Origin: Candidatus Sulfomarinibacteraceae bacterium
GTDB taxonomy: Bacteria; Acidobacteriota; Thermoanaerobaculia; Thermoanaerobaculales; Sulfomarinibacteraceae
DNA length: 64,000 nucleotides
Direction of reading: 5' to 3'
Assembly (NCBI GenBank): GCA_963796455.1
Contig: CAWCLO010000001.1
Location: 864,001-928,000 of the forward strand
In this document: one piece after another, positions 1 through 64,000 of the stretch
Position numbering within the stretch: position 1 is the stretch's first letter
How the letters are laid out: the number at the start of each line of letters is the position of its first letter
The notes under the pieces: generated by a model
The model's database searches: none
Told to the model about the DNA's origin: nothing
Seen by the model: the letters and a program-made list of their open reading frames with translations, nothing else
Position numbers and translations under genes: made by a program

Positions 1-1
1 C

Positions 2-1030
2 GGCCACAGCTACATCATCTATGGTCCCCTCGCGAACGGCGCCACAACGGTGATGTTCGAATCGGTTCCCACCTACCCCGATCCCGGACGCTACTGGCAG
101 GTGGTCGATGATCTCGGAGTCAATATCTTCTATACCGCCCCCACCGCCCTCCGCGCCATCATCTGTTCGGGCAATGAGTACGTGACCAGGTACTCACGCG
201 AGAGTCTTCGCATCCTCGGAACCGTCGGCGAGCCCATCAACCCCGACACCTGGACCTGGTATCACGACGTGGTCGGGAACGGCCGTTGTGCGGTGGTCGA
301 CACCTGGTGGCAGACCGAAACCGGCGGCATCCTCATCACACCCCTACCCGGCGTGACGCCGCTCAAACCGGGCTCGGCAACCCTTCCGTTTTTTGGCATC
401 AAACCAGCACTTGTTGACGACGAAGGCCGGCTCCTGGTCGAGACCGAGAGCAGCGGCAACCTCTGCCTCGAGCGCACCTGGCCAGGGCAGGCGAGGACGG
501 TGTGGGGCGACCACGAACGTTTTCACGAAACCTATTTCACCCAATTTCCCGGACTCTATTTCACCGGCGACGGGTGCCGCCGCGATGCCGACGGTTACTA
601 CTGGATCACCGGCCGGGTCGATGACGTCATCAACGTTGCAGGCCATCGTCTCGGAACTGCCGAAATCGAAAGCGCACTGGTCGAACACGAGGCCGCTGCC
701 GAGGCCGCAGTTGTCGGTTATCCCCACCCCATCAAGGGCCAGGGGATTTTTGCTTTCGTGTTCCTCAATGACGATCTGCGGGGCAGCGACCCGCACGAGT
801 TGACCGGAGCGCTCAAGGAGCAGGTCCGGCACGTCATCGGCCCCATCGCAACACCCGACGAGATCCTGATGGTCGACGCGCTGCCAAAAACCCGTTCGGG
901 CAAAATCATGCGCCGTATTCTGCGTTGTATCGCGGCCGGTGAATATAACGACATGGGAAATGTCACGACCCTGGCCGATCCGTCGGTTGTCGAGACGCTG
1001 ATCAAGGCGCACAAGGGGATGAAGGGATAG
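2..1030 (+). CDS. acs: Acetyl-CoA synthetase, C-terminal part (5' end outside window)
   Basis: Motifs [58 protein letters not shown]. Confidence 0.95.
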
Positions 1031-1189
1031 CCCTTCATCCTCGATGCTGGATGCTGGATCACTCGTGCCCAGGTGCGAGTTTCGGACAGCGATCAGGGAC
1101 AGCGACGGTGAACGGCAGACAGCGTCAGCAAACAGGAGTCAGCGGCAGCGACCAGCGGCCGGGGCAGCGACAGCGCCAGCCAACACCAA

Positions 1190-1305
1190 TCAATCCGTCG
1201 GGTCCAACAACCGCCAGGTCTTCGCACGGACTTGATCGCGATTCCTGCTGCTTCGAGGGCTTTCGAGTGGGCGACGAGGTTGGTGTTCGTGGCGGCGTTG
1301 GACAT
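1190..1305 (-). pseudogene. Internally deleted four-helix-bundle protein gene
   Basis: N-terminus MSNAATNTNLVAHSKALEAAGIAIK is identical to 9498-9851 and is joined out of frame to DQVRAKTWRLLDPTD* (intact copy: DQVRAMTWRLLNPKF*). Confidence 0.9.
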
Positions 1306-1308
1306 GGT

Positions 1309-1438
1309 CACCTCCGGGTCGTTCATGCCCTTACCCGCAAGCCGGTGTGGTGGCCGATTTCAAGGATGCCCTGCACCCTGCCTGTCCTTGACATCGGCCG
1401 CCCACCGGCTACCCCTTCCTCTGAACGACCCGGAGGTG
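1309..1438 (-). promoter_or_regulatory. 130-nt hairpin covering the Shine-Dalgarno of the four-helix-bundle gene (copy 1)
   Basis: Perfect 17-bp IR CACCTCCGGGTCGTTCA (1309-1325) / TGAACGACCCGGAGGTG (1422-1438), plus nested stems GCCGGTG/CACCGGC and GGCCGAT..TCAAGGA/TCCTTGA..ATCGGCC. Confidence 0.75.
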
Positions 1439-1755
1439 GCCACTTCGTCGCCTGTACTCCTGACCGCCGCCGCTGATCACTGATCGCTGTTCCCTGTCGC
1501 TGGACGCGGTCGCTGTCCCTGTTCGCTGTTGCCTGTCGCTGCTAACTGTCGCTGCCGCTGCAATTCGGGCACAGACACGGACACGGGCACGGGCAACCGC
1601 GAACCGGATATGCCAACAACCAACCCGTAAACCACTTGTTGTCAGGTGGGTAACTTCACGTGACGATCTGTTTTGGACAGCGGTGATCCAGTATCCAGTA
1701 TCCAGTATCGCCCGTCCGCGCTACGATGAGACAACAGCAATGAATCGGAGGCACG

Positions 1756-3760
1756 GTGGCTGCCGACAAACGAACGACCCCTGTATTTGACGTCGATTTC
1801 CCGAGTTCCGATATCTTCGCGCGACCCGCCACCAGCCAGTGGCAGTCGGCAGCGCAGCAATCTCTCGGATCGCGGCCTATGGATTCATTGATTTCCAAGA
1901 CCTACGAGGGTCTCGATATCAAACCTCTCTATACCGCTGTTGACCGCCCGCCCGATCTTCCAGGCACCGAGGCAATCGGCGGCCGGCGATGGGAAACCTG
2001 CTGTGCGATCGATCTTCGCGAGGCCGAACAGGCGGTCGTCGAGTCGGCCCGAAGCCTCGCCCAGGGCGCGGATTCGTTGTGGCTCAAGATCGACCGCCGC
2101 AGCAGCAACTGGGATCGCATCACCCTTGGTGTGATGACCCGCTTGCTCGAAGTGGCGGATGGTGCGCCGATCTATCTCGACGGTCGCGGGGTCGCACCCG
2201 CCCTGGCCGCCCTCACCGCAGGAGCTGCGCAGCGGCTCGGGGTCGAAGGAGCCCGGATTCGAGGCGGCGTGGACTTTGACCCCCTCGGTACGCTGGCGGC
2301 CGACGGGACGCTGGCCTGGAGTCTCGAGGCGAGCTTCGATCTGATGGTCGAGTTGGCGAGGTGGGCCGACGAACAGGCGCCGAATATGCGAAGTATCGCG
2401 GTCTCGACGGTGCCTTACGTCAACGCGGGCGCAACAGCGGTGGATGAGCTGACCTATACAATCGCTACCGGCGTCGAGTACCTGCGCCAACTGGAACGTG
2501 GCGGGCTGCCGCTCGAGAGTTGTTCCCGTCAGATCCGATTCGTGACGGCCGTGGGACGCGATTTTTTTATGGAGATCGCCAAGTTGCGGTCCATGCGCAT
2601 CCTGTGGAGGAGGGTCATCGAGGCCTGCGGAATCGACGGCATTCCTTCGGACCCACCGATTCACGCCCTCACCTCACCGCGCTGTCTGACCGGGCGCGAT
2701 CCCTGGGTCAACCTGCTTCGCGGCACCAATGAATCTTTTGCCGCCATCGTGGGCGGCGCCGATATCGTCACTGTCCTCCCCTTTGACTCTGCCGTCGGGA
2801 GATCGGACGAGTCCGCCAACCGCATCGCTCTCAATACCAGCCATATCCTCAAAGAAGAGTGTCACCTCGATCGCGTGGCCGATCCGGCCTCGGGCAGTTA
2901 TTTTGTCGATTCCCTCACTCGGGATCTCGCCACAGCTTCGTGGCAGAAGTTTCAAGCCATCGAATCCGCGGGGGGCATGAGTAGCTACCTACGATCCGGC
3001 GCGGTGGCTCGCGAGCTCGCAGAAACCCTGGCCCGAAGACGGCAGGCGATCTCGACCGTTCGCGAACCGATTACCGGCGTCAGCACCTACGCAAACCTCG
3101 AAGAGAAGAGCCTTCCTCGCAAAAAGGAAAAGACTGCGGCCCGGCCGATGCCCGACGACGAGGCAACCGGTGTCTATCGCGCCGTGGCAGCAGAGGATGC
3201 CACCTTTGCAGCAGCCATCGGCGCCGCCGCCGGAGGCCTCGCTCTCCCGGAATTAATTGAAATTCTTCCCGGTCACATGCAACCGGAACGTCTCTCCCCT
3301 CTGGTCACGGAACGCGACTCGCGTCCCTTTGAAATACTGCGCGATCTGGCGGAACAACATCTACAGCGCGTCGGTACGAGACCGCGGGTTTTTGTCGCGG
3401 CTTTCGGCCCCTCGAGAGAGCACCGCGCGGCGGCCAACCTGGTTCAGAATCTCCTGGCCGCGGGTGGCATCGCGACCGCATTTGCCGAGGCCATCGATGA
3501 TTCGGCCACCGCGGTGGCGGCCTACTCGGCCAGCGGCAGCAGTTCCGCGATCATCTGCGTTGCACCCGAACGGGCCGGGGAGTATGTCCCCGAGTTGGCG
3601 AGGGCTCTCAAAGACCGCGGCGCGCGCCGGGTCTTGTTGGCGGCACCACCGGGTGCTCGGGACCCGGAATGGCAGAGTGCCGGGGTTGACGGTCTGATCT
3701 ACAAGGGTTGTGACGCGGTCAAGCTACTGGGCGAGCTGCTCGAAATCGAGGGGGTGCAAC

Positions 3761-3768
<8 letters not shown>
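1756..3768 (+). CDS. mutA: Methylmalonyl-CoA mutase small (beta) subunit
   Basis: [44 protein letters not shown]; degenerate B12 domain without DxHxxG; SD GGAGG before GTG; overlaps the large subunit. Confidence 0.9.
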
Positions 3769-5923
<2,155 letters not shown>

Positions 5924-5948
5924 CCTGGCTTGAACTCAGTCGGATCGT

Positions 5949-7233
5949 TCACTCTTCCTTTGGAAGCTCGGCTTCGTCACTCCAGTCGAACCACTCGATG
6001 TCGGTCACACCGGTGGATTCCGAGGTCAACAGCATGACGGCGCGGTAACCATCGGTGAACCAGGGGTCGCCGGTGAGATTCTGGCGCGGATCTTCTTTTG
6101 TGGCGGGTCCCACCCCACCCGTTCGTGCGAAGGCCTTCAGCGCCTGCGCGGCAATGAAGTCCTGGACAATCGACGACCGGGTCTCGTCCACGTTGGGGTC
6201 GATCCGGTGGGTGGTGAGCGTCTTGCTTTTCGACGTGAACCGACTCCCGATGTCGCGGCTGATCTGGCCGATGAAGACCGGCTTTCCGTTGGCGGTAATC
6301 GGCGCCAGCCACAACCGCAGGTGGTTGCGATAATGGATGTTGGAGCGCACTTTCTGGAGAGCCACATCCTGAGCCCTGCCATAGACATAGAGATTACTGA
6401 TGGGTGCGTAGCGGTAGGCGCCGCCAAAGATGCCGAAGACCCCGGTCTTCAACGCCGATCCCGTGCTCATGGCCGCCGTGGGATCCCACCCGGTTCGCAG
6501 AAAGGCCGGCCACACCGCGTCCGGGTCACCGATGATCACCAGATTGAGGGGATCGCCGGTCTTGGTTCCATCGCGGTTTTTGACCGTCTCGGGCTGCTCC
6601 TCGATCCACTTCTTGAAGTCTGATGCGTCCGTATAATCGATGATCTCCTGGTCCCCGTAAGATTTCGTGATAGATGTCGCCTTCGCCGAACTTGTGGTAG
6701 TCGGCGCGGAATCCAGGAATCTCGGTAACGAACTCCACATGAACCTGTTTCTCCTTGGAGAAAACTTCCACCAGAACCCATTTGACGCCTTTGCTTCGAT
6801 TGGTATAGACAAAGCCGTTCTTCGTCTCGCCGGGCGGAATCAAGAAGGACATATTGTTTTCGTAGTAGTAGTACTTTTTGGCGATGTTCGCCTTTTTGTT
6901 CCACGTCCAGCTGGTTTTCTGGGCCACCTCGAGGGGTGCGAAATAGTCGGGGTCCACGCTGCGCGGCATGAAGAGCATTTCCTCTTTGGTGTCATTCGTG
7001 ATTTCGATCCACACCGGCTGGATCTTCTTTTTGTAGAGCTTGCAGTCGAAGGCGGCCTTCGCCTCCTCAGCCGTAAGCACCACCACTGAAGCCGTCACGC
7101 CATCCTTGGTCTGGGTCGTCGCCCGCTCTTTGAAGCCCACGGCGTCGAAATCCATAGGGCTGAAGGTCTTGCAACCCGAGCCCAGAACAACGGCGAGCAA
7201 ACACATAAATACGAGTGATCGGTCGCTCTTCAT
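5949..7233 (-). CDS. Lipoprotein with LssY-like C-terminal domain; one frameshift near 6660
   Basis: Lipobox VLGSGC; ORFs 6526-7233 and 5949-6812 join at GDIY../..YGDQEIID; GDPLNLVIIG and RNHLRLW motifs. Confidence 0.7.
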
Positions 7234-7283
7234 GATTGTCCTCCACTGTGCATCGGCTCAAAAATACCACGGCGGCGGGGGGT

Positions 7284-8234
7284 TCAATCGTCGAGCTCCT
7301 CGCACGAAGCGTTCCCCACCGACGCTGCCACCCAACGAGGTTCGCGAGTGAAAACCACATCCATTGAAAGATTGCCGAAGTCCTTTGCCAAGGCCTCTTC
7401 GATGGCCACCCGGCATGCATCGAGATCTCCGAGATCAGGGTCGATCTCACGACCGCAGATCACGTAGAGCTGAACATAGGTGAAGCGACCGATCTGTTGC
7501 ATGCGAATTCTTGTGTCAATCGCAGCCTCGTCGCCGAGCACCGTGTGAACTGCCGCAATCGCCTGCTCCTGCAGGCGGCGATCCGGTGCCTTGCCGAGCA
7601 TTTGATTCCAGTTGTCGCGGATGATCCCGAACGGGATCGGCAGGCTGAGAATCACCAGAACGATCACAACCACCGGGTCCGCATAGGGCAGTAAGTGGGC
7701 GTAGACTGAACCCGCAAGCAGGAAGGTGATGACGAAGGCCACCGCAACCGCCACCGACATCAGACCGTCGATCAGCCAGTTCTTCGAGTCCACCGCCAGG
7801 ATGGGTGACCCTGTCTTTTTTGCCAGGTTTCGTTGCGACAGGGCGATCGAAAAACAGCCCACGGCCGCTACCACCGCATAGATCGAAGCCCACCCGGCTT
7901 GAACTTCGCGCCCTCCGGCAAGCAGAACCTGGATGGCGGAGACCAGGGCAAAAAGGGTGACAAAGACCATCAGAAGGCCCTTGGTCAGATTGAGCATCGG
8001 CTCGTAGGCCGCATAGCCGAAGTGGTAGTTGTCGTCGTCCGGGCGCCGAACGAGAGTAGCCACCCGGAGCGACACCAACCCGATGGCAAAGCCGATCAAC
8101 GAAAAGAGCCCATCGAGGAGCACGGCGTCCGACTGCGTCAGGATCGCGAACCCGATACCCAAAGCCGCCATGAAAAGGGCGCCGAGAATTGACAGCCAGA
8201 GACCCTTTTTCTCCAGAATTTCATTCTTCGTCAT
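7284..8234 (-). CDS. Cation diffusion facilitator (CDF) family transporter
   Basis: About 6 TM helices; SDAVLLDGLFS, PDDDNYHFGY..YEP, DSKNWLID, YADP. Confidence 0.88.
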   Translation of the reverse strand: MTKNEILEKKGLWLSILGALFMAALGIGFAILTQSDAVLLDGLFSLIGFAIGLVSLRVATLVRRPDDDNYHFGYAAYEPMLNLTKGLLMVFVTLFALVSAIQVLLAGGREVQAGWASIYAVVAAVGCFSIALSQRNLAKKTGSPILAVDSKNWLIDGLMSVAVAVAFVITFLLAGSVYAHLLPYADPVVVIVLVILSLPIPFGIIRDNWNQMLGKAPDRRLQEQAIAAVHTVLGDEAAIDTRIRMQQIGRFTYVQLYVICGREIDPDLGDLDACRVAIEEALAKDFGNLSMDVVFTREPRWVAASVGNASCEELDD

Positions 8235-8334
8235 GGCATCAGCATACCCGAGCGGTCGATCAGTATTGCCTCCCGCAGGTCATCCCACGTATGATTGTTG
8301 CAACAGAAGATCAATTGAGGATTCAAATATCTCC

Positions 8335-9342
8335 ATGCAACCGCGCAATCTGGCAATAAGCGACGCTCTTCGTGGCATACGGGACCGAGACCGTGCCGTT
8401 CTCGGAAAGGCCATCACCCTCGTCGAGTCGAATCTCGAGGCCGATCGATCGATCGCCCGGCAGCTGCTCACCCGCCTGCTCCCCCTCACCGGCGGTTCCT
8501 ATCGCATCGGCATCTCGGGTGTGCCCGGAGTCGGCAAAAGCAGTTTCATCGAGTCATTTGGGCTCCAGCTCATCGAGGCCGGTCACCGGGTGGCGGTGCT
8601 CGCTGTCGATCCCTCTTCATCGCTGTCCGGGGGATCGATCCTCGGTGACAAGACCCGCATGGAACGACTGGCGGCCCACGACGAGGTGTTTATCCGGCCC
8701 TCACCCACCGGTGGAACCCTCGGTGGTGTCGCCCGCAAGACCCGGGAGTCCATTCTGGTGTGTGAGGCGGCGGGCTACGACGTGGTGTTGGTGGAGACCG
8801 TCGGTGTCGGCCAGTCCGAGACCGCTGTCGCCGACATGGTCGATTTTTTTCTCGTTCTCAAACTCACCGGCGCCGGAGACGAGCTCCAGGGCATCAAACG
8901 CGGCATCCTCGAACTTGCCGATCTCATCTCCATCAACAAGGCGGACGGCGACAACCTGGAGGCTGCGGAAAATGCTCGCACCGAGTTCGAGCGAGCGCTC
9001 GATTTGCTGAGGTCAGAAGCCGAGAACGGATGGAAACCGAGGGTCGTGACCTCGAGCGGCCATACCGGCGACGGTCTCGACGAGATCTGGTCGATCATTC
9101 AGGAGCATCACACTCTTCTCAGCGAAAACGGTGAACTCAAAAATCTACGTCGCAGCCAGCTCATCGGTTGGATGTGGTCAATGGTCGACGAAGGTGTGCG
9201 GGTCGCGACTCGCGAACATCCGCGGGTCGCCGACAAGATTCAGGAACTCGAAAGCGAAATTCTCGCCGGCAAGATAGTTCCCACTGAAGCGGCAGAGAAG
9301 ATACTGGACGCACTCAACCTCGCACGGGGAGTGAAGGACTAG
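8335..9342 (+). CDS. meaB: Methylmalonyl-CoA mutase-associated GTPase MeaB
   Basis: GISGVPGVGKS, AVDPSS..SGGSILGDKTRM, VETVGVGQSE, GDELQGIKRG, INKAD. Confidence 0.95.
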   Translation: MQPRNLAISDALRGIRDRDRAVLGKAITLVESNLEADRSIARQLLTRLLPLTGGSYRIGISGVPGVGKSSFIESFGLQLIEAGHRVAVLAVDPSSSLSGGSILGDKTRMERLAAHDEVFIRPSPTGGTLGGVARKTRESILVCEAAGYDVVLVETVGVGQSETAVADMVDFFLVLKLTGAGDELQGIKRGILELADLISINKADGDNLEAAENARTEFERALDLLRSEAENGWKPRVVTSSGHTGDGLDEIWSIIQEHHTLLSENGELKNLRRSQLIGWMWSMVDEGVRVATREHPRVADKIQELESEILAGKIVPTEAAEKILDALNLARGVKD

Positions 9343-9497
9343 GGATTCAAGCGGGTCAAGAATCCAGCATCACGCTTGTGCAAGACAGGTTCCCGGACGG
9401 CGCTCAGGGACAGCGACGGGGAACAGCAGACAGCGTCAGCGAACAGTATTCAGGAACAGCGTTCAGCGTTCAGTCTGACTTGTATGGAGAACCGAAA

Positions 9498-9851
9498 TCA
9501 GAACTTTGGGTTGAGCAAACGCCATGTCATGGCACGGACCTGGTCAAAGGCATTCATCGCTTCGCAAGCTTGATTCCGGCTGATCGCCCCGGCGTGGGCG
9601 AGGAGCTGCAAGTGGCTGTCAACCTCTTTCGCCGAAGCGTAGGCGATCCTCCAGTGGTTCGAACGGTCTCTTCCGATTCGGCCGTGCCCTTCTGCCAGGT
9701 TCGCAGGGACTGACCTTGCCGACCGGATCACTTGATCGGCTATGGATTTCAGCGGCGCTGGAACCCTCATCACGAGCTTGATCGCGATCCCTGCTGCTTC
9801 GAGGGCTTTCGAGTGGGCAACGAGGTTGGTGTTCGTGGCGGCGTTGGACAT
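9498..9851 (-). CDS. Four-helix-bundle protein (23S rRNA IVP-like / Avd-like), 117 aa
   Basis: Signature ADQVIRSARSVPANLAEGHGR...HWRIAYASAKEV; SD GGAGGTG 3 nt before ATG at 9851. Confidence 0.92.
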   Translation of the reverse strand: MSNAATNTNLVAHSKALEAAGIAIKLVMRVPAPLKSIADQVIRSARSVPANLAEGHGRIGRDRSNHWRIAYASAKEVDSHLQLLAHAGAISRNQACEAMNAFDQVRAMTWRLLNPKF

Positions 9852-9854
9852 AGT

Positions 9855-9984
9855 CACCTCCGGGTCGTTCATGCCCATTCCCACATGCCGGTGTGGTGGC
9901 CGATGTCAAGGATGCCCTGCACCCTGCCTGTCCTTGACATCGGCCGCCCACCGGCTACCCCTTCCTCTGAACGACCCGGAGGTG
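9855..9984 (-). promoter_or_regulatory. 130-nt hairpin covering the SD (copy 2)
   Basis: 17-bp IR at 9855-9871 / 9968-9984; perfect 15-bp inner stem GGCCGATGTCAAGGA/TCCTTGACATCGGCC. Confidence 0.78.
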
Positions 9985-10240
9985 GCCACGCCGTCGCTCG
10001 CCTGATCGCTGCTCACGACCGCTGAATACTGAATACTAATCGCTGACCGCTGTTCCCTGTCGCTGCTCACTGTCACTGCCGCTGGACACTGATCGCTGCC
10101 CCTGAATACTGCCGCTGACCTCTGTCGCTGGCGCTGGACACTGTCGCTGCCGCTGCATTGCGGGCACGGGCGCGGGGGGACCCGCGAACCGGATATGCCA
10201 AACCCAACCCCTGAACCCTGAACCCTGAACCCTGAACGCG

Positions 10241-11803
10241 TTACCAGGGTTGATATTGGACCCGCAGGAGGAAGATGTCGGCCGAACCCCGATCCTTGGG
10301 GGCGGCATGGACATAGTTGAGTTCGACACGGGTTGTGGGGTTGAGGTACCAGTTGAGTCCGGCACTGATGTCGGTGAGTTGGCCGCCCTCGATCAGACCA
10401 TCGTTGAGATCGATGTTCGATATCCGACCGACAAGCTCCCACGATCCCCCGTTCTTCTTTTTGAAAGGATTTCCACCCCGGTACTTGTTGGTGTGCATAG
10501 CCCGGTCCCAGGTTGCGCTGTTTTTGCGGTAGGGTCTGCTCTCTCCGCTAAGAATCCAACCGACCTGAACATAGGATCCCCTGAAGGTGGGATCGCCGAC
10601 GACCTGGGCCGAAACCTGGCTTTCGATGTGCTCCGCCGCAATCCACAGCGGCCCCTGGATCGTAACGAACTCCACCGCCCACAGCAGCAGGTGACTGGCG
10701 TCGATTTTGCCGGTGTCTACGAGGTATCCGACAAACCGGGCCTCCGGCCGCGATCGATAGTGCGCACCCCCACTGGCTGGAGACCGCGAACTGAGCGAGG
10801 CGCCAACGTGGATGATCTTGCGTCCATTATCCCGGTACACCGGGTTGTAGGTCACTCGTCCAGTGATCGAAAGGGCCGACGCACTGGCGTTGGAGTCATT
10901 GCTTTGGCCGAAGGAAAAGAGCCCGGCCGCCCAGGTAAAACGTCCTTTGGCACCGGCGTCGTGCACCATCACGCCGGCGTTCGTCCCGGGCGAGATCGTC
11001 TGCACCGGCAGGGACCGTTCCAACAAGGGGGTGTGGTACGAACTCGCCTGTCGTTCGAAACCGAAAGGCTCCTTCATGAACCCGGCTCGGAGCTTGCCGA
11101 GGTACTTTCCCCAGACCTCGAGACCACCTTCGGAGCCCTCGATCCAGGCATCGGTAAAGCCCCAATCGGGGCCAAACTCAAAGGCGAGATTGGTGTTGAA
11201 ATTCTTAATGCGCCCGGCGGCAAAAAGTGAAAACCGGCGAATATCGAGGGTGGAATTGATGGGTGAGTAATACTCCTCGAAACGATCGTCGCTGGTGCCG
11301 GCCGTGCCGTCGATCTGGATCCTGCCACCGATCCTGAACTTGACCTGCCCGTCGAACAGACTGTAGCGGGCAATGCCCCGAACCCCGTTCATAAACCTAC
11401 CCCACTTGCTTTTCATCGGTTCGGGTTCGATTTCGTCGAGATCGAAGGGCGCATAGTCGGTGAATGCCACATCCCCGGGGTTGGTCACCTGTTCGCTTTT
11501 TGGAGTCGTTTCGTCATCCCCCCCGGACTTCGAGACCGGGGGTGCCGTCGGCGCCGGATCGGTGGCATCGACTCCCTCAGGTTCCTCCGTCGGCGTCGGC
11601 TCAACCACTTCAGCTGGAGTCGGCGCCGCCTCCGCTTCTGATGCAGGAACTTCGGTGGGTGCGGGCGAGGTTTCAGGGGTGGGTGTCGCCACAGGCGTAG
11701 GCCACGCCGGGGGGCTCTGCGCCTCGGCCACGGTACAAACCACGGCCGCAATACACAGCAGCATCATCAGAAAACCCGGAGGACAACCGGTTCGACATCT
11801 CAC
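10241..11803 (-). CDS. OprO/OprP-family porin with Pro/Thr/Glu-rich N-terminal linker (start uncertain)
   Basis: Signal peptide; GGRIQID, KEPFGFE, LERS, GSYVQVGWILSGE, AGLNWYLN, aromatic C-terminus. Confidence 0.85.
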   Translation of the reverse strand: MRCRTGCPPGFLMMLLCIAAVVCTVAEAQSPPAWPTPVATPTPETSPAPTEVPASEAEAAPTPAEVVEPTPTEEPEGVDATDPAPTAPPVSKSGGDDETTPKSEQVTNPGDVAFTDYAPFDLDEIEPEPMKSKWGRFMNGVRGIARYSLFDGQVKFRIGGRIQIDGTAGTSDDRFEEYYSPINSTLDIRRFSLFAAGRIKNFNTNLAFEFGPDWGFTDAWIEGSEGGLEVWGKYLGKLRAGFMKEPFGFERQASSYHTPLLERSLPVQTISPGTNAGVMVHDAGAKGRFTWAAGLFSFGQSNDSNASASALSITGRVTYNPVYRDNGRKIIHVGASLSSRSPASGGAHYRSRPEARFVGYLVDTGKIDASHLLLWAVEFVTIQGPLWIAAEHIESQVSAQVVGDPTFRGSYVQVGWILSGESRPYRKNSATWDRAMHTNKYRGGNPFKKKNGGSWELVGRISNIDLNDGLIEGGQLTDISAGLNWYLNPTTRVELNYVHAAPKDRGSADIFLLRVQYQPW

Positions 11804-11873
11804 CTGGTTATCCTATCGCAGTACTCCCGTTAAACGCTGTGCCCGGATCCTGAAATATGTCATATTGCTGCGC

Positions 11874-13227
11874 ATGAATCATTCTTTGTCAGGCCTGGTC
11901 GCCCTATCGATGGCATTTTCAATCGCGGCATGTGGCGGGAGTGGGACGGTGGATATGGAATCCTCGATGTCGACTGAAGACGAAGTGAGACAAGAACTCG
12001 CCCGGCTCGTGGCCGGTGGCGGGGATCCGACCCGTGAGCTCGCCGGGCTCGCGGTGGCGGTCCTGCGGGGTGGTGAGGTGGTTTTCGAGGACACCTACGG
12101 GCGCGCCAAAATCGACCCCGGGGGTGAACAGGATCGCGCACTCACACCCGATAACCTCATGCGGATTGCATCGATTTCCAAAACCCTCTCCGCCATCGTT
12201 GTCATGCAGTTGGTGGAGGAAGGCACACTCGACCTGGATCGTGACGTCTCGGAATACCTGGGGTGGGAGCTTCGCAATCCGAACTACCCCGATCGGGCCA
12301 TCACCCTGCGGTACCTGCTCGCCCACGTCTCCTCGATTCGCGACGCGGGAGAGTCCTACATCATCCGCTACCCACGAGCGCTGCAGGAGGCCTTCGACCC
12401 GGCCGATCCCGGATTTCGGAGAAAGATTTCAGACCGCCGACGAGGGCAGGGACCGGGGACCAGGGGTCTTCTTCGAGTACTGCAATTTGAACTACGGTGT
12501 GATCGGCACTGTACTCGAAAAGGTGACCGGGGTCCGGTTCGACGTCCTGATGGGCGAGCGCTTTTTCGACCCGCTGGGTCTGCCTGGTGGTTTCAACGTC
12601 GCCGACCTTTCCGAGGGCGATCAGCAGATGGTGGCGACCCTCTATCGCAAACGCGACCGGGAGGATGTCTGGCATCCCGATGGTGAATGGGTGGCCCAGG
12701 TGGACGATCTGAGCTCGGGTATCCCGACGGCGCTGCCGGATGACGCTGCATATGTCCCGGGAAACAACGGCGCACAATTCAGCCCGCAGGGCGGGGCCCG
12801 GTTGTCGCTGAAGGGCCTCGAGACCCTGGCGATGCTCTTCCTCGGCGACGGCAGCGTGGGAGAGATCCAAATGCTGTCTCCAGAGGGTATGGCGGAGCTG
12901 CGGCGCGAGGTCTGGCGGTACGATTCGGAGAAACAGAACCTTGACGACTCCGACGGCACTCTCAATGCCTGGGCGGCAGGAATTCGGATCATCACCAGTG
13001 AAACCACAGGAGACCGCCTTTTCGCCGGCGACGACCGCGAGTGGTACGGACATTTTGGCGAGGCCTACGGGCTCCTTGCCGGCGTCTGGGCCCACCCCGA
13101 ATCAGGCGACGCCGTGATCTATGCGATCACCGGGTCCGCCTTCAACCCCAGCGCCGATGAGGGCCCCACCAGCACCCTCGCGCCCGTCGAGGCCCAAATC
13201 CTCGCCCAACTCGGGAGCTTGCTGTAG
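11874..13227 (+). CDS. Serine hydrolase, beta-lactamase family lipoprotein; frameshift near 12410
   Basis: Lipobox IAAC; RIASISK (SxxK), LLAHVSSI, EYCNLNY, GHFGEAYG split across two ORFs. Confidence 0.85.
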
Positions 13228-13281
13228 CTCAAGCTAAGCGAAGGCTCCACCTCAATTCGCTTCCGAGCCCTAATGGGCGCT

Positions 13282-13416
13282 GGGGAAATTGGGGAAAGGG
13301 AGAAAGGGAGATCGCCCGTTCGCCCTGTCGATCGGCGTCGCGTCGAGAGCGAAAGCGATTTCTTTTCTGCGTTCATCTGCGTGATCTGCGGTTTCTCCGT
13401 CTCGCATCGCCACCGG
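13282..13416 (+). repeat. Family B dispersed repeat, copy 1
   Basis: Purine-rich GGGGAAAG-like units, then GGGAGATCG..TTCGCCCTGTCGAT..GAGCGA, TCTGCGTTCATCTGCGTGATCTGCGGTTTCTCCGTCTCGC..CGCCACCGG; matches 14944-15082 and 15327-15456. Confidence 0.88.
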
Positions 13417-13459
13417 ACACCCTAACCCTTGCCCGCCGAATGGGTCGGAGACCGTCCAC

Positions 13460-14896
13460 TCAACTCACAATCAAATAGATGATCACCGCAACCGCTCCAC
13501 CGACGAGGGCGTAGGGAATCTGGGTTCGCACGTGGTCCATGTGATCCGATGCCGAGGCCATGGACGAAATGATGGTGGTGTCGGAGATCGGCGAGCAGTG
13601 GTCGCCGAAGACGCCGCCACCCAGCACCGCGGCAAGATAGAGCGGCAAGGGGCCACCCTGAGCCGCGGCCAGCGGCACCGCGATCGGCACCATGAGGGCG
13701 AAGGTCCCCCATGATGTGCCGGTGGCGAAGGCCATGAAGGAGGCGAGGACAAAAGACCCGGCAACGGCCACTTTGGCTCCGGTGGCGCCGCCGATGATCG
13801 CCGCCACATAGGCGCCCGTACCCAACTCCCGCACGACGCTCCCCAGAGCGAAGGCAAGCACCAAAAGGGTGACGACGGGGATCATGCCCCCCATCCCTTT
13901 GAAAATGTGATCGACGAATTGCCGTCCCGACATGCGGCAGGGCCCCAGGGCGATCACCGCCAGCACCGCCAGGCTCGCCAGGACCGCCCAGAGGACGGCG
14001 GTGGAACCGGAACTGGCCTGGATCATCTCCCAGAGGCCCGCGTCCGGGGAGCTTCCCCGCCTGCCGGTAACGAGAATGCCGGCCACGATGGCGCCGACCA
14101 TGGTCACCACCGGAAGAACCAGATAGAGGGCCCTCGGCCGGACACCCGGATCCGGTGTCGCCGCCAGCACCTCCTCGGCCACCATCGGTTGGGCGCCGTC
14201 CGCCAAGAGCTTTCCCTCTTCGAGCGCGCGGCGTTCGGCCGACCGCATGGGGCCGAAATCCCGACCGGCCAGAATCGTCACCAGCACCAGCACGATGGCC
14301 AGCATGGGGTAGAAATTCCAGCGAATACTGGCGAGAAGGACGGCAACCGGGTTGGCCACATCCTGCACGGCGAGAAGCCCGATCACCAACGCGCCCCAAC
14401 CATTGAATGGAACCAGTATGCATACGGGGGCGGAGGTGGAGTCACAGATATAGGCGAGCTTTTCCCGGCTCACACGGTAACGATCGGTGAGCGGCCGTCC
14501 CACGGTGCCCGCCACAAGGGCGGTGATTGAGCTCTCTACCGTGATCAGGACACCGAGCAGAAAGGGCACCATCTGTGCCTGCCGGCGGTTGGTGACCCAG
14601 CGGCGATCGGCAACCGCGGCAACAAAGCCCTCGACCCCTCCGGTGGCGCTGATCAGTGTCAGGACGGAGCCGACGAGAAGGCTGTAAAGCAGGATCCGAG
14701 TATTGCCCGCATCCTGAAACACACCCACAATGGAGTTGACTGTCGAACCGGTCGCGGTGACAGGGTTCCAGCCCGCAACAACCAGCCAGCCCATCCATAC
14801 GCCGAGAAGAAGAGCCGGGTAGATCTGCTTCTTCCACAAGGCCAGACCGAGCGCGGCCAGCGGAGGCAGCAGGGACCAGAAACCAAAGCTCTCCAT
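13460..14896 (-). CDS. Na+/H+ antiporter NhaC-family membrane protein
   Basis: SLLPPLAALGLA, SREKLAYICDSTSAP, FATGTSWGTF, GGVFGDHCSPISDTTIISS, DHVRTQIPY. Confidence 0.92.
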   Translation of the reverse strand: MESFGFWSLLPPLAALGLALWKKQIYPALLLGVWMGWLVVAGWNPVTATGSTVNSIVGVFQDAGNTRILLYSLLVGSVLTLISATGGVEGFVAAVADRRWVTNRRQAQMVPFLLGVLITVESSITALVAGTVGRPLTDRYRVSREKLAYICDSTSAPVCILVPFNGWGALVIGLLAVQDVANPVAVLLASIRWNFYPMLAIVLVLVTILAGRDFGPMRSAERRALEEGKLLADGAQPMVAEEVLAATPDPGVRPRALYLVLPVVTMVGAIVAGILVTGRRGSSPDAGLWEMIQASSGSTAVLWAVLASLAVLAVIALGPCRMSGRQFVDHIFKGMGGMIPVVTLLVLAFALGSVVRELGTGAYVAAIIGGATGAKVAVAGSFVLASFMAFATGTSWGTFALMVPIAVPLAAAQGGPLPLYLAAVLGGGVFGDHCSPISDTTIISSMASASDHMDHVRTQIPYALVGGAVAVIIYLIVS

Positions 14897-14943
14897 GGTT
14901 CGCGAATATACACCAGGCTCTGCCCGACCCCCTGCCGATGTGA

Positions 14944-15082
14944 CCGGAGGAGAGGGTGAAAGGGTGAAAGGGGGAAAGGGAGATCGTCCATTCGCCCTGC
15001 CGATGACGGTCGCATCAAGAGCGATTTGTTATCTGCGTCCATCTGCGTGGTCTGCGGTTTCGCCGTCTCGCCCCGCCACCGG
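14944..15082 (+). repeat. Family B dispersed repeat, copy 2
   Basis: (GGGTGAAA)2GGGGGAAAGGGAGATCGTCCATTCGCCCTG...CGCCACCGG. Confidence 0.88.
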
Positions 15083-15179
15083 AAATCCCACCCAGACCTC
15101 ACCTCCGCTCCCGAGCCCGATCCCGGCAGGGAGAACCACCCGGCGCCGATTCCTCCTGCATGGGAATGCCGCCTCCCGA

Positions 15180-15293
15180 TGTCATCCTGAGCGGAGCCCC
15201 ACAGGGGCGTAGTCGAAGGATCTATGTGCTGGACCGGAACGCCCGTGAGCCGCAGATCCTTCGACTTCGGCTTCGCCTCCGCTCAGGATGACA
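15180..15293. repeat. CGTC/TGTC-type REP doublet
   Basis: TGTCATCCTGAGCGGAG...AGTCGAAGGATCT is inverted to AGATCCTTCGACT...CTCCGCTCAGGATGACA; a single unit also occurs at 52817-52860. Confidence 0.85.
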
Positions 15294-15326
15294 TCTTGAA
15301 CGTCCGTTCCGTTCCCGATCTCGTTC

Positions 15327-15456
15327 CCGATGTACCGGAGGAAAGGGTGAAAGGGAGATCGTCCATTCGCCCTGTCGATGACGGTCGCATCGAGAGCGAT
15401 TTGTCATCTGCGTCCATCTGCGTGGTCTGCGGTTTCTCCGTCTCGCCTCGCCACCG
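15327..15456 (+). repeat. Family B dispersed repeat, copy 3
   Basis: Near-identical direct repeat of copy 2. Confidence 0.88.
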
Positions 15457-15549
15457 AGAACCTGACCCGTCCCTGATGCACAGAAAAAAGCCCCGGAGGG
15501 GCGACAGATCAGAGTAAACCGCCGGGGCTCGAGACTCCGAACGAACTCC

Positions 15550-17596
15550 CTAGCGAACGGGGCCGTTCTGAAAGAGCGGTTCGTTCTCGATCATTCGACG
15601 CATCTCGGGATCGCCCGCTTCGTAGGCGAGTCGGACCCGCTCCCGCCAATCAGGTTCACCCAATACGACGCTGGCCTGGGCACGCTTTAAAACGGCCATG
15701 GCATAGCCGGGATGATCTCGAGGCACCTGATCCAGGGCCTGGGCCGCTTCGAAGGGGCGTCGGGACGCCAGATAACAGACGCCGAGCTCGAGATGGCGGT
15801 TGAAGGCCTCGCCCTGGAGTCTCCGCGCCTCCTCGAAAGCCCTGATCGCCGCCGGCGTATCGGTCATCGCCATCTCGATTTCTCCGAGCCTCACCCAGTC
15901 TGCTGCGGGTGCCTCCTTCAAGACGACGATCCGCTGGAGCAAGCGGGCGGCATCCTCATATCGGCCCTCACTTTCGCGAATTCGCGCCAGCGCTTCCAGG
16001 GCGGGCAGCTTGCGAGGCATGGCGACCAGGACCTGCTCGAAGAGAGGCGCCGACAGATCCCAGTGTCGAAATCGAAAATAGTGCATCGCCAGGTAGTGCT
16101 GCAGATCGATCGATCCGGGGTGGATCTCTTCCGCCCTCGCGAAGAGCCGCCCGGCCTGTTCCTCATCACCGAGGACCGAGTGCGCCACGGCGAGCCGCAC
16201 CGCCACCATCAGATTCATGGGGTCTTCTTCAAATACCTTTTCAAAGACCCTGATAGAGGCCTCGAACTCGTCCCGGGCAAAAAGGGCAGAACCCTCGTCG
16301 AGATCGCCGAAAAGGTGGGTCATGCTTCTGGGGCTCGGGGCATTCTCACGAACCGTGACCGGGCCATCCCATCCCACATAACCCAGGGCCGCCAGTTGCC
16401 GTCTGGTCTCCTCATCAAGGGTGTCGGAAGTGGCTTCCTCGGCACCGGCGGGCACCAATGCATAGTCACGAATCGCCTCGAAGATCTCCAGGTCGATTGC
16501 CACCGATTGACTCAGATCAACGGATTCCGAGGGATCAGTTCGCAGATCGTAGACTTCGGTCTCATCCGTCTGGATGACCTTGATCGAGTCCTTGACGGCC
16601 ATCACCTGGGGCTGCCACCCGTATTGAAGGAAGGGCTTCAATGCCTCCCCGATGACCACCTCCGGATCGGAGCTCAACAAATCGAAATCCGAATCGAGAC
16701 CGGCCCACCCGAGGATGGTGTCAAAGACCCGTCGGGTGCTGACCGCGGTCTCCACTTGCGCAATCGGGATCCCGGCTGCCCGCCACCACCAACGGCACCC
16801 GCATCACGCCGCTGTACAGCAGATTCCCGTGGAACAGCTCACCGTGATCCCCGAGCCCCTCGCCGTGATCGCCGACAACCACGATCTTCGACTCTCCCCC
16901 ATCAAGACGCCTCTCAAAGGCCTCGATCAACCGCCCCAACTCGTGGTCCATATACGCGATCTCGCCAAGGTAGGGTGCGGACGCGTAGCGGGAAGCGAAT
17001 GGTTCCGGAGGCGCATAGGGATCGTGGGGATCGAAATAGTGGACCCAGACGAAAACCGGTCCGCGAAGCTTGGTCTCGAGATACGCGAGCGCCTGATCAG
17101 TGGTCGGTCCGGCAGCCCGTTCGGCGTTGCCCTTACCCATATCATCGTCATAGTGATCGAATCCCCGCGCCAGCCCGAAACGCCGTTTGAGCGGGTATCC
17201 CGAGATGAACGCTGCGGTCGAATAGCCCTCCTGCCGGAGGCGCTCCGCAAGGAGACTTCGCTCCTCATCAAGAAAACGTGAATTTTCCCGAATGCCATGT
17301 TCCGAGGGGTAGAGCCCGGTCATTATCGAGGTATGAGACGGCAGGGTCATGGGTACGGTGGTAAAGGCCTGCTTGAAGCGCACTCCCCTGGCGGCCAGAG
17401 CATCGAGCGCCGGTGTCTCCACGGCATCGGACTCGAAACCGATACTGTCGGCCCGGGTGGTATCCAGGGTGACCAGAAGAATGGACGGCGCGGACGGATC
17501 GACCTTTACCGGAGCCTGCGGTTGCTCCGGCGAGCACGAAACACATCCCAGTGCGAGCACGACGACGATCGGAACCCGGGCGTTTTGACTGAACAT
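15550..17596 (-). CDS. Sulfatase-like hydrolase with C-terminal TPR repeats; frameshift near 16770
   Basis: Lipobox LGC; LLVTLDTTRAD, TLPSH, HYFDPHDPY, GDHGEGLGDHGE; LAALGYV followed by TPR-like helices. Confidence 0.85.
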
Positions 17597-17715
17597 GAGG
17601 AGATCCTATCGCAAGGGCCTTCGCAACGGTAGACCCTGGAGTCGAAGATGTATGATGCTCGAAATCCGCGGACCTGTATGATGCTGGCCGCAAAACGCGC
17701 ACTACGAGGCGATGA

Positions 17716-18720
17716 ATGACCCAGCTCCGCCATCACACCGTCGATCTCCAACTCCGGCACACCTTTCGCCTGGCTCGGGGGGACAGCGACTCCCGCCGGG
17801 TTCTCATCGTGGAAATCGAGCACGATGGTCTCGTCGGTCGCGGAGAGGCCGCGCCCATCGCCCGCTACGGGCAGGATGCCGTGTCGGCCGCGCGGGCCGC
17901 CGAGGCGATGGTCGCTCGCCTGGACGACCTCCGATGCTTCGATTCGGCGGCAGCCCGCGTTGCGGTCGCTGGTGAGCCCGCGGCAGAGGCCGCCATCGAC
18001 ATGGCTCTGCGCGATCTGGCCGGCAAGAGATTGGGAGTGCCGGTCTACGAAATGATGGGAATCGACCCGGGCACCATGCCGGTGACCTCCTTCACCATCG
18101 GAATGGATACTCCCGAGGTGATCGAACAGAAGGTCCGCGAGGCCGAAGCCTACGAGGTTCTCAAGGTCAAGATGGGCTCCCCCGACGACCACCTCGTGCT
18201 CGAAACGGTTCGCGGTCTGACGGACCGCACGGTGAGGGTGGACGCCAACGAGGGTTGGTCGTTGGGCAATGCTCTCGCTCGCCTCGAATGGCTGAAGTCC
18301 CTCGGTGTGGAACTCGTGGAGCAGCCGCTTCCCGCCGACAAGCTCGATGAGATGCGTGAGTTGAAGAGACAGAGCCCGCTGCCGCTCATCGCCGACGAAA
18401 GCGTCGGGCGCGCCGAGGATATTCCGCAGCTGGCCGAGTCGTTCGACGGCATCAACATCAAGCTGATGAAATGCGGTGGCCTCGGCGAGGCCCTGCGCAT
18501 GATTCACGTCGCCCGCGCCCACGGATTGAAGATCATGCTGGGCTGCATGGTGGAGTCGTCCATGGCGATCACCGCCGCCGCGCATCTCGCCCCTCTCGTT
18601 GACTATGTCGACCTCGACGGAAATCTCCTGATCACTAATGATCCGTTCATCGGGGCCTCGGTTCGAGACGGCAAACTGGTCTTGCCATCCGAACCGGGTT
18701 TGGGTGTGCGGGACCGATAA
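17716..18720 (+). CDS. Dipeptide epimerase (L-Ala-D/L-Glu epimerase, enolase superfamily)
   Basis: KVKMG, VDANEGW, VEQP, ADES, NIKLMKCGG, GCMVES, DLDG. Confidence 0.92.
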   Translation: MTQLRHHTVDLQLRHTFRLARGDSDSRRVLIVEIEHDGLVGRGEAAPIARYGQDAVSAARAAEAMVARLDDLRCFDSAAARVAVAGEPAAEAAIDMALRDLAGKRLGVPVYEMMGIDPGTMPVTSFTIGMDTPEVIEQKVREAEAYEVLKVKMGSPDDHLVLETVRGLTDRTVRVDANEGWSLGNALARLEWLKSLGVELVEQPLPADKLDEMRELKRQSPLPLIADESVGRAEDIPQLAESFDGINIKLMKCGGLGEALRMIHVARAHGLKIMLGCMVESSMAITAAAHLAPLVDYVDLDGNLLITNDPFIGASVRDGKLVLPSEPGLGVRDR

Positions 18721-18733
18721 CTGGATACAACAA

Positions 18734-19633
18734 ATGCCTTTTGTCATCGGAATCGACGCGGGCGGCACCAAGACAGTGGGGATCCTGGCCGACGAGACCG
18801 GAAAGGTGATTTCCAAAACCATTTCCGGCAGCGCCAACCTGGTGATGAAGGGAGAGCTCGCGGTCGAGAAGGTCCTTTTCGACGTGATCGAGTCGCTCGA
18901 AGCTCCCGAACCGCTGGCTGCTCTCTGTCTCGGCATCGCCGGTGTGGGGCAGCCCGGTGCCGATCAGTTGATCCGCGACGTGCTTCGCCGCCTCGGCCAG
19001 CGCCAGCCGGTCCGGGTGGTCAACGACGCCCTGGTGGCTCTCGTGGCCGGCGCACCGGCCGGCATCGGAATCGTGGTCGTGGCCGGTACCGGCTCCATCG
19101 CCTACGGTGTGGATCCCGAGGGTCACGAGGCCCGGTCCGGTGGTTGGGGCTACCTCCTCGGCGACGAGGGCTCGGCCTTCTGGCTCGGCCACTATGCGGT
19201 GAGGCACGCCATCCGTGCCGCCGACGGGCGGGGGGTCGCCACCACGCTCTACTCGCTGATCTGCGAAAAACTCGGAGTCTCGGACCCCACCGAGCTGGTG
19301 GAGTGGTTCTACGACCAGGAGCTCTCTCGCAACCGGGTCGCCGATCTGGCTCCCCTGGTCGAAACGGCCTGGGCAGACGGCGACGAGGCGGCGGAAACCC
19401 TCATGGATCAGGCAAGCAAGCACCTCGCCAAGGCCGCCAAAGCGGTGGCCGGACAACTCGTCTTTCCCGGTCGTTATCCCATCGTCCTCGCCGGTGGCGC
19501 CTTCAAGGCCTGCCCGAGCCTCGCCCCGCGTGTCGCCGGGCTGCTCGCTGAACTGCCCGAGGCGGAAGTTCGGCTGCTCGAGGTCGAACCGGCCATGGGC
19601 GCCGTCACGCTGGCCCTGGAGCTGTTGCAGTGA
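18734..19633 (+). CDS. BadF/BadG/BcrA/BcrD-type GlcNAc/MurNAc kinase (MurK-like)
   Basis: GIDAGGTKT, VVNDA, VAGTGSIAYG, RSGGWGYLLGDEGSAFWLG. Confidence 0.9.
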   Translation: MPFVIGIDAGGTKTVGILADETGKVISKTISGSANLVMKGELAVEKVLFDVIESLEAPEPLAALCLGIAGVGQPGADQLIRDVLRRLGQRQPVRVVNDALVALVAGAPAGIGIVVVAGTGSIAYGVDPEGHEARSGGWGYLLGDEGSAFWLGHYAVRHAIRAADGRGVATTLYSLICEKLGVSDPTELVEWFYDQELSRNRVADLAPLVETAWADGDEAAETLMDQASKHLAKAAKAVAGQLVFPGRYPIVLAGGAFKACPSLAPRVAGLLAELPEAEVRLLEVEPAMGAVTLALELLQ

Positions 19634-20403
19634 ACTCCTCCGGCAACCGAGTACTGATCGTCAACGCGGACGATCTCGGACGGACCTCCGGCATCAACTC
19701 CGGCATCTTCGAGGCCCACAACGACGGCCTGGTCACCAGCGCGACCCTGATGGTCGCGTACGCCGCGGCCGAGGAAGCCGCCTCCCGGCTCGATGACTTT
19801 CCCGACCTGGGAGTCGGCCTCCACGTCGCCCTGACCGGAGGCCCCTCGATCCTGCCCGCGGAACGTCTGCCAAGCCTGACCGATGGTCTCGGGCGTCTTC
19901 CGGCAAAACCCGAGGGACTCGTGCAACCGGCTCTTGAGGAAGTGATGCTGGAGGCGAGGGCGCAATTCGATCGTTTTCTCGAACTCACCGGTCGCCTGCC
20001 GACCCACCTGGACAGCCACCACCATTCACACCGTCATCCAGTGGTCTGCGAAGCACTGATCGCCTTGGCCCGGGAACACGATCTCCCGATTCGCAATGCC
20101 TCCCCGGATGTCGGGGAACTGGTTCGCCGCCAGGGGGTCACCACCACCGACTCCTTCGTCGAAGACTTCTTCGGAGAAGACGCACAGCTCGGCAACCTGA
20201 TCGGGATTCTCGGCAACATACGACCCGGAGTCACCGAGATCATGTGCCACCCCGCTCGGGTTGACGACGAGCTGCGCTCGAGCAGCAGTTACGCCGACGA
20301 GAGGGACCGCGAGCTCGAGGTGCTGACCTCGGCGCCCGCCCTGCAGGCGGTGCAGGAGCTCGGTCTGCGCTCCGCCCACTTCGGAACGGCATGGAAATCC
20401 TGA
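19630..20403 (+). CDS. ChbG/HpnK (YdjC) family carbohydrate deacetylase
   Basis: IVNADDLG, TSATLM, GLHVAL, THLDSHHH, EIMCHP. Confidence 0.93.
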   Translation: MNSSGNRVLIVNADDLGRTSGINSGIFEAHNDGLVTSATLMVAYAAAEEAASRLDDFPDLGVGLHVALTGGPSILPAERLPSLTDGLGRLPAKPEGLVQPALEEVMLEARAQFDRFLELTGRLPTHLDSHHHSHRHPVVCEALIALAREHDLPIRNASPDVGELVRRQGVTTTDSFVEDFFGEDAQLGNLIGILGNIRPGVTEIMCHPARVDDELRSSSSYADERDRELEVLTSAPALQAVQELGLRSAHFGTAWKS

Positions 20404-20439
20404 GACGTCCAGGCCCGGCAGCGTCGCGGGAGATAGCCG

Positions 20440-21912
20440 ATGAGCGTCGGCGCCATCGACCTCGGGATTCTCGCGATCTATCTCGCGGGTGTCGTTGCGC
20501 TCGGTCTGTGGATCGGCCGCAAGGCCGGCACCGTGTCCGACTACGTGGTTGGCGGACGCGACCGACCGTGGTGGTTGATCCTTTTCTCGATCGTCGCCAC
20601 CGAAACCAGCACCGTCACCTTTCTCAGCATCCCCGGTTTTGCCTACTCGAGGGACATGACCTGGCTGCAGATTCCGCTCGGTTTTCTGCTGGGGCGATTC
20701 GTGGTCGTCTTCCTGCTGCTGCCGCAGTACTTCACGGGGTCGTTCTTCACGGCCTACGACGTGCTCCACAAACGCTTCGGCGGCGCGACCCAGAGGGCGG
20801 CGTCGGCGATGTTCATCATCACCCGCAGCCTGGCCGACGGCCTGCGCCTCTTTCTCTCGGCGATCGTGCTCCAGGAGATGACCGGGATCCCCCTCCACTG
20901 GGCGGTGATCGTCATGGGCGTCGCCACGATCGTCTACACCTTCTTCGGCGGCATCCGGGCGGTCCTGGTGACCGACCTGGTGCAGTTCGTGATCTACATC
21001 GGCGGCGCCATCGCCGCCCTGGCCCTGATCGTTCACCGGCTCCCCGGCGGCTGGGACCAGCTGCTCGCCGTCGGTGAAGCGGCCGGCAAGCTGCGGGTCT
21101 TCGACCTGACGTTCGACTGGAGCCAGCCCTACTGCCTCTGGGCCGGTCTGATCGGCGGGCTCTTCATCACCCTCGGCTCGCACGGGGTCGACCAGATGAT
21201 GGTGCAGCGCTACCTCTGCGCCCGAAACCTCAAGGACGCCCAGCGAGCGCTGTGGGTGGGCGGCTTCGTGGTGGTGGCCCAGTTCGCGCTCTTCCTCCTG
21301 ATCGGTGTCGGGCTCTTCGCCTTCTACCAGACCTTCCCGCCGGACGCGGCTGTTCGAGCGCCGCGATCGCGTCTTCGCGCGGTTCATCCTCGACGAGATC
21401 CCGGTCGGGCGTGCTGGGCATTCTGTTGGGCGCGATTTTTGCCGCCGCCATGTCCACGCTCTCGAGCTCGCTCAACTCCTGCGCCACCGCCGCCGCCAAC
21501 GATTTCTTGTTCACCGGCAAGGCGAAGAAGGCGACGGCCGAAAAACAGCTCCGGGTGGTTCGCATCCTCACCGTGGTCTTCGGTTGCATCCAGATCGCCG
21601 TCGGCATCGCGGGCCAGTGGGTGAAGGCATCGGTCGTCAGCAGCGTGCTGGGGATCGCCGCTTTCACCACCGGGATCGTGCTCGGGGTGTTCTTCCTCGG
21701 GATCTTCGCGAAACGGGTCGGGCAGCGGGCGGCGTTGGCCGGGTTGGTGATCGGGCCTCGCTGCATGAGCACCATCTTCTTTCGCCACCGACCTCGCCTG
21801 GCCCTGGTTCGCCCTGGTCGGTTCGGCCTCACCTTTGCCGCCGGGCTCGGCGCGAGCTTCATCTGGCCGCGCACCGAGGCGAACCGGCCCGATAAGGGGG
21901 CCCCCGTCGTGA
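20440..21912 (+). CDS. Sodium:solute symporter; frameshifted after ~21350, end approximate
   Basis: SIVATETSTVTFLSIPG, YTFFGGIRAV..TDLVQ, HGVDQMMVQRYL, AAAMSTLSSSLNS. Confidence 0.88.
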
Positions 21913-23288
21913 AATCGCAGATCTTTCCCGTTGCTTCTGCTGCTGCCCTCTCTGACGCCGCGGCCGCGCCGGCTGCCGAGACCGCGTACGAAACGTCGCC
22001 CCGGGCTGCGACACTCGTTCATGAAAGGGGCGAAGTCGCCACCGGGAAGATTTACCGCATCCTGCTCGGTGACCTTCGAAAGCCAGTCCGAAGCCGATGG
22101 CGTCCTTGACGGATCTCGGGAAAGGGCTTCGCGGCCGTGCTCCACGCCGACGGCACCAGCTACCGGGTCGTACAGTCCGAAGGGCTCCCGACCCGGGAGG
22201 AAGCGGAGGATCTGAGGGCGGCGGCTCTCCGAGCCGGCTATTCGGTACCGCGCTGAGATCGAAACGGTCGGGCAGGATCTCACCAACCCCAAGGGGCCTT
22301 GGAGAATCCACGTGCTCGAGGCGGATCCGCAAAAATCCGGGTCGAAGTCGTGCACGCCTATGACGCCGCCATCGGGCTCGAGACCACCGCCGATCTGGCT
22401 GCACGGCACGACGCACTGGCGGCCATCAACGGCGGGTACTTTCGGATGACGGGGCTGCTCGCCGGCGACAGCCAGGGCACTCTCGGATCGACGGCAAACT
22501 GCTCTCCGAACCCGACCGGGGACGCGCGACGGTCGGCTTCTTCTCTGCGGATGGCGCCACACGATCGGTTTTCGGCCGGCTCTCCTTTCGCGGCGAGGTC
22601 CGGTTCGGTGACGGGAAAGACTCTGCCACTCGACGGGATCAACCGGTCGCGAAAGCGTCCGAAATCGTTCTTTTCACACCGGAGTTCCACCGCACAACCC
22701 TGACCTCTCCAGGGGGAGTCGAGATGATCGTGGAGAATGGGCGAATCACCGAGGTCCGGGACGGGGGCGGAAGCTCGGTGATACCCCCCGACGGCATGGT
22801 GCTGTCCATCGGCAGCGACCGAATTGAGCAGATCCGGCCGCAGGTGCGGCCTGGCGCGTCGGTGGCGGTCGACACGAAGCTCATCTCGTTGCTGCCCGAC
22901 CCCGAGGGCGAGTGGGAACGGGCCGAGGGCATCGTCAGCGCCGGGCCCCTGCTGCTGTGGAACGGAAAGCGGATCGAAGAACCGGAAAAGGAGTCGATCT
23001 CCAAGGTCTTCTGCCTCGCCCGGCATCCCCGCACCGCCGCGAGGGGTGCCGAGCTGACGGAACTCTGCTCTTTGTCACGGTGGATGGACGCCAGCCGCGA
23101 GACGAGTATCGGCATGTCGATCCCGGAGCTGACCGATCTCATGCTCGAGCTCGGGTGCGTCTCGGCCATGAACCTCGACGGCGGCGGCTCGACGACCATG
23201 GTGGTCAACGGGCAGATCGTGAACACCCGTCGGGCGTCACCGGCGCCGAAGCAATGCGGACGCGATTCTGCTGTTCCCGGCGTTATAA
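21909..23288 (+). CDS. Phosphodiester glycosidase (NAGPA family) with possible SPOR-like N-terminal region; multiple frameshifts
   Basis: Fragments AAINGGYF, SAGPLLL, RHPRTA, FVTVDGRQ, AMNLDGGGST, DAILLFPAL*. Confidence 0.85.
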
Positions 23289-23321
23289 GGCGGGGCAGGC
23301 CACACCACCTACACGATTTTT

Positions 23322-23350
23322 TGTAGGGGAGGCGCCTGTGCCGCCCTACA
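23322..23350. repeat. GTAG-type REP palindrome
   Basis: TGTAGGGGAGGCGCCTGTGCCGCCCTACA between convergent genes, preceded by an inverted related unit ending in CCTACA. Confidence 0.6.
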
Positions 23351-24387
23351 CCACCGCAGGCTCGAGCAGCTTGATCGTTCCTTCGTCGGCATCGATCTCG
23401 GCCTGGATGCCGAGCGGAACGGTGAAATTGTCCGCGATGTGGCCGATCATCGAGCCGTACCAGGCCGGGATGCCGAGCGGCCCGATATGGTCTTCCAGAA
23501 CCTCCAGGAGCGTCAAGGAACCGTACCTCTGCCGGGATCGCAGTTCGTGCAGCGACCGAAGACGAAGACCGGCCACATTTCCCAATACCCCGGCCAGTCC
23601 GAGCTGGGTGAGCATGCGGTCCACCCGGTAGATCTCCTCGCTCACGTCCTCGACAAAGAGGATCGGCCCTCGAAATCCGGCAGGTAGTCGGAACCCATCA
23701 TGGCGGTGAGCACCGTGAGATTGCCCCCCAACAAGCGGCCGCGCGCCTTCCCGCTGGTGATAGTGAGGACCCTGTTCTCCACCTGGACCAGGCGGTCGGC
23801 GGTACCCACCTTGTTCCGCATGGTGATGGCTTCCCCGTCGAAGAGCAACGCGCTTGGCATAGTCGGTGGTGAACTCATTCCAACTCGAGCCCCCGTCGGA
23901 CCGTGAAATGTCACCAGGCCGGTTTTCGCGTGGATCCCCAGCAACAATCCCGTGATATCACTCATACCCATGACGATCTTGGGGTTCTTCCGGATCAAAT
24001 CGTAGTCGAGATACGGCAGGAGCCGGTTGCAGCCCCAACCCCCCCCTGGCGCCAGAACGAGCTTCACCTCGGGATCCGCAAAGAAGGCGTTGATATCGGC
24101 GGCGCGGTCCTCATCCCGTCCGGCAAGATAGCCGTAACGATCCAACAGGTGATCACCGAAGCGGACCCGAAGCCCGAGGGCGGCCAGGTTCTCGCGGGCG
24201 ATCTCCGCCCGGTCGGGGAAAAAGGTGGCGCTGGCCGGGTTGATCAACCCGACGAGGTCGCCCTCCTTGAGACCTTCGGTTTGATCACCTTCTGTTCGCG
24301 GGTCGCCGAACCGGCGAGTGAAGGCAATGTTCCCGCCGCGATCGCGGCTCCTCCGAGCTGCAGCAAGTGGCGTCGGGTCCAGGTCAT
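23346..24387 (-). CDS. LD-carboxypeptidase (peptidase S66) with Tat-type signal; frameshifted
   Basis: MTWTRRHLLQLGG; GGWGCNRLLPYLDY, GMSDIT, TFHGP, GGNLTVL, YRVDRMLTQL, IGH. Confidence 0.9.
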
Positions 24388-24418
24388 CGATGAGCCTCCT
24401 CGTATCGTGTTCAACCGG

Positions 24419-27400
24419 TCAGTACAACAGTATGGTGCTCGCGTCACGGCGCCACGCTTCGTGGGCTGCCGCGTCCGGCCGCGAGGATCTCCTCGACGGT
24501 CATGACCTTGCCGGAGATCGTCGAGCAGTCTGGGGGTGCCGACGAGCCGCGTCAACGCAGCCCCTTCATTCCTCCACTCGAATTCCTCGTGGCCCTGAAG
24601 AGCCACGAGCAACTCCACCCCGAGCCGGTAGCTGTGGGCCCTGCCGGATCGGTGACCCGAACCCGCATGCCGCGGCATTCTCGTCGAGGAACTTGGGGTT
24701 CGGTGCGGCCGGGGAGGTGACGGAGTGAATGTGACCGCTTCGAGTTCGAAGCCGGCCACCTCAACATCGAGGTCCTTCGGATCGAATCCAGGGGGCACCG
24801 AAATAGAGAAACGGGATCGTCAGTTCCGCGGCCCGCGGAGACCGTTGTGGCCTCCAACAGCGCGACCCCCGGATAGGCGATGGCGGCGTCTGGGCTGCGG
24901 AGATTTGGAGACGGCGGAACCCAGGTGCGGAGGGTGTCCTTCCAGGTCATGCTCCGTTCCCAGCCCTTCATCGATGACCACCTTCAGCGGCGCCGGTTTT
25001 TGCAGACCCTGATTGACGAACGGGCCATCTCGCCCAGGGTCAGTCCGTGCACCAGCGGCCCCGGGGCCAGGTTGACGAAGCTCGCCGGAACTACATCGCG
25101 AGGCGCGCTGACAGGGCCCTTCGATGCGATCTCCACCGAGAGGGTTTGGGCGATCGAGCACCACGAACTCCAAGCCTGCCTCGGCGGCCGCTTCGATCGC
25201 GAGAATCATGGTGCTCACGTAGGTGTAGAACCGCACTCCGGCACCCTGGAGATCGAAGACCAGGGCATCGAGACCCTCGAGGTCCTCCGGCGTAGGCTTT
25301 CGGTGGTCGCCATAGAGGCTGATCACCGGCAACCCGCTCTCCGGGTCCATGCCGCTGGCAACTTTTTCACCCGCCGCCGCCCGGCTTCGCAGACCGTGTT
25401 CCGGGGTCAGCAGACCGCACCACATCGAGGTCGGCTTCGCGCAGCGCATCGATGGCGTGGCGGCCGTCGGCCGCCACCGATGCGGCGTGGACGATCAGAC
25501 CGAGGCGTTTGCCACCAAGCCCGTGGTCCTCGCCGGCGGCCACGCGATCGAGACCCATCCGGACGACTCCATCATCGTACGAGGGCCGGACCACAGCATC
25601 CGCGACCGCCGGCCTGGCCTTGCGGATGAGCTGGTTCTCCCGCGTCGGGTGCACCCGGTTGGTCAGCAGAATGAGAAAGAGCTCACGATCCGGGTCGATC
25701 CAGATGGAGGTGCCGGTGAATCCGGTGTGGCCGAAGGAACGGGGCGAAAAGAACGAACCGGCCGAGACTTTTCTGCGGCGATTTGGTGTCCCAACCCAGG
25801 GCCCGCATCGAGTCGTCTTCGCCGGCCCGGCGGGTGAAGAGCTCCACCGTTTCTCTGGAGACGATGCGATGGTGTTCGAGCACGCCGCCGTTGACCAGCA
25901 TCTGGGCAAAAACGTGCAAGATCGCCGGCAGTTGAAAAGAGCCCGGCGTGGGGTGCGATCCCACCGAGGGCAAAGGCGTTCTCGTCGTGGACCTCACCGC
26001 GGACCAGCCGGCCCCGCCAGTCGTCGAACTCGGTGGGGGCGATTCGCGGCAGGAGATCCTCTGCCCGGGACGATAGTGCGTGTTGGTCATGGTCCAGGGG
26101 CTCGAAAACCCTCTGCGCACGAACTGTCCAGCGGCTGTCCGGCGACCCGGGAGAGGATTTCGCCGAGCAGGATGATGCCGAGGTCGCTGTACTTGTAGTC
26201 GGTCCCCGGCTCGTAGACCAGCTCCATGGCCTGGATGCGCTCGCAGGTACTCCTCAGGGCCCTCGGTGTCTTCATACAGCGGCGCCCACCAGTCGATACC
26301 GGAACGGTGGGTGAGCAGATGGCGGACCGTGATCCGATCCTTGCCCGGGCCCTGGAAGAGCGGCAGGAAGTCCTGCACCTTCTCGTCGAGATCGAGGCGC
26401 CCTTCGTCGACCAGGATCATCGCCATGGTGGTCGTGGCGACAACCTTGGTCAGACTGGCCAGGTCGTAGATCGTGTCTGCCTCGACCGCCGGCGCATCGT
26501 CGTCGTAGGAGAGCCGCCCGAAGGGTTGGAGGTGCACCAGATTTTCCACGGTGCCCGACGGCCACGACGCCGCCGGGGAAGGCGCCCTGCTCGACGAACT
26601 CGTCGAGCACGCGGTCCAACTGCCTCCATACCCTCCGGCACGAAAACCGGCATCCTCAGGTTCGGCGATCTGCAGGGTCATGGCGCGCCGCGGGATCTCG
26701 AGGCCACCGCCGACGACAGCGTATTCCTCCGAGAGAGTCACCGGCAGTTTGCCCACGACATCGATCTCGCCGAAGAGCGCTGCGGCCGCGGCGCTGCGGC
26801 TCGGACTCGAGGCCCCGAAGGCGCAGAGGTAGGCGGACACCTCGGGCAGGTCGCGGAAGCAGATAGGGATCGCCGAAAGAGGCCACGATAACCGGTACGT
26901 CGGTTTCCCCAAGCCGCTCCAGGAGCCGAACCAGGCTGTCGGAGATTCTCTCTCGATAGTAAGAGGTCGAGACCAGGACATGGGTGAAATCTCCGCGTCT
27001 TCGAGAATCTCGTCGCGCTGTCTCTTCTGGTCGACTTCGTCGTCCCAGGGAGATCGGTCTCGACCGTCGATCCGCCGGGTTCTGAATTCAGCCGCCGGAA
27101 AACCGATTCCATCCGGCATCGCGAGATGCAGAATCCGGACGGGTTCTTCGGCCGCAAGCGGCAGCACGCCGCCGTCGTTGCTGACAACGGTGATCGAGGC
27201 CTTCGCGATAGCCGACGCCCGGGCCACATCCTCCGGCCGGGCAACGGCCAGGGCCCCGGCCGCTGGGTCGACCAAACGGTTTTCGTGCAGCCCCAAGCCG
27301 GCTTTGGCCTCCAGGATCCGCCGTACCGAACGATCGATGCGCTGCCATCGAGAAGTGCCCTCCTCGACACCGCGGATGAGCGATTGCAGGGCCACCCTTT

Positions 27401-28432
27401 GGTCCGGAGGCATCAGAATCACATCAGCGCCCGCAAGAACGGCATCCACGGTGGCCTCTCCGATCCACGCGGATCCGACGCCCTCCATATCCATCGCGTC
27501 GGTCACGATCAGACCCTCAAAACCCATTTCGTCGCGGAGGATTTCAAAATTGAGGGATGGAGACAGGGTTGCGGGTCGGCCCGAGGGATCGAGGGCCGGC
27601 ACCGCCACGTGACCCACCATGATCGAGTCCACGCCCGCCGCGATGGCGTCTTCAGAACGGCGGCCACTCCACCGTCTCCAGGTGTTCGCGATCGACGTTG
27701 ATGACCGGAAGATCCAGGTGGCTGTCAACGGCAGTGTCGCCGTGCCCGGGAAAATGTTTGGCCGTTGTCAGCATGCCACCACTGTGGGCGCCATGGATGA
27801 ACGCCGCTCCCGAGACGGCCGACCAGCTCCGGATCTTCGCCGAATGACCGAATGTTGATCACCGGGTTGTCCGGGTTGTTGTTGACATCGACAACCGGAG
27901 CGAAGGCCCAGTGGATCCCGAGAGCCCGCCCCTCGCGCGCCGTCAGCTCGCCGAGGAATCGGGCCGCATCCTCGGAGCCCGTCGCACCAACCGCCATCGC
28001 CCAGGGGAAATCGACGGTTCCCCTGCGGATACGGAATGCCAGGCTGCGCTCCAGGTCCATGGCCACCAGCAACGGGATCCGGGCCTCGCTTTGGAGCCCG
28101 TTGAGCAGGCCGGTGATGGTCCCTTCCTCCGACCGCAGCAGGACCAGGCCCCCGACACCCTTGTCCCGAACTGCCTCGACCAGATCCCGAGCGCCTCCAG
28201 ACTGCGGGTTCCGAGGGTAGCCGGTGGCCGCAACCATGATCATCTGGGCCGCCTTCTCCTCCAGGCTCATCTGCTGCAACGTGGTGCTCACCCACTTTTT
28301 TTGCGACTTCGACAGCTCCGACCCGTGGGCAAGCTGCCATTGGCCCGAGGCGCAGGAGAGGATGGCCACAAGAACCGGCACCACGAACCGCCTCTCGAGA
28401 AAGGACCGGATTGAGTACGAATGACGGATCAT
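24419..28432 (-). CDS. Apparent fusion: GH3 beta-N-acetylglucosaminidase + beta-lactamase-family serine hydrolase + DUF1343 (NamZ-like); many frameshifts
   Basis: GH3: [42 protein letters not shown]. Serine hydrolase: [32 protein letters not shown]1343: [38 protein letters not shown], ..PYLLY*. Confidence 0.8.
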
Positions 28433-30099
28433 CGTGATTCACCCCTGACATCGACGCCGTTGATGAAGACTCCAACGAGGCGGGCGTTCTCGATCTCGAC
28501 TCGACCGTCGATCGCCGGAGAAAGGAGCAAAAAAGATGCTGGACTGGCGCGGCGCAACACCGGTCGGCCGGTTCCCGCACCGGAAACCCAGCAGAGCCGG
28601 TCAAGGATCATCGAGTCTTCGCCGGCCAATCCGTCCCTGGTGCCGGCCAGCGCCTCGACCACGTCCGGAAGGGAATCCGACCGCGGCGCGGAAGGAGGAC
28701 CGACCAACCGCAACCACGGCATCTCGCTCTCCTTCGATACGATTTCGACCCTGGCGCGGCCTGCAGCTGCGAAACCATCGGCCAGGGTCTGCGCGTCACC
28801 CGTCTTTCGCTGCGGAACCTTCCAGTAAACCGTACCGACGCCCAAGCGGGCGAGCTTCGAAAGCACTTCGGCGCTCAGCCATCGACGGGCCTTCCAACCC
28901 TCGACCCCGGCCGCAAAGGGAACCGTAACCACACTTCCACCGGCGTCCACGGTCCGGCCGGCTCCGAGCAATCGCGCATCGCCCACCTCGGCGATATAGC
29001 TTCGTGGGTCACGGCCGGTGCCGCATCCGGCAAGATCACGATCGTCCACATCGATGTTGAATGCCAGATCAGCACGATAGGACGGGGTGTTCCGCGGCTG
29101 TTGAATCGAGCCGCCGAGCACCACGACGTCGGCCCAGGCATCGCGACGATTGCGAAGGAGATTCTCATAAACCTCGGGGCCGTGGTCCTCGAGATCGTTT
29201 CGCACGAGTTCCTGCAGCACCGTCAGAATGGCGACGAAGTTGAGGCGGGTCAGATCCTGGAGATCCCTGCCAGGGGGGAGACCACCACTTTCGATGAGCA
29301 CCACCGGTGTGCCCCACGCGGTGATGTTGTCGCCGAAGGCGCGGGGATTCCAGTCCTCGTCGAAGCGAGCCACGCCGCCGGGCATGAAGGACGTCAGGGT
29401 CTCGACGATGGCCGAACAGGCACGCTTGGCGAGCAAGCGCCCGGGGGTGACAGTGCCTTCCGCATCACCCGACACGGCCAGCACCGAGTTGGTCGCCAGA
29501 ACACCGGTGTCCCCCACTGCCGTCCTCGGGTTCTGATCGTGCAGATTGAAACCGAGCATGGGCTCAAATTTGTCGCGGACCATTTTCAGGATGCGACCTT
29601 CCGGAGTCGAGAGATGAAGGGCATCCCGATTGATGTCGATGGCTTGCAGATTTCGGCGCTGATAGATCTCCGCCCCGTCAGGGTTGAGCATCGGGATCAT
29701 GACGAGGGTGAGGTCGTCGAGAATTGCAGCCGCCTGCGGTTCATCGGCACGGGAGAGCAGAAAATCGGCAATATCGAGCAGGGCGGGGGTGGCGGAGGGC
29801 TCGTCGCCGTGCATCTGCGACCAGAGCAGGACCGTCCGCGGTCCGTGACCGAAGGTGAACATGTGGATAGGACGACCCGCTATGGATTGTCCGATTTCTT
29901 CAAGTTTCATTTTTCCGAGATACCGGGCCGCGAGCCGCTGCAACTCGGCCGTCAACTCGGCGGGCCGCAGGCACGGTGCAGGGGTCTCCACAAAGCGCTC
30001 TTCGGGCCAAATCTGCCAGAGATGATCGGGCGTGATGAGGGGCTGGTTCGATTGCAGGGCGAGGGTGAGAAGCACGGTGAGAATGCGCATGAGAGTCAT
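28429..30099 (-). CDS. Secreted M14-family zinc carboxypeptidase
   Basis: MHGDEPS (HxxE), PMLNPDG, RRN..DINRD, NLHDQ, LIESG. Confidence 0.9.
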   Translation of the reverse strand: MTLMRILTVLLTLALQSNQPLITPDHLWQIWPEERFVETPAPCLRPAELTAELQRLAARYLGKMKLEEIGQSIAGRPIHMFTFGHGPRTVLLWSQMHGDEPSATPALLDIADFLLSRADEPQAAAILDDLTLVMIPMLNPDGAEIYQRRNLQAIDINRDALHLSTPEGRILKMVRDKFEPMLGFNLHDQNPRTAVGDTGVLATNSVLAVSGDAEGTVTPGRLLAKRACSAIVETLTSFMPGGVARFDEDWNPRAFGDNITAWGTPVVLIESGGLPPGRDLQDLTRLNFVAILTVLQELVRNDLEDHGPEVYENLLRNRRDAWADVVVLGGSIQQPRNTPSYRADLAFNIDVDDRDLAGCGTGRDPRSYIAEVGDARLLGAGRTVDAGGSVVTVPFAAGVEGWKARRWLSAEVLSKLARLGVGTVYWKVPQRKTGDAQTLADGFAAAGRARVEIVSKESEMPWLRLVGPPSAPRSDSLPDVVEALAGTRDGLAGEDSMILDRLCWVSGAGTGRPVLRRASPASFLLLSPAIDGRVEIENARLVGVFINGVDVRGESR

Positions 30100-30128
30100 T
30101 GTAATCGGTCACGTCGTGAGGCAGAGTT

Positions 30129-30154
30129 TTGAGGTTTGAGGTTTGAGGTTTGAG
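30129..30154. repeat. Heptamer tandem repeat (TTGAGGT)n
   Basis: About 3.5 units in the divergent intergenic region. Confidence 0.85.
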
Positions 30155-30264
30155 TTGTCCTCCGCCCGCCCGGTCGGTTCGCGGATGTGTGCGGGAACTC
30201 ATAACTGATATCGCGTATACTCCCGTGCTTGAGGCCGTAATCAATCGGGGAAGGGACCCAAAAA

Positions 30265-31713
30265 ATGCGCTGGAAGCCCATTTTCGTCGTCGCTCTGCTA
30301 CTCGCGTTGAATCCGCTTTTTGCTGGAACCGATTTGACGCTGCAGGAAAATCCCGAAATCGCCGACGCCATCAACGTCTTTGATCGATGGGTCGAGCAGC
30401 ACATCAGCAACCGCAATGTGCCGGGACTCTCCATTGCGGTGGTCTACGACCAGGAGATCGTGTGGTCGAAGGGATACGGCTATCGCAATCTGGCGGAGAG
30501 GGACCCCGCGACACCATCCACCGTCTATCGGATCGGCTCGATCACCAAGCTCTTCACCTCCACCGCGATCATGCAACTTCGGGATGCGGGCAAGCTCCGG
30601 CTCGACGACCCGGTGTCGCTCCACCTGCCGTGGTTTGAGGTGCGCAACCCGTTTCCTGATGCGCCGGACATCACCATCCGCCAACTGCTCACACACACCT
30701 CCGGTCTGTCCCGGGAAGCCGACTTCCCCTACTGGACCGACCACGTTTTTCCGACCCGGAAAGAGCTGGCGGAATCGATTCCGGTGCAGGACGTCATCGA
30801 CCCTCCTGAGACCACCTACCACTACTCCAATCTCGGGATGTCTCTGCTCGGAGAGATCGTCACCGAGGTGTCCGGCCGACCTTGGACGGACTACGTTCAA
30901 GAAATGATTCTGAATCCTCTCGGAATGAAGAACTCGAGCACCGCTCCCGACCAGAATCTCCAGCGGCGCATGGCGGCGGCCTACATGCTGCAAGACGCCG
31001 ACGGCACCCGCAAGGTCATGGAGTACTACGACGCCGGCGCCATTGCTCCGGCAGGCGGCATCGTCTCCACGGTGGAGGACCTGGGACGTTTTGCTTCGCT
31101 GCAGTTTCGCGACGGTCCCTCGGGAGGCGAGCAAATCCTCAAAGGCAGCACCCTGCGTGAGATGCACCGGGTTCACTGGGTCTACGACAGTTTTTCCGGC
31201 GGCCGGGGTCTGGGTTTCGCCGTCACCCGCCGCGACGAAAAGACATTCGTGGGCCACGGCGGCTCCATTGGAGCGCACGTCACCAACCTCCTTACAGTGC
31301 CTGACGAGCAGATCGCCGTGATCGTCGCCATCAACGCCGACAACGGCAGCCCCTACACCGTCGCCCGGCAGGCCTACTCGATATTTTCGACGCCGATCCT
31401 GAATGCGACCAGAAAAACCGCGCCTCCGAAGCCGGAGGAGGACCCCGCATGGCAGCGCTACATAGGTCTCTATCAGGACCCGTGGGGGTGGGAGTACGAG
31501 GTCATGATCCTGGGCGGAGAGCTGGTCATCTACGGCTACGACTACCCGCCCTGGGACAACGCCTCCACCGGCTACAGTCGGCTCACACCGGTTGAAGGCA
31601 CGACCTTCCTTCGACCGAACAAGGAACTGGTGACCTTCGAGCTCGACGACAAGGGCGTCGTGGTTCGCATCAAGAGGAACAACAACTACCTCTTCCCGAA
31701 AGAGAACAACTGA
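30265..31713 (+). CDS. Secreted serine hydrolase, beta-lactamase family
   Basis: Signal peptide; IGSITK, LLTHTSGL, YSN, GHGG. Confidence 0.92.
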   Translation: MRWKPIFVVALLLALNPLFAGTDLTLQENPEIADAINVFDRWVEQHISNRNVPGLSIAVVYDQEIVWSKGYGYRNLAERDPATPSTVYRIGSITKLFTSTAIMQLRDAGKLRLDDPVSLHLPWFEVRNPFPDAPDITIRQLLTHTSGLSREADFPYWTDHVFPTRKELAESIPVQDVIDPPETTYHYSNLGMSLLGEIVTEVSGRPWTDYVQEMILNPLGMKNSSTAPDQNLQRRMAAAYMLQDADGTRKVMEYYDAGAIAPAGGIVSTVEDLGRFASLQFRDGPSGGEQILKGSTLREMHRVHWVYDSFSGGRGLGFAVTRRDEKTFVGHGGSIGAHVTNLLTVPDEQIAVIVAINADNGSPYTVARQAYSIFSTPILNATRKTAPPKPEEDPAWQRYIGLYQDPWGWEYEVMILGGELVIYGYDYPPWDNASTGYSRLTPVEGTTFLRPNKELVTFELDDKGVVVRIKRNNNYLFPKENN

Positions 31714-31727
31714 GAACAAGGAACACG

Positions 31728-33104
31728 ATGAACCAACCTCTGGATGCCTTCACCTATCGCGCCGGCGTGCTCCACGCCGGCGACGTTCCCGTCAACGAGA
31801 TCGCCGACACGGTCGGTACCCCGACCTTTGTCTACTCCGCCGACGCGATCCGTTCGAACTACAACAGGATCGAACGGGCGTTTGCACCGGTCGGTGCCCA
31901 CCTCCACTACGCCGTCAAGGCCTCTTCCAATTTGCACATACTGCGGCTGCTCCACGAGCAGGGCGCCGGGATGGACGTGGTCTCGGGCGGCGAGTTGGAA
32001 CGAGCGTGGTTGGCCGGAACACCCATGCAGGACATCGTTTTCGCCGGTGTCGGCAAGACCGAGGCCGAGCAGCGTGCAGCGCTTGACGGACGGTGGAGCC
32101 CCCTCCTCGACGATGCCGAGCTTCTTGGCGCCCGAGACATCGAATCCCGCGGACCCGTCGGCCTCTTCAACGTGGAGTCGGAAAGCGAGCTCGAGGTCCT
32201 CGCCCGGGTCGCGGCCGATCTCGGGACCGTCGCCCGCGCCTGTCTCCGAGTCAACCCCGATGTGGACGCCAGAACCCACGAGTACACGACCACCGGGTTG
32301 GAAGAGAACAAGTTCGGTGTCGGGTGGAAGCGCGTACCGGAGATCTTCGGGGCATTCCGAGATGTGGCATCTGTCGACTTGGTCGGATTGCACGTGCACA
32401 TCGGCTCGCCGGTGCGAGAAATCGAGCCCTACGAATCGGCTGTCAAGGTCCTCCTGCGCTTGATGGACACCCTCGCAGAGGAAGGCCATGAGATCTCCAT
32501 CCTCGATCTGGGCGGCGGTTGGCCGATGAGCTACACGAATGGTGAATCACCGGATATCGAGGTTTTTGCCGAGGCCCTGATCCCCCTGCTCGAGGATCGG
32601 ACAAAAAATGGTCTGCAAATCGTCCTCGAACCGGGTCGTTCGATTCTCGCCAATTCCGGGGTATTGCTAACCCGCGTCCAGCACGTCAAAAAAGGCCGCG
32701 AAAAGACATTTGTCATCTGCGATGCCGGCATGCACACCCTGATCCGGCCCGCCTTCTACCGCGCCTTCCATTTTGCATGGCCCGCGCAGGTCGAGGCCCG
32801 GCACGTGCCTCCGGCGGCCGCCGAAAACATCGATCTCCCGGGGCTCGTCCCGAGCGACATCGTCGGTCCGATCTGCGAGACCGGCGACTTCCTCGCCCGC
32901 GGGCGCGACCTTCCTCCGGTGCAACGAGGCGACTTGATCGCCGTGTTCTCGGCCGGCGCCTACGGCATGTCCATGAGCTCGAACTACAACGACCATGGAC
33001 GATCGGCCGAGGTCCTGGTTGACGGCACGAGGGCGGTGGTGATCAACGAACGGCAGAAGCTCAGCACCCTCCTCGAAACGGAGATGGCACCTCGGGAGCT
33101 GTAA
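31728..33104 (+). CDS. lysA: Diaminopimelate decarboxylase
   Basis: YAVKA, DVVSGGEL, HIGS, DLGGG, EPGRS, GPICETGD, GAYGMSMSSNYN. Confidence 0.95.
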   Translation: MNQPLDAFTYRAGVLHAGDVPVNEIADTVGTPTFVYSADAIRSNYNRIERAFAPVGAHLHYAVKASSNLHILRLLHEQGAGMDVVSGGELERAWLAGTPMQDIVFAGVGKTEAEQRAALDGRWSPLLDDAELLGARDIESRGPVGLFNVESESELEVLARVAADLGTVARACLRVNPDVDARTHEYTTTGLEENKFGVGWKRVPEIFGAFRDVASVDLVGLHVHIGSPVREIEPYESAVKVLLRLMDTLAEEGHEISILDLGGGWPMSYTNGESPDIEVFAEALIPLLEDRTKNGLQIVLEPGRSILANSGVLLTRVQHVKKGREKTFVICDAGMHTLIRPAFYRAFHFAWPAQVEARHVPPAAAENIDLPGLVPSDIVGPICETGDFLARGRDLPPVQRGDLIAVFSAGAYGMSMSSNYNDHGRSAEVLVDGTRAVVINERQKLSTLLETEMAPREL

Positions 33105-33113
33105 GAAGGTTTC

Positions 33114-33350
<237 letters not shown>

Positions 33351-33390
33351 CGCGCCGACGGGCGCGCAAGCTCCATGATATCTTCGCGCC

Positions 33391-34587
33391 ATGGACCAAA
33401 AATCACCTTCCGACATCCTTGCGGCCGCACAGGAGATTCTGCCCTGGATGATCGAGATGCGCCGCGATCTTCACCAGCACCCCGAGCTCGGTCTCGAAGA
33501 ACATCGCACCAGCGCCAAGATCCAGGAGCTGCTCGACGAGATGGGGATCGAACACGTCGATGGGCTGGGTGGCACCGGTATTCTCGGTCTCATCCGCGGT
33601 GAGGGTGAAGGCAAAGTCGTGGCGCTGCGGGGGGATATGGACGCCTTACCGATTCAGGACGAAAAGGACGTTCCATACGCCTCGACGATCCCCGGCAAGA
33701 TGCACGCCTGCGGTCACGACGTGCACACCACCGTGCTGCTCGGCGCGGCCAAGCTGCTCGCAAATGAGAAAGCCTCCTTCCCCGGAACCATCAAGCTGCT
33801 CTTTCAGCCGGCTGAGGAAACTGTGGGGGGGGCCAAACTCCTGATCGCGGCCGGGGCCCTCGATGACCCGCGAGTCGATGCGATTTTCGGCCTCCATGTG
33901 GACCCGAATCTCGCGGTCGGCACGGTGGGACTCCACTTCGGACAACGCAACGCATCTTCCGACAACCTCGAAATCATCGTTCATGGAAAGTCGGCCCACG
34001 GGGCCTACCCCTTCGGCGGTGTAGACGCGATCGTGGCCGCGGCTCAGGTCATCACCTCGCTGCAATCAATCATGAGCCGCAACGTGGATGCCCAGGAGGC
34101 CGCTGTGGTCAGCCTGGGAATCATCCGCGGCGGGACCCAGGCGAATATCGTGGCGGACCGCGTGGAGCTGACAGGCACCGTTCGCTGCGCGAACCAGACG
34201 ATTCGCAAACTGGTGTTGCGCCGGATCAAGGAAACGGCCGAAGGCGTGGCACTTGGAATGGGGGCCCGCGCCGAGGTCAATATCGAAGCCAGCTACGACC
34301 CGGTGGTCAACGATGAGTCCATGATCGAAATCGTCCACGCGAACTCGAAGAAACTCCTGGGCGAGGATGGAATCGTCACCTTCAAAAAACCCAATATGGG
34401 GGTCGAGGATTTCGGCTACTACCTGAGTGAGGTTCCGGGTGCGTTCTACTCGGTTGGGGTACGCAACGAGGCCGCGGGCATTGTTCACCCGGTTCACCAG
34501 GGGCTCTTCGACGTCGACGAGAACGCCATGGCGATCGCGGTCACCCTGCAGATCCTCAACGCCATGGCGGTGTTGGCACCATGCTGA
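33391..34587 (+). CDS. M20D-family amidohydrolase
   Basis: HQHPELG, LRGDMDALP, MHACGHD, FQPAEE, GKSAHG, GVEDF. Confidence 0.93.
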   Translation: MDQKSPSDILAAAQEILPWMIEMRRDLHQHPELGLEEHRTSAKIQELLDEMGIEHVDGLGGTGILGLIRGEGEGKVVALRGDMDALPIQDEKDVPYASTIPGKMHACGHDVHTTVLLGAAKLLANEKASFPGTIKLLFQPAEETVGGAKLLIAAGALDDPRVDAIFGLHVDPNLAVGTVGLHFGQRNASSDNLEIIVHGKSAHGAYPFGGVDAIVAAAQVITSLQSIMSRNVDAQEAAVVSLGIIRGGTQANIVADRVELTGTVRCANQTIRKLVLRRIKETAEGVALGMGARAEVNIEASYDPVVNDESMIEIVHANSKKLLGEDGIVTFKKPNMGVEDFGYYLSEVPGAFYSVGVRNEAAGIVHPVHQGLFDVDENAMAIAVTLQILNAMAVLAPC

Positions 34588-35810
34588 ACAAGGTCTGGGG
34601 CGCCTTCTTTCTGGTGGCCTTTGTGGTCGGACTCTGGAAATCGGTGTTTTTCGGCGACTACGGAGTGTGGGCGGCCATGGTCGGCGCGGCCTTCGACATG
34701 GCCAAGGTCGGCTTCGAGATCGCCCTCGGGCTCACCGGAATCATGTGTCTGTGGCTGGGCATCATGCGACTCGGTGAGAAGGGCGGCGCCGTCGACCTCA
34801 TGGCTCGCGCCTTCGGTCCGTTGTTGCGGCGGCTTTTTCCGGGTATTCCCGACGGCCATCCGGCCATGGGTTCAATCGTCATGAACATGGCGGCGAATAT
34901 GTTGGGCCTCGACAACGCTGCCACCCCGCTGGGCCTCAAGGCAATGAACGAACTGCAGGAACTCAATCCCGAACCTGAAGAAGCCAGCAACGATCAGATT
35001 CTCTTTCTGGTCCTCAACACCTCCGCCGTGACCGTCATCCCGGTGACGATCTTCGTTTACCGGGCGCAGATGGGGGCGGCCGACCCGACCGACGTCTTCA
35101 TCCCCATGCTCATCGCGACCTTCTGCTCGACGATGGTAGGACTCACGGTCACCGCAACCGTGCAGCGGCTGAAGCTCTGGGACCCGGTGATCATGGCCTA
35201 TCTCGGCGGATTGACGGCACTGGTTGTGGGAATGACCCTGTATTTTTCCCGACTCGACCGCGAAACCATGGAGCTCCAGAGCTCGGTGCTCTCGAACTTC
35301 GTGATCTTTTCGGTCATCGTGAGCTTTGTGTTCTTGGCGGCCCGCCGCAGTCTGCCTCTCTACGACGTGTTTGTCGATGGGGCCAAGGACGGCTTCAAGG
35401 TCGCGGTGAGCATCATTCCCTATCTGGTGGCGATGCTGGTGGCCATCGGGATCGTGCGGGCGAGCGGGGCCCTCGATCTCCTGCTCGATGGGGTTCGGTG
35501 GTCGGTGAGCCTGGTCGGAATGGACACCAGGTGGGTGGACGGCCTTCCCACAGCACTGATGCGGCCCCTGTCCGGAAGCGGAGCGCGCGGGCTCATGCTC
35601 GAGACCATGGAGGCCCACGGCGCCGACTCCTTCGCCGGACGATTGGTCAGCGTGATCCAGGGCAGTACCGAAACCACCTTTTATATCCTCGCTGTTTACT
35701 TCGGATCCGTTGGAATCCGCAGGACCCGGCATGCATTGCCCTGCGGGCTGGTGGCGGACGTCACAGGGGCCATTGCGGCGATTCTCCTTTGTTATGTGTT
35801 CTTTGGCTGA
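34581..35810 (+). CDS. SpmA/SpmB fused membrane protein (nucleoside recognition/gate domain)
   Basis: ANMLGLDNAATPLGLKAM, FVDGAKDGF, RPLSGSGARG, QGSTETTFY..AVYFGSVGI. Confidence 0.9.
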   Translation: MLNKVWGAFFLVAFVVGLWKSVFFGDYGVWAAMVGAAFDMAKVGFEIALGLTGIMCLWLGIMRLGEKGGAVDLMARAFGPLLRRLFPGIPDGHPAMGSIVMNMAANMLGLDNAATPLGLKAMNELQELNPEPEEASNDQILFLVLNTSAVTVIPVTIFVYRAQMGAADPTDVFIPMLIATFCSTMVGLTVTATVQRLKLWDPVIMAYLGGLTALVVGMTLYFSRLDRETMELQSSVLSNFVIFSVIVSFVFLAARRSLPLYDVFVDGAKDGFKVAVSIIPYLVAMLVAIGIVRASGALDLLLDGVRWSVSLVGMDTRWVDGLPTALMRPLSGSGARGLMLETMEAHGADSFAGRLVSVIQGSTETTFYILAVYFGSVGIRRTRHALPCGLVADVTGAIAAILLCYVFFG

Positions 35811-35959
35811 AACTGTCACGGAAATGTCATGGACAGGCGCCCCGGTTCCGGGTTAATCTCTTCAGACGCCATGGATACGCATAGCTGGATTCCATCGACA
35901 GAGGCGCCCGATCAGACAGCGGAGGACGGCGCCATCTCGATCGGCCGACACTGGTCGGA

Positions 35960-36953
35960 GTGGTACCGGTGATCGAGACGAGGAATCACTCACAGCACCC
36001 CCCGGCGTCCCCCCGGAAGGACAATGAATGGGGCGCTCTGCAGACCGAAGCCTCGAACCCTGACTCAGAAAACCTCGACACGCTCACGACGGAAGAGGTG
36101 GTTTCACTGCTCCTCGAGGAGGACCGTCGCGGGCTCGAGATCGCCCTCCGCAACCGGTTGCACATCGCCCGGGCCGCATCCTGGGTCGCCGAGGCCCTCG
36201 ATGCCGGTGCTTCGGTGGTTTTTGCCGGCGCCGGAACCAGCGGCCGGCTCGGGATTCTGGAAGCCGCCGAGTGCCCCCCGACCTTCGGGACCGACCCACA
36301 GCAAATTCGAGCAGCCATCGCAGGCGGGCCCGAGGCAGTATTTGCGGCCCGCGAAGGCGCCGAAGATATCGCAGAGGATGGTGCCCGAGCTGCCGCCGAA
36401 CTGGGAACCGACGATGTGCTGATCGCCATCTCGGCGAGTTCGGTGACGCCCTTTGCCCTCGGCGCCCTGGAATCGGCGCGGAGCCTCGGTGCGCGGACCA
36501 TCCTGGTCACCTGCGCCCCGCCCGACGGGATCTCGGCGGTCGCCGATCTCGTTCTGGCTCTCGACACGGGCCCCGAGGTGCTCACCGGTTCGACGCGGCT
36601 CAAAGCCGGCTCGGCGACCAAGGCGGTACTCAACGCCATCACCACCGCGGCGATGGTGCGTCTCGGCAAGGTCTACGGCAACTTCATGGTCGATCTGCGC
36701 CCCGGTTCGGCGAAACTCCGGGACCGGGCGCTGCGAATCATCGAGACAGCTGGAGACGTTTCCCGCGAAGAGGCGGAGCGGCTTCACCGATGCCGCCGAT
36801 TCGGAGGTCAAGACGGCGATCGTCATGGCGCTTTGCAGACTCGGAGCCGAGCCATCTCGCGAGCGGTTGCGGGTGGCGGGAGGTCACGTCCGGAGGGCTG
36901 TGGCAGCCGGTTCGGGAGTTGAGGACGGTCGCTCGTCCTCGAGCAACAAATGA
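35960..36953 (+). CDS. murQ: N-acetylmuramic acid 6-phosphate etherase; frameshift near 36790, start uncertain
   Basis: TEASNP, GAGTSGRLG, ECPPTFG, EGAED, GPEVLTGSTRLKAG, GKVYGNFMVDL. Confidence 0.95.
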
Positions 36954-37061
36954 TCGGATCTTTGTATTTTTTCTGCGTTCCCAACTCGGCTCCGATACGC
37001 GGGGTTTCGAGTCTTCGATTTTTTCATGGTGCGCAATAAAGGTAGGAAACGGGAGGTAGAT

Positions 37062-39951
37062 ATGAAAAGAACGTCAGTCGCGATTCTTGGAATGATGTTG
37101 CTGTGCTCGGTAGCAGGCGCGCAGCAGTTGCAGACGGGTGGCATCGCGGGCACCGTCACCCTGGAGGACGGTTCGCCTCTCCCGGGTGTCTTGGTCTCCG
37201 CCGTCGCCGATGTCATGCCAAAGGCGCGGTCCACAGTGACCGACTCCAACGGCGCGTACCGGTTGCCGGCGATGCCTCCCGGCGACTACAACTGACCTTC
37301 GCCTTGTCGGGATTCGCCACCGAGACAGCGAGAATTCCCGGTCGCTCTGCAGCAGAAGGCGATCATCAATGTCGCCATGAGGGACGCCACCTTCGAGGGC
37401 GAGATCATGGTCACCGCCGAAACTCCGACCATCGACACCACCTCGGCGGAGCTCAAAGGCTCCATCGGCGAGCAAACGATCCAGGCGCTGCCGGTCGGCC
37501 AGCAGTACCGCGATCTGATCAAGCTGATCCCGGGCGTGCAGTACTCCGAGGACACGGTGCGCGGGCCCTCGGCCGGCGGCAACGGCCAGGACAACGTCTA
37601 CGAGTTCGACGGGGTCGGCGTCAATTTGCCGCTCTTCGGCACCCTGGCGACCCAGCCCGCCGCGCAGGACGTCGAGGAGATGGCGGTAGTCAAGGGCGGC
37701 GCCAACGCCGTCGGCTTCAACCGCTCCGGTGGATTCCTGGTCAACACCCTGAGCAAGTCCGGCTCCAACCAGTTCCACGGTGAAGCTCAACTACCAGTTC
37801 CAGACCGCCGGCATGACCGGCTCGGTCACCGACGAGAGCTCGGAAGACGTTCGACGATGACAAGGATTGGCTGGTGGCCAACATCGGTGGTCCCATCGTC
37901 CGGGACAACCTCTTCTTCTTCGCCTCCTACTACCGCCCCACGACCAGTCGGACCAACCGCGAAAACGCCTACGGCAACGCGCCCGACTGCGACGAGGTCC
38001 GCGACGAGTACTTCATCAAGCTGAACTGGGCCCCGACCAACTCCCTGATGTTCAACGGCAGCTACCGCAACTCCCAGATCGATCGAGCAGGGTTTCGGCG
38101 TCGGTCGAGTTTTCGGCGGGCACCACCTCCAGCGGCAATGACAGCGAACTCGAGATCGCAGTCGTCGAGGGAAGCTGGGTGGTATCTGACAACGGCCTCT
38201 TCAACTTCAAGGCCTCCGACTTCAGCAACCCGGGCTCGGGCACCCCGGACAACATCTTGGACCTCCAGATCGGTGAGGGCGTGGCGCTCGACGTCAACAA
38301 CCTCGACCAGCAGGGCCACTTCATCGTGCCGGACTATATCGATGGGGAAGACGCGTTCAACGCCTTTGTCGATCCGCTCATCCAGCAGTACGGCTATCTC
38401 GACAACGGCGTGCGCACGGGCGGCGGTGACGTCGGAGTCGACGATACCTTCGACGCCAACGATTTCTACAGCCAGAGCTTCCAGATCGGCTACGACCACT
38501 ACATCGGCAAGCACGAGCTCCACATCGGCTACCGGTAGGAGAAGGGCGAGGAGGACCTGTACCGCACGTCGAACGGCTGGGGCCTGATCTACGTCACCGG
38601 CGGCATCGATCCCGACTACGGCGAGGATGTCTATTACCGGGGGCAGTTCTGGCAACAGACCCTGAGCGACGAGGTCCCCACCATCCACTCCGAGCTCAAG
38701 ACCCAGAGCATCGAGCTCAACGACCAGATCCGGCTCAAGGACTGGACCATCAATGTCGGCCTCGTGTTCTCGAACGACACCCTCTACGGCCAGGGCCTGA
38801 AGAAGAACTCGAGCAACGTCTCCGGCTTCGAGCTGTGCACCACGTGCATCTACGAGATGAAGGATGTCGGCTGGGGCGAGATGATCTCGCCGCGGCTGGC
38901 GTGCGACCTGGAGCCCGAACGGCAAGGACTCCGCTCTACGCGAGCTATGCCCGCTACTACCCGGCCGCCACCTCGCTGCCGCGCGCGGCATCCTGGGCGC
39001 GCAACCTCGCCCGCGAGATCAACGCCACCTTCGACGCCGACGGCAACTTCATCGAGTTCAGCCCGCTGCGGGCCTCCTCGGGCAAGTTCTTCCAGGAGGG
39101 CATCGACCCGCGCTCCATCGACGAGTTCCTCGTCGGCTACTCCAAGCAGATCTCGAACGAGCTGGACCGGCCGCTTCTACGGCCGCTACCGCAAGGGCCA
39201 GGACTTCTGGGAGGACACCTGGAACTGGGACCGCGTCGAGGGAAACCCGCCCGAGGGGGTTCCGCAGCGAGCCCTACATCCCCGAGCTCAACGATTATCG
39301 TGAGGAGGTCGGCGGCTCCTCCTACGTCATCGCCGCAGCTCGACGGCGCCTTCACCAAGTACTACGAGCTCAGCGCCGAGGCGGAGTACCGCGGCCCGAA
39401 CCTCTTCGTCCGCGGCTCCTACGTGTGGAGCCACTACTACGGCAACTTCGACCAGGACAACACAACCGTCGGCAACGACGCCAATGTCTTCATCGGGTCG
39501 TCGTACCTCGCCGACGGTACGGGCCGCCAGATCTGGCAGAACCGCGTACGGAAACCTGCGTGGCGACCGCCGCCACCAGCTCAAGATCTACGGGTTCTAC
39601 AACTTCAATTGGAACGGCACCCTCGGCGCCTACGCCATCTACCAGTCGGGCCAACCCTGGGAGACCTGGGGCCCGAGCGAGTTTTACAGCGGCAGTTTCT
39701 TCACCAGCCGCTACGCCGAGCCGGCGGGCTCCAACATCACCTCGTCTCACTCCCAGCTCGATCTCAGCTACACCCAGAACTTCCCGATGGGCAACCGCTA
39801 CAACATCCTGCTGCGAGGCGAAATCTTCAACGCCTTGGACAACCAGACCGGCTACAACGTCGAGCCCCGCGTCAATGACGCGGGCTACGGTGACCCGCGG
39901 TCCTGGTTCGATCCCCGCCGCTTTCAGATGACGGTCGCGTTCCAGTTCTAA
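37062..39951 (+). CDS. TonB-dependent receptor (Oar-like, N-terminal carboxypeptidase regulatory-like domain); many frameshifts and one in-frame TAG
   Basis: SD GGAGG and signal peptide; GSPLPGV, TLSKSGSNQFHG, IGGPIVRDNLFFFASY, SPRL, C-terminal PRRFQMTVAFQF. Confidence 0.88.
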
Positions 39952-39979
39952 GACAAACCGGGTACGTACCCACAACTAC

Positions 39980-40011
39980 AGGAGCCGGGCATCAGCCCGG
40001 CTCCTTTTTTT
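39980..40011 (+). terminator. Intrinsic terminator
   Basis: AGGAGCCGGGC-ATCA-GCCCGGCTCCT followed by a T run, 30 nt after the stop. Confidence 0.9.
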
Positions 40012-40072
40012 GAGGCCTGGGGCTTGAGGCTTGAGGACCAGGCGCTGGTTGCTAGATGCTGGATGCTGGATT
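40010..40072. repeat. Degenerate heptamer runs (TTGAGGC)n and (GATGCTG)n
   Basis: TTGAGGCCTGGGGCTTGAGGCTTGAGG and GCTAGATGCTGGATGCTGGAT; the second is the family A terminal heptamer. Confidence 0.65.
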
Positions 40073-40133
40073 CACCCAACCCCAACTCTAGTCGTCGGCG
40101 AGAACCCGTTGAACCCGAGAACCGCAATTCCTT

Positions 40134-40208
40134 TGTAGGCGGGTCCTTCAGGGCCCGCAAACGAAGGGTTCAATGCCGTTCTCGCGCACCCTAAAGGATG
40201 CGCCTACA
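40134..40208. repeat. GTAG-type REP doublet
   Basis: TGTAGGCGGGTCCTTCAGGGCCCGC ... GCGCACCCTAAAGGATGCGCCTACA. Confidence 0.8.
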
Positions 40209-40245
40209 GAGAGGACCGGCCGGAAATCCCCGTCGAGGGTATTGT

Positions 40246-41403
40246 TCAATCCGAAGCCAAGACTCTGTCGACCCTCGGGCCCAGGGAGGTCCAGATCTCG
40301 TAGGGGATGGTGTCGCAGAGCTCGGACCACTCCCACGCGCCGATGGTGTCGCCCCCGAGCTGCCCTTCCTGCGAACCGAGGAGAACCGTCTCGTCCCCGA
40401 CCCGGATGTTGTCGTCGGCGAGGACCGAGACCAGATCCATGCTCACCCTGCCGATCACCGGAAACGAGTCGCCGCGGATCAGGACCCTGCCTCGATTCCC
40501 CAGAGAGCGCCGGAATCCGTCGGCATAACCGGCGGCCAGAACCGCGACCCGCACCGATCGGTCTCCTTCTACGATCCAGGTGCCGCCATAACCCACGGCA
40601 TCACCGGGGGCCATGGTCCTGACCTCGATGACCCGGGTCGTCCACCTACCGACGGGGGCCAAGCGATTCCCTGCCGGCGTGTCGTGCTGCCATCGTGAAG
40701 GGGCAGCTCCATAGAGCATGACTCCCGGCCGAACGACCGTGGTGCCGTCACCGATTTCGGTGTGGCCCAGGGCACGCTGCAAGAGCGCCCCGCTGTTGCA
40801 CGAGTGGATCGCCGCTGCCCGGACAACATGTTTCGGGAGCCGGGAGAGCATCCTGCGAAAACAACTCTCCTGCCCTGTGGTCGGTGTGAGGTCCTGCTCG
40901 TCGGAGGAGGCGAAGTGAGTCATGATTCCCACGACCCGGAGGTTTTCAGAAGAACCCAGAACCGTCATCATGTCCGGGAGACTCCGCTCCTGGATGCCCA
41001 GCCTCCCCATCCCGGTGTCCAGCTTGAGTTCGATTTCGAACGCTCCGGAGCTTCCAACCCGGTCTGCGAGCAGACGCAGCTCATCAGGGGAGCTGATGGC
41101 GGGGATGAGCCTGGCCTCGCGTACGGCATCGAAAAAATCCGCGTTCTCCCACTCCTTTGTTCCGCTCGCCAGGTAGATCGGAAAATCGCAATTGAGCCAT
41201 GACCGCAGGCGGAGCCCCTCCTCGAGGGTGGCAACCCCCAGTTCGTCCGAATGTTCCACAAACACGTCGATCAACTCGTGCAACCCATGGCCGTACGCGT
41301 TCGCCTTGACCATCGCCCTGACCCGCGCACCGGCGGGCGCCCATTCGCGGGCAAGCCTGAGGTTGTTCGACAACGCATCGGGATCGAGAATGAGTTGACT
41401 CAG
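40246..41403 (-). CDS. alr: Alanine racemase (start possibly CTG at 41403)
   Basis: MVKANAYGHG, KLDTGMGRLG, MTHFASSD, VRPG..LYG, VGYG, GYADG, GRVSMD, TIPYE. Confidence 0.93.
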   Translation of the reverse strand: MSQLILDPDALSNNLRLAREWAPAGARVRAMVKANAYGHGLHELIDVFVEHSDELGVATLEEGLRLRSWLNCDFPIYLASGTKEWENADFFDAVREARLIPAISSPDELRLLADRVGSSGAFEIELKLDTGMGRLGIQERSLPDMMTVLGSSENLRVVGIMTHFASSDEQDLTPTTGQESCFRRMLSRLPKHVVRAAAIHSCNSGALLQRALGHTEIGDGTTVVRPGVMLYGAAPSRWQHDTPAGNRLAPVGRWTTRVIEVRTMAPGDAVGYGGTWIVEGDRSVRVAVLAAGYADGFRRSLGNRGRVLIRGDSFPVIGRVSMDLVSVLADDNIRVGDETVLLGSQEGQLGGDTIGAWEWSELCDTIPYEIWTSLGPRVDRVLASD

Positions 41404-42911
41404 GGCTGCTCCTCTCCGGGGACGGCCTCTCCTTCGGTCTCGGCGAGGATCTCCCTGACGACGGTCCGGTCATCAAAATGGTGGAGTTCCTTGCCCAGGA
41501 TCTGCATCGTCTCGTGCCCCTTGCCCGCAACGAGCAGAATATCCCCTTCGCCTACCAAAGCCAGAGCTCTGGCGATCGCCGCCCGTCGATCGGGCTCGAC
41601 CTCGTAGGAACCGGCTCCCTCACTCATCCCGGAAATGACCTCGTCGATAATAGCCATCGGGTCTTCGGTCCGGGGATTGTCCGAAGTCAGGATGGCCAGA
41701 TCACTGTAACGCTGGGCGAAGCCACCCATGACCGGCCGCTTGGACCGGTCTCTGTCTCCACCGCAGCCGAAGACCGTGATGATCCTCCGGTGTGGGAGGG
41801 CATTCAAGCTCTTGAGCACCTGATACAGACCGTCGGAGGTGTGGGCAAAATCCACCAGGATCCGCGCGCCTCGCGAATTCACGATCGGCTCGAGCCTGCC
41901 GGGGATCGTTGTCGGCGATTCCAAGCCCCCACAAATGGCTTCCTCGTCCACATCCAGGGCGATCCCCATCCCAGCCGCACCAAGCATGTTGTAGAGGTTG
42001 TGCTCGCCGACATGGGGGCAGCGAATCCTCCGACTCCAGTCCGGGGTTTGGAGGTCGAACACAGTCTGCTCCGGAGAAAGCCGGATGTCGCCCGCCGTGA
42101 TGTGCACCCCCGATCCGAGGCCGAAGGAGAGTCGGCGCTCACCTGGCAGCCGATCAAACAAGTTCCGCCCGTGAGGGTCATCCGTATTGATGACACCTAT
42201 GCCCCCTTCTTCGAGATGCCTTTCGAACAAGACCGCTTTGGCCTCCCCATAGTCCTCGAGGTCGCGATGAAAATCGAGGTGTTCCGGAGAAAGATTCGTG
42301 AAGACCGCCGCCCTATAGAAGAGACCGTCCACCCGATGGAGGACCAGCCCGTGGGAGGAGACTTCCATCGAAACGTGGCGCACACCGTCCTTTCGAATCT
42401 CGTGCAGGAGCCGGTGAAGATCCAGAGCCAGGGGGGTGGTGTTTCGCGCCTTCAGACTTTGATCCTTCCAGCGGTACTGAATCGTCCCGATCACGGCGGA
42501 GGGCACTCCGGCCGCGCTCCAGATGGCCTCCAGGAGATAGGTCGAGCTGGTCTTGCCGTTGGTGCCGGTAAACCCTGCCAGGGTCATCTCGCGAGCCGGG
42601 TGGCCAAAAAACTCAGCTGCCAGCACGGGCATCGCCGCCAGCGTGTCCCTCACCCGAACGCAAGGAAGAGACGAGTCTGGTGGGATCTCCTCCACCACCG
42701 CCATCGCGGCCCCGCCGGACTCGGCGGCGGCCAGGAAGCGGTGTCCATCGGTTTGAGTGCCCCGCAGAGCGATAAAACAGGTCCCCGGCTTCACCTCCCG
42801 GGAATCGTAGGCGAGGGCCTCGATGTAGGTAGGCAGCACTCCACGGGTCTCCAGTACCTCGACCCCGTTCAGAAGCCGTTTTGTATCGAACATCTCTGAC
42901 ACTTGTCCCAT
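41400..42911 (-). CDS. murE: MurE ligase (UDP-MurNAc-L-Ala-D-Glu:mDAP)
   Basis: DSR, GFTGTNGKTS, TTP, MEVSSHGL, FTNLS.EHLDFH, VFGCGGDRD, SDNPRTE, AGKGHE. Confidence 0.93.
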   Translation of the reverse strand: MGQVSEMFDTKRLLNGVEVLETRGVLPTYIEALAYDSREVKPGTCFIALRGTQTDGHRFLAAAESGGAAMAVVEEIPPDSSLPCVRVRDTLAAMPVLAAEFFGHPAREMTLAGFTGTNGKTSSTYLLEAIWSAAGVPSAVIGTIQYRWKDQSLKARNTTPLALDLHRLLHEIRKDGVRHVSMEVSSHGLVLHRVDGLFYRAAVFTNLSPEHLDFHRDLEDYGEAKAVLFERHLEEGGIGVINTDDPHGRNLFDRLPGERRLSFGLGSGVHITAGDIRLSPEQTVFDLQTPDWSRRIRCPHVGEHNLYNMLGAAGMGIALDVDEEAICGGLESPTTIPGRLEPIVNSRGARILVDFAHTSDGLYQVLKSLNALPHRRIITVFGCGGDRDRSKRPVMGGFAQRYSDLAILTSDNPRTEDPMAIIDEVISGMSEGAGSYEVEPDRRAAIARALALVGEGDILLVAGKGHETMQILGKELHHFDDRTVVREILAETEGEAVPGEEQP

Positions 42912-42923
42912 GCGGAGCCTTCC

Positions 42924-43961
42924 CTACCAGGTACGGGTGACCTTGAGCAGCCCCCGTGGCGTTTCCGTATCGTAGCCTTTGGCCCGCGTGAGGTGGTAAC
43001 AAAACAGCTGCGCCGGCACGATGCCGACCAATGGGCTCAGCCACTCCGGGAGATCGGCGGGCAACGGCAACGGAGTCTTTGCCCGGGCAAGAGCGGCCTC
43101 GTCGTTCGAAACCATCACAAGCTCTGCCCCGTGCTCTTCGACCAGGCTGGAGAGCATTCGATAAGCATCCTCGAAGACCGCCCCTCTGGGGACCACTGCC
43201 AGGACGGGAAAACCCTGCGACACGATGGCGATGGGGCCGTGTTGAAAATCCGCAGAGGAATAAGACTCTGCAACGACGTAGGTCAGTTCCTTGAGCTTCA
43301 GGGCCCACTCATTTGCGGTCGCGTAGTTGAATCCGCGCCCGATCACCACACACTGGCTCATGTATCGATAGCGCTGAACCGCCCGTTCGATGGCGCCGTC
43401 GAGAGCCAGAGTCTCTTCCATCAGGCGAGGCAGGCTTTCGAGCGCTTCGAAGAGCCGCGCCTCACCCTTCATCGCCGCCGACAACAGGGCGATGGCAAAG
43501 AGCTGCGTGGTGTATGTCTTTGTCGCGGCAATGGCCTGTTCGGGACCGGCGTTTGTTTCGAGAACCAACTCGGCCTGATCCGCAAGCGGCGAGCACGGGT
43601 CGTTCGTGATCGCCAGGGTCAGGGCGCCCTGTCGGCGGCCCTCCTTCACCACGGCGACGATGTCCGGCGATTGGCCCGACTGCGAAATACCTACGACGAG
43701 ACAAGCTTCGAGATCTGGTGGCGTCTTGTAAATCGTAAACAACGATGGGGCGGCCAGAGCCACCGGGAGCCGATTCATCGAGCCCCACAAATATTTTGCA
43801 TAGAGGCCGGCGTTGTCCGAGGTGCCGCGGGCCGCGAGGAAGATGGATTTGACTCCCCGTTCCAGAATCGTCCGGGCGATCTCGCCGGCATGCTCCCTCT
43901 GGGTCTGGAAGAGGCGATCGAGGACCGCCGGTTGTTCGAATATCTCTGATCTCAAGCTCAT
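42924..43961 (-). CDS. Double-SIS-domain glucosamine-6-phosphate deaminase-like protein (GlmS isomerase fold, NagB-II type)
   Basis: MSLRSEIFEQP, ARGTSDNA, ISQSGQSPD, AATKTYT, E.ALKLKE, HGP, PRGLLKVTRT; no glutaminase domain. Confidence 0.88.
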   Translation of the reverse strand: MSLRSEIFEQPAVLDRLFQTQREHAGEIARTILERGVKSIFLAARGTSDNAGLYAKYLWGSMNRLPVALAAPSLFTIYKTPPDLEACLVVGISQSGQSPDIVAVVKEGRRQGALTLAITNDPCSPLADQAELVLETNAGPEQAIAATKTYTTQLFAIALLSAAMKGEARLFEALESLPRLMEETLALDGAIERAVQRYRYMSQCVVIGRGFNYATANEWALKLKELTYVVAESYSSADFQHGPIAIVSQGFPVLAVVPRGAVFEDAYRMLSSLVEEHGAELVMVSNDEAALARAKTPLPLPADLPEWLSPLVGIVPAQLFCYHLTRAKGYDTETPRGLLKVTRTW

Positions 43962-44161
43962 CGCGTCCGGCTTTCTCCAACAGTTATTACCGGCTCGAAA
44001 CTCCGGTTTGGGATTCCAGATCGTGCGAGGACCCGGCCTTGAAAAATGGCCCGTACCCATCGAGTAGTCGCTGCCGAGACAAGTGTACTGCGTCGCGATG
44101 TGATATCTCACCGACGGCAAATGCCTTTGGAAAAATCCTAGTCCGTGCGATCCTTCTTTGA

Positions 44162-44767
44162 ATGGAACACCGACTGTTGAAATCCTCGACTGTATTGTTT
44201 GGACTCCTCCTGACATCCGGCTGCGCAAGCTCGCCTGGGACACCCACCAACCGACCGGCTACGGGTCCGATCCACAGCAACGCGGTTTTTTACGATGGGC
44301 CCGACCTGGTGGCCACGGTGGCCTATATGCGAGGAAAAAACATCGTGGCCGAGGAGTGGTTGATCCTTGCGGCCGAGTTCACGAGCAAACGAGGGAGGGG
44401 GCCGATGGTCATCAACCGGGATGACATCGCGGTTCTCACTCCCGCGGGTGGTCGTCTGGGGCTCATCAGCCAGGACGAGTTCTGGAGCAATACTCCCAGG
44501 TTCCAGATCCCCGTAGAGCGCACCCTCAACTATCTGCCTCTTCTCTACCGTTTCGAGCAGAACAGGGTGCCCTGCGGCCGGTGGTACCTCGTCGATCCCA
44601 GCCTGGCCATCGCCTACGATGAGATCACCGTCAGCTCGTTCGAGCAGTGTTCGGGGCCTTTGATCTTCGAGGTCCCAGGCGGTGTGCAGCCCGGGCGCTG
44701 GCGTCTCGTGATCGAGCTCGAGGAGAGCCGGGCGGACATTCCGTTCGTCATCGAAGTCGAAAACTGA
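44162..44767 (+). CDS. Hypothetical lipoprotein
   Basis: Lipobox LLLTSGC; 201-aa ORF filling the gap. Confidence 0.65.
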   Translation: MEHRLLKSSTVLFGLLLTSGCASSPGTPTNRPATGPIHSNAVFYDGPDLVATVAYMRGKNIVAEEWLILAAEFTSKRGRGPMVINRDDIAVLTPAGGRLGLISQDEFWSNTPRFQIPVERTLNYLPLLYRFEQNRVPCGRWYLVDPSLAIAYDEITVSSFEQCSGPLIFEVPGGVQPGRWRLVIELEESRADIPFVIEVEN

Positions 44768-44810
44768 CCTGCAGCAAGACTTTCTCCCTTTCCGATCCTG
44801 TTCCGCACGA

Positions 44811-45182
44811 GATGCTGGATACTCGATGCTGGATCACTCTTGTCCAAGACAGAGTCTCGAATATCGTACAGGGACAGCGAACAACACTCACTTCTACGGG
44901 GCTCCGGTCTTTGTGGTGCGGCCGTCTCGGCCGCACGGAGGGCAGGCGAGACGCGTACACCACAACGGCTGTTCCCTCTGTTGAACGACCCGGAGGTGAC
45001 CACGCCGTCACCGCACCGGATTGCTGCCACTGCCGCTGGTCCCTGGCGCTGAACACTGATCGCTGGATCCTGTCGCTGCCCCTGGACACTGTCCCGGCCG
45101 CTGATCGCTGTTGTCTGTCGCTGATGACCGCACGCTGCCCCTGATCGCTGTCGCCGTCCCTGAACCCTGTCTTGGACGAGAG
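44811..45182. mobile_element. Family A element copy 3 (REP-doublet cargo)
   Basis: GATGCTG heptamers; IR CTCTTGTCCAAGACAG / CTGTCTTGGACGAGAG; TGAACGACCCGGAGGTG arm; CGCTG-rich arm; core closely matches the reverse complement of 63455-63592. Confidence 0.65.
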
Positions 45183-45236
45183 GAATGGGGACAAACCCCG
45201 CCCATTCAAAAACTCAAGTCGCGCCCGGCTCCGCTC

Positions 45237-46787
45237 TCAATCCACCATCGGGATCTTCACCGCATCGGGAAGATCGGCGCAGCGCGGGCTGTGGGAGCTG
45301 AAGGCGGTGAGGCGAACCCAAACAGCGGGCATGGTGGCGCGAATCGTCTCCATCGCGCTTTCGCCCAGATTCTCGCGATTCATCGGCACCCGTTTCACAT
45401 ACTCCGCACCGAGCTCACCCGGCGACCGCCCGTATTTGTAGTCGTAGGTGAAGGAACGACCGTCGGGCCGCAACACGACCCCGGGGCAGGAGGTGTTCGG
45501 CACCGATATATAAAACTCATCGGCCGTTGCTGACGTCGCTTCCTTGTCATCGTCGAGCAGCTCTCGTGCAGCCAGCTCCTCGTAGAGTTGGACGGCGGTC
45601 AACCGAGCGGGATCGATGAAGACGACGTTTTCGGCGATCAAGTCCTGATAGGGGAAATCCCCGTCGTCGGTTCGCAGGTTCCGAAGTCTCTCAAAGGACG
45701 CCTCGATGTCGTCCTCGTACAGCGGGAAATGGGTGCATCCCAGAATCACGGTATTGATCGCCTCGGTCGATCCACTCCGCCTGTGGCCCTCGACGAGGGT
45801 GGTCGTGTGGTAGCGGATGTAGTTGTCGATGGAATTCAATCGCCACGTCTCGGGATCATCGGGATCGCCGAGGACGCCCGCGTGATCGAAGCCATACTCA
45901 GAGATCAAGGAGGGGTCGATCGGAGCAACCGTGCTTCCCACGGCCGGACCACGGTAGGTCGCGGTCGAGGAGGTATCAACGGGAGCAAGGTACTCCGGGC
46001 TTCCTTCAACCGCGCCGGCAAGCCCGAGACACCCCTGTTGCACCACCGGTGGCGGGATCATCTCCGTTTCTTTCGCGGATCTTGCGATCTCCCGGACGTA
46101 GCCCTCGCTCTTGCAGGTGCCGACGGTGGCCATCACGGCCACCGCGCCGGAAGCCCCGGTGTCCTGAAGCGATTCGATCGCGCCGTCGGCGCCGGCCGCC
46201 ACGACACCCACGAGATAGATTGGGATGTCCCACTTCTCCAGTGCTCCACGGATATCTTCGAGGCCATAGGCAGTCGCCGTATTGCAGGCGATCACAATCG
46301 CTTTGACGGGAGGCTTGTCCCGGCTCGGCGATGAGGAGGATCGTGACGCCCAATACCGGTCTCCGAGGAGAAAAACGGCGTCCTTGAGAATCAGTTCCTT
46401 CAGGAAGGCGATCTTGCCCTCTGAAGGGTAGTTTCCATAGGGCATATTGGCCTGATCACCAAGATAGATGAATGACTCGTCCGCAAAATCGGGTCGGCCA
46501 TCGGCCCCCTCTTCGTGGGTCAGGTTGTTGAATTGGTCGATGGTCACGATCTGGTTCAAAACGGTGAGGCCGCCGATTCCCGAATCAAAGACCCCGATGG
46601 GAAGATCCTCATCCAGTTCCTGATACTGCCCGGAATCAAACGAAAAAAGCTCCGAATCCCCTCTCTGGACCAGATCCACGATCGAGGTCGGGTCCGGTTC
46701 ACCGACATCAACGCTGGTGCAACCGCCGCAGATGACGACGGCGGCTCCGAGAATGATCCACGGAAGTTTTTCCAACCCGTACTTCAT
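45237..46787 (-). CDS. Enlarged glutamate-racemase-like protein with lipoprotein signal
   Basis: GVFDSGIGGLTV, YLGDQANMPYG, IACNTAT, ILGCTHFP; N-terminus WIILGAAVVICGGC. Confidence 0.88.
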   Translation of the reverse strand: MKYGLEKLPWIILGAAVVICGGCTSVDVGEPDPTSIVDLVQRGDSELFSFDSGQYQELDEDLPIGVFDSGIGGLTVLNQIVTIDQFNNLTHEEGADGRPDFADESFIYLGDQANMPYGNYPSEGKIAFLKELILKDAVFLLGDRYWASRSSSSPSRDKPPVKAIVIACNTATAYGLEDIRGALEKWDIPIYLVGVVAAGADGAIESLQDTGASGAVAVMATVGTCKSEGYVREIARSAKETEMIPPPVVQQGCLGLAGAVEGSPEYLAPVDTSSTATYRGPAVGSTVAPIDPSLISEYGFDHAGVLGDPDDPETWRLNSIDNYIRYHTTTLVEGHRRSGSTEAINTVILGCTHFPLYEDDIEASFERLRNLRTDDGDFPYQDLIAENVVFIDPARLTAVQLYEELAARELLDDDKEATSATADEFYISVPNTSCPGVVLRPDGRSFTYDYKYGRSPGELGAEYVKRVPMNRENLGESAMETIRATMPAVWVRLTAFSSHSPRCADLPDAVKIPMVD

Positions 46788-46868
46788 GTTGTCTCCCCAC
46801 TGAGTGCGCCCGACGCTGACCGACGATTCCCGGCCAATGATCTTAGATCAGGATGCCCGCGGTCGTCC

Positions 46869-48020
46869 TCAAATCTTGATAAAGATCTTCTTGCGATACA
46901 ACAACCAGGTGATACCCAGGAGCACCACAACGTGGACCGAGGCCCAGGCCAGCGACGCGAAATACTCCGGTATCCACGATTGGAAGAAATTGTCGTACAG
47001 CCACGACTTGAGCGAAATGCTCGAGCCATCGCCACCAACCCAGCGGATCTTGATCAGAGTCTTGGCGATGAGACCACTGAGAACATAGGCCACGATGGCA
47101 TTGGTGCCGAAAATCAGAAATGGCTTCGCCCAGCCGTCGAGGCCTCGAAGATCCACGAAATAAAGAATCACGGCAAGGGTGAACAGAGCCAGGCCCGCGG
47201 TGAGCACCACGTAGCTGCTCGTCCAGAGGTTTTTGTTGATGGGGAAGAACCAGCCGTAGACTGCTCCAGAAACCGCAGCCAGGCTCCCGGCGACAAAGAG
47301 CCCGATGAGCTTCTCGGTCTGGTTTCTGGCCGAGCGAAGCCACTCACCGGTGAAGACCCCCGCCAGAGCGGTCGCGATGGCCGGCAGGGTGCTGAGAATG
47401 CCCTCCGGGTCGGCCGGGCCGGGTGCATAGCGCCAGACGTGGGCCCCGAGCGCGAGCCGATCCACAAACCCCGCCAGATTGCCGGCGGGACTCAGATCCC
47501 CTGCCCCGAAACCAGGCACCGGTACCAGCTCCATGACCGCCCAATATCCGAGGAGCAAGCCGGCGGCCAGCCAGGCCCTTCCCCGTGTCCTGAGATGAAG
47601 GTAGGCCAGGGATGCAAAAAGGTAGACCAGGGCGATCCGTTGCAACACACCGGGGATCCTCGCTCTCGACCAGTCGATCCCCATGAACGGGAACCAGGTC
47701 AGGAAGAGGCCGAGGGCGAAGAGAATCGCCGTCCGCCGTGCGATCTGGCGGTAGAGAGGCCCGAGATCTCCTCCGGATCGTTCGAGTCTCGAGGCGAATG
47801 CAAGGGGTATGGCGACACCGAGCACAAAGAGGAAAAATGGAAACACGAGATCGGTAGGCGTCCACCCGTGCCATTCGGCGTGCAATAGCGGGGCAAAGGT
47901 GTGTCCCCAATCGCCGGCATTGTTGACCAACAGCATGCCTGCGATCGTGGCCCCCCGCATGACATCGAGAGAGCGCAACCGGGTCTTCTTTGCGACGGTC
48001 ACGCCGAAAATCCATCCCAC
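46869..48020 (-). CDS. Heparan-alpha-glucosaminide N-acetyltransferase-like membrane protein (NagX/DUF5009)
   Basis: RLRSLDVMRG..MLLVNN, HAEWHG..TDLVFPFFLF, PGVLQRIA, DPEGILST, PINKNLWTSSY. Confidence 0.92.
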   Translation of the reverse strand: MGWIFGVTVAKKTRLRSLDVMRGATIAGMLLVNNAGDWGHTFAPLLHAEWHGWTPTDLVFPFFLFVLGVAIPLAFASRLERSGGDLGPLYRQIARRTAILFALGLFLTWFPFMGIDWSRARIPGVLQRIALVYLFASLAYLHLRTRGRAWLAAGLLLGYWAVMELVPVPGFGAGDLSPAGNLAGFVDRLALGAHVWRYAPGPADPEGILSTLPAIATALAGVFTGEWLRSARNQTEKLIGLFVAGSLAAVSGAVYGWFFPINKNLWTSSYVVLTAGLALFTLAVILYFVDLRGLDGWAKPFLIFGTNAIVAYVLSGLIAKTLIKIRWVGGDGSSISLKSWLYDNFFQSWIPEYFASLAWASVHVVVLLGITWLLYRKKIFIKI

Positions 48021-48161
48021 AGGGCGGCGTACCGGAGCAGCTCCCCGGTTTTTCGGGGTCCCGCCTCCTTGATGTCAGACCGGACCAATCCAGGCCTCCT
48101 CATGCTGCTTTCTCCTCGTCATCGAAGCAACCGGTGTCTGCCCACCGAAGACTCATCGATC

Positions 48162-49247
48162 CTACTCGATCCCCTTCTCGACACGAGTCGCACGTTCCTG
48201 TTCGAGAAGCGCCAGTTTTTGAATCGCCAGGGTCATCTTTTGTCTGAGGTCTTCGGAAGCCAATTCGAATATGAACGGAACGGGATCGACCGACTGGCCA
48301 TCGAGCTTCAGCTCGAAATGGAGTTGCGCTTGGACGGCATTGCCGGCTGGGCCATCGATGGTCGCGATATGCCGGCCCTTCGCAACGGTCTCGCCGATTC
48401 GAACACTCAAATTGGAGATGTGCACGTAAACGGTCTCGACACCGTTCCCATGAAGGATCTTGACCCACCCGCCCGCTTTTGTTCCTCGCCCCGCCCCTGC
48501 CACCTTCCCCTCGGCGGCGGCCCGCACGATGGCCTTGTCGCCATAGATATCCAGCCCTTTGTGGCTCCGGGGAGCCCCGAGCCAGTCATCGCGCATGGAG
48601 CCATAGTTCGGCAGGCCGTCCCGAACCATGTCGCGGGGAACAAAACCGAGGGACCGATCAATCAATGCCTCCGTATCGAGGCCAACCACCGGGCTCATGA
48701 GCCCGATTCCCCGAACAACCGCGATGTCAGGATCGAGAGCCGTCATCTCGGGAGCACCAGTCGCGGCGGGACCGCTGCAGACCACCAAGAGACCGCGCGG
48801 AGCGCGTTCGTGACGGCACGACCATCCCTCGGTGGCTACGACTACGAATCGGGTAATCAAAGGATCCAGAGAGAGCTGCGAGAAACGGTATTCACTCACG
48901 CCGGGTGCACCCGGGCGCATCCTACGCAACGGTCCGTCCCAGACCACCCCCGAGAGGTCAAAAACGTAGCGCCCATCACCAAGACTCATGGTTTCCACCC
49001 GGTCGATGCTGCCCTGGACCTCGAGCATCACGAAACAGCTTTCGTGGGTGCTCTCCACCAGATCGACTGCGGTGAGGGCCGCCGGATCCGGTTGCGCCGC
49101 TCCCAACACCTGAACGGCAGCGATAATCAGGACGGCAACCGCCCATCGACCAGCGCCTCGCGGAATGTGTTCGATTTCGTGCAGCGGTTCCACCTCGTGC
49201 GAAAAAAAACCTGGCAACCTTGGACGGCGCCTGGGTTCGCCATCCAT
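48162..49247 (-). CDS. M23-family peptidase with AMIN-like N-terminal domain (start uncertain)
   Basis: HKGLDI, AAAEGKV, TVYVH, QLHFEL, VDP; N-terminal RYVFDL..RFSQ....TRFVV. Confidence 0.85.
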   Translation of the reverse strand: MDGEPRRRPRLPGFFSHEVEPLHEIEHIPRGAGRWAVAVLIIAAVQVLGAAQPDPAALTAVDLVESTHESCFVMLEVQGSIDRVETMSLGDGRYVFDLSGVVWDGPLRRMRPGAPGVSEYRFSQLSLDPLITRFVVVATEGWSCRHERAPRGLLVVCSGPAATGAPEMTALDPDIAVVRGIGLMSPVVGLDTEALIDRSLGFVPRDMVRDGLPNYGSMRDDWLGAPRSHKGLDIYGDKAIVRAAAEGKVAGAGRGTKAGGWVKILHGNGVETVYVHISNLSVRIGETVAKGRHIATIDGPAGNAVQAQLHFELKLDGQSVDPVPFIFELASEDLRQKMTLAIQKLALLEQERATRVEKGIE

Positions 49248-49280
49248 AATAGGCCAACGGCACCCATGGTGGAGGGCCGA

Positions 49281-51590
49281 ATGCCAGCTTCAGCAAAAAC
49301 AGGTCGTACAGCTCTCGCCGCAGTCGCACTGGCGGCGGTGTTCTTGGCTGTACCGGCTGTCCGTCATGCCGCCGCCCAGGACGGCCGGGAAGGACGTGGT
49401 TCGATCCGGCGGATGGAACGGTTGAGTTCAGTGAAGGGGTGGGCCCTCACCGACTCCGCCCTTCTGGTCACACTTGATGGGGGGGCAGGATGGACGGACC
49501 TGGCCCCCGGGCAAACCCTTGAAGGCGTCACTGATGTATTTTTCCTTTCCGATACCGAGCTGCGATTGGCCGGTGTCAGCTCCAGCTCACCCGGGATGTT
49601 GATGACGGCCGCCACAGCCGACGGCGGCGATTCGTGGCGAAAACGGGTGATCGAGACGAGCGCGCTGGCGCCAGGGCGGATCTACATCGACGCCCGGCTC
49701 CACTTTCTCGATAGGACACACGGCTGGCTTCTCGGTCGGGTGGCGACGAGCACAGCATTCAGCGTCGCCGAGTTGCTGCGCACCTCCGATGGCGGGAAAA
49801 CCTGGGGACGCCTGCCTCCCCCACCCGCGGCCGGCCGCTTTGTCTTTGTCGACTCCGATCACGGCTTTATGACCGGCGCGCCGGTGAGCGAAAGGCTTTA
49901 TCGGACTCACGACGGAGGACGGAGCTGGGAAGAGGTCGAACTATCCCTCCCAGTGGAGCAGGGCATGGCCCTGTATGACCTCCCCACCTTCCTCTCGCCT
50001 GCGAAGGCCACCCTGGCGGTCACCCTCCGCGGTGAGGGCCCGCGCGCGCTCGAATTCGTGACCCTCGACAGCGGAAACAGTTGGCTGCCCTCGGGATCCA
50101 TGGCACTTCCGCCGGGGGATTACGACTCAGCGGTACCGATCGCGCTTGCCGAAAGGAGCGAAACTGGAGATATTCCTTTGGTCGCCGTGAGGACATTCTC
50201 GGTTGCTCCTGACGGCTCCTCCTGGGCGTTGATCGCCGAGGGCGGTTGTACCGAGGGATCATGTCAACAGGTGACGCGTCTGGTGGATGTGGATAAGCGG
50301 AGTCCGACGGCCGGACCCACCGTGGACCATCTGGTACGTACTCTGAAGGGACCTCAGTTCAATCCAGAACAAAAGAACTCGAGCGAAAAAACCGCGCTCA
50401 GCCTCGACCTCGGCTTCGATAAGTGTGCCGCCGGAACCACGACACAAATGCGGGCGTGGTGGGACAATAGCCCCTACAGGGACGCCAACATCTACTTCGG
50501 AGGCGCGGCCCGGGCCTGCTCCCAGATCCACCTCGATGCGGACTGGGTGGCCACGGTTTTCGAGCAGGGCTGGCAGTTGATCCCAACCTGGGTTGGTCCG
50601 CAGGCTCCATGTACCCGCTATTCGAGAAGGATCAGCTCCAACCCTGGCGAGGCGCGTACCGATGCCGTCGCTGAGGCCGGGATGGCGGTCGCGGCCGCCG
50701 CGAATCTCGGTCTCGGGCCGGGCACTCCCCTCTACTACGACGTCGAGTATTACGACGAGAACGACCAGGAGTGCTCTGCGGCCATGCGTGAGTTCATCGA
50801 TGCGTGGACCACAAGCGTCAATGACCTCGGCTATCTGGCGGGTGCCTACGGCAACGCGAGGAATATCCAGAACGATTGGATTCCCGGGGTCATCAACAAC
50901 CCGCCGGACGCCGTCTGGCTTGTGCCCTGGGTCTGCGGCAGGACGTCCACCTGCGACTGGACACCCACCGTTTTCGGCGTTCCGGGTCTGGACGACTCCT
51001 ACTGGTCCGGTTACCGCCGTATCCGGCAATACTGGGGCCCGCACACCGAGACCTATGGCGGTGTGAGTTTCGAGATCGATGCTGACTACGCCAACGGCCC
51101 AGTGGCCGCAGCGGCCGATAATTCCTCGTGCTGGGAGGCGGCGCCGGCGGGCCACTGGCAGGGCGAATATTTCGACACAACGGATCTGAGCGGGCAGGCA
51201 GTGATGGTGAGGGACGACGGGGACGGCACTCTCGAATTCGAACGGGGTTCGGAGAGCCCCGGTGCACCCTGCGGCCTTCCGACCGACGCCTTCTCCGCCC
51301 GTTGGACACGCTCGGCCCCGTTCGTTGCAGGAATCTACCGATTCACGCTCACCGCCGCTGACGGCGTCCGCCTGTTGATCGACGGTTCCCTTGAAATCGA
51401 CCAATGGAGTGATCAACCACCAACTCAACACAGTGTTCTGGTCACCCTCTCCGATGGTGTCCACACGATCCGCTTCGACCATTTCTCGGCAGGCAACGGC
51501 ACCGAAGCCGAGCTTTCGTGGAAGCGCCTTGCCAACATGAGGCGCGTCCGGCCGAACTCGCGGATCCAACCTGGAGGCAAAGCCAGATGA
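49281..51590 (+). CDS. Secreted protein: BNR/YCF48-like propeller + DUF1906 (Rv2525c-like glycoside hydrolase) + PA14 domain
   Basis: Signal peptide; repeated T.DGG.(S/T)W boxes; GFDKC, IYFGG, LIPTWVGPQAPC, YYDVE, IRQY, EIDAD; FSARWT..DGVRLLIDG. Confidence 0.85.
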   Translation: MPASAKTGRTALAAVALAAVFLAVPAVRHAAAQDGREGRGSIRRMERLSSVKGWALTDSALLVTLDGGAGWTDLAPGQTLEGVTDVFFLSDTELRLAGVSSSSPGMLMTAATADGGDSWRKRVIETSALAPGRIYIDARLHFLDRTHGWLLGRVATSTAFSVAELLRTSDGGKTWGRLPPPPAAGRFVFVDSDHGFMTGAPVSERLYRTHDGGRSWEEVELSLPVEQGMALYDLPTFLSPAKATLAVTLRGEGPRALEFVTLDSGNSWLPSGSMALPPGDYDSAVPIALAERSETGDIPLVAVRTFSVAPDGSSWALIAEGGCTEGSCQQVTRLVDVDKRSPTAGPTVDHLVRTLKGPQFNPEQKNSSEKTALSLDLGFDKCAAGTTTQMRAWWDNSPYRDANIYFGGAARACSQIHLDADWVATVFEQGWQLIPTWVGPQAPCTRYSRRISSNPGEARTDAVAEAGMAVAAAANLGLGPGTPLYYDVEYYDENDQECSAAMREFIDAWTTSVNDLGYLAGAYGNARNIQNDWIPGVINNPPDAVWLVPWVCGRTSTCDWTPTVFGVPGLDDSYWSGYRRIRQYWGPHTETYGGVSFEIDADYANGPVAAAADNSSCWEAAPAGHWQGEYFDTTDLSGQAVMVRDDGDGTLEFERGSESPGAPCGLPTDAFSARWTRSAPFVAGIYRFTLTAADGVRLLIDGSLEIDQWSDQPPTQHSVLVTLSDGVHTIRFDHFSAGNGTEAELSWKRLANMRRVRPNSRIQPGGKAR

Positions 51591-51621
51591 TTTTCGAGGA
51601 ACGAGGCAAAGGAACGATCCC

Positions 51622-52506
51622 ATGCACCTTCTGATCACGGACTCAGGCGTCGGCGGATTGTCGGTGTGCGCTTACGCCGAAAATTTTTTGCGGAACCATG
51701 CGGTCGGCGAACCGGTCAAACTGACCTATGTCAACGCGTCCCGGGAAAACGACTTCGGTTACAACTCGATGGCTTCGAGAGAGGAGAAACTGGAGAACTT
51801 CGATCGTTTCCTTCACATTGTTGCCGAACGATTTTCTCCCGATTCAATCTACGTCGCCTGCAACACCCTCTCGGTTCTCATGGCCGACACCGAGTTTGCA
51901 AAGACGACGAGCCTCCCGATGCGCGGGATCGTGGAAACCGGAGTCGACCGCCTCCTCCACGAACTCGAAAATCACCCTGATTCCACAGTGGCGATTTTTG
52001 GTACGCAAACGACGATCGACGAACAGACCTACTCCGATCTGCTGCAAAAGAACGGAATCAACGACAGCCGGATTGTCGCCCAGGCCTGCCCTCCCCTGGC
52101 CGATACCATTTCAGAAGATCTCAAGGGTCTGGATGCGCAGAGAATCGTCAACGAATACGTTGCCGAGGCGATCCGCAGGTCGGTCGCTCCGACAAAACAC
52201 CATCTGACCTATCTCGCCTGCACCCACTACGGCTATCGGAAGGATTTTTTTGCCGCCGCCTTCAAAGCCAACGGGGTTGTCACGCAGATATTCAATCCCA
52301 ACGAAATCGTGGTGGAGGATCTGTTCGTCTCATCGGGGCGCTACGACATCGAAAGTGGCCGGGAAAACCCGGTCGAGGTGGAATTCGTCACCCGCTACCG
52401 GATTCCGGAAACCGCGCTCGAAACCATCAGTTTTTTTCTGGCGGATATTGCACCCAAAACAATCCAGGCCTTCACGAACTACACCTACATTCCGGATCTC
52501 TTCTGA
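51622..52506 (+). CDS. Asp/Glu racemase family protein (divergent MurI-like)
   Basis: TDSGVGGLSV, VACNTLS, LACTHYG. Confidence 0.85.
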   Translation: MHLLITDSGVGGLSVCAYAENFLRNHAVGEPVKLTYVNASRENDFGYNSMASREEKLENFDRFLHIVAERFSPDSIYVACNTLSVLMADTEFAKTTSLPMRGIVETGVDRLLHELENHPDSTVAIFGTQTTIDEQTYSDLLQKNGINDSRIVAQACPPLADTISEDLKGLDAQRIVNEYVAEAIRRSVAPTKHHLTYLACTHYGYRKDFFAAAFKANGVVTQIFNPNEIVVEDLFVSSGRYDIESGRENPVEVEFVTRYRIPETALETISFFLADIAPKTIQAFTNYTYIPDLF

Positions 52507-52552
52507 GCAGACGACCGATCGTCGGAATTACCGGGTGATGGTCACGCGGTAA

Positions 52553-52863
52553 CGGCACCTGACCGCTGTCGCTGAATACTGATCGCTGTTTACGATCGCT
52601 GCTCCCTCTCCCTGTCGCTGGACACCGCCGCTGCAACTCGGGCACGGACACGGGCCTGGGCTTCGGCTATCTGATGGTGATCGGTAGAGGGCGGTTCGGA
52701 AGATCGCGCTCGTTTCTGAGTTCATCTGCGCGATCTGCGGTTTCTCCGCTCCGTTCCGGCGCTTGCATCCTCCAGCTCGCGAAGGGCCCCTACAAATCAG
52801 CACGAGCCCTTCCGGATGTCATCCTGAGCGGAGCGCCCCTGGCGCGGAGTCGAAGGATCTATG
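52553..52863. repeat. Mosaic of repeat modules: family A right arm, family B 3' part, TGTC-type REP
   Basis: CGCTG-rich arm plus GCTGCAACTCGGGCACGGACACGGG; TTCATCTGCGCGATCTGCGGTTTCTCCG; TGTCATCCTGAGCGGAGC..AGTCGAAGGATCT. Confidence 0.8.
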
Positions 52864-52892
52864 GCACGGACGGCCCACAATCCGCCTCTCAG

Positions 52893-54068
52893 CTACGCGC
52901 CGGCGACGAGAGACAATAACCACGCGCACAACAGGGCGCCATAAATACCGATCAGATATCCCGAGACACCCATGAGCACGCCCACCGGAGCCAGGGAGCT
53001 TCGGTAGACCGAGGCGACGATCGGCGCCGACACCACCCCACCCACATTCGCCATGCTCCCGGTAGCGACAAAGAACAGTGGGGCGCGTACGAGACGGGCG
53101 ACGAGGAAGAGCACGCCGATGTGGATTGTGAGCCAGATCAATCCCACCGCCAGATAAAGCGGCGCTTCGACAATCGCCTTGAGATCCGCCTGTGCGCCGA
53201 TGGCGGTCAACATCAGATAGAGCGCCAGAGAACCGGCACGCGACGCCCCCACCTGCTCGAGGCCCCGCACCGGCGTGAAGGAAAGCGCCAGACCCAGCGT
53301 GGTCACCAGGACAACCGTCCAGGTCGTGTGGCTGATGATGGTGGGATCACCCAACAGGGGCAGACGGCTTCCCAACCAGATGCATACGGCTGCGGAACCA
53401 AAACCGAGTCCGACGATCATGGCCATGTCCCGGACCTCCATCGGCCGCCGTTTGCTGTCCACCTCGGTGAGTCGACCGTCCAGCGCATCGAGCTCTCCGG
53501 TATCGGCCCGCAACCAGGCGTCGAGCTTTTTCTGCATGTTGCTCAAAAAGAGCAAGACACCCATCCAGCCATACGCAAAGAAGGTGTCCACGACGATGAT
53601 GGGGCCCATCAGGGAGTCCGGAGTGCCCACACTCTCCTTGATCGCCACCATATTGGGTGCACCGCCGATCCAGCTCCCGGCCAGCGCCGCCAGACCCATC
53701 CACGTGTCGTCCGGTAGAAACGGCCCCAGCAGAGCAAGGGCCACCGGCCCGCCGATGATGATTCCCAGTGAACCCGCCAACATCATGATCACCGCCTTGC
53801 CGCCGAGGCGAAGGATGGCGGGAAGATCAACCGTCACCATCAGCAGCACCAGACTGACCGGCAGCAAGTAGCGCACCATCCAGTCGTAGGCCACCGAGCT
53901 CTGTGGAATAATGCCGAAACTGGTGCTCAGTGCCGGCAGGAAATAGGCGTAGATGACAGCCGGCGTCACCTTGAACAACGGCCGGAATCGAGGCATACCG
54001 GTGAGCCAGAAGACGCCTCCGAGAAGACACGCGAGGTATATGAAAACGGCCGTGGGGTCGGTGATCAT
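52893..54068 (-). CDS. DUF819 family membrane protein
   Basis: Multi-TM; LAGSWIGGAPNMVA, GSMANVGGVVSAPIVA, GVLMGVSGY. Confidence 0.85.
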   Translation of the reverse strand: MITDPTAVFIYLACLLGGVFWLTGMPRFRPLFKVTPAVIYAYFLPALSTSFGIIPQSSVAYDWMVRYLLPVSLVLLMVTVDLPAILRLGGKAVIMMLAGSLGIIIGGPVALALLGPFLPDDTWMGLAALAGSWIGGAPNMVAIKESVGTPDSLMGPIIVVDTFFAYGWMGVLLFLSNMQKKLDAWLRADTGELDALDGRLTEVDSKRRPMEVRDMAMIVGLGFGSAAVCIWLGSRLPLLGDPTIISHTTWTVVLVTTLGLALSFTPVRGLEQVGASRAGSLALYLMLTAIGAQADLKAIVEAPLYLAVGLIWLTIHIGVLFLVARLVRAPLFFVATGSMANVGGVVSAPIVASVYRSSLAPVGVLMGVSGYLIGIYGALLCAWLLSLVAGA

Positions 54069-54086
54069 CGTCTCCTCTTCGCCCCC

Positions 54087-54755
54087 TCAGGGAGGACCAT
54101 CGAGCCCAAGATCCGCCACGGCTTCTCGCACCGAGGTCATGAATCGCTCTCCCGGGTCGATCTTCTCCGTCCTGTAGCTCGGATCCATCTCCAACCACAA
54201 CGGGTGGCCCTCGAAATCGAGATATTCCATGTGGCCGATGAGGTACCTGATGGTGGAGTATTTCCCGGCGAGATACCTGACGAGACGAATGTTGGCCTCG
54301 AGTTGTGCGTCGGTGAGGTTGTCGATGCCCTTACCGCCACCAACGTTCTCGACACCGATTGACGAGTAGTTGAGACCGATGCAGTGTCTGGCCATCCAGG
54401 TCTCGGGCATGAGCCGGTAGACCCTTCCGTCGCGATCAACCAGGAATTGGATCGAGACGTTGACATCCCCGGCGCCGGCAAGACCGGGTCGAGACCCACC
54501 CAGTTCCTCCGGGTCGAAGGCGGCGAAGCTCTCTTCGAAACCATCGATGGCGGTCCAGTGCAGCACGATGATGCGGGGCACGATCGAGATATCACCCGGA
54601 ATTTCACCATAGTGGTCCGCGATGTACTGCAGCGTGCCGCTCGTGCGATCGGCAGAAAATTGAATCGGGCGATCGCGGATCTTGAGCCCGTGGGCACAGC
54701 CGGAGAGCGCCAGAATTGACGCGAGGCACACAATGGGCAGACGAGCTTGACGCAT
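54087..54755 (-). CDS. N-acetylmuramoyl-L-alanine amidase (Amidase_2) lipoprotein
   Basis: Lipobox LSGC; IVLHWT, FLVDRDG, ARHCIGLN..SIGVEN, LIGH, KIDPG. Confidence 0.9.
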   Translation of the reverse strand: MRQARLPIVCLASILALSGCAHGLKIRDRPIQFSADRTSGTLQYIADHYGEIPGDISIVPRIIVLHWTAIDGFEESFAAFDPEELGGSRPGLAGAGDVNVSIQFLVDRDGRVYRLMPETWMARHCIGLNYSSIGVENVGGGKGIDNLTDAQLEANIRLVRYLAGKYSTIRYLIGHMEYLDFEGHPLWLEMDPSYRTEKIDPGERFMTSVREAVADLGLDGPP

Positions 54756-54874
54756 AGACCGACCTTTCGCGGCAAGTCTACTTCATACATCTCTGCCGAC
54801 GATCGAGCTCCCACCTTCGAAGAAATCGCAGATCAAACCGGACAAGCATCGGCTCTCGCCATCGACGCCTTCAA

Positions 54875-55870
54875 TCAACGACTCGCACCCACCGCCACTT
54901 TTCGTACCAACAACCAAAGAAAGAACGGAGCACCCAGGAACGCGGTGATCACACCGACCGGAAGCTCGGCCGGCGCCAACACCACCCGGGCCGCCGTATC
55001 GCAGAGCACCAGAAAGGAACCGCCAAAGAGGAGAGTGGCCGGCAGCAGTAAGCGGTGACTCGAACCGATCAGCAGACGGCAGATGTGGGGCGCCATCATG
55101 CCGATAAAACCGACCGGACCACAGGCCGCCACCACACCACCGACCATGACCGAGGTTGCGAGAAACAGAACCGTTCGGGTCCTCGCCACGTCCACCCCGC
55201 GGCTGGCCGCAATTTCCGGGCCGGTGGCCAGCAGGTCGAGGGATCGCGCGTGCCATCCAACCACCACTGCACCAACCGCCACAACCGGTGCAACGTGGAA
55301 CAGCGTCGAATAATCGACCGCACCGAGACCGCCCATCAGCCAACGAATGATGCGAAAGCTGTCGCCCAGCGACGCCGTGTACTGAATGAAGAGAATCAGG
55401 CTCGAGAAAAAGAAGTTCATCGCGACGCCCGCCAACAACAGAACGGTCGTGGAGAGACCGGGGCGGAGTTGGGTCAGTGCCCACACAACGCCGATTGCCA
55501 TCAGGGCTCCTGCAAAGGCCCCCATCGTGGTGGCCGACAAACCACCGATGACGGCGGTCCAACCGAGGCGGCTGACCAGCGCCACGCCAAAGGAGGCGCC
55601 TCCGGCCACACCGAGGGTATAGGGGGTGGCCAGAGGATTTCGAAAAATCGCCTGAAAGACCGCACCACCGAGGGCGAGGCCGGCGCCACCGAGAAAAGCC
55701 GCCAGCACCCGCGGCACCCTGATCTGCCAGAAGATGATGGCTGATGGATCGGTCCCGCGCGGATCGCCGATCACCGACAAGGGAAGCTGATGGATTCCCA
55801 CCAGGGGCATCAGAACAAGCACGAAAAGGGCGAACATACCCAGCAAGCACAAAACCAAACGCGGTCTCAT
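54875..55870 (-). CDS. Cobalamin/Fe-siderophore ABC permease (BtuC/FecCD)
   Basis: IRVPR, FRNPLATPYTLGV, GPVGFIGMMAPH, ELPVGVITAFLGAPFF. Confidence 0.93.
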   Translation of the reverse strand: MRPRLVLCLLGMFALFVLVLMPLVGIHQLPLSVIGDPRGTDPSAIIFWQIRVPRVLAAFLGGAGLALGGAVFQAIFRNPLATPYTLGVAGGASFGVALVSRLGWTAVIGGLSATTMGAFAGALMAIGVVWALTQLRPGLSTTVLLLAGVAMNFFFSSLILFIQYTASLGDSFRIIRWLMGGLGAVDYSTLFHVAPVVAVGAVVVGWHARSLDLLATGPEIAASRGVDVARTRTVLFLATSVMVGGVVAACGPVGFIGMMAPHICRLLIGSSHRLLLPATLLFGGSFLVLCDTAARVVLAPAELPVGVITAFLGAPFFLWLLVRKVAVGASR

Positions 55871-56667
55871 GAACCGTTCCTTGCCGGAAATACCAGCGGC
55901 AGCCCCCGGGCGCCGCCCGCCACGAGTGTGAAATCCGCACCGTAGATCTCGGTCAGGGTCCGCTCGTCGAGCAACTCCGCCGGCGATCCCGAGAAGACGA
56001 CCCGCCCCCCCTTGAGCGCCAGCACTGCGTCCGACACGGCAACGGTGCTGTTGAGATCATGGGTGACCGCAACGACCGTCAGATCTCTTTCGTGGTGGAG
56101 ACGGTCGATGAGGTCGAGGATCTGGACCTGGTGGTGGTAGTCGAGAAAACTGGTGGGTTCATCGAGAAGGAGGATCGACGCTCCCTGTGCGAGCGCCGCG
56201 GCAATAGAAGCGCGCTGCCGCTCACCACCCGAGAGGGTCGACAGGGGGCGGTCGGCAAGCTGGTCGACGCTGGTCAGCTCCATTGCCTCCACCACCACTT
56301 CGCGATCATCGACCGTCATCGCCGCCCACGCGCTGAGGTATGGAAAGCGGCCCATCTCGACAAAGGCCCGTACGGAAAAGTCGAGCACACCGGCATCCGG
56401 TTGCGGGACAAAGCTCACCGTGCGGGCGAGCTCGCGACGGTTGTAGCTCGAGATCTCTCGTCCATCGATCTGCACCCCTCCGCTCGAAGCCGCGACAATT
56501 CCGTCCAGACACCGGAGGAGCGTGCTCTTGCCGGCGCCGTTGGGGCCGATCACCGTCAAGAACTCACCCGGCTCGACGGCACACGAGACGCCACCGAGGA
56601 TCACGGCATCGCCGAGGCGTACGCTCAGTTCGTCGACAAGGATCCGCGCGCTCACCGGGGCCCCCAA
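55867..56667 (-). CDS. ABC ATP-binding subunit (BtuD-like)
   Basis: GPNGAGKST, LSGGERQR, LLLDEPT, THDLN. Confidence 0.95.
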   Translation of the reverse strand: MGAPVSARILVDELSVRLGDAVILGGVSCAVEPGEFLTVIGPNGAGKSTLLRCLDGIVAASSGGVQIDGREISSYNRRELARTVSFVPQPDAGVLDFSVRAFVEMGRFPYLSAWAAMTVDDREVVVEAMELTSVDQLADRPLSTLSGGERQRASIAAALAQGASILLLDEPTSFLDYHHQVQILDLIDRLHHERDLTVVAVTHDLNSTVAVSDAVLALKGGRVVFSGSPAELLDERTLTEIYGADFTLVAGGARGLPLVFPARNGS

Positions 56668-57563
56668 TCAAGTTCGGGATGGAGAGCCCGGGCCACCGTC
56701 TCCACGATCAGGGGCAAGCGGGGCCCCGGAACAACCATCACGTCATCGGCGAGCACCGTGACCCGGCCCGCGCGAACCGCCCGCAGCTCGGTCATCGAGT
56801 TCCAGCCCAACCGCACGAGAGCGAGATCAATATTCCGGCTTTCAACGGCGGCTATGACATCCAGGACCACATCCGGATCGAGGGCTGTCATTCCTTCGCG
56901 AGAAAGTTCAGGATACAAAGCCAACCCGGTTTCCACGGCGTTCGAGCCACCGGCCAATTCCAGCACGTCGTCATAGAAGGTATCGGGCCCCGCGGCCCAG
57001 ACGCTCGGCACGGTCGAAGCGCCGATCTCGTGCCCGACCACGACCAGGGTACGCGGCCGGGGTCGGTCGGCGACCATCCGCGTCACCTCGGCCATTCGCT
57101 CTTCGATGCTGCGGTGCAGCACCTCGCCCCGATCCGCAACGCCACACGCGCGGCCGAGCACCGTCATCGATTGCAACACATCGCCGACATCGCTCTGATC
57201 GACCTGTAATACCTCGAGACCCAATGATTGCAGTCGCTTGCGGGCATCCGCGCTCGATGGAATCAGAACCACGAGATCGGGTTGCAGCGCGACGATCGCC
57301 TCGTAGTTGGGATCGAGGTGGCCACCGACCTGCGGCAGCCCTTTGACCTCAGGCGGGTGGGCGCAGTAACGCGTCACACCGACGACCCGGTCACCGACAC
57401 CGAGAGCGAAGAGGGTCTCGGTCAGGCTGGGTGCGAGCGAGACGATTCGTTGCGGAGCGGTGTCGGGGCCAACCGATGCAGGGTGATCGACGAGAGGCGC
57501 AGCACAGCCACCCAGCACCACGAGCGCCGCCGACAAAACCCGACAAGATCTCCCGTTCGCCAT
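56652..57563 (-). CDS. Helical-backbone cobalamin-binding lipoprotein (BtuF-like)
   Basis: Lipobox LGGC; RIVSLAPSLTETLFALG, VGVTRYC..P, PGPR; downstream of a B12 riboswitch. Confidence 0.9.
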   Translation of the reverse strand: MANGRSCRVLSAALVVLGGCAAPLVDHPASVGPDTAPQRIVSLAPSLTETLFALGVGDRVVGVTRYCAHPPEVKGLPQVGGHLDPNYEAIVALQPDLVVLIPSSADARKRLQSLGLEVLQVDQSDVGDVLQSMTVLGRACGVADRGEVLHRSIEERMAEVTRMVADRPRPRTLVVVGHEIGASTVPSVWAAGPDTFYDDVLELAGGSNAVETGLALYPELSREGMTALDPDVVLDVIAAVESRNIDLALVRLGWNSMTELRAVRAGRVTVLADDVMVVPGPRLPLIVETVARALHPELDWGPR

Positions 57564-57575
57564 CGACCTCCCGAC

Positions 57576-57606
57576 AAAAAATCCCGGGCCTTCGATGGCC
57601 CGGGAT
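57576..57606 (-). terminator. Attenuator terminator of the riboswitch
   Basis: Minus strand ATCCCGGGCC-ATCGAA-GGCCCGGGAT-TTTTT, just before the SD GGGAGG of the btuF-like gene. Confidence 0.85.
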
Positions 57607-57669
57607 GCCGTTTTTCATCCACGGTTCACGTCGCCGACCCCACACCACGAGGATCGTCCGTCTCCCACT

Positions 57670-57846
57670 CGGGGTCGGGTCTTCTGACTCCCGGATCACT
57701 CTACTGACCGGACCTTCCCATGATCAATCGACCACAGTGGATCCCCCGGCCTTCGTCCCCGGTCACAGCGGCGGGTCCGTGACGGATTTGCACCGTCTTC
57801 TCCGCTCCCCAAGCGTCTCCGAGTGTAGCGCCATCGGAGGCAAACT
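57670..57846 (-). ncRNA. Cobalamin riboswitch
   Basis: Minus strand CGGTGCAAATCCG..CGGACCCGCCGCTGTGA..CCACTG..GGGAAGG..GAGTCAGAAGACC (B12 box) upstream of Btu-like ABC genes. Confidence 0.93.
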
Positions 57847-57886
57847 CAAAGATGGTGTTCGAGACGGCCTTTTTTCGGTCATGAAA

Positions 57887-58046
57887 AACCACGGAGCCAC
57901 AGAGGCACAGAGGATGGCACTGAGTGTTTCATGGTTGGCGATGGAAAAGCAGTCGAAAATCCGAATATTGGCTGCCTCACGGCGTGGGAGCGCTGACTCT
58001 CAGAAAATCTCTGTGAGCTTCTCTGTGTCTCCGTGCCTCTGTGGTT
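57887..58046. repeat. Inverted 9-mer repeat shell
   Basis: AACCACGGAGCCACAGAGGCACAGAG ... CTCTGTGTCTCCGTGCCTCTGTGGTT around ~105 bp. Confidence 0.75.
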
Positions 58047-58107
58047 GTCCGATGCCGGCGTTCGGTAATCGGTCCGCAGGAAAGCACTCTTCTGACCCGG
58101 AATCGAC

Positions 58108-58139
58108 AAAAAAAGGCGCCCCGGAGACCGGGGCGCCTT
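58108..58139 (-). terminator. Intrinsic terminator
   Basis: Minus strand AAGGCGCCCCGG-TCT-CCGGGGCGCC followed by T7. Confidence 0.9.
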
Positions 58140-58163
58140 GTGAAAAGAGGTCGAGGGGCCTGG

Positions 58164-60470
58164 CTATGGACAGGTGGCGAAGGCCTCCACATCGGTGACG
58201 GCATCCGCCGATTGGCCCTGCGGGTTGGTATAGACCTGGACCGAACCGTTCTCCGTGTCGGTCACGGTGACCTTGAACTCCACATTGGTGGTGGCTGCAA
58301 AGAACACCCAGTAATGGTTGTTCAGCGGACAGCCGTTGAGCACCTTGAGCAGAAACTCCAGGTTGTTCGGGTTGTTGTAGTAGAAGATCCCCGAATCCGC
58401 GGTGCGGAGGTCAGAAACAAAGGCCGAACGGAAGGTCTGGTCGTTTGCCGGGTGCCAGTCGACCTGGACTTCGAATCGATTGCCGTCGCGGAGGCAGATC
58501 GTGGTGTCGCTGTTGGTGCAGGTGGAAGGAGTACCGCCACCACCACCGCCACCGCCGCCGCCTCCACCACCACCGCCGCCTCCACCGCCCGTCTGGAGGG
58601 TGGCGCGGAGCATGAAGTTCCCTTCGTTGACCGGCAGGAGCCCGGCAACGCCGGTTTCGGAGAGCAGGCTGTTGCCGGAGTTCGCGGCGCCGTCAAATTC
58701 CATGTTGAAATCTTCACCGGTCCACTGGGAATAGCCACGATTGACCAGCCAGAAATCTCCGTTGAGGGTCACGGGAGCTGCAAGCGTCACCTCGTACCAG
58801 CCCTGGCCGTCACCGGTGTAGATGGTTCCCTGGCCGAGCACATTGTTCTCGTCCGGCGCACCGCCGCTGTCGGCATAGACCATGACCTCATTCGGCCATG
58901 GCCCGCCGGCAAAACTGATCTGATTTCCGGCACAGAAGCGTGTGATCTGGGTGTTGCCGGGTTGGAATCCGAAATCAGCCAATTCGAACTTGACCGCAAA
59001 CATGAGGTCGGGATCTCCGGCACCGCCACCACCGAACCAGGAGGCATTGATCGCCTCACCATCGTCGTAGAAGGCGTTGCCGCAACTTGCGACATTACCG
59101 CCGGTCGAACCGCCGGCGTTGGCGCCGTTCACGAACTGGGTGCCGGTGTTGGAGGGATCGAGCCAGTCCTTGAGGCGCCCGGCAGAGTTTGTTCCATCCC
59201 ACCCGACCGCCATGCGTCCGTAGCAGTCGTAACCGGCCGTGTTGTCGCACGCTGCCAAACCGCCCGACAGGTAGCCAACCACCCGGCGCGTATCCGGGTC
59301 CCAAAGACCGGAGCCCGACGAACCTTGTTCAGTCGTTCCCTGTTCCCAGTTGTCGACATTCCAGTGGGTACCCGCCGGTCCCCCAGTGACAATGCACGAT
59401 GAGCGGATGGTCAGCGCATCGTCGTTCAGACTGATGGCCTTCTCGTCGCCCCGCGGATGATGGATGCCCACGCTGCTCGTTGGAACAGTCGACATGCGCG
59501 CATCCCAGCCCGCGTAATACACGCCGAACGCGGCGTCAGGTTCGTCGTCGAGTTCGAAGAGGAGCATGTCGTTGTCTTCCTCCGAGGCACGGAATGTCGC
59601 TCCGGTTTGGTTGTCTGCCAATGAACCGCCACCCAGGTCTCCACAGGTTGCAGATTCGTAGTTCCAGTAAGCCACGATCGTCTGGTCGTTGCCGCTGTCG
59701 ACATCGCAGTGGTTAGCGGACAACATGAAGGGCGTGAAGCTACCGGGGACATCCATGATCAGGGTTGCAGTGCAGAGAAAGCTCCCGCTGATCGAGTATC
59801 TGGCCACACTACGAATCTCGTCGCGCCAGTCATCGCCTAGCGGGCAGACCACGTCGATATTGCAGCTCCCCTGTTTCTCGTCCTTCTTTGCAAAGAGGTC
59901 CCGGTAGCCGCGTCCGACGCGTCGGAGCTCGAGTTCCGGCTCGAAGGCCGCGTCCGCGGGAACGTAGAGTTCGATCACCGCCTTCTCGCCGGGGACCACC
60001 GGTGTCCAAAGCTCTCGGTGTTTCTTGTTGTCGGTCGACGTATAGGGCCCTTGGAAAAAATCTCCATCCTCACTGAGGATGTGCAGGGTCGCTCCCTTGG
60101 GCAAACGAAAGCGACGGAAACCGAAGTTGAGATCAGTGGCGCCCTCGGCTTCAACGCGCAGCCGCCACAGCCTGCCGCCGTCTTCGAGATTCTCCCACGT
60201 CCCGTCGTTGGACGGCGTGATCGCGAGGTCCCACGGTGCAGCAAAACGGAGCGGTCCCGGGCCCTGAGCCGCCATCAGGTCGTCCTCGGCCTTGAGCACC
60301 TCGGGGACAATGGCCTCGACCTGGAAGACCGGCAGATCGACGGTCGCCGTCGCCTGCCCACGCCTCGACCTCGGTTGAGAGCCCTGACGGGCGTCCGCGG
60401 TCGCGGTCACGACGAGCAGCAGAGCAACAACAAGGATAAATAAAACACTCAATCGCCGCGTGAAACGCAT
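58164..60470 (-). CDS. Secreted lysyl-endopeptidase-like (S1D) protease with Gly19 linker and C-terminal beta domain
   Basis: SD GGAGG and signal peptide; propeptide WRLRVEAEGA, CNIDVVCP, LSANHC, GIHHPRGDEK, TTEQGSSGSGL, YGR. Confidence 0.9.
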   Translation of the reverse strand: MRFTRRLSVLFILVVALLLVVTATADARQGSQPRSRRGQATATVDLPVFQVEAIVPEVLKAEDDLMAAQGPGPLRFAAPWDLAITPSNDGTWENLEDGGRLWRLRVEAEGATDLNFGFRRFRLPKGATLHILSEDGDFFQGPYTSTDNKKHRELWTPVVPGEKAVIELYVPADAAFEPELELRRVGRGYRDLFAKKDEKQGSCNIDVVCPLGDDWRDEIRSVARYSISGSFLCTATLIMDVPGSFTPFMLSANHCDVDSGNDQTIVAYWNYESATCGDLGGGSLADNQTGATFRASEEDNDMLLFELDDEPDAAFGVYYAGWDARMSTVPTSSVGIHHPRGDEKAISLNDDALTIRSSCIVTGGPAGTHWNVDNWEQGTTEQGSSGSGLWDPDTRRVVGYLSGGLAACDNTAGYDCYGRMAVGWDGTNSAGRLKDWLDPSNTGTQFVNGANAGGSTGGNVASCGNAFYDDGEAINASWFGGGGAGDPDLMFAVKFELADFGFQPGNTQITRFCAGNQISFAGGPWPNEVMVYADSGGAPDENNVLGQGTIYTGDGQGWYEVTLAAPVTLNGDFWLVNRGYSQWTGEDFNMEFDGAANSGNSLLSETGVAGLLPVNEGNFMLRATLQTGGGGGGGGGGGGGGGGGGGTPSTCTNSDTTICLRDGNRFEVQVDWHPANDQTFRSAFVSDLRTADSGIFYYNNPNNLEFLLKVLNGCPLNNHYWVFFAATTNVEFKVTVTDTENGSVQVYTNPQGQSADAVTDVEAFATCP

Positions 60471-60552
60471 ATCAGGTCCTCCAAATGTGTCAGTCGTTCT
60501 GACATCTGGTGTCAATATACAGGCATTCTGGGGATTTGCGAAATGACCCGTG

Positions 60553-61131
60553 TCACCGCACCCAGCGGGTTGGAACCCAGACGATTCGGCTCTCCCACGG
60601 GCCTTCGAGGATCCGCACCCGGGCCTCTCGGTCCTTGTTGGCATATTCGAGAATTCGGATCTTGGTACCGCCCTCGAGCTCGAGAAAACGGTCGTCGTCG
60701 TTCATCAGGGAACTCACGCCGACCTGCAGCGCACCGGTGGTCATATCCAGCAAAGCGCCCACCGCCTCGTGGTCGAGCGCGACCATGACCGGGCGGTCCA
60801 TGCCGGTGTCGAGAGTCGCGTTTTCTCCGACCGCCCGCTGGTCTCGGAACACCGCCCCGCCGGGGCCTTCGCTCGGATCCTGGCCCAGCCACCAGATGAA
60901 ACCGGCCAACGGGATCAGCAGAAAGATCGCGAGAAAGATCCGGTTGATCTTCTTGCCCGGCTCCGGATCCGCCGGCATCGCCGCCACGACTTCCTGCACA
61001 CCATCGACCTCGGGGAGCTCGGCGGTGAACTCCGCCCGGCACGAGGTGCACTTGAGGGTTCGACCGACATAGCGCTCGTGAACCTGCATTGACGATCCGC
61101 ACTGCTCACAGGTGTGGATGAATCCCGCCAT
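60553..61131 (-). CDS. Zinc-ribbon membrane protein, hypothetical
   Basis: CEQC..CTSC pairs, single TM helix, C-terminal domain. Confidence 0.7.
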   Translation of the reverse strand: MAGFIHTCEQCGSSMQVHERYVGRTLKCTSCRAEFTAELPEVDGVQEVVAAMPADPEPGKKINRIFLAIFLLIPLAGFIWWLGQDPSEGPGGAVFRDQRAVGENATLDTGMDRPVMVALDHEAVGALLDMTTGALQVGVSSLMNDDDRFLELEGGTKIRILEYANKDREARVRILEGPWESRIVWVPTRWVR

Positions 61132-61249
61132 GATTTGCCCCTTTGTCCGCCTATATAAGCTTATCAAAGGGACGCAAGTTGAAGAGGGAAAAGGGGCTGA
61201 GGGGCAGAAGATGCTCTTTGCCGGATGCTCGATCCCTTGACCGATACCG

Positions 61250-61415
61250 AAAGGGGGAAGGGGAGAAAGGGGGAAAGGGAGAACCACCCGGCACCGGTTA
61301 CTCCTGCGTGGGAATGTCGCCTCCCGATCCCAAAAGGGGAAGCGGGGACACTTTCACCTACCCACAACGGCGAGGGCTCGATCTCCCTTTCTCCCCTGCT
61401 CCCTTTCACCCTTTC
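61250..61415. repeat. Inverted purine/pyrimidine 8-mer shell related to family B ends
   Basis: GAAAGGGGGAAAGGGAGA ... GATCTCCCTTTCTCCCCTGCTCCCTTTCACCCTTTC; interior GGGAGAACCACCCGGC..CTCCTGC.TGGGAATG.CGCCTCCCGAT also at ~15129-15180. Confidence 0.75.
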
Positions 61416-61446
61416 TGGGGCGTTCCGTAGGGCATCCCGGCGGGCC

Positions 61447-63126
61447 CTATTCCGCCCGGTACCGCACCTTCCCACCGACGATGGTGTAAAGCACCGTGGT
61501 CTCGAGGATCTCCTCCTCGGGCACAACCAGAACATCCTTCGAGAGCACCGTGACATCGGCCAGCTTGCCGATTTCGAGGGAGCCCTTGATGTCCTCTTCG
61601 AAGGCCGCGTAGGCCGCATCGAGAGTGGCGGTCCGAAGGGCTTCCTCGCGGGTCATGCTCTGACCGGGATAGAAGGCGGTTCCGTCCGCCATCAGACGCG
61701 TGACCGCCGCATGGAAGGTCGGCATCGTATCGACCTTTTCCACCGGCGCGTCAGTCCCGCTGGCGATGACCGCCCCCGAATCGAGCAGGGCCCGCCAGAC
61801 GTAGGCGCCCTCTTCAGCCCGCTGCTCACCCAGACGCGGCACGACCCACGGCCCATCCGAAGTGCAGTGGGTCGGTTGCATCGCGGCGATGATGCCGAGC
61901 TCGGAAAAACGGGGGATGTCCTCGGGGTGGAGATGCTGGGCGTGTTCCACCCGCCAGCGCAATTCCCGTCCGTCCGCACGCGAGTCGATGACCTCCTGAT
62001 AAACATCAATGGTCTCGCGGTTGGCGCGGTCGCCGATCGCGTGGGAACACAGCTGGAGGCCATACTCGGACGCCAGCTGCGCAGTCACCCGAAGTTCCTC
62101 CGGCGTGACGATGTTGAGCCCGGTGCTGGACGGCAGATCGGTGTAGGGCTTGAGGAGCCAGGCGCCATGGGAACCGAGGGCACCATCCACCCAGCGCTTG
62201 ATCCCACCAACGGTGATGAAACCACTGCCCTCGCGGCTGACCTCGAATCCGGGCAGATTTTCGGCCAGCGACTCGTTGTCCTCCGAAAGCATGATCCAAA
62301 GCCGTAGCGGAAGTTCGTCGGCCACTGCCATCTGGCGCAAAAACTCGACCTGCTTGAAGCCCGAGCCGGCATCCTGAAAAGAGGTAATTCCCTGCCGGAG
62401 GCACTCTTCGCTGGCGAGCTCAGCCATCCGTCGCACGGTGGCATCGTCCCATTTCCGGTCCATCTGCGCAGCCACCACGTTGTCGGCGGTCTCGCGAAGG
62501 GTTCCGATGGCGCGTCCCGATGGGTCTCGCACGATCTCACCACCCGGAGGATCGGGGGTATTGTCATCGATGCCCGCCATCTCCAGGGCCAGGCCATTGA
62601 CCATCGACGCGTGGCCGCTGGCGTGGGTGAGAAATACCGGGTTTTCCGGCGACACCGCGCTCAGGGCGTCGTGGTAGGGAAGACCCGAAATATTCGGCTC
62701 AGGGACCGAGTCCCACTTTTCCTGATGCCACCCACGCCCCAGGATCCATTGCCCGGGCTCGGCCTCGGCCACCGCGGCCTCGACCATGGCCACTATTTCG
62801 TCGAAGTTCGCAACCGAACGCAAATCGAGCTGCATCTTGGCTCGACCGATACTCAGAAAATGTCCATGACCTTCAATGAGTCCGGGCACCGCAAGCGCAC
62901 CGCCGAGATCGATGACCTCGGTGTCCGGCCCGATCAATCGGCGGACCTCGGCTTCGCTTCCCACCGCGACGATATTCTGGCCGCGGGCGGCGAGCGCCTC
63001 GACTTCGGGATTCGACGTATTCACGGTGACGATCCGACCACCAAGAATGACGAGATCGGCAGGATCCTCGGTCGGGGCACACGAGAAGACGGATACGATT
63101 GCAAACAGAATCATGAGACGTTTCAT
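61447..63126 (-). CDS. YtcJ-like amidohydrolase-3 family lipoprotein
   Basis: Lipobox VFSC; PGLIEGHGH, DGALGSHGA, HAIGDRAN, RVEHAQ, MQPTH, GTDAPVE, GKLAD. Confidence 0.92.
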   Translation of the reverse strand: MKRLMILFAIVSVFSCAPTEDPADLVILGGRIVTVNTSNPEVEALAARGQNIVAVGSEAEVRRLIGPDTEVIDLGGALAVPGLIEGHGHFLSIGRAKMQLDLRSVANFDEIVAMVEAAVAEAEPGQWILGRGWHQEKWDSVPEPNISGLPYHDALSAVSPENPVFLTHASGHASMVNGLALEMAGIDDNTPDPPGGEIVRDPSGRAIGTLRETADNVVAAQMDRKWDDATVRRMAELASEECLRQGITSFQDAGSGFKQVEFLRQMAVADELPLRLWIMLSEDNESLAENLPGFEVSREGSGFITVGGIKRWVDGALGSHGAWLLKPYTDLPSSTGLNIVTPEELRVTAQLASEYGLQLCSHAIGDRANRETIDVYQEVIDSRADGRELRWRVEHAQHLHPEDIPRFSELGIIAAMQPTHCTSDGPWVVPRLGEQRAEEGAYVWRALLDSGAVIASGTDAPVEKVDTMPTFHAAVTRLMADGTAFYPGQSMTREEALRTATLDAAYAAFEEDIKGSLEIGKLADVTVLSKDVLVVPEEEILETTVLYTIVGGKVRYRAE

Positions 63127-63211
63127 GGAAACCTCCGCGAGGTAGATTACACCCTCCCGCGCCGTCGTGGAGAATGAAATGGTGGAAGGGTGCAGAGGGG
63201 TTAGATATTAA

Positions 63212-63641
63212 ATGCTGGATGCTGGATGCTGGGTGCCGGATCACTGCTGTCCAAAACAGAGATAGTCATGAAGTTTCCCACCTGACAACACGCGGTTTAC
63301 GGGTTGGTTTTTGGCAAATCCAGTTCGCGGTTGCCCCGTGCCCGTGTCCGCGTCCGCGTCCGTGCCCGAATTGCAGCGGCTGCGACAACGTCCAGGGGCG
63401 GCGACAGGGATCAGCGATCAGAGGCAGAGATCAGGGTCAGCAATCAGGTGCAGTGACGGCGTGATCACCTCCGGGTCGTTCAGCAGAAGGAACACCCGCT
63501 GTGGTGTCGGCGTCTCGCCTGCCCACCGTGCGGCCGAGACGGCCGCACCACCAAGGCCGGATCCCCGAAGAAATGAGTGCTGTTCACTGTCCCGGCCGCT
63601 GATCGCTGTCCGACACTTCCCACCTGGGCCGAGTGATCCAG
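63212..63641. mobile_element. Family A element copy 4, inverted relative to copy 1, REP-doublet cargo
   Basis: (ATGCTGG)3..GATCAC.GCTGTCCAAAACAGA..CCCACCTGACAACA..GGTTTACGGGTTGGTT matches the reverse complement of 1555-1710; the far end matches 1055-1095; the core matches copy 3. Confidence 0.7.
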
Positions 63642-63701
63642 GCTGTGGGACACAACTCTGAAGGTGGGCCCTTGCTCCCCTTCTCGATCGGCTCCTGTTC
63701 G

Positions 63702-64000
63702 TCAGAGCCTTCCACGGAGGATCAGGCGTAGCGAGCGACCGGGCGCCAGAACCGAATCTTCGTCCGACGACGCGAGATAGGACCGGTCGGCAAGATTGCG
63801 GCCGAGCAGCGACAGTTCCAGCCAGTCTGCAACCGAAAAACCGACCCCGGCGTCGATCACGGCATAGCCGGGAACATCCTGTTCGGTCGGGCCGGGGCGG
63901 TCATCGCGCGCAAACGCGGCCGCCCGCACCATCCACCACCATCTCGAGGTGGGCTGACCCCGGAGCACCGCAAATCCACCGGGGGCAGGTACGCCATCGG
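63702..64000 (-). CDS. C-terminal fragment of a TonB-dependent receptor
   Basis: PGYAVIDAGVGF...LSLLGRNLADRSY...APGRSLRL. Confidence 0.8.
   Translation of the reverse strand, partial: DGVPAPGGFAVLRGQPTSRWWWMVRAAAFARDDRPGPTEQDVPGYAVIDAGVGFSVADWLELSLLGRNLADRSYLASSDEDSVLAPGRSLRLILRGRL

Follow-up and report, generated by a model that had tools for sequence, protein, structure and literature searches.

A 130-nt hairpin in the genome of a Candidatus Sulfomarinibacteraceae bacterium (Acidobacteriota) has a structure that is conserved by covariation and, in its predicted fold as RNA, likely buries the Shine-Dalgarno (SD) sequence and start codon of the PF05635 gene that follows it. On balance, we regard the hairpin as probably an RNA leader which, in the manner of the IS200 tnpA stem-loop, masks translation initiation, and we predict that the gene stays untranslated until the leader is cut or opened. 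The hairpin lies at positions 9855–9984 of the window, the 64 000-nt stretch of DNA analyzed here, and is read on the minus strand.

The ends of the hairpin form a perfect 17-bp inverted repeat: CACCTCCGGGTCGTTCA, on the plus strand at 9855–9871, has its exact reverse complement, TGAACGACCCGGAGGTG, at 9968–9984. In the sense of the gene, these ends are the two arms of a basal stem, P1. The 5′ arm (9968–9984, minus strand; sense CACCUCCGGGUCGUUCA) is an anti-SD arm that resembles the 3′ end of 16S rRNA, which in this genome reads GGATCACCTCCTTTCT, and the 3′ arm (9855–9871, minus strand) includes the SD motif GGAGG (9861–9857). The minus strand reads UGAACGACCCGGAGGUG (the 3′ arm), ACU, and AUG (9851–9849), so that 5 nt separate GGAGG, and 3 nt the end of the arm, from the AUG. 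The preliminary description of this locus, made from the sequence alone, had claimed both the perfect pairing of the arms and the 3-nt distance between the SD-bearing arm and the AUG, and both stand.

Between the arms lies an inner helix (9887–9955, minus strand) composed of a covarying stem, P2, a nearly invariant duplex, P3 (GUCAAGGR/YCCUUGAC), and an apical part. The further stems described earlier inside the hairpin, GCCGGUG/CACCGGC and a 15-bp GGCCGAUGUCAAGGA stem, are both present in the predicted minimum-energy fold. Positions 9840–9995 (156 nt) fold with a predicted −95.3 kcal/mol in the sense orientation (z = −8.49) and −97.9 kcal/mol in the antisense orientation (z = −10.89), energies that none of 200 shuffles equals in either case; P1 as an isolated duplex accounts for −38.6 kcal/mol. 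A second full copy of the hairpin occupies 1309–1438 (minus strand) and, as was first noticed from the sequence, has the same length and layout, with substitutions mostly in the linker: it differs from the copy at 9855–9984 at 5 of 130 nt, four of them in the 3′ linker (sense orientation) and one an uncompensated change in the 15-bp stem.

The gene behind the hairpin (9498–9851, minus strand) encodes a 117-aa four-helix-bundle protein of PF05635 (23S_rRNA_IVP)/TIGR02436, scoring 58.3 bits against a Pfam cut-off of 33.8. PF05635 proteins, among them the 23S-rRNA-IVS proteins and the relatives of the DGR accessory protein Avd, are very widespread, and we know of no function for them. An assignment to Avd itself, whose gene neighbors a reverse transcriptase and a template/variable repeat pair, was rejected, because the ∼850-bp cassette that carries the hairpin has a single 117-aa ORF and its neighbors are ordinary convergent genes. 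The PF05635 model has 70 matches in this genome. Pairwise identity at codon positions 1, 2, and 3 across 68 copies in this genome is 0.88, 0.89, and 0.74, respectively, a pattern that shows the passenger gene to be under purifying selection and hence translated on at least some occasions. The gene behind the second hairpin (1093–1326, minus strand) keeps ∼31 codons before running into heptamer-array sequence, and its 77-aa ORF has no Pfam match; this locus is one of 14 in the genome at which a full hairpin stands before a broken gene.

The AUG at 9849–9851 (minus strand; ATG2) is preceded in the same frame, seven codons further 5′, by a second AUG (ATG1, 9872–9870, minus strand) at the inner border of the 3′ arm of P1. 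Because of this in-frame upstream AUG, either codon may be the true start in the window's family. ATG1 may be the ancestral start, since the genes of two distant versions of the hairpin (G049 and G036) start at its position and another paralogue in the genome begins MND. In relatives, the stem reaches across ATG2 (CAUGGUCACCUCC.../...GGAGGUGACCAUG), and whichever AUG is used, the start falls inside P1.

Four PF05635 paralogues outside the cassettes were examined (C4:1278094–1278408, C1:983149–983445, C9:2726–3031, and C10:733004–733315). Each is bracketed by its own inverted arrays of 7–8-nt units, e.g. GCAGAGGA/TCCTCTGC and ATCGCTA/TAGCGAT, and in two of the four the upstream array reaches the start codon and includes SD-like purines.

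The hairpin is highly repeated. A BLAST search of the 5.02-Mb genome located it at 94 loci, comprising 68 full copies (≥ 125 of 131 nt, 91.6–100% identical) and 26 partial ones. When one genome per species was searched with a pattern of the exact arms, at least 67 loci were found in Acidobacteriota, mostly in MAGs of Thermoanaerobaculia and ‘Candidatus Sulfomarinibacteraceae’, and a few of the matching bins carried another label. In a search of 119 genomes of the order, a covariance model built from 57 distinct hairpins has matches in 68, including 63 of the 76 that belong to the window's family and 4 of the 42 from a sister family. Most matched genomes hold many copies, with up to 24 per genome among the matches listed. 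Given the 68 full and 26 partial copies in one genome and the conservation across a bacterial family, the hairpin is not a product of chance.

Building a homologue-based covariance model had been named earlier as a check on the structure, and the alignment behind it bears the structure out. Standard pairs fill 97.8% of 2108 cells in the 57-sequence alignment, pairing falls to 23–48% when partners are slid by 1–3 columns, and none of 500 shuffles attains any of five measures. Double-sided changes occur in 15 of 37 pairs (105 cells), and all 15 belong to the 21 pairs of the inner helix. The near-invariant parts are the basal stem P1, the 8-bp duplex P3 (GUCAAGGG/CCCUUGAC), and a UAG just 5′ of the inner helix; the invariance of P1 partly reflects ascertainment, as the search pattern that supplied 40 of the 57 rows prescribes the sequence of both arms. 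P1 does vary among relatives: L048 carries a double compensatory change (GGGTTGTTC/GAACAACCC), and in G049 (three copies) and G036 (two copies, from the sister family) P1 is a different helix of 20–25 bp. Within this genome, pairwise identity across the 68 copies is 0.96–0.99 in the stems, 0.80–0.88 in the linkers, and 0.53–0.63 in the flanks, so that the stems are more tightly held than codon position 2 of the gene (0.89).

An Rfam search, another check named at the outset, matched no known family to the hairpin. With Rfam 15 at the gathering threshold over the whole window, the hairpin was unmatched, and a permissive search (E up to 10) of positions 9300–10320 returned only miRNA-precursor models, at 14–29 bits against thresholds of 50–268. 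The only hit in the window at the gathering threshold is a cobalamin riboswitch (RF00174) at 57657–57847 on the minus strand (79.9 bits, E = 4.6e-18). A full-text literature search found no description of the hairpin or of heptamer-flanked PF05635 cassettes. The preliminary description had called the RNA undescribed, which holds for the hairpin itself as regards Rfam and the literature searched, but not for its class, since SD-sequestering leaders of mobile-element genes are known from IS200.

The hairpin is connected to the start of translation, which the basal stem overlaps in three sequence versions. In the window's family, the P1 3′ arm is the SD, followed by 3 nt and the AUG; in most relatives, the arm continues through the AUG; and in G049 and G036, it is made up of the start codon plus roughly the first eight codons, and the internal loop holds a purine-rich stretch at the place where the SD would lie. 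The SD is strong, GGAGGUGA(C/U)C complementing the tail of the genome's own 16S rRNA, GAUCACCUCC, and it stays unchanged in four loci in which the 5′ arm is mutated (L045, L046, L067, and L112). The stem thus pairs the SD or start codon with an upstream anti-SD, as in an SD-sequestering leader. Its predicted effect on accessibility is large: the probability that the SD is unpaired is 0.0 in the full leader and 1.0/1.0/1.0/0.01/0.00 after removal of the 5′ arm. Among 58 intact genes of the cassette type, 57 have a full hairpin, one has a partial hairpin, and none lacks it. The arm that tracks the start, the fixed SD arm, and the 57/58 coupling together tie the hairpin to translation initiation rather than to DNA movement. 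In 11 of the 68 copies, the central part of the anti-SD arm has a U-to-A change that is left uncompensated, which counts against the masking reading.

These findings also bear on the earlier proposal of a cis-regulatory RNA. Covariation, a basal stem that covers the start, and the 57/58 coupling all fit it; what has to be revised is the scale, since the hairpin is not a one-off riboregulator but part of a cassette with ∼70 copies.

The hairpin could instead be mainly an element for RNA processing, stability, or protein docking, such as an RNase III site at which the passenger is cut away from host transcripts or an operator for the pentameric four-helix-bundle protein, with SD masking as a side effect. 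P2 and P3 form a near-perfect duplex of ∼26 bp in many relatives, P3 and the UAG beside P2 are invariant while their neighbors covary, which points to recognition by a factor, and the whole gene lies between inverted heptamer arrays. The gene family is, moreover, known from IVSs excised by RNase III (PMC4990558). We nevertheless consider this reading unlikely, because it leaves unexplained both why the basal stem tracks the start codon despite sequence change and why it is the SD arm that does not vary.

Which strand is functional was examined through wobble pairs. A set of 206 tblastn hits, drawn from this genome and from the retrieved loci, was narrowed to 175 with the gene's N-terminus and sufficient upstream sequence, then to 151 that had both the CCUCC and GGAGG anchors, and finally to 131 unique hairpins. 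Their minimum-energy folds contain 254 G·U pairs in the sense orientation and 342 in the antisense orientation, and the antisense fold is the more stable one in 94 hairpins, compared with 36 for the sense fold and one tie. Within this genome, the antisense excess of G·U pairs is largely due to one polymorphism, C·A in 38 of 68 copies and C-G in 30. The 57-sequence table has 11 G·U versus 16 A·C cells (with the doubtful pair 50/140 excluded), and all five isolated A/C mismatches in P3 would be G·U on the opposite strand. We relied on the comparison of sense with antisense, because counts of A·C mismatches and of G·U pairs in folds are not symmetric measures. Wobble statistics thus give no favor to the sense strand, and the caution voiced earlier about strand was sound: the inner-stem C·A mismatch of the sense strand is a G·U pair on the other.

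The antisense-leaning folds raise the possibility of two RNAs, a sense leader and an antisense hairpin sRNA that would pair in trans with the leaders of all copies. IS200 has exactly that layout, with art200 opposite the stem-loop in tnpA's 5′UTR (PMC4513863), and in the present hairpin the sense 5′ half of P3 (GTCAAGGG; opposite strand, CCCTTGAC) varies less than its 3′ half. Against this, the candidate −10 hexamer 16 nt past the antisense TTGACA, judged by eye, conserves only the T and A and not the last T, and a promoter scan found none inside the hairpin. We give the two-RNA arrangement little credence.

The same scan, of positions 9250–10350, found a single promoter-like site, located beyond the hairpin and on the opposite strand to the gene, and recognized no promoter upstream on the gene strand. 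Three other identities for the hairpin or its parts were considered and rejected. The TTGACA in P3 does not serve as a −35 box, as no TAnnnT hexamer lies 16–18 nt downstream on either strand (by eye); an intrinsic terminator is contradicted by the lack of a U tract and by zero terminator-like sites in the scan; and an integron attC-like site does not fit, as the GTT/AAC core layout is reversed (by eye) and the copies are dispersed rather than arrayed. Contigs of one metatranscriptome library span the hairpin and upstream flank of a relative, though they may stem from DNA in the library and do not allow strand, start, or level to be read. Twenty-four public runs were listed, one of them RNA (share 0.09), and the four runs examined consist entirely of contigs, so that missing coverage over part of the cassette carries no information.

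The hairpin belongs to a repeated unit of ∼850 bp with terminal inverted repeats and 9-bp target duplications, and without a transposase. Read in the orientation of the gene, the unit begins with an 18-bp end, CACTGCTGTCCAAAACAG, and a ∼100-nt upstream module, continues with (CAGNNNN) heptamers, the hairpin, and the gene, and closes with an inverted array (NNNNCTG) and the other terminal repeat, CACTCTTGTCCAAGACAG (read inwards). In the window copy, the upstream part (9985–10240, minus strand) comprises a (CAGNNNN)n array, an end-module remnant, TTGGCATATCCGG (10189–10201), and (CAGGGTT)4, and the downstream part (9371–9497, minus strand) comprises the inverted heptamer array (NNNNCTG)n and the downstream terminal inverted repeat (9371–9388). 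This copy is without the usual upstream terminal repeat; (CAGGGTT)4 extends to the stop codon of the neighboring gene instead.

Genome-wide, 84 pairs of ends were found, 70 of which combine one end of each kind; 27 of these mixed pairs enclose a full hairpin (805–883 bp), 35 enclose none (329–672 bp), and eight enclose a partial one. A perfect 9-bp direct repeat stands exactly at the ends in 16 of the 70 pairs (e.g. ATGCTGGAT and ATCGAGTAT), and a direct repeat of at least 7 bp in 26. The window cassette sits between two convergent protein genes that are only 33 to ∼100 bp apart at the empty site in six genomes of the genus, compared with ∼900 bp here. Judged by its terminal repeats, 9-bp duplications, and empty orthologous sites, the vehicle of the hairpin is a transposase-less cassette of the MIC/MITE kind.

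MIC231-type MICs and MITEs of DDE transposons have terminal repeats, a target duplication, a passenger gene in place of the transposase, many copies, and shorter derivatives. All these features recur in the present cassette, and they describe the vehicle, not the hairpin. The cassette differs in lacking an identified autonomous partner: this genome, examined for pairs of ends separated by up to 3 kb, yielded no autonomous element bearing these termini. The genome has no ISL3 transposase, which together with the 9-bp duplications speaks against an ISL3 affiliation; an IS4 partner was not confirmed either, and the single DDE_Tnp_1 gene was rejected as a partner, its 25-bp terminal repeat being unrelated to the cassette ends.

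Many cassette copies are inserted into pre-existing heptad arrays of the (GGATGCT)n type, where the 9-bp duplications read AT-N5-AT (ATGCTGGAT, ATGCAGGAT, ATCGAGTAT); this suggests a target preference for such arrays. The empty orthologous spacers (L147, L151, L155, and L156) contain short inverted heptamer arrays of their own, e.g. GAGTTGA.../...TCAACTC and AACGTTC.../...GAACGTT, so that heptamer palindromes seem to be general in the intergenic DNA of the lineage.

The cassette also has a short derivative that equals the full form in number, with ∼75 copies genome-wide, two of them in the window (∼44800–45080, minus strand, and ∼63380–63700, plus strand). It keeps only the 5′ (anti-SD) arm of the hairpin; the other hairpin parts and nearly the whole gene are replaced by a different, structured module of 80 nt that folds as a 12-bp stem around two small hairpins. 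Target duplications of at least 7 bp flank 12 of the 35 paired short elements. Since the derivative has reached ∼75 copies with target duplications, movement needs no hairpin in cis, and the cassette transposes without it.

Nine of the 26 partial loci (e.g. C1:368260, C1:391091, and C10:438255) share a deletion junction that fuses a GGCCGA from the hairpin's 5′ half with a mid-gene GGCCGA, which reflects either a repeated microhomology deletion or one derivative that spread.

Alternatively, the palindrome could work as DNA, as a cruciform or single-strand hairpin in cassette movement, replication, or recombination, and overlap the SD by accident. In favor of this, the hairpin is a deletion hot spot, both through the GGCCGA junction and through other partial loci that lost the segment between two GGCCAC repeats; both strands fold equally well, and wobble is not biased to the sense strand. 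However, the 18-bp terminal repeats and 9-bp duplications mark cut-and-paste DDE transposition, which needs the ends only, and the derivative that has lost the 3′ arm, P3, and the gene has multiplied with target duplications of its own. A function as DNA would also not account for a 3′ arm that lies on the start codon in three sequence versions, or for a hairpin that is kept by 57 of 58 intact genes and is dispensable where the gene is gone. We regard this explanation as very improbable.

For an RNA leader that masks translation initiation, we propose the following course of events. Transcription of the leader would begin upstream, in the cassette's own upstream module or in host genes whose transcripts read through into it, and the 130 nt of the leader would fold as a three-part hairpin whose basal stem covers the SD and start codon. 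Translation would then be off in any transcript that has both arms, with a P1 of 17–23 bp blocking binding of the 30S subunit. Because a hairpin of −95 kcal/mol cannot open unaided, the ‘on’ step is wholly inferred: release would need an active step, most likely RNase III cleavage of the 26-bp P2–P3 duplex or of P1, and a factor that reads the invariant P3 duplex may be an alternative opener. We favor cleavage of the RNase III type because P2–P3 is a near-perfect duplex of ∼26 bp and P1 one of 17–25 bp, because the genome has an RNase III gene, and because the PF05635 family sits in 23S IVSs whose stems RNase III cuts. The arrangement would make the same sense as in IS200 and IS10: the passenger of an element with ∼60 to 70 copies would be silent when host transcription runs in.

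We also advance, as a speculation that we think improbable, that the hairpin is a shared control module, its invariant P3 and UAG set in covarying stems, and would be the first RNA partner of the PF05635 family. The ∼60 copies would then be switched together, either by a pentameric protein that reads its own leader or by an antisense hairpin RNA that strips off the anti-SD arm in trans. If this is true, the shared module would amount to a copy-number-sensing circuit on a transposase-less element.

The closest known counterpart of the proposed leader is that of IS200. In the tnpA mRNA of this element, a ∼70-nt inverted repeat in the leader brings an anti-SD into pairing with a near-perfect SD and keeps the 30S subunit from binding (PMC4513863). 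The likeness to the Salmonella and Escherichia coli leaders extends to an SD sequestered ahead of the only gene of a mobile element and to a hairpin RNA on the opposite strand (PMC4513863). Unlike IS200, the present cassette carries a gene for a PF05635 four-helix-bundle protein and not a transposase, and repression here is predicted. The present hairpin is also twice as long, is built in three parts with an invariant inner duplex, is far more stable, and is without sequence or Rfam relation to that of IS200. The ‘off’ state also has an analogue in the fold-back inhibition of IS10. RNase III-activated leaders, such as those of phage lambda N and E. coli adhE, have a long duplex over the ribosome-binding site, and translation depends on its cleavage; the present leader resembles them by layout only, and its cleavage would be the conjectural step.

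The 23S rRNA IVSs with S23p offer a second comparison, through the gene rather than the leader. In Coxiella burnetii, the stem of the IVS is cut by RNase III and includes the putative SD of the PF05635 ORF, and heptameric repeats flank it (PMC4990558). The cassette shares with the IVSs of C. burnetii and Leptospira the gene family, the complementary flanks, and the heptameric repeats described in that study (PMC4990558): its PF05635 ORF lies between complementary flanks, with inverted heptamer arrays on both sides. In contrast to an IVS, the window copy lies between convergent protein genes and not in 23S helix 25 or 45, and the genome's own 23S gene, at 3011 nt against a 2925-position model, has no ORF-sized insert. 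The SD-masking stem here is a local 130-nt hairpin, not a terminal stem, and the present unit moves, by its sequence features, as a cassette that has terminal inverted repeats and is flanked by target duplications.

An SD-sequestering leader on a mobile-element gene is thus known as a kind; what is new is the size of the hairpin, its three-part build with an invariant inner duplex, the gene family that hosts it, and its abundance across a bacterial family. The motif is present in hundreds of copies across this family of Acidobacteriota and is absent from Rfam. That ∼58 intact copies per genome are held under purifying selection, with the hairpin more constrained than the protein, argues that expression of the passenger is both wanted and dangerous. 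As a covarying structured RNA that can be cloned and tested in E. coli, the motif provides a concrete handle on these elements, and it could reveal what keeps such cassettes silent, what activates them, and whether they are connected to the rRNA IVSs through RNase III processing.
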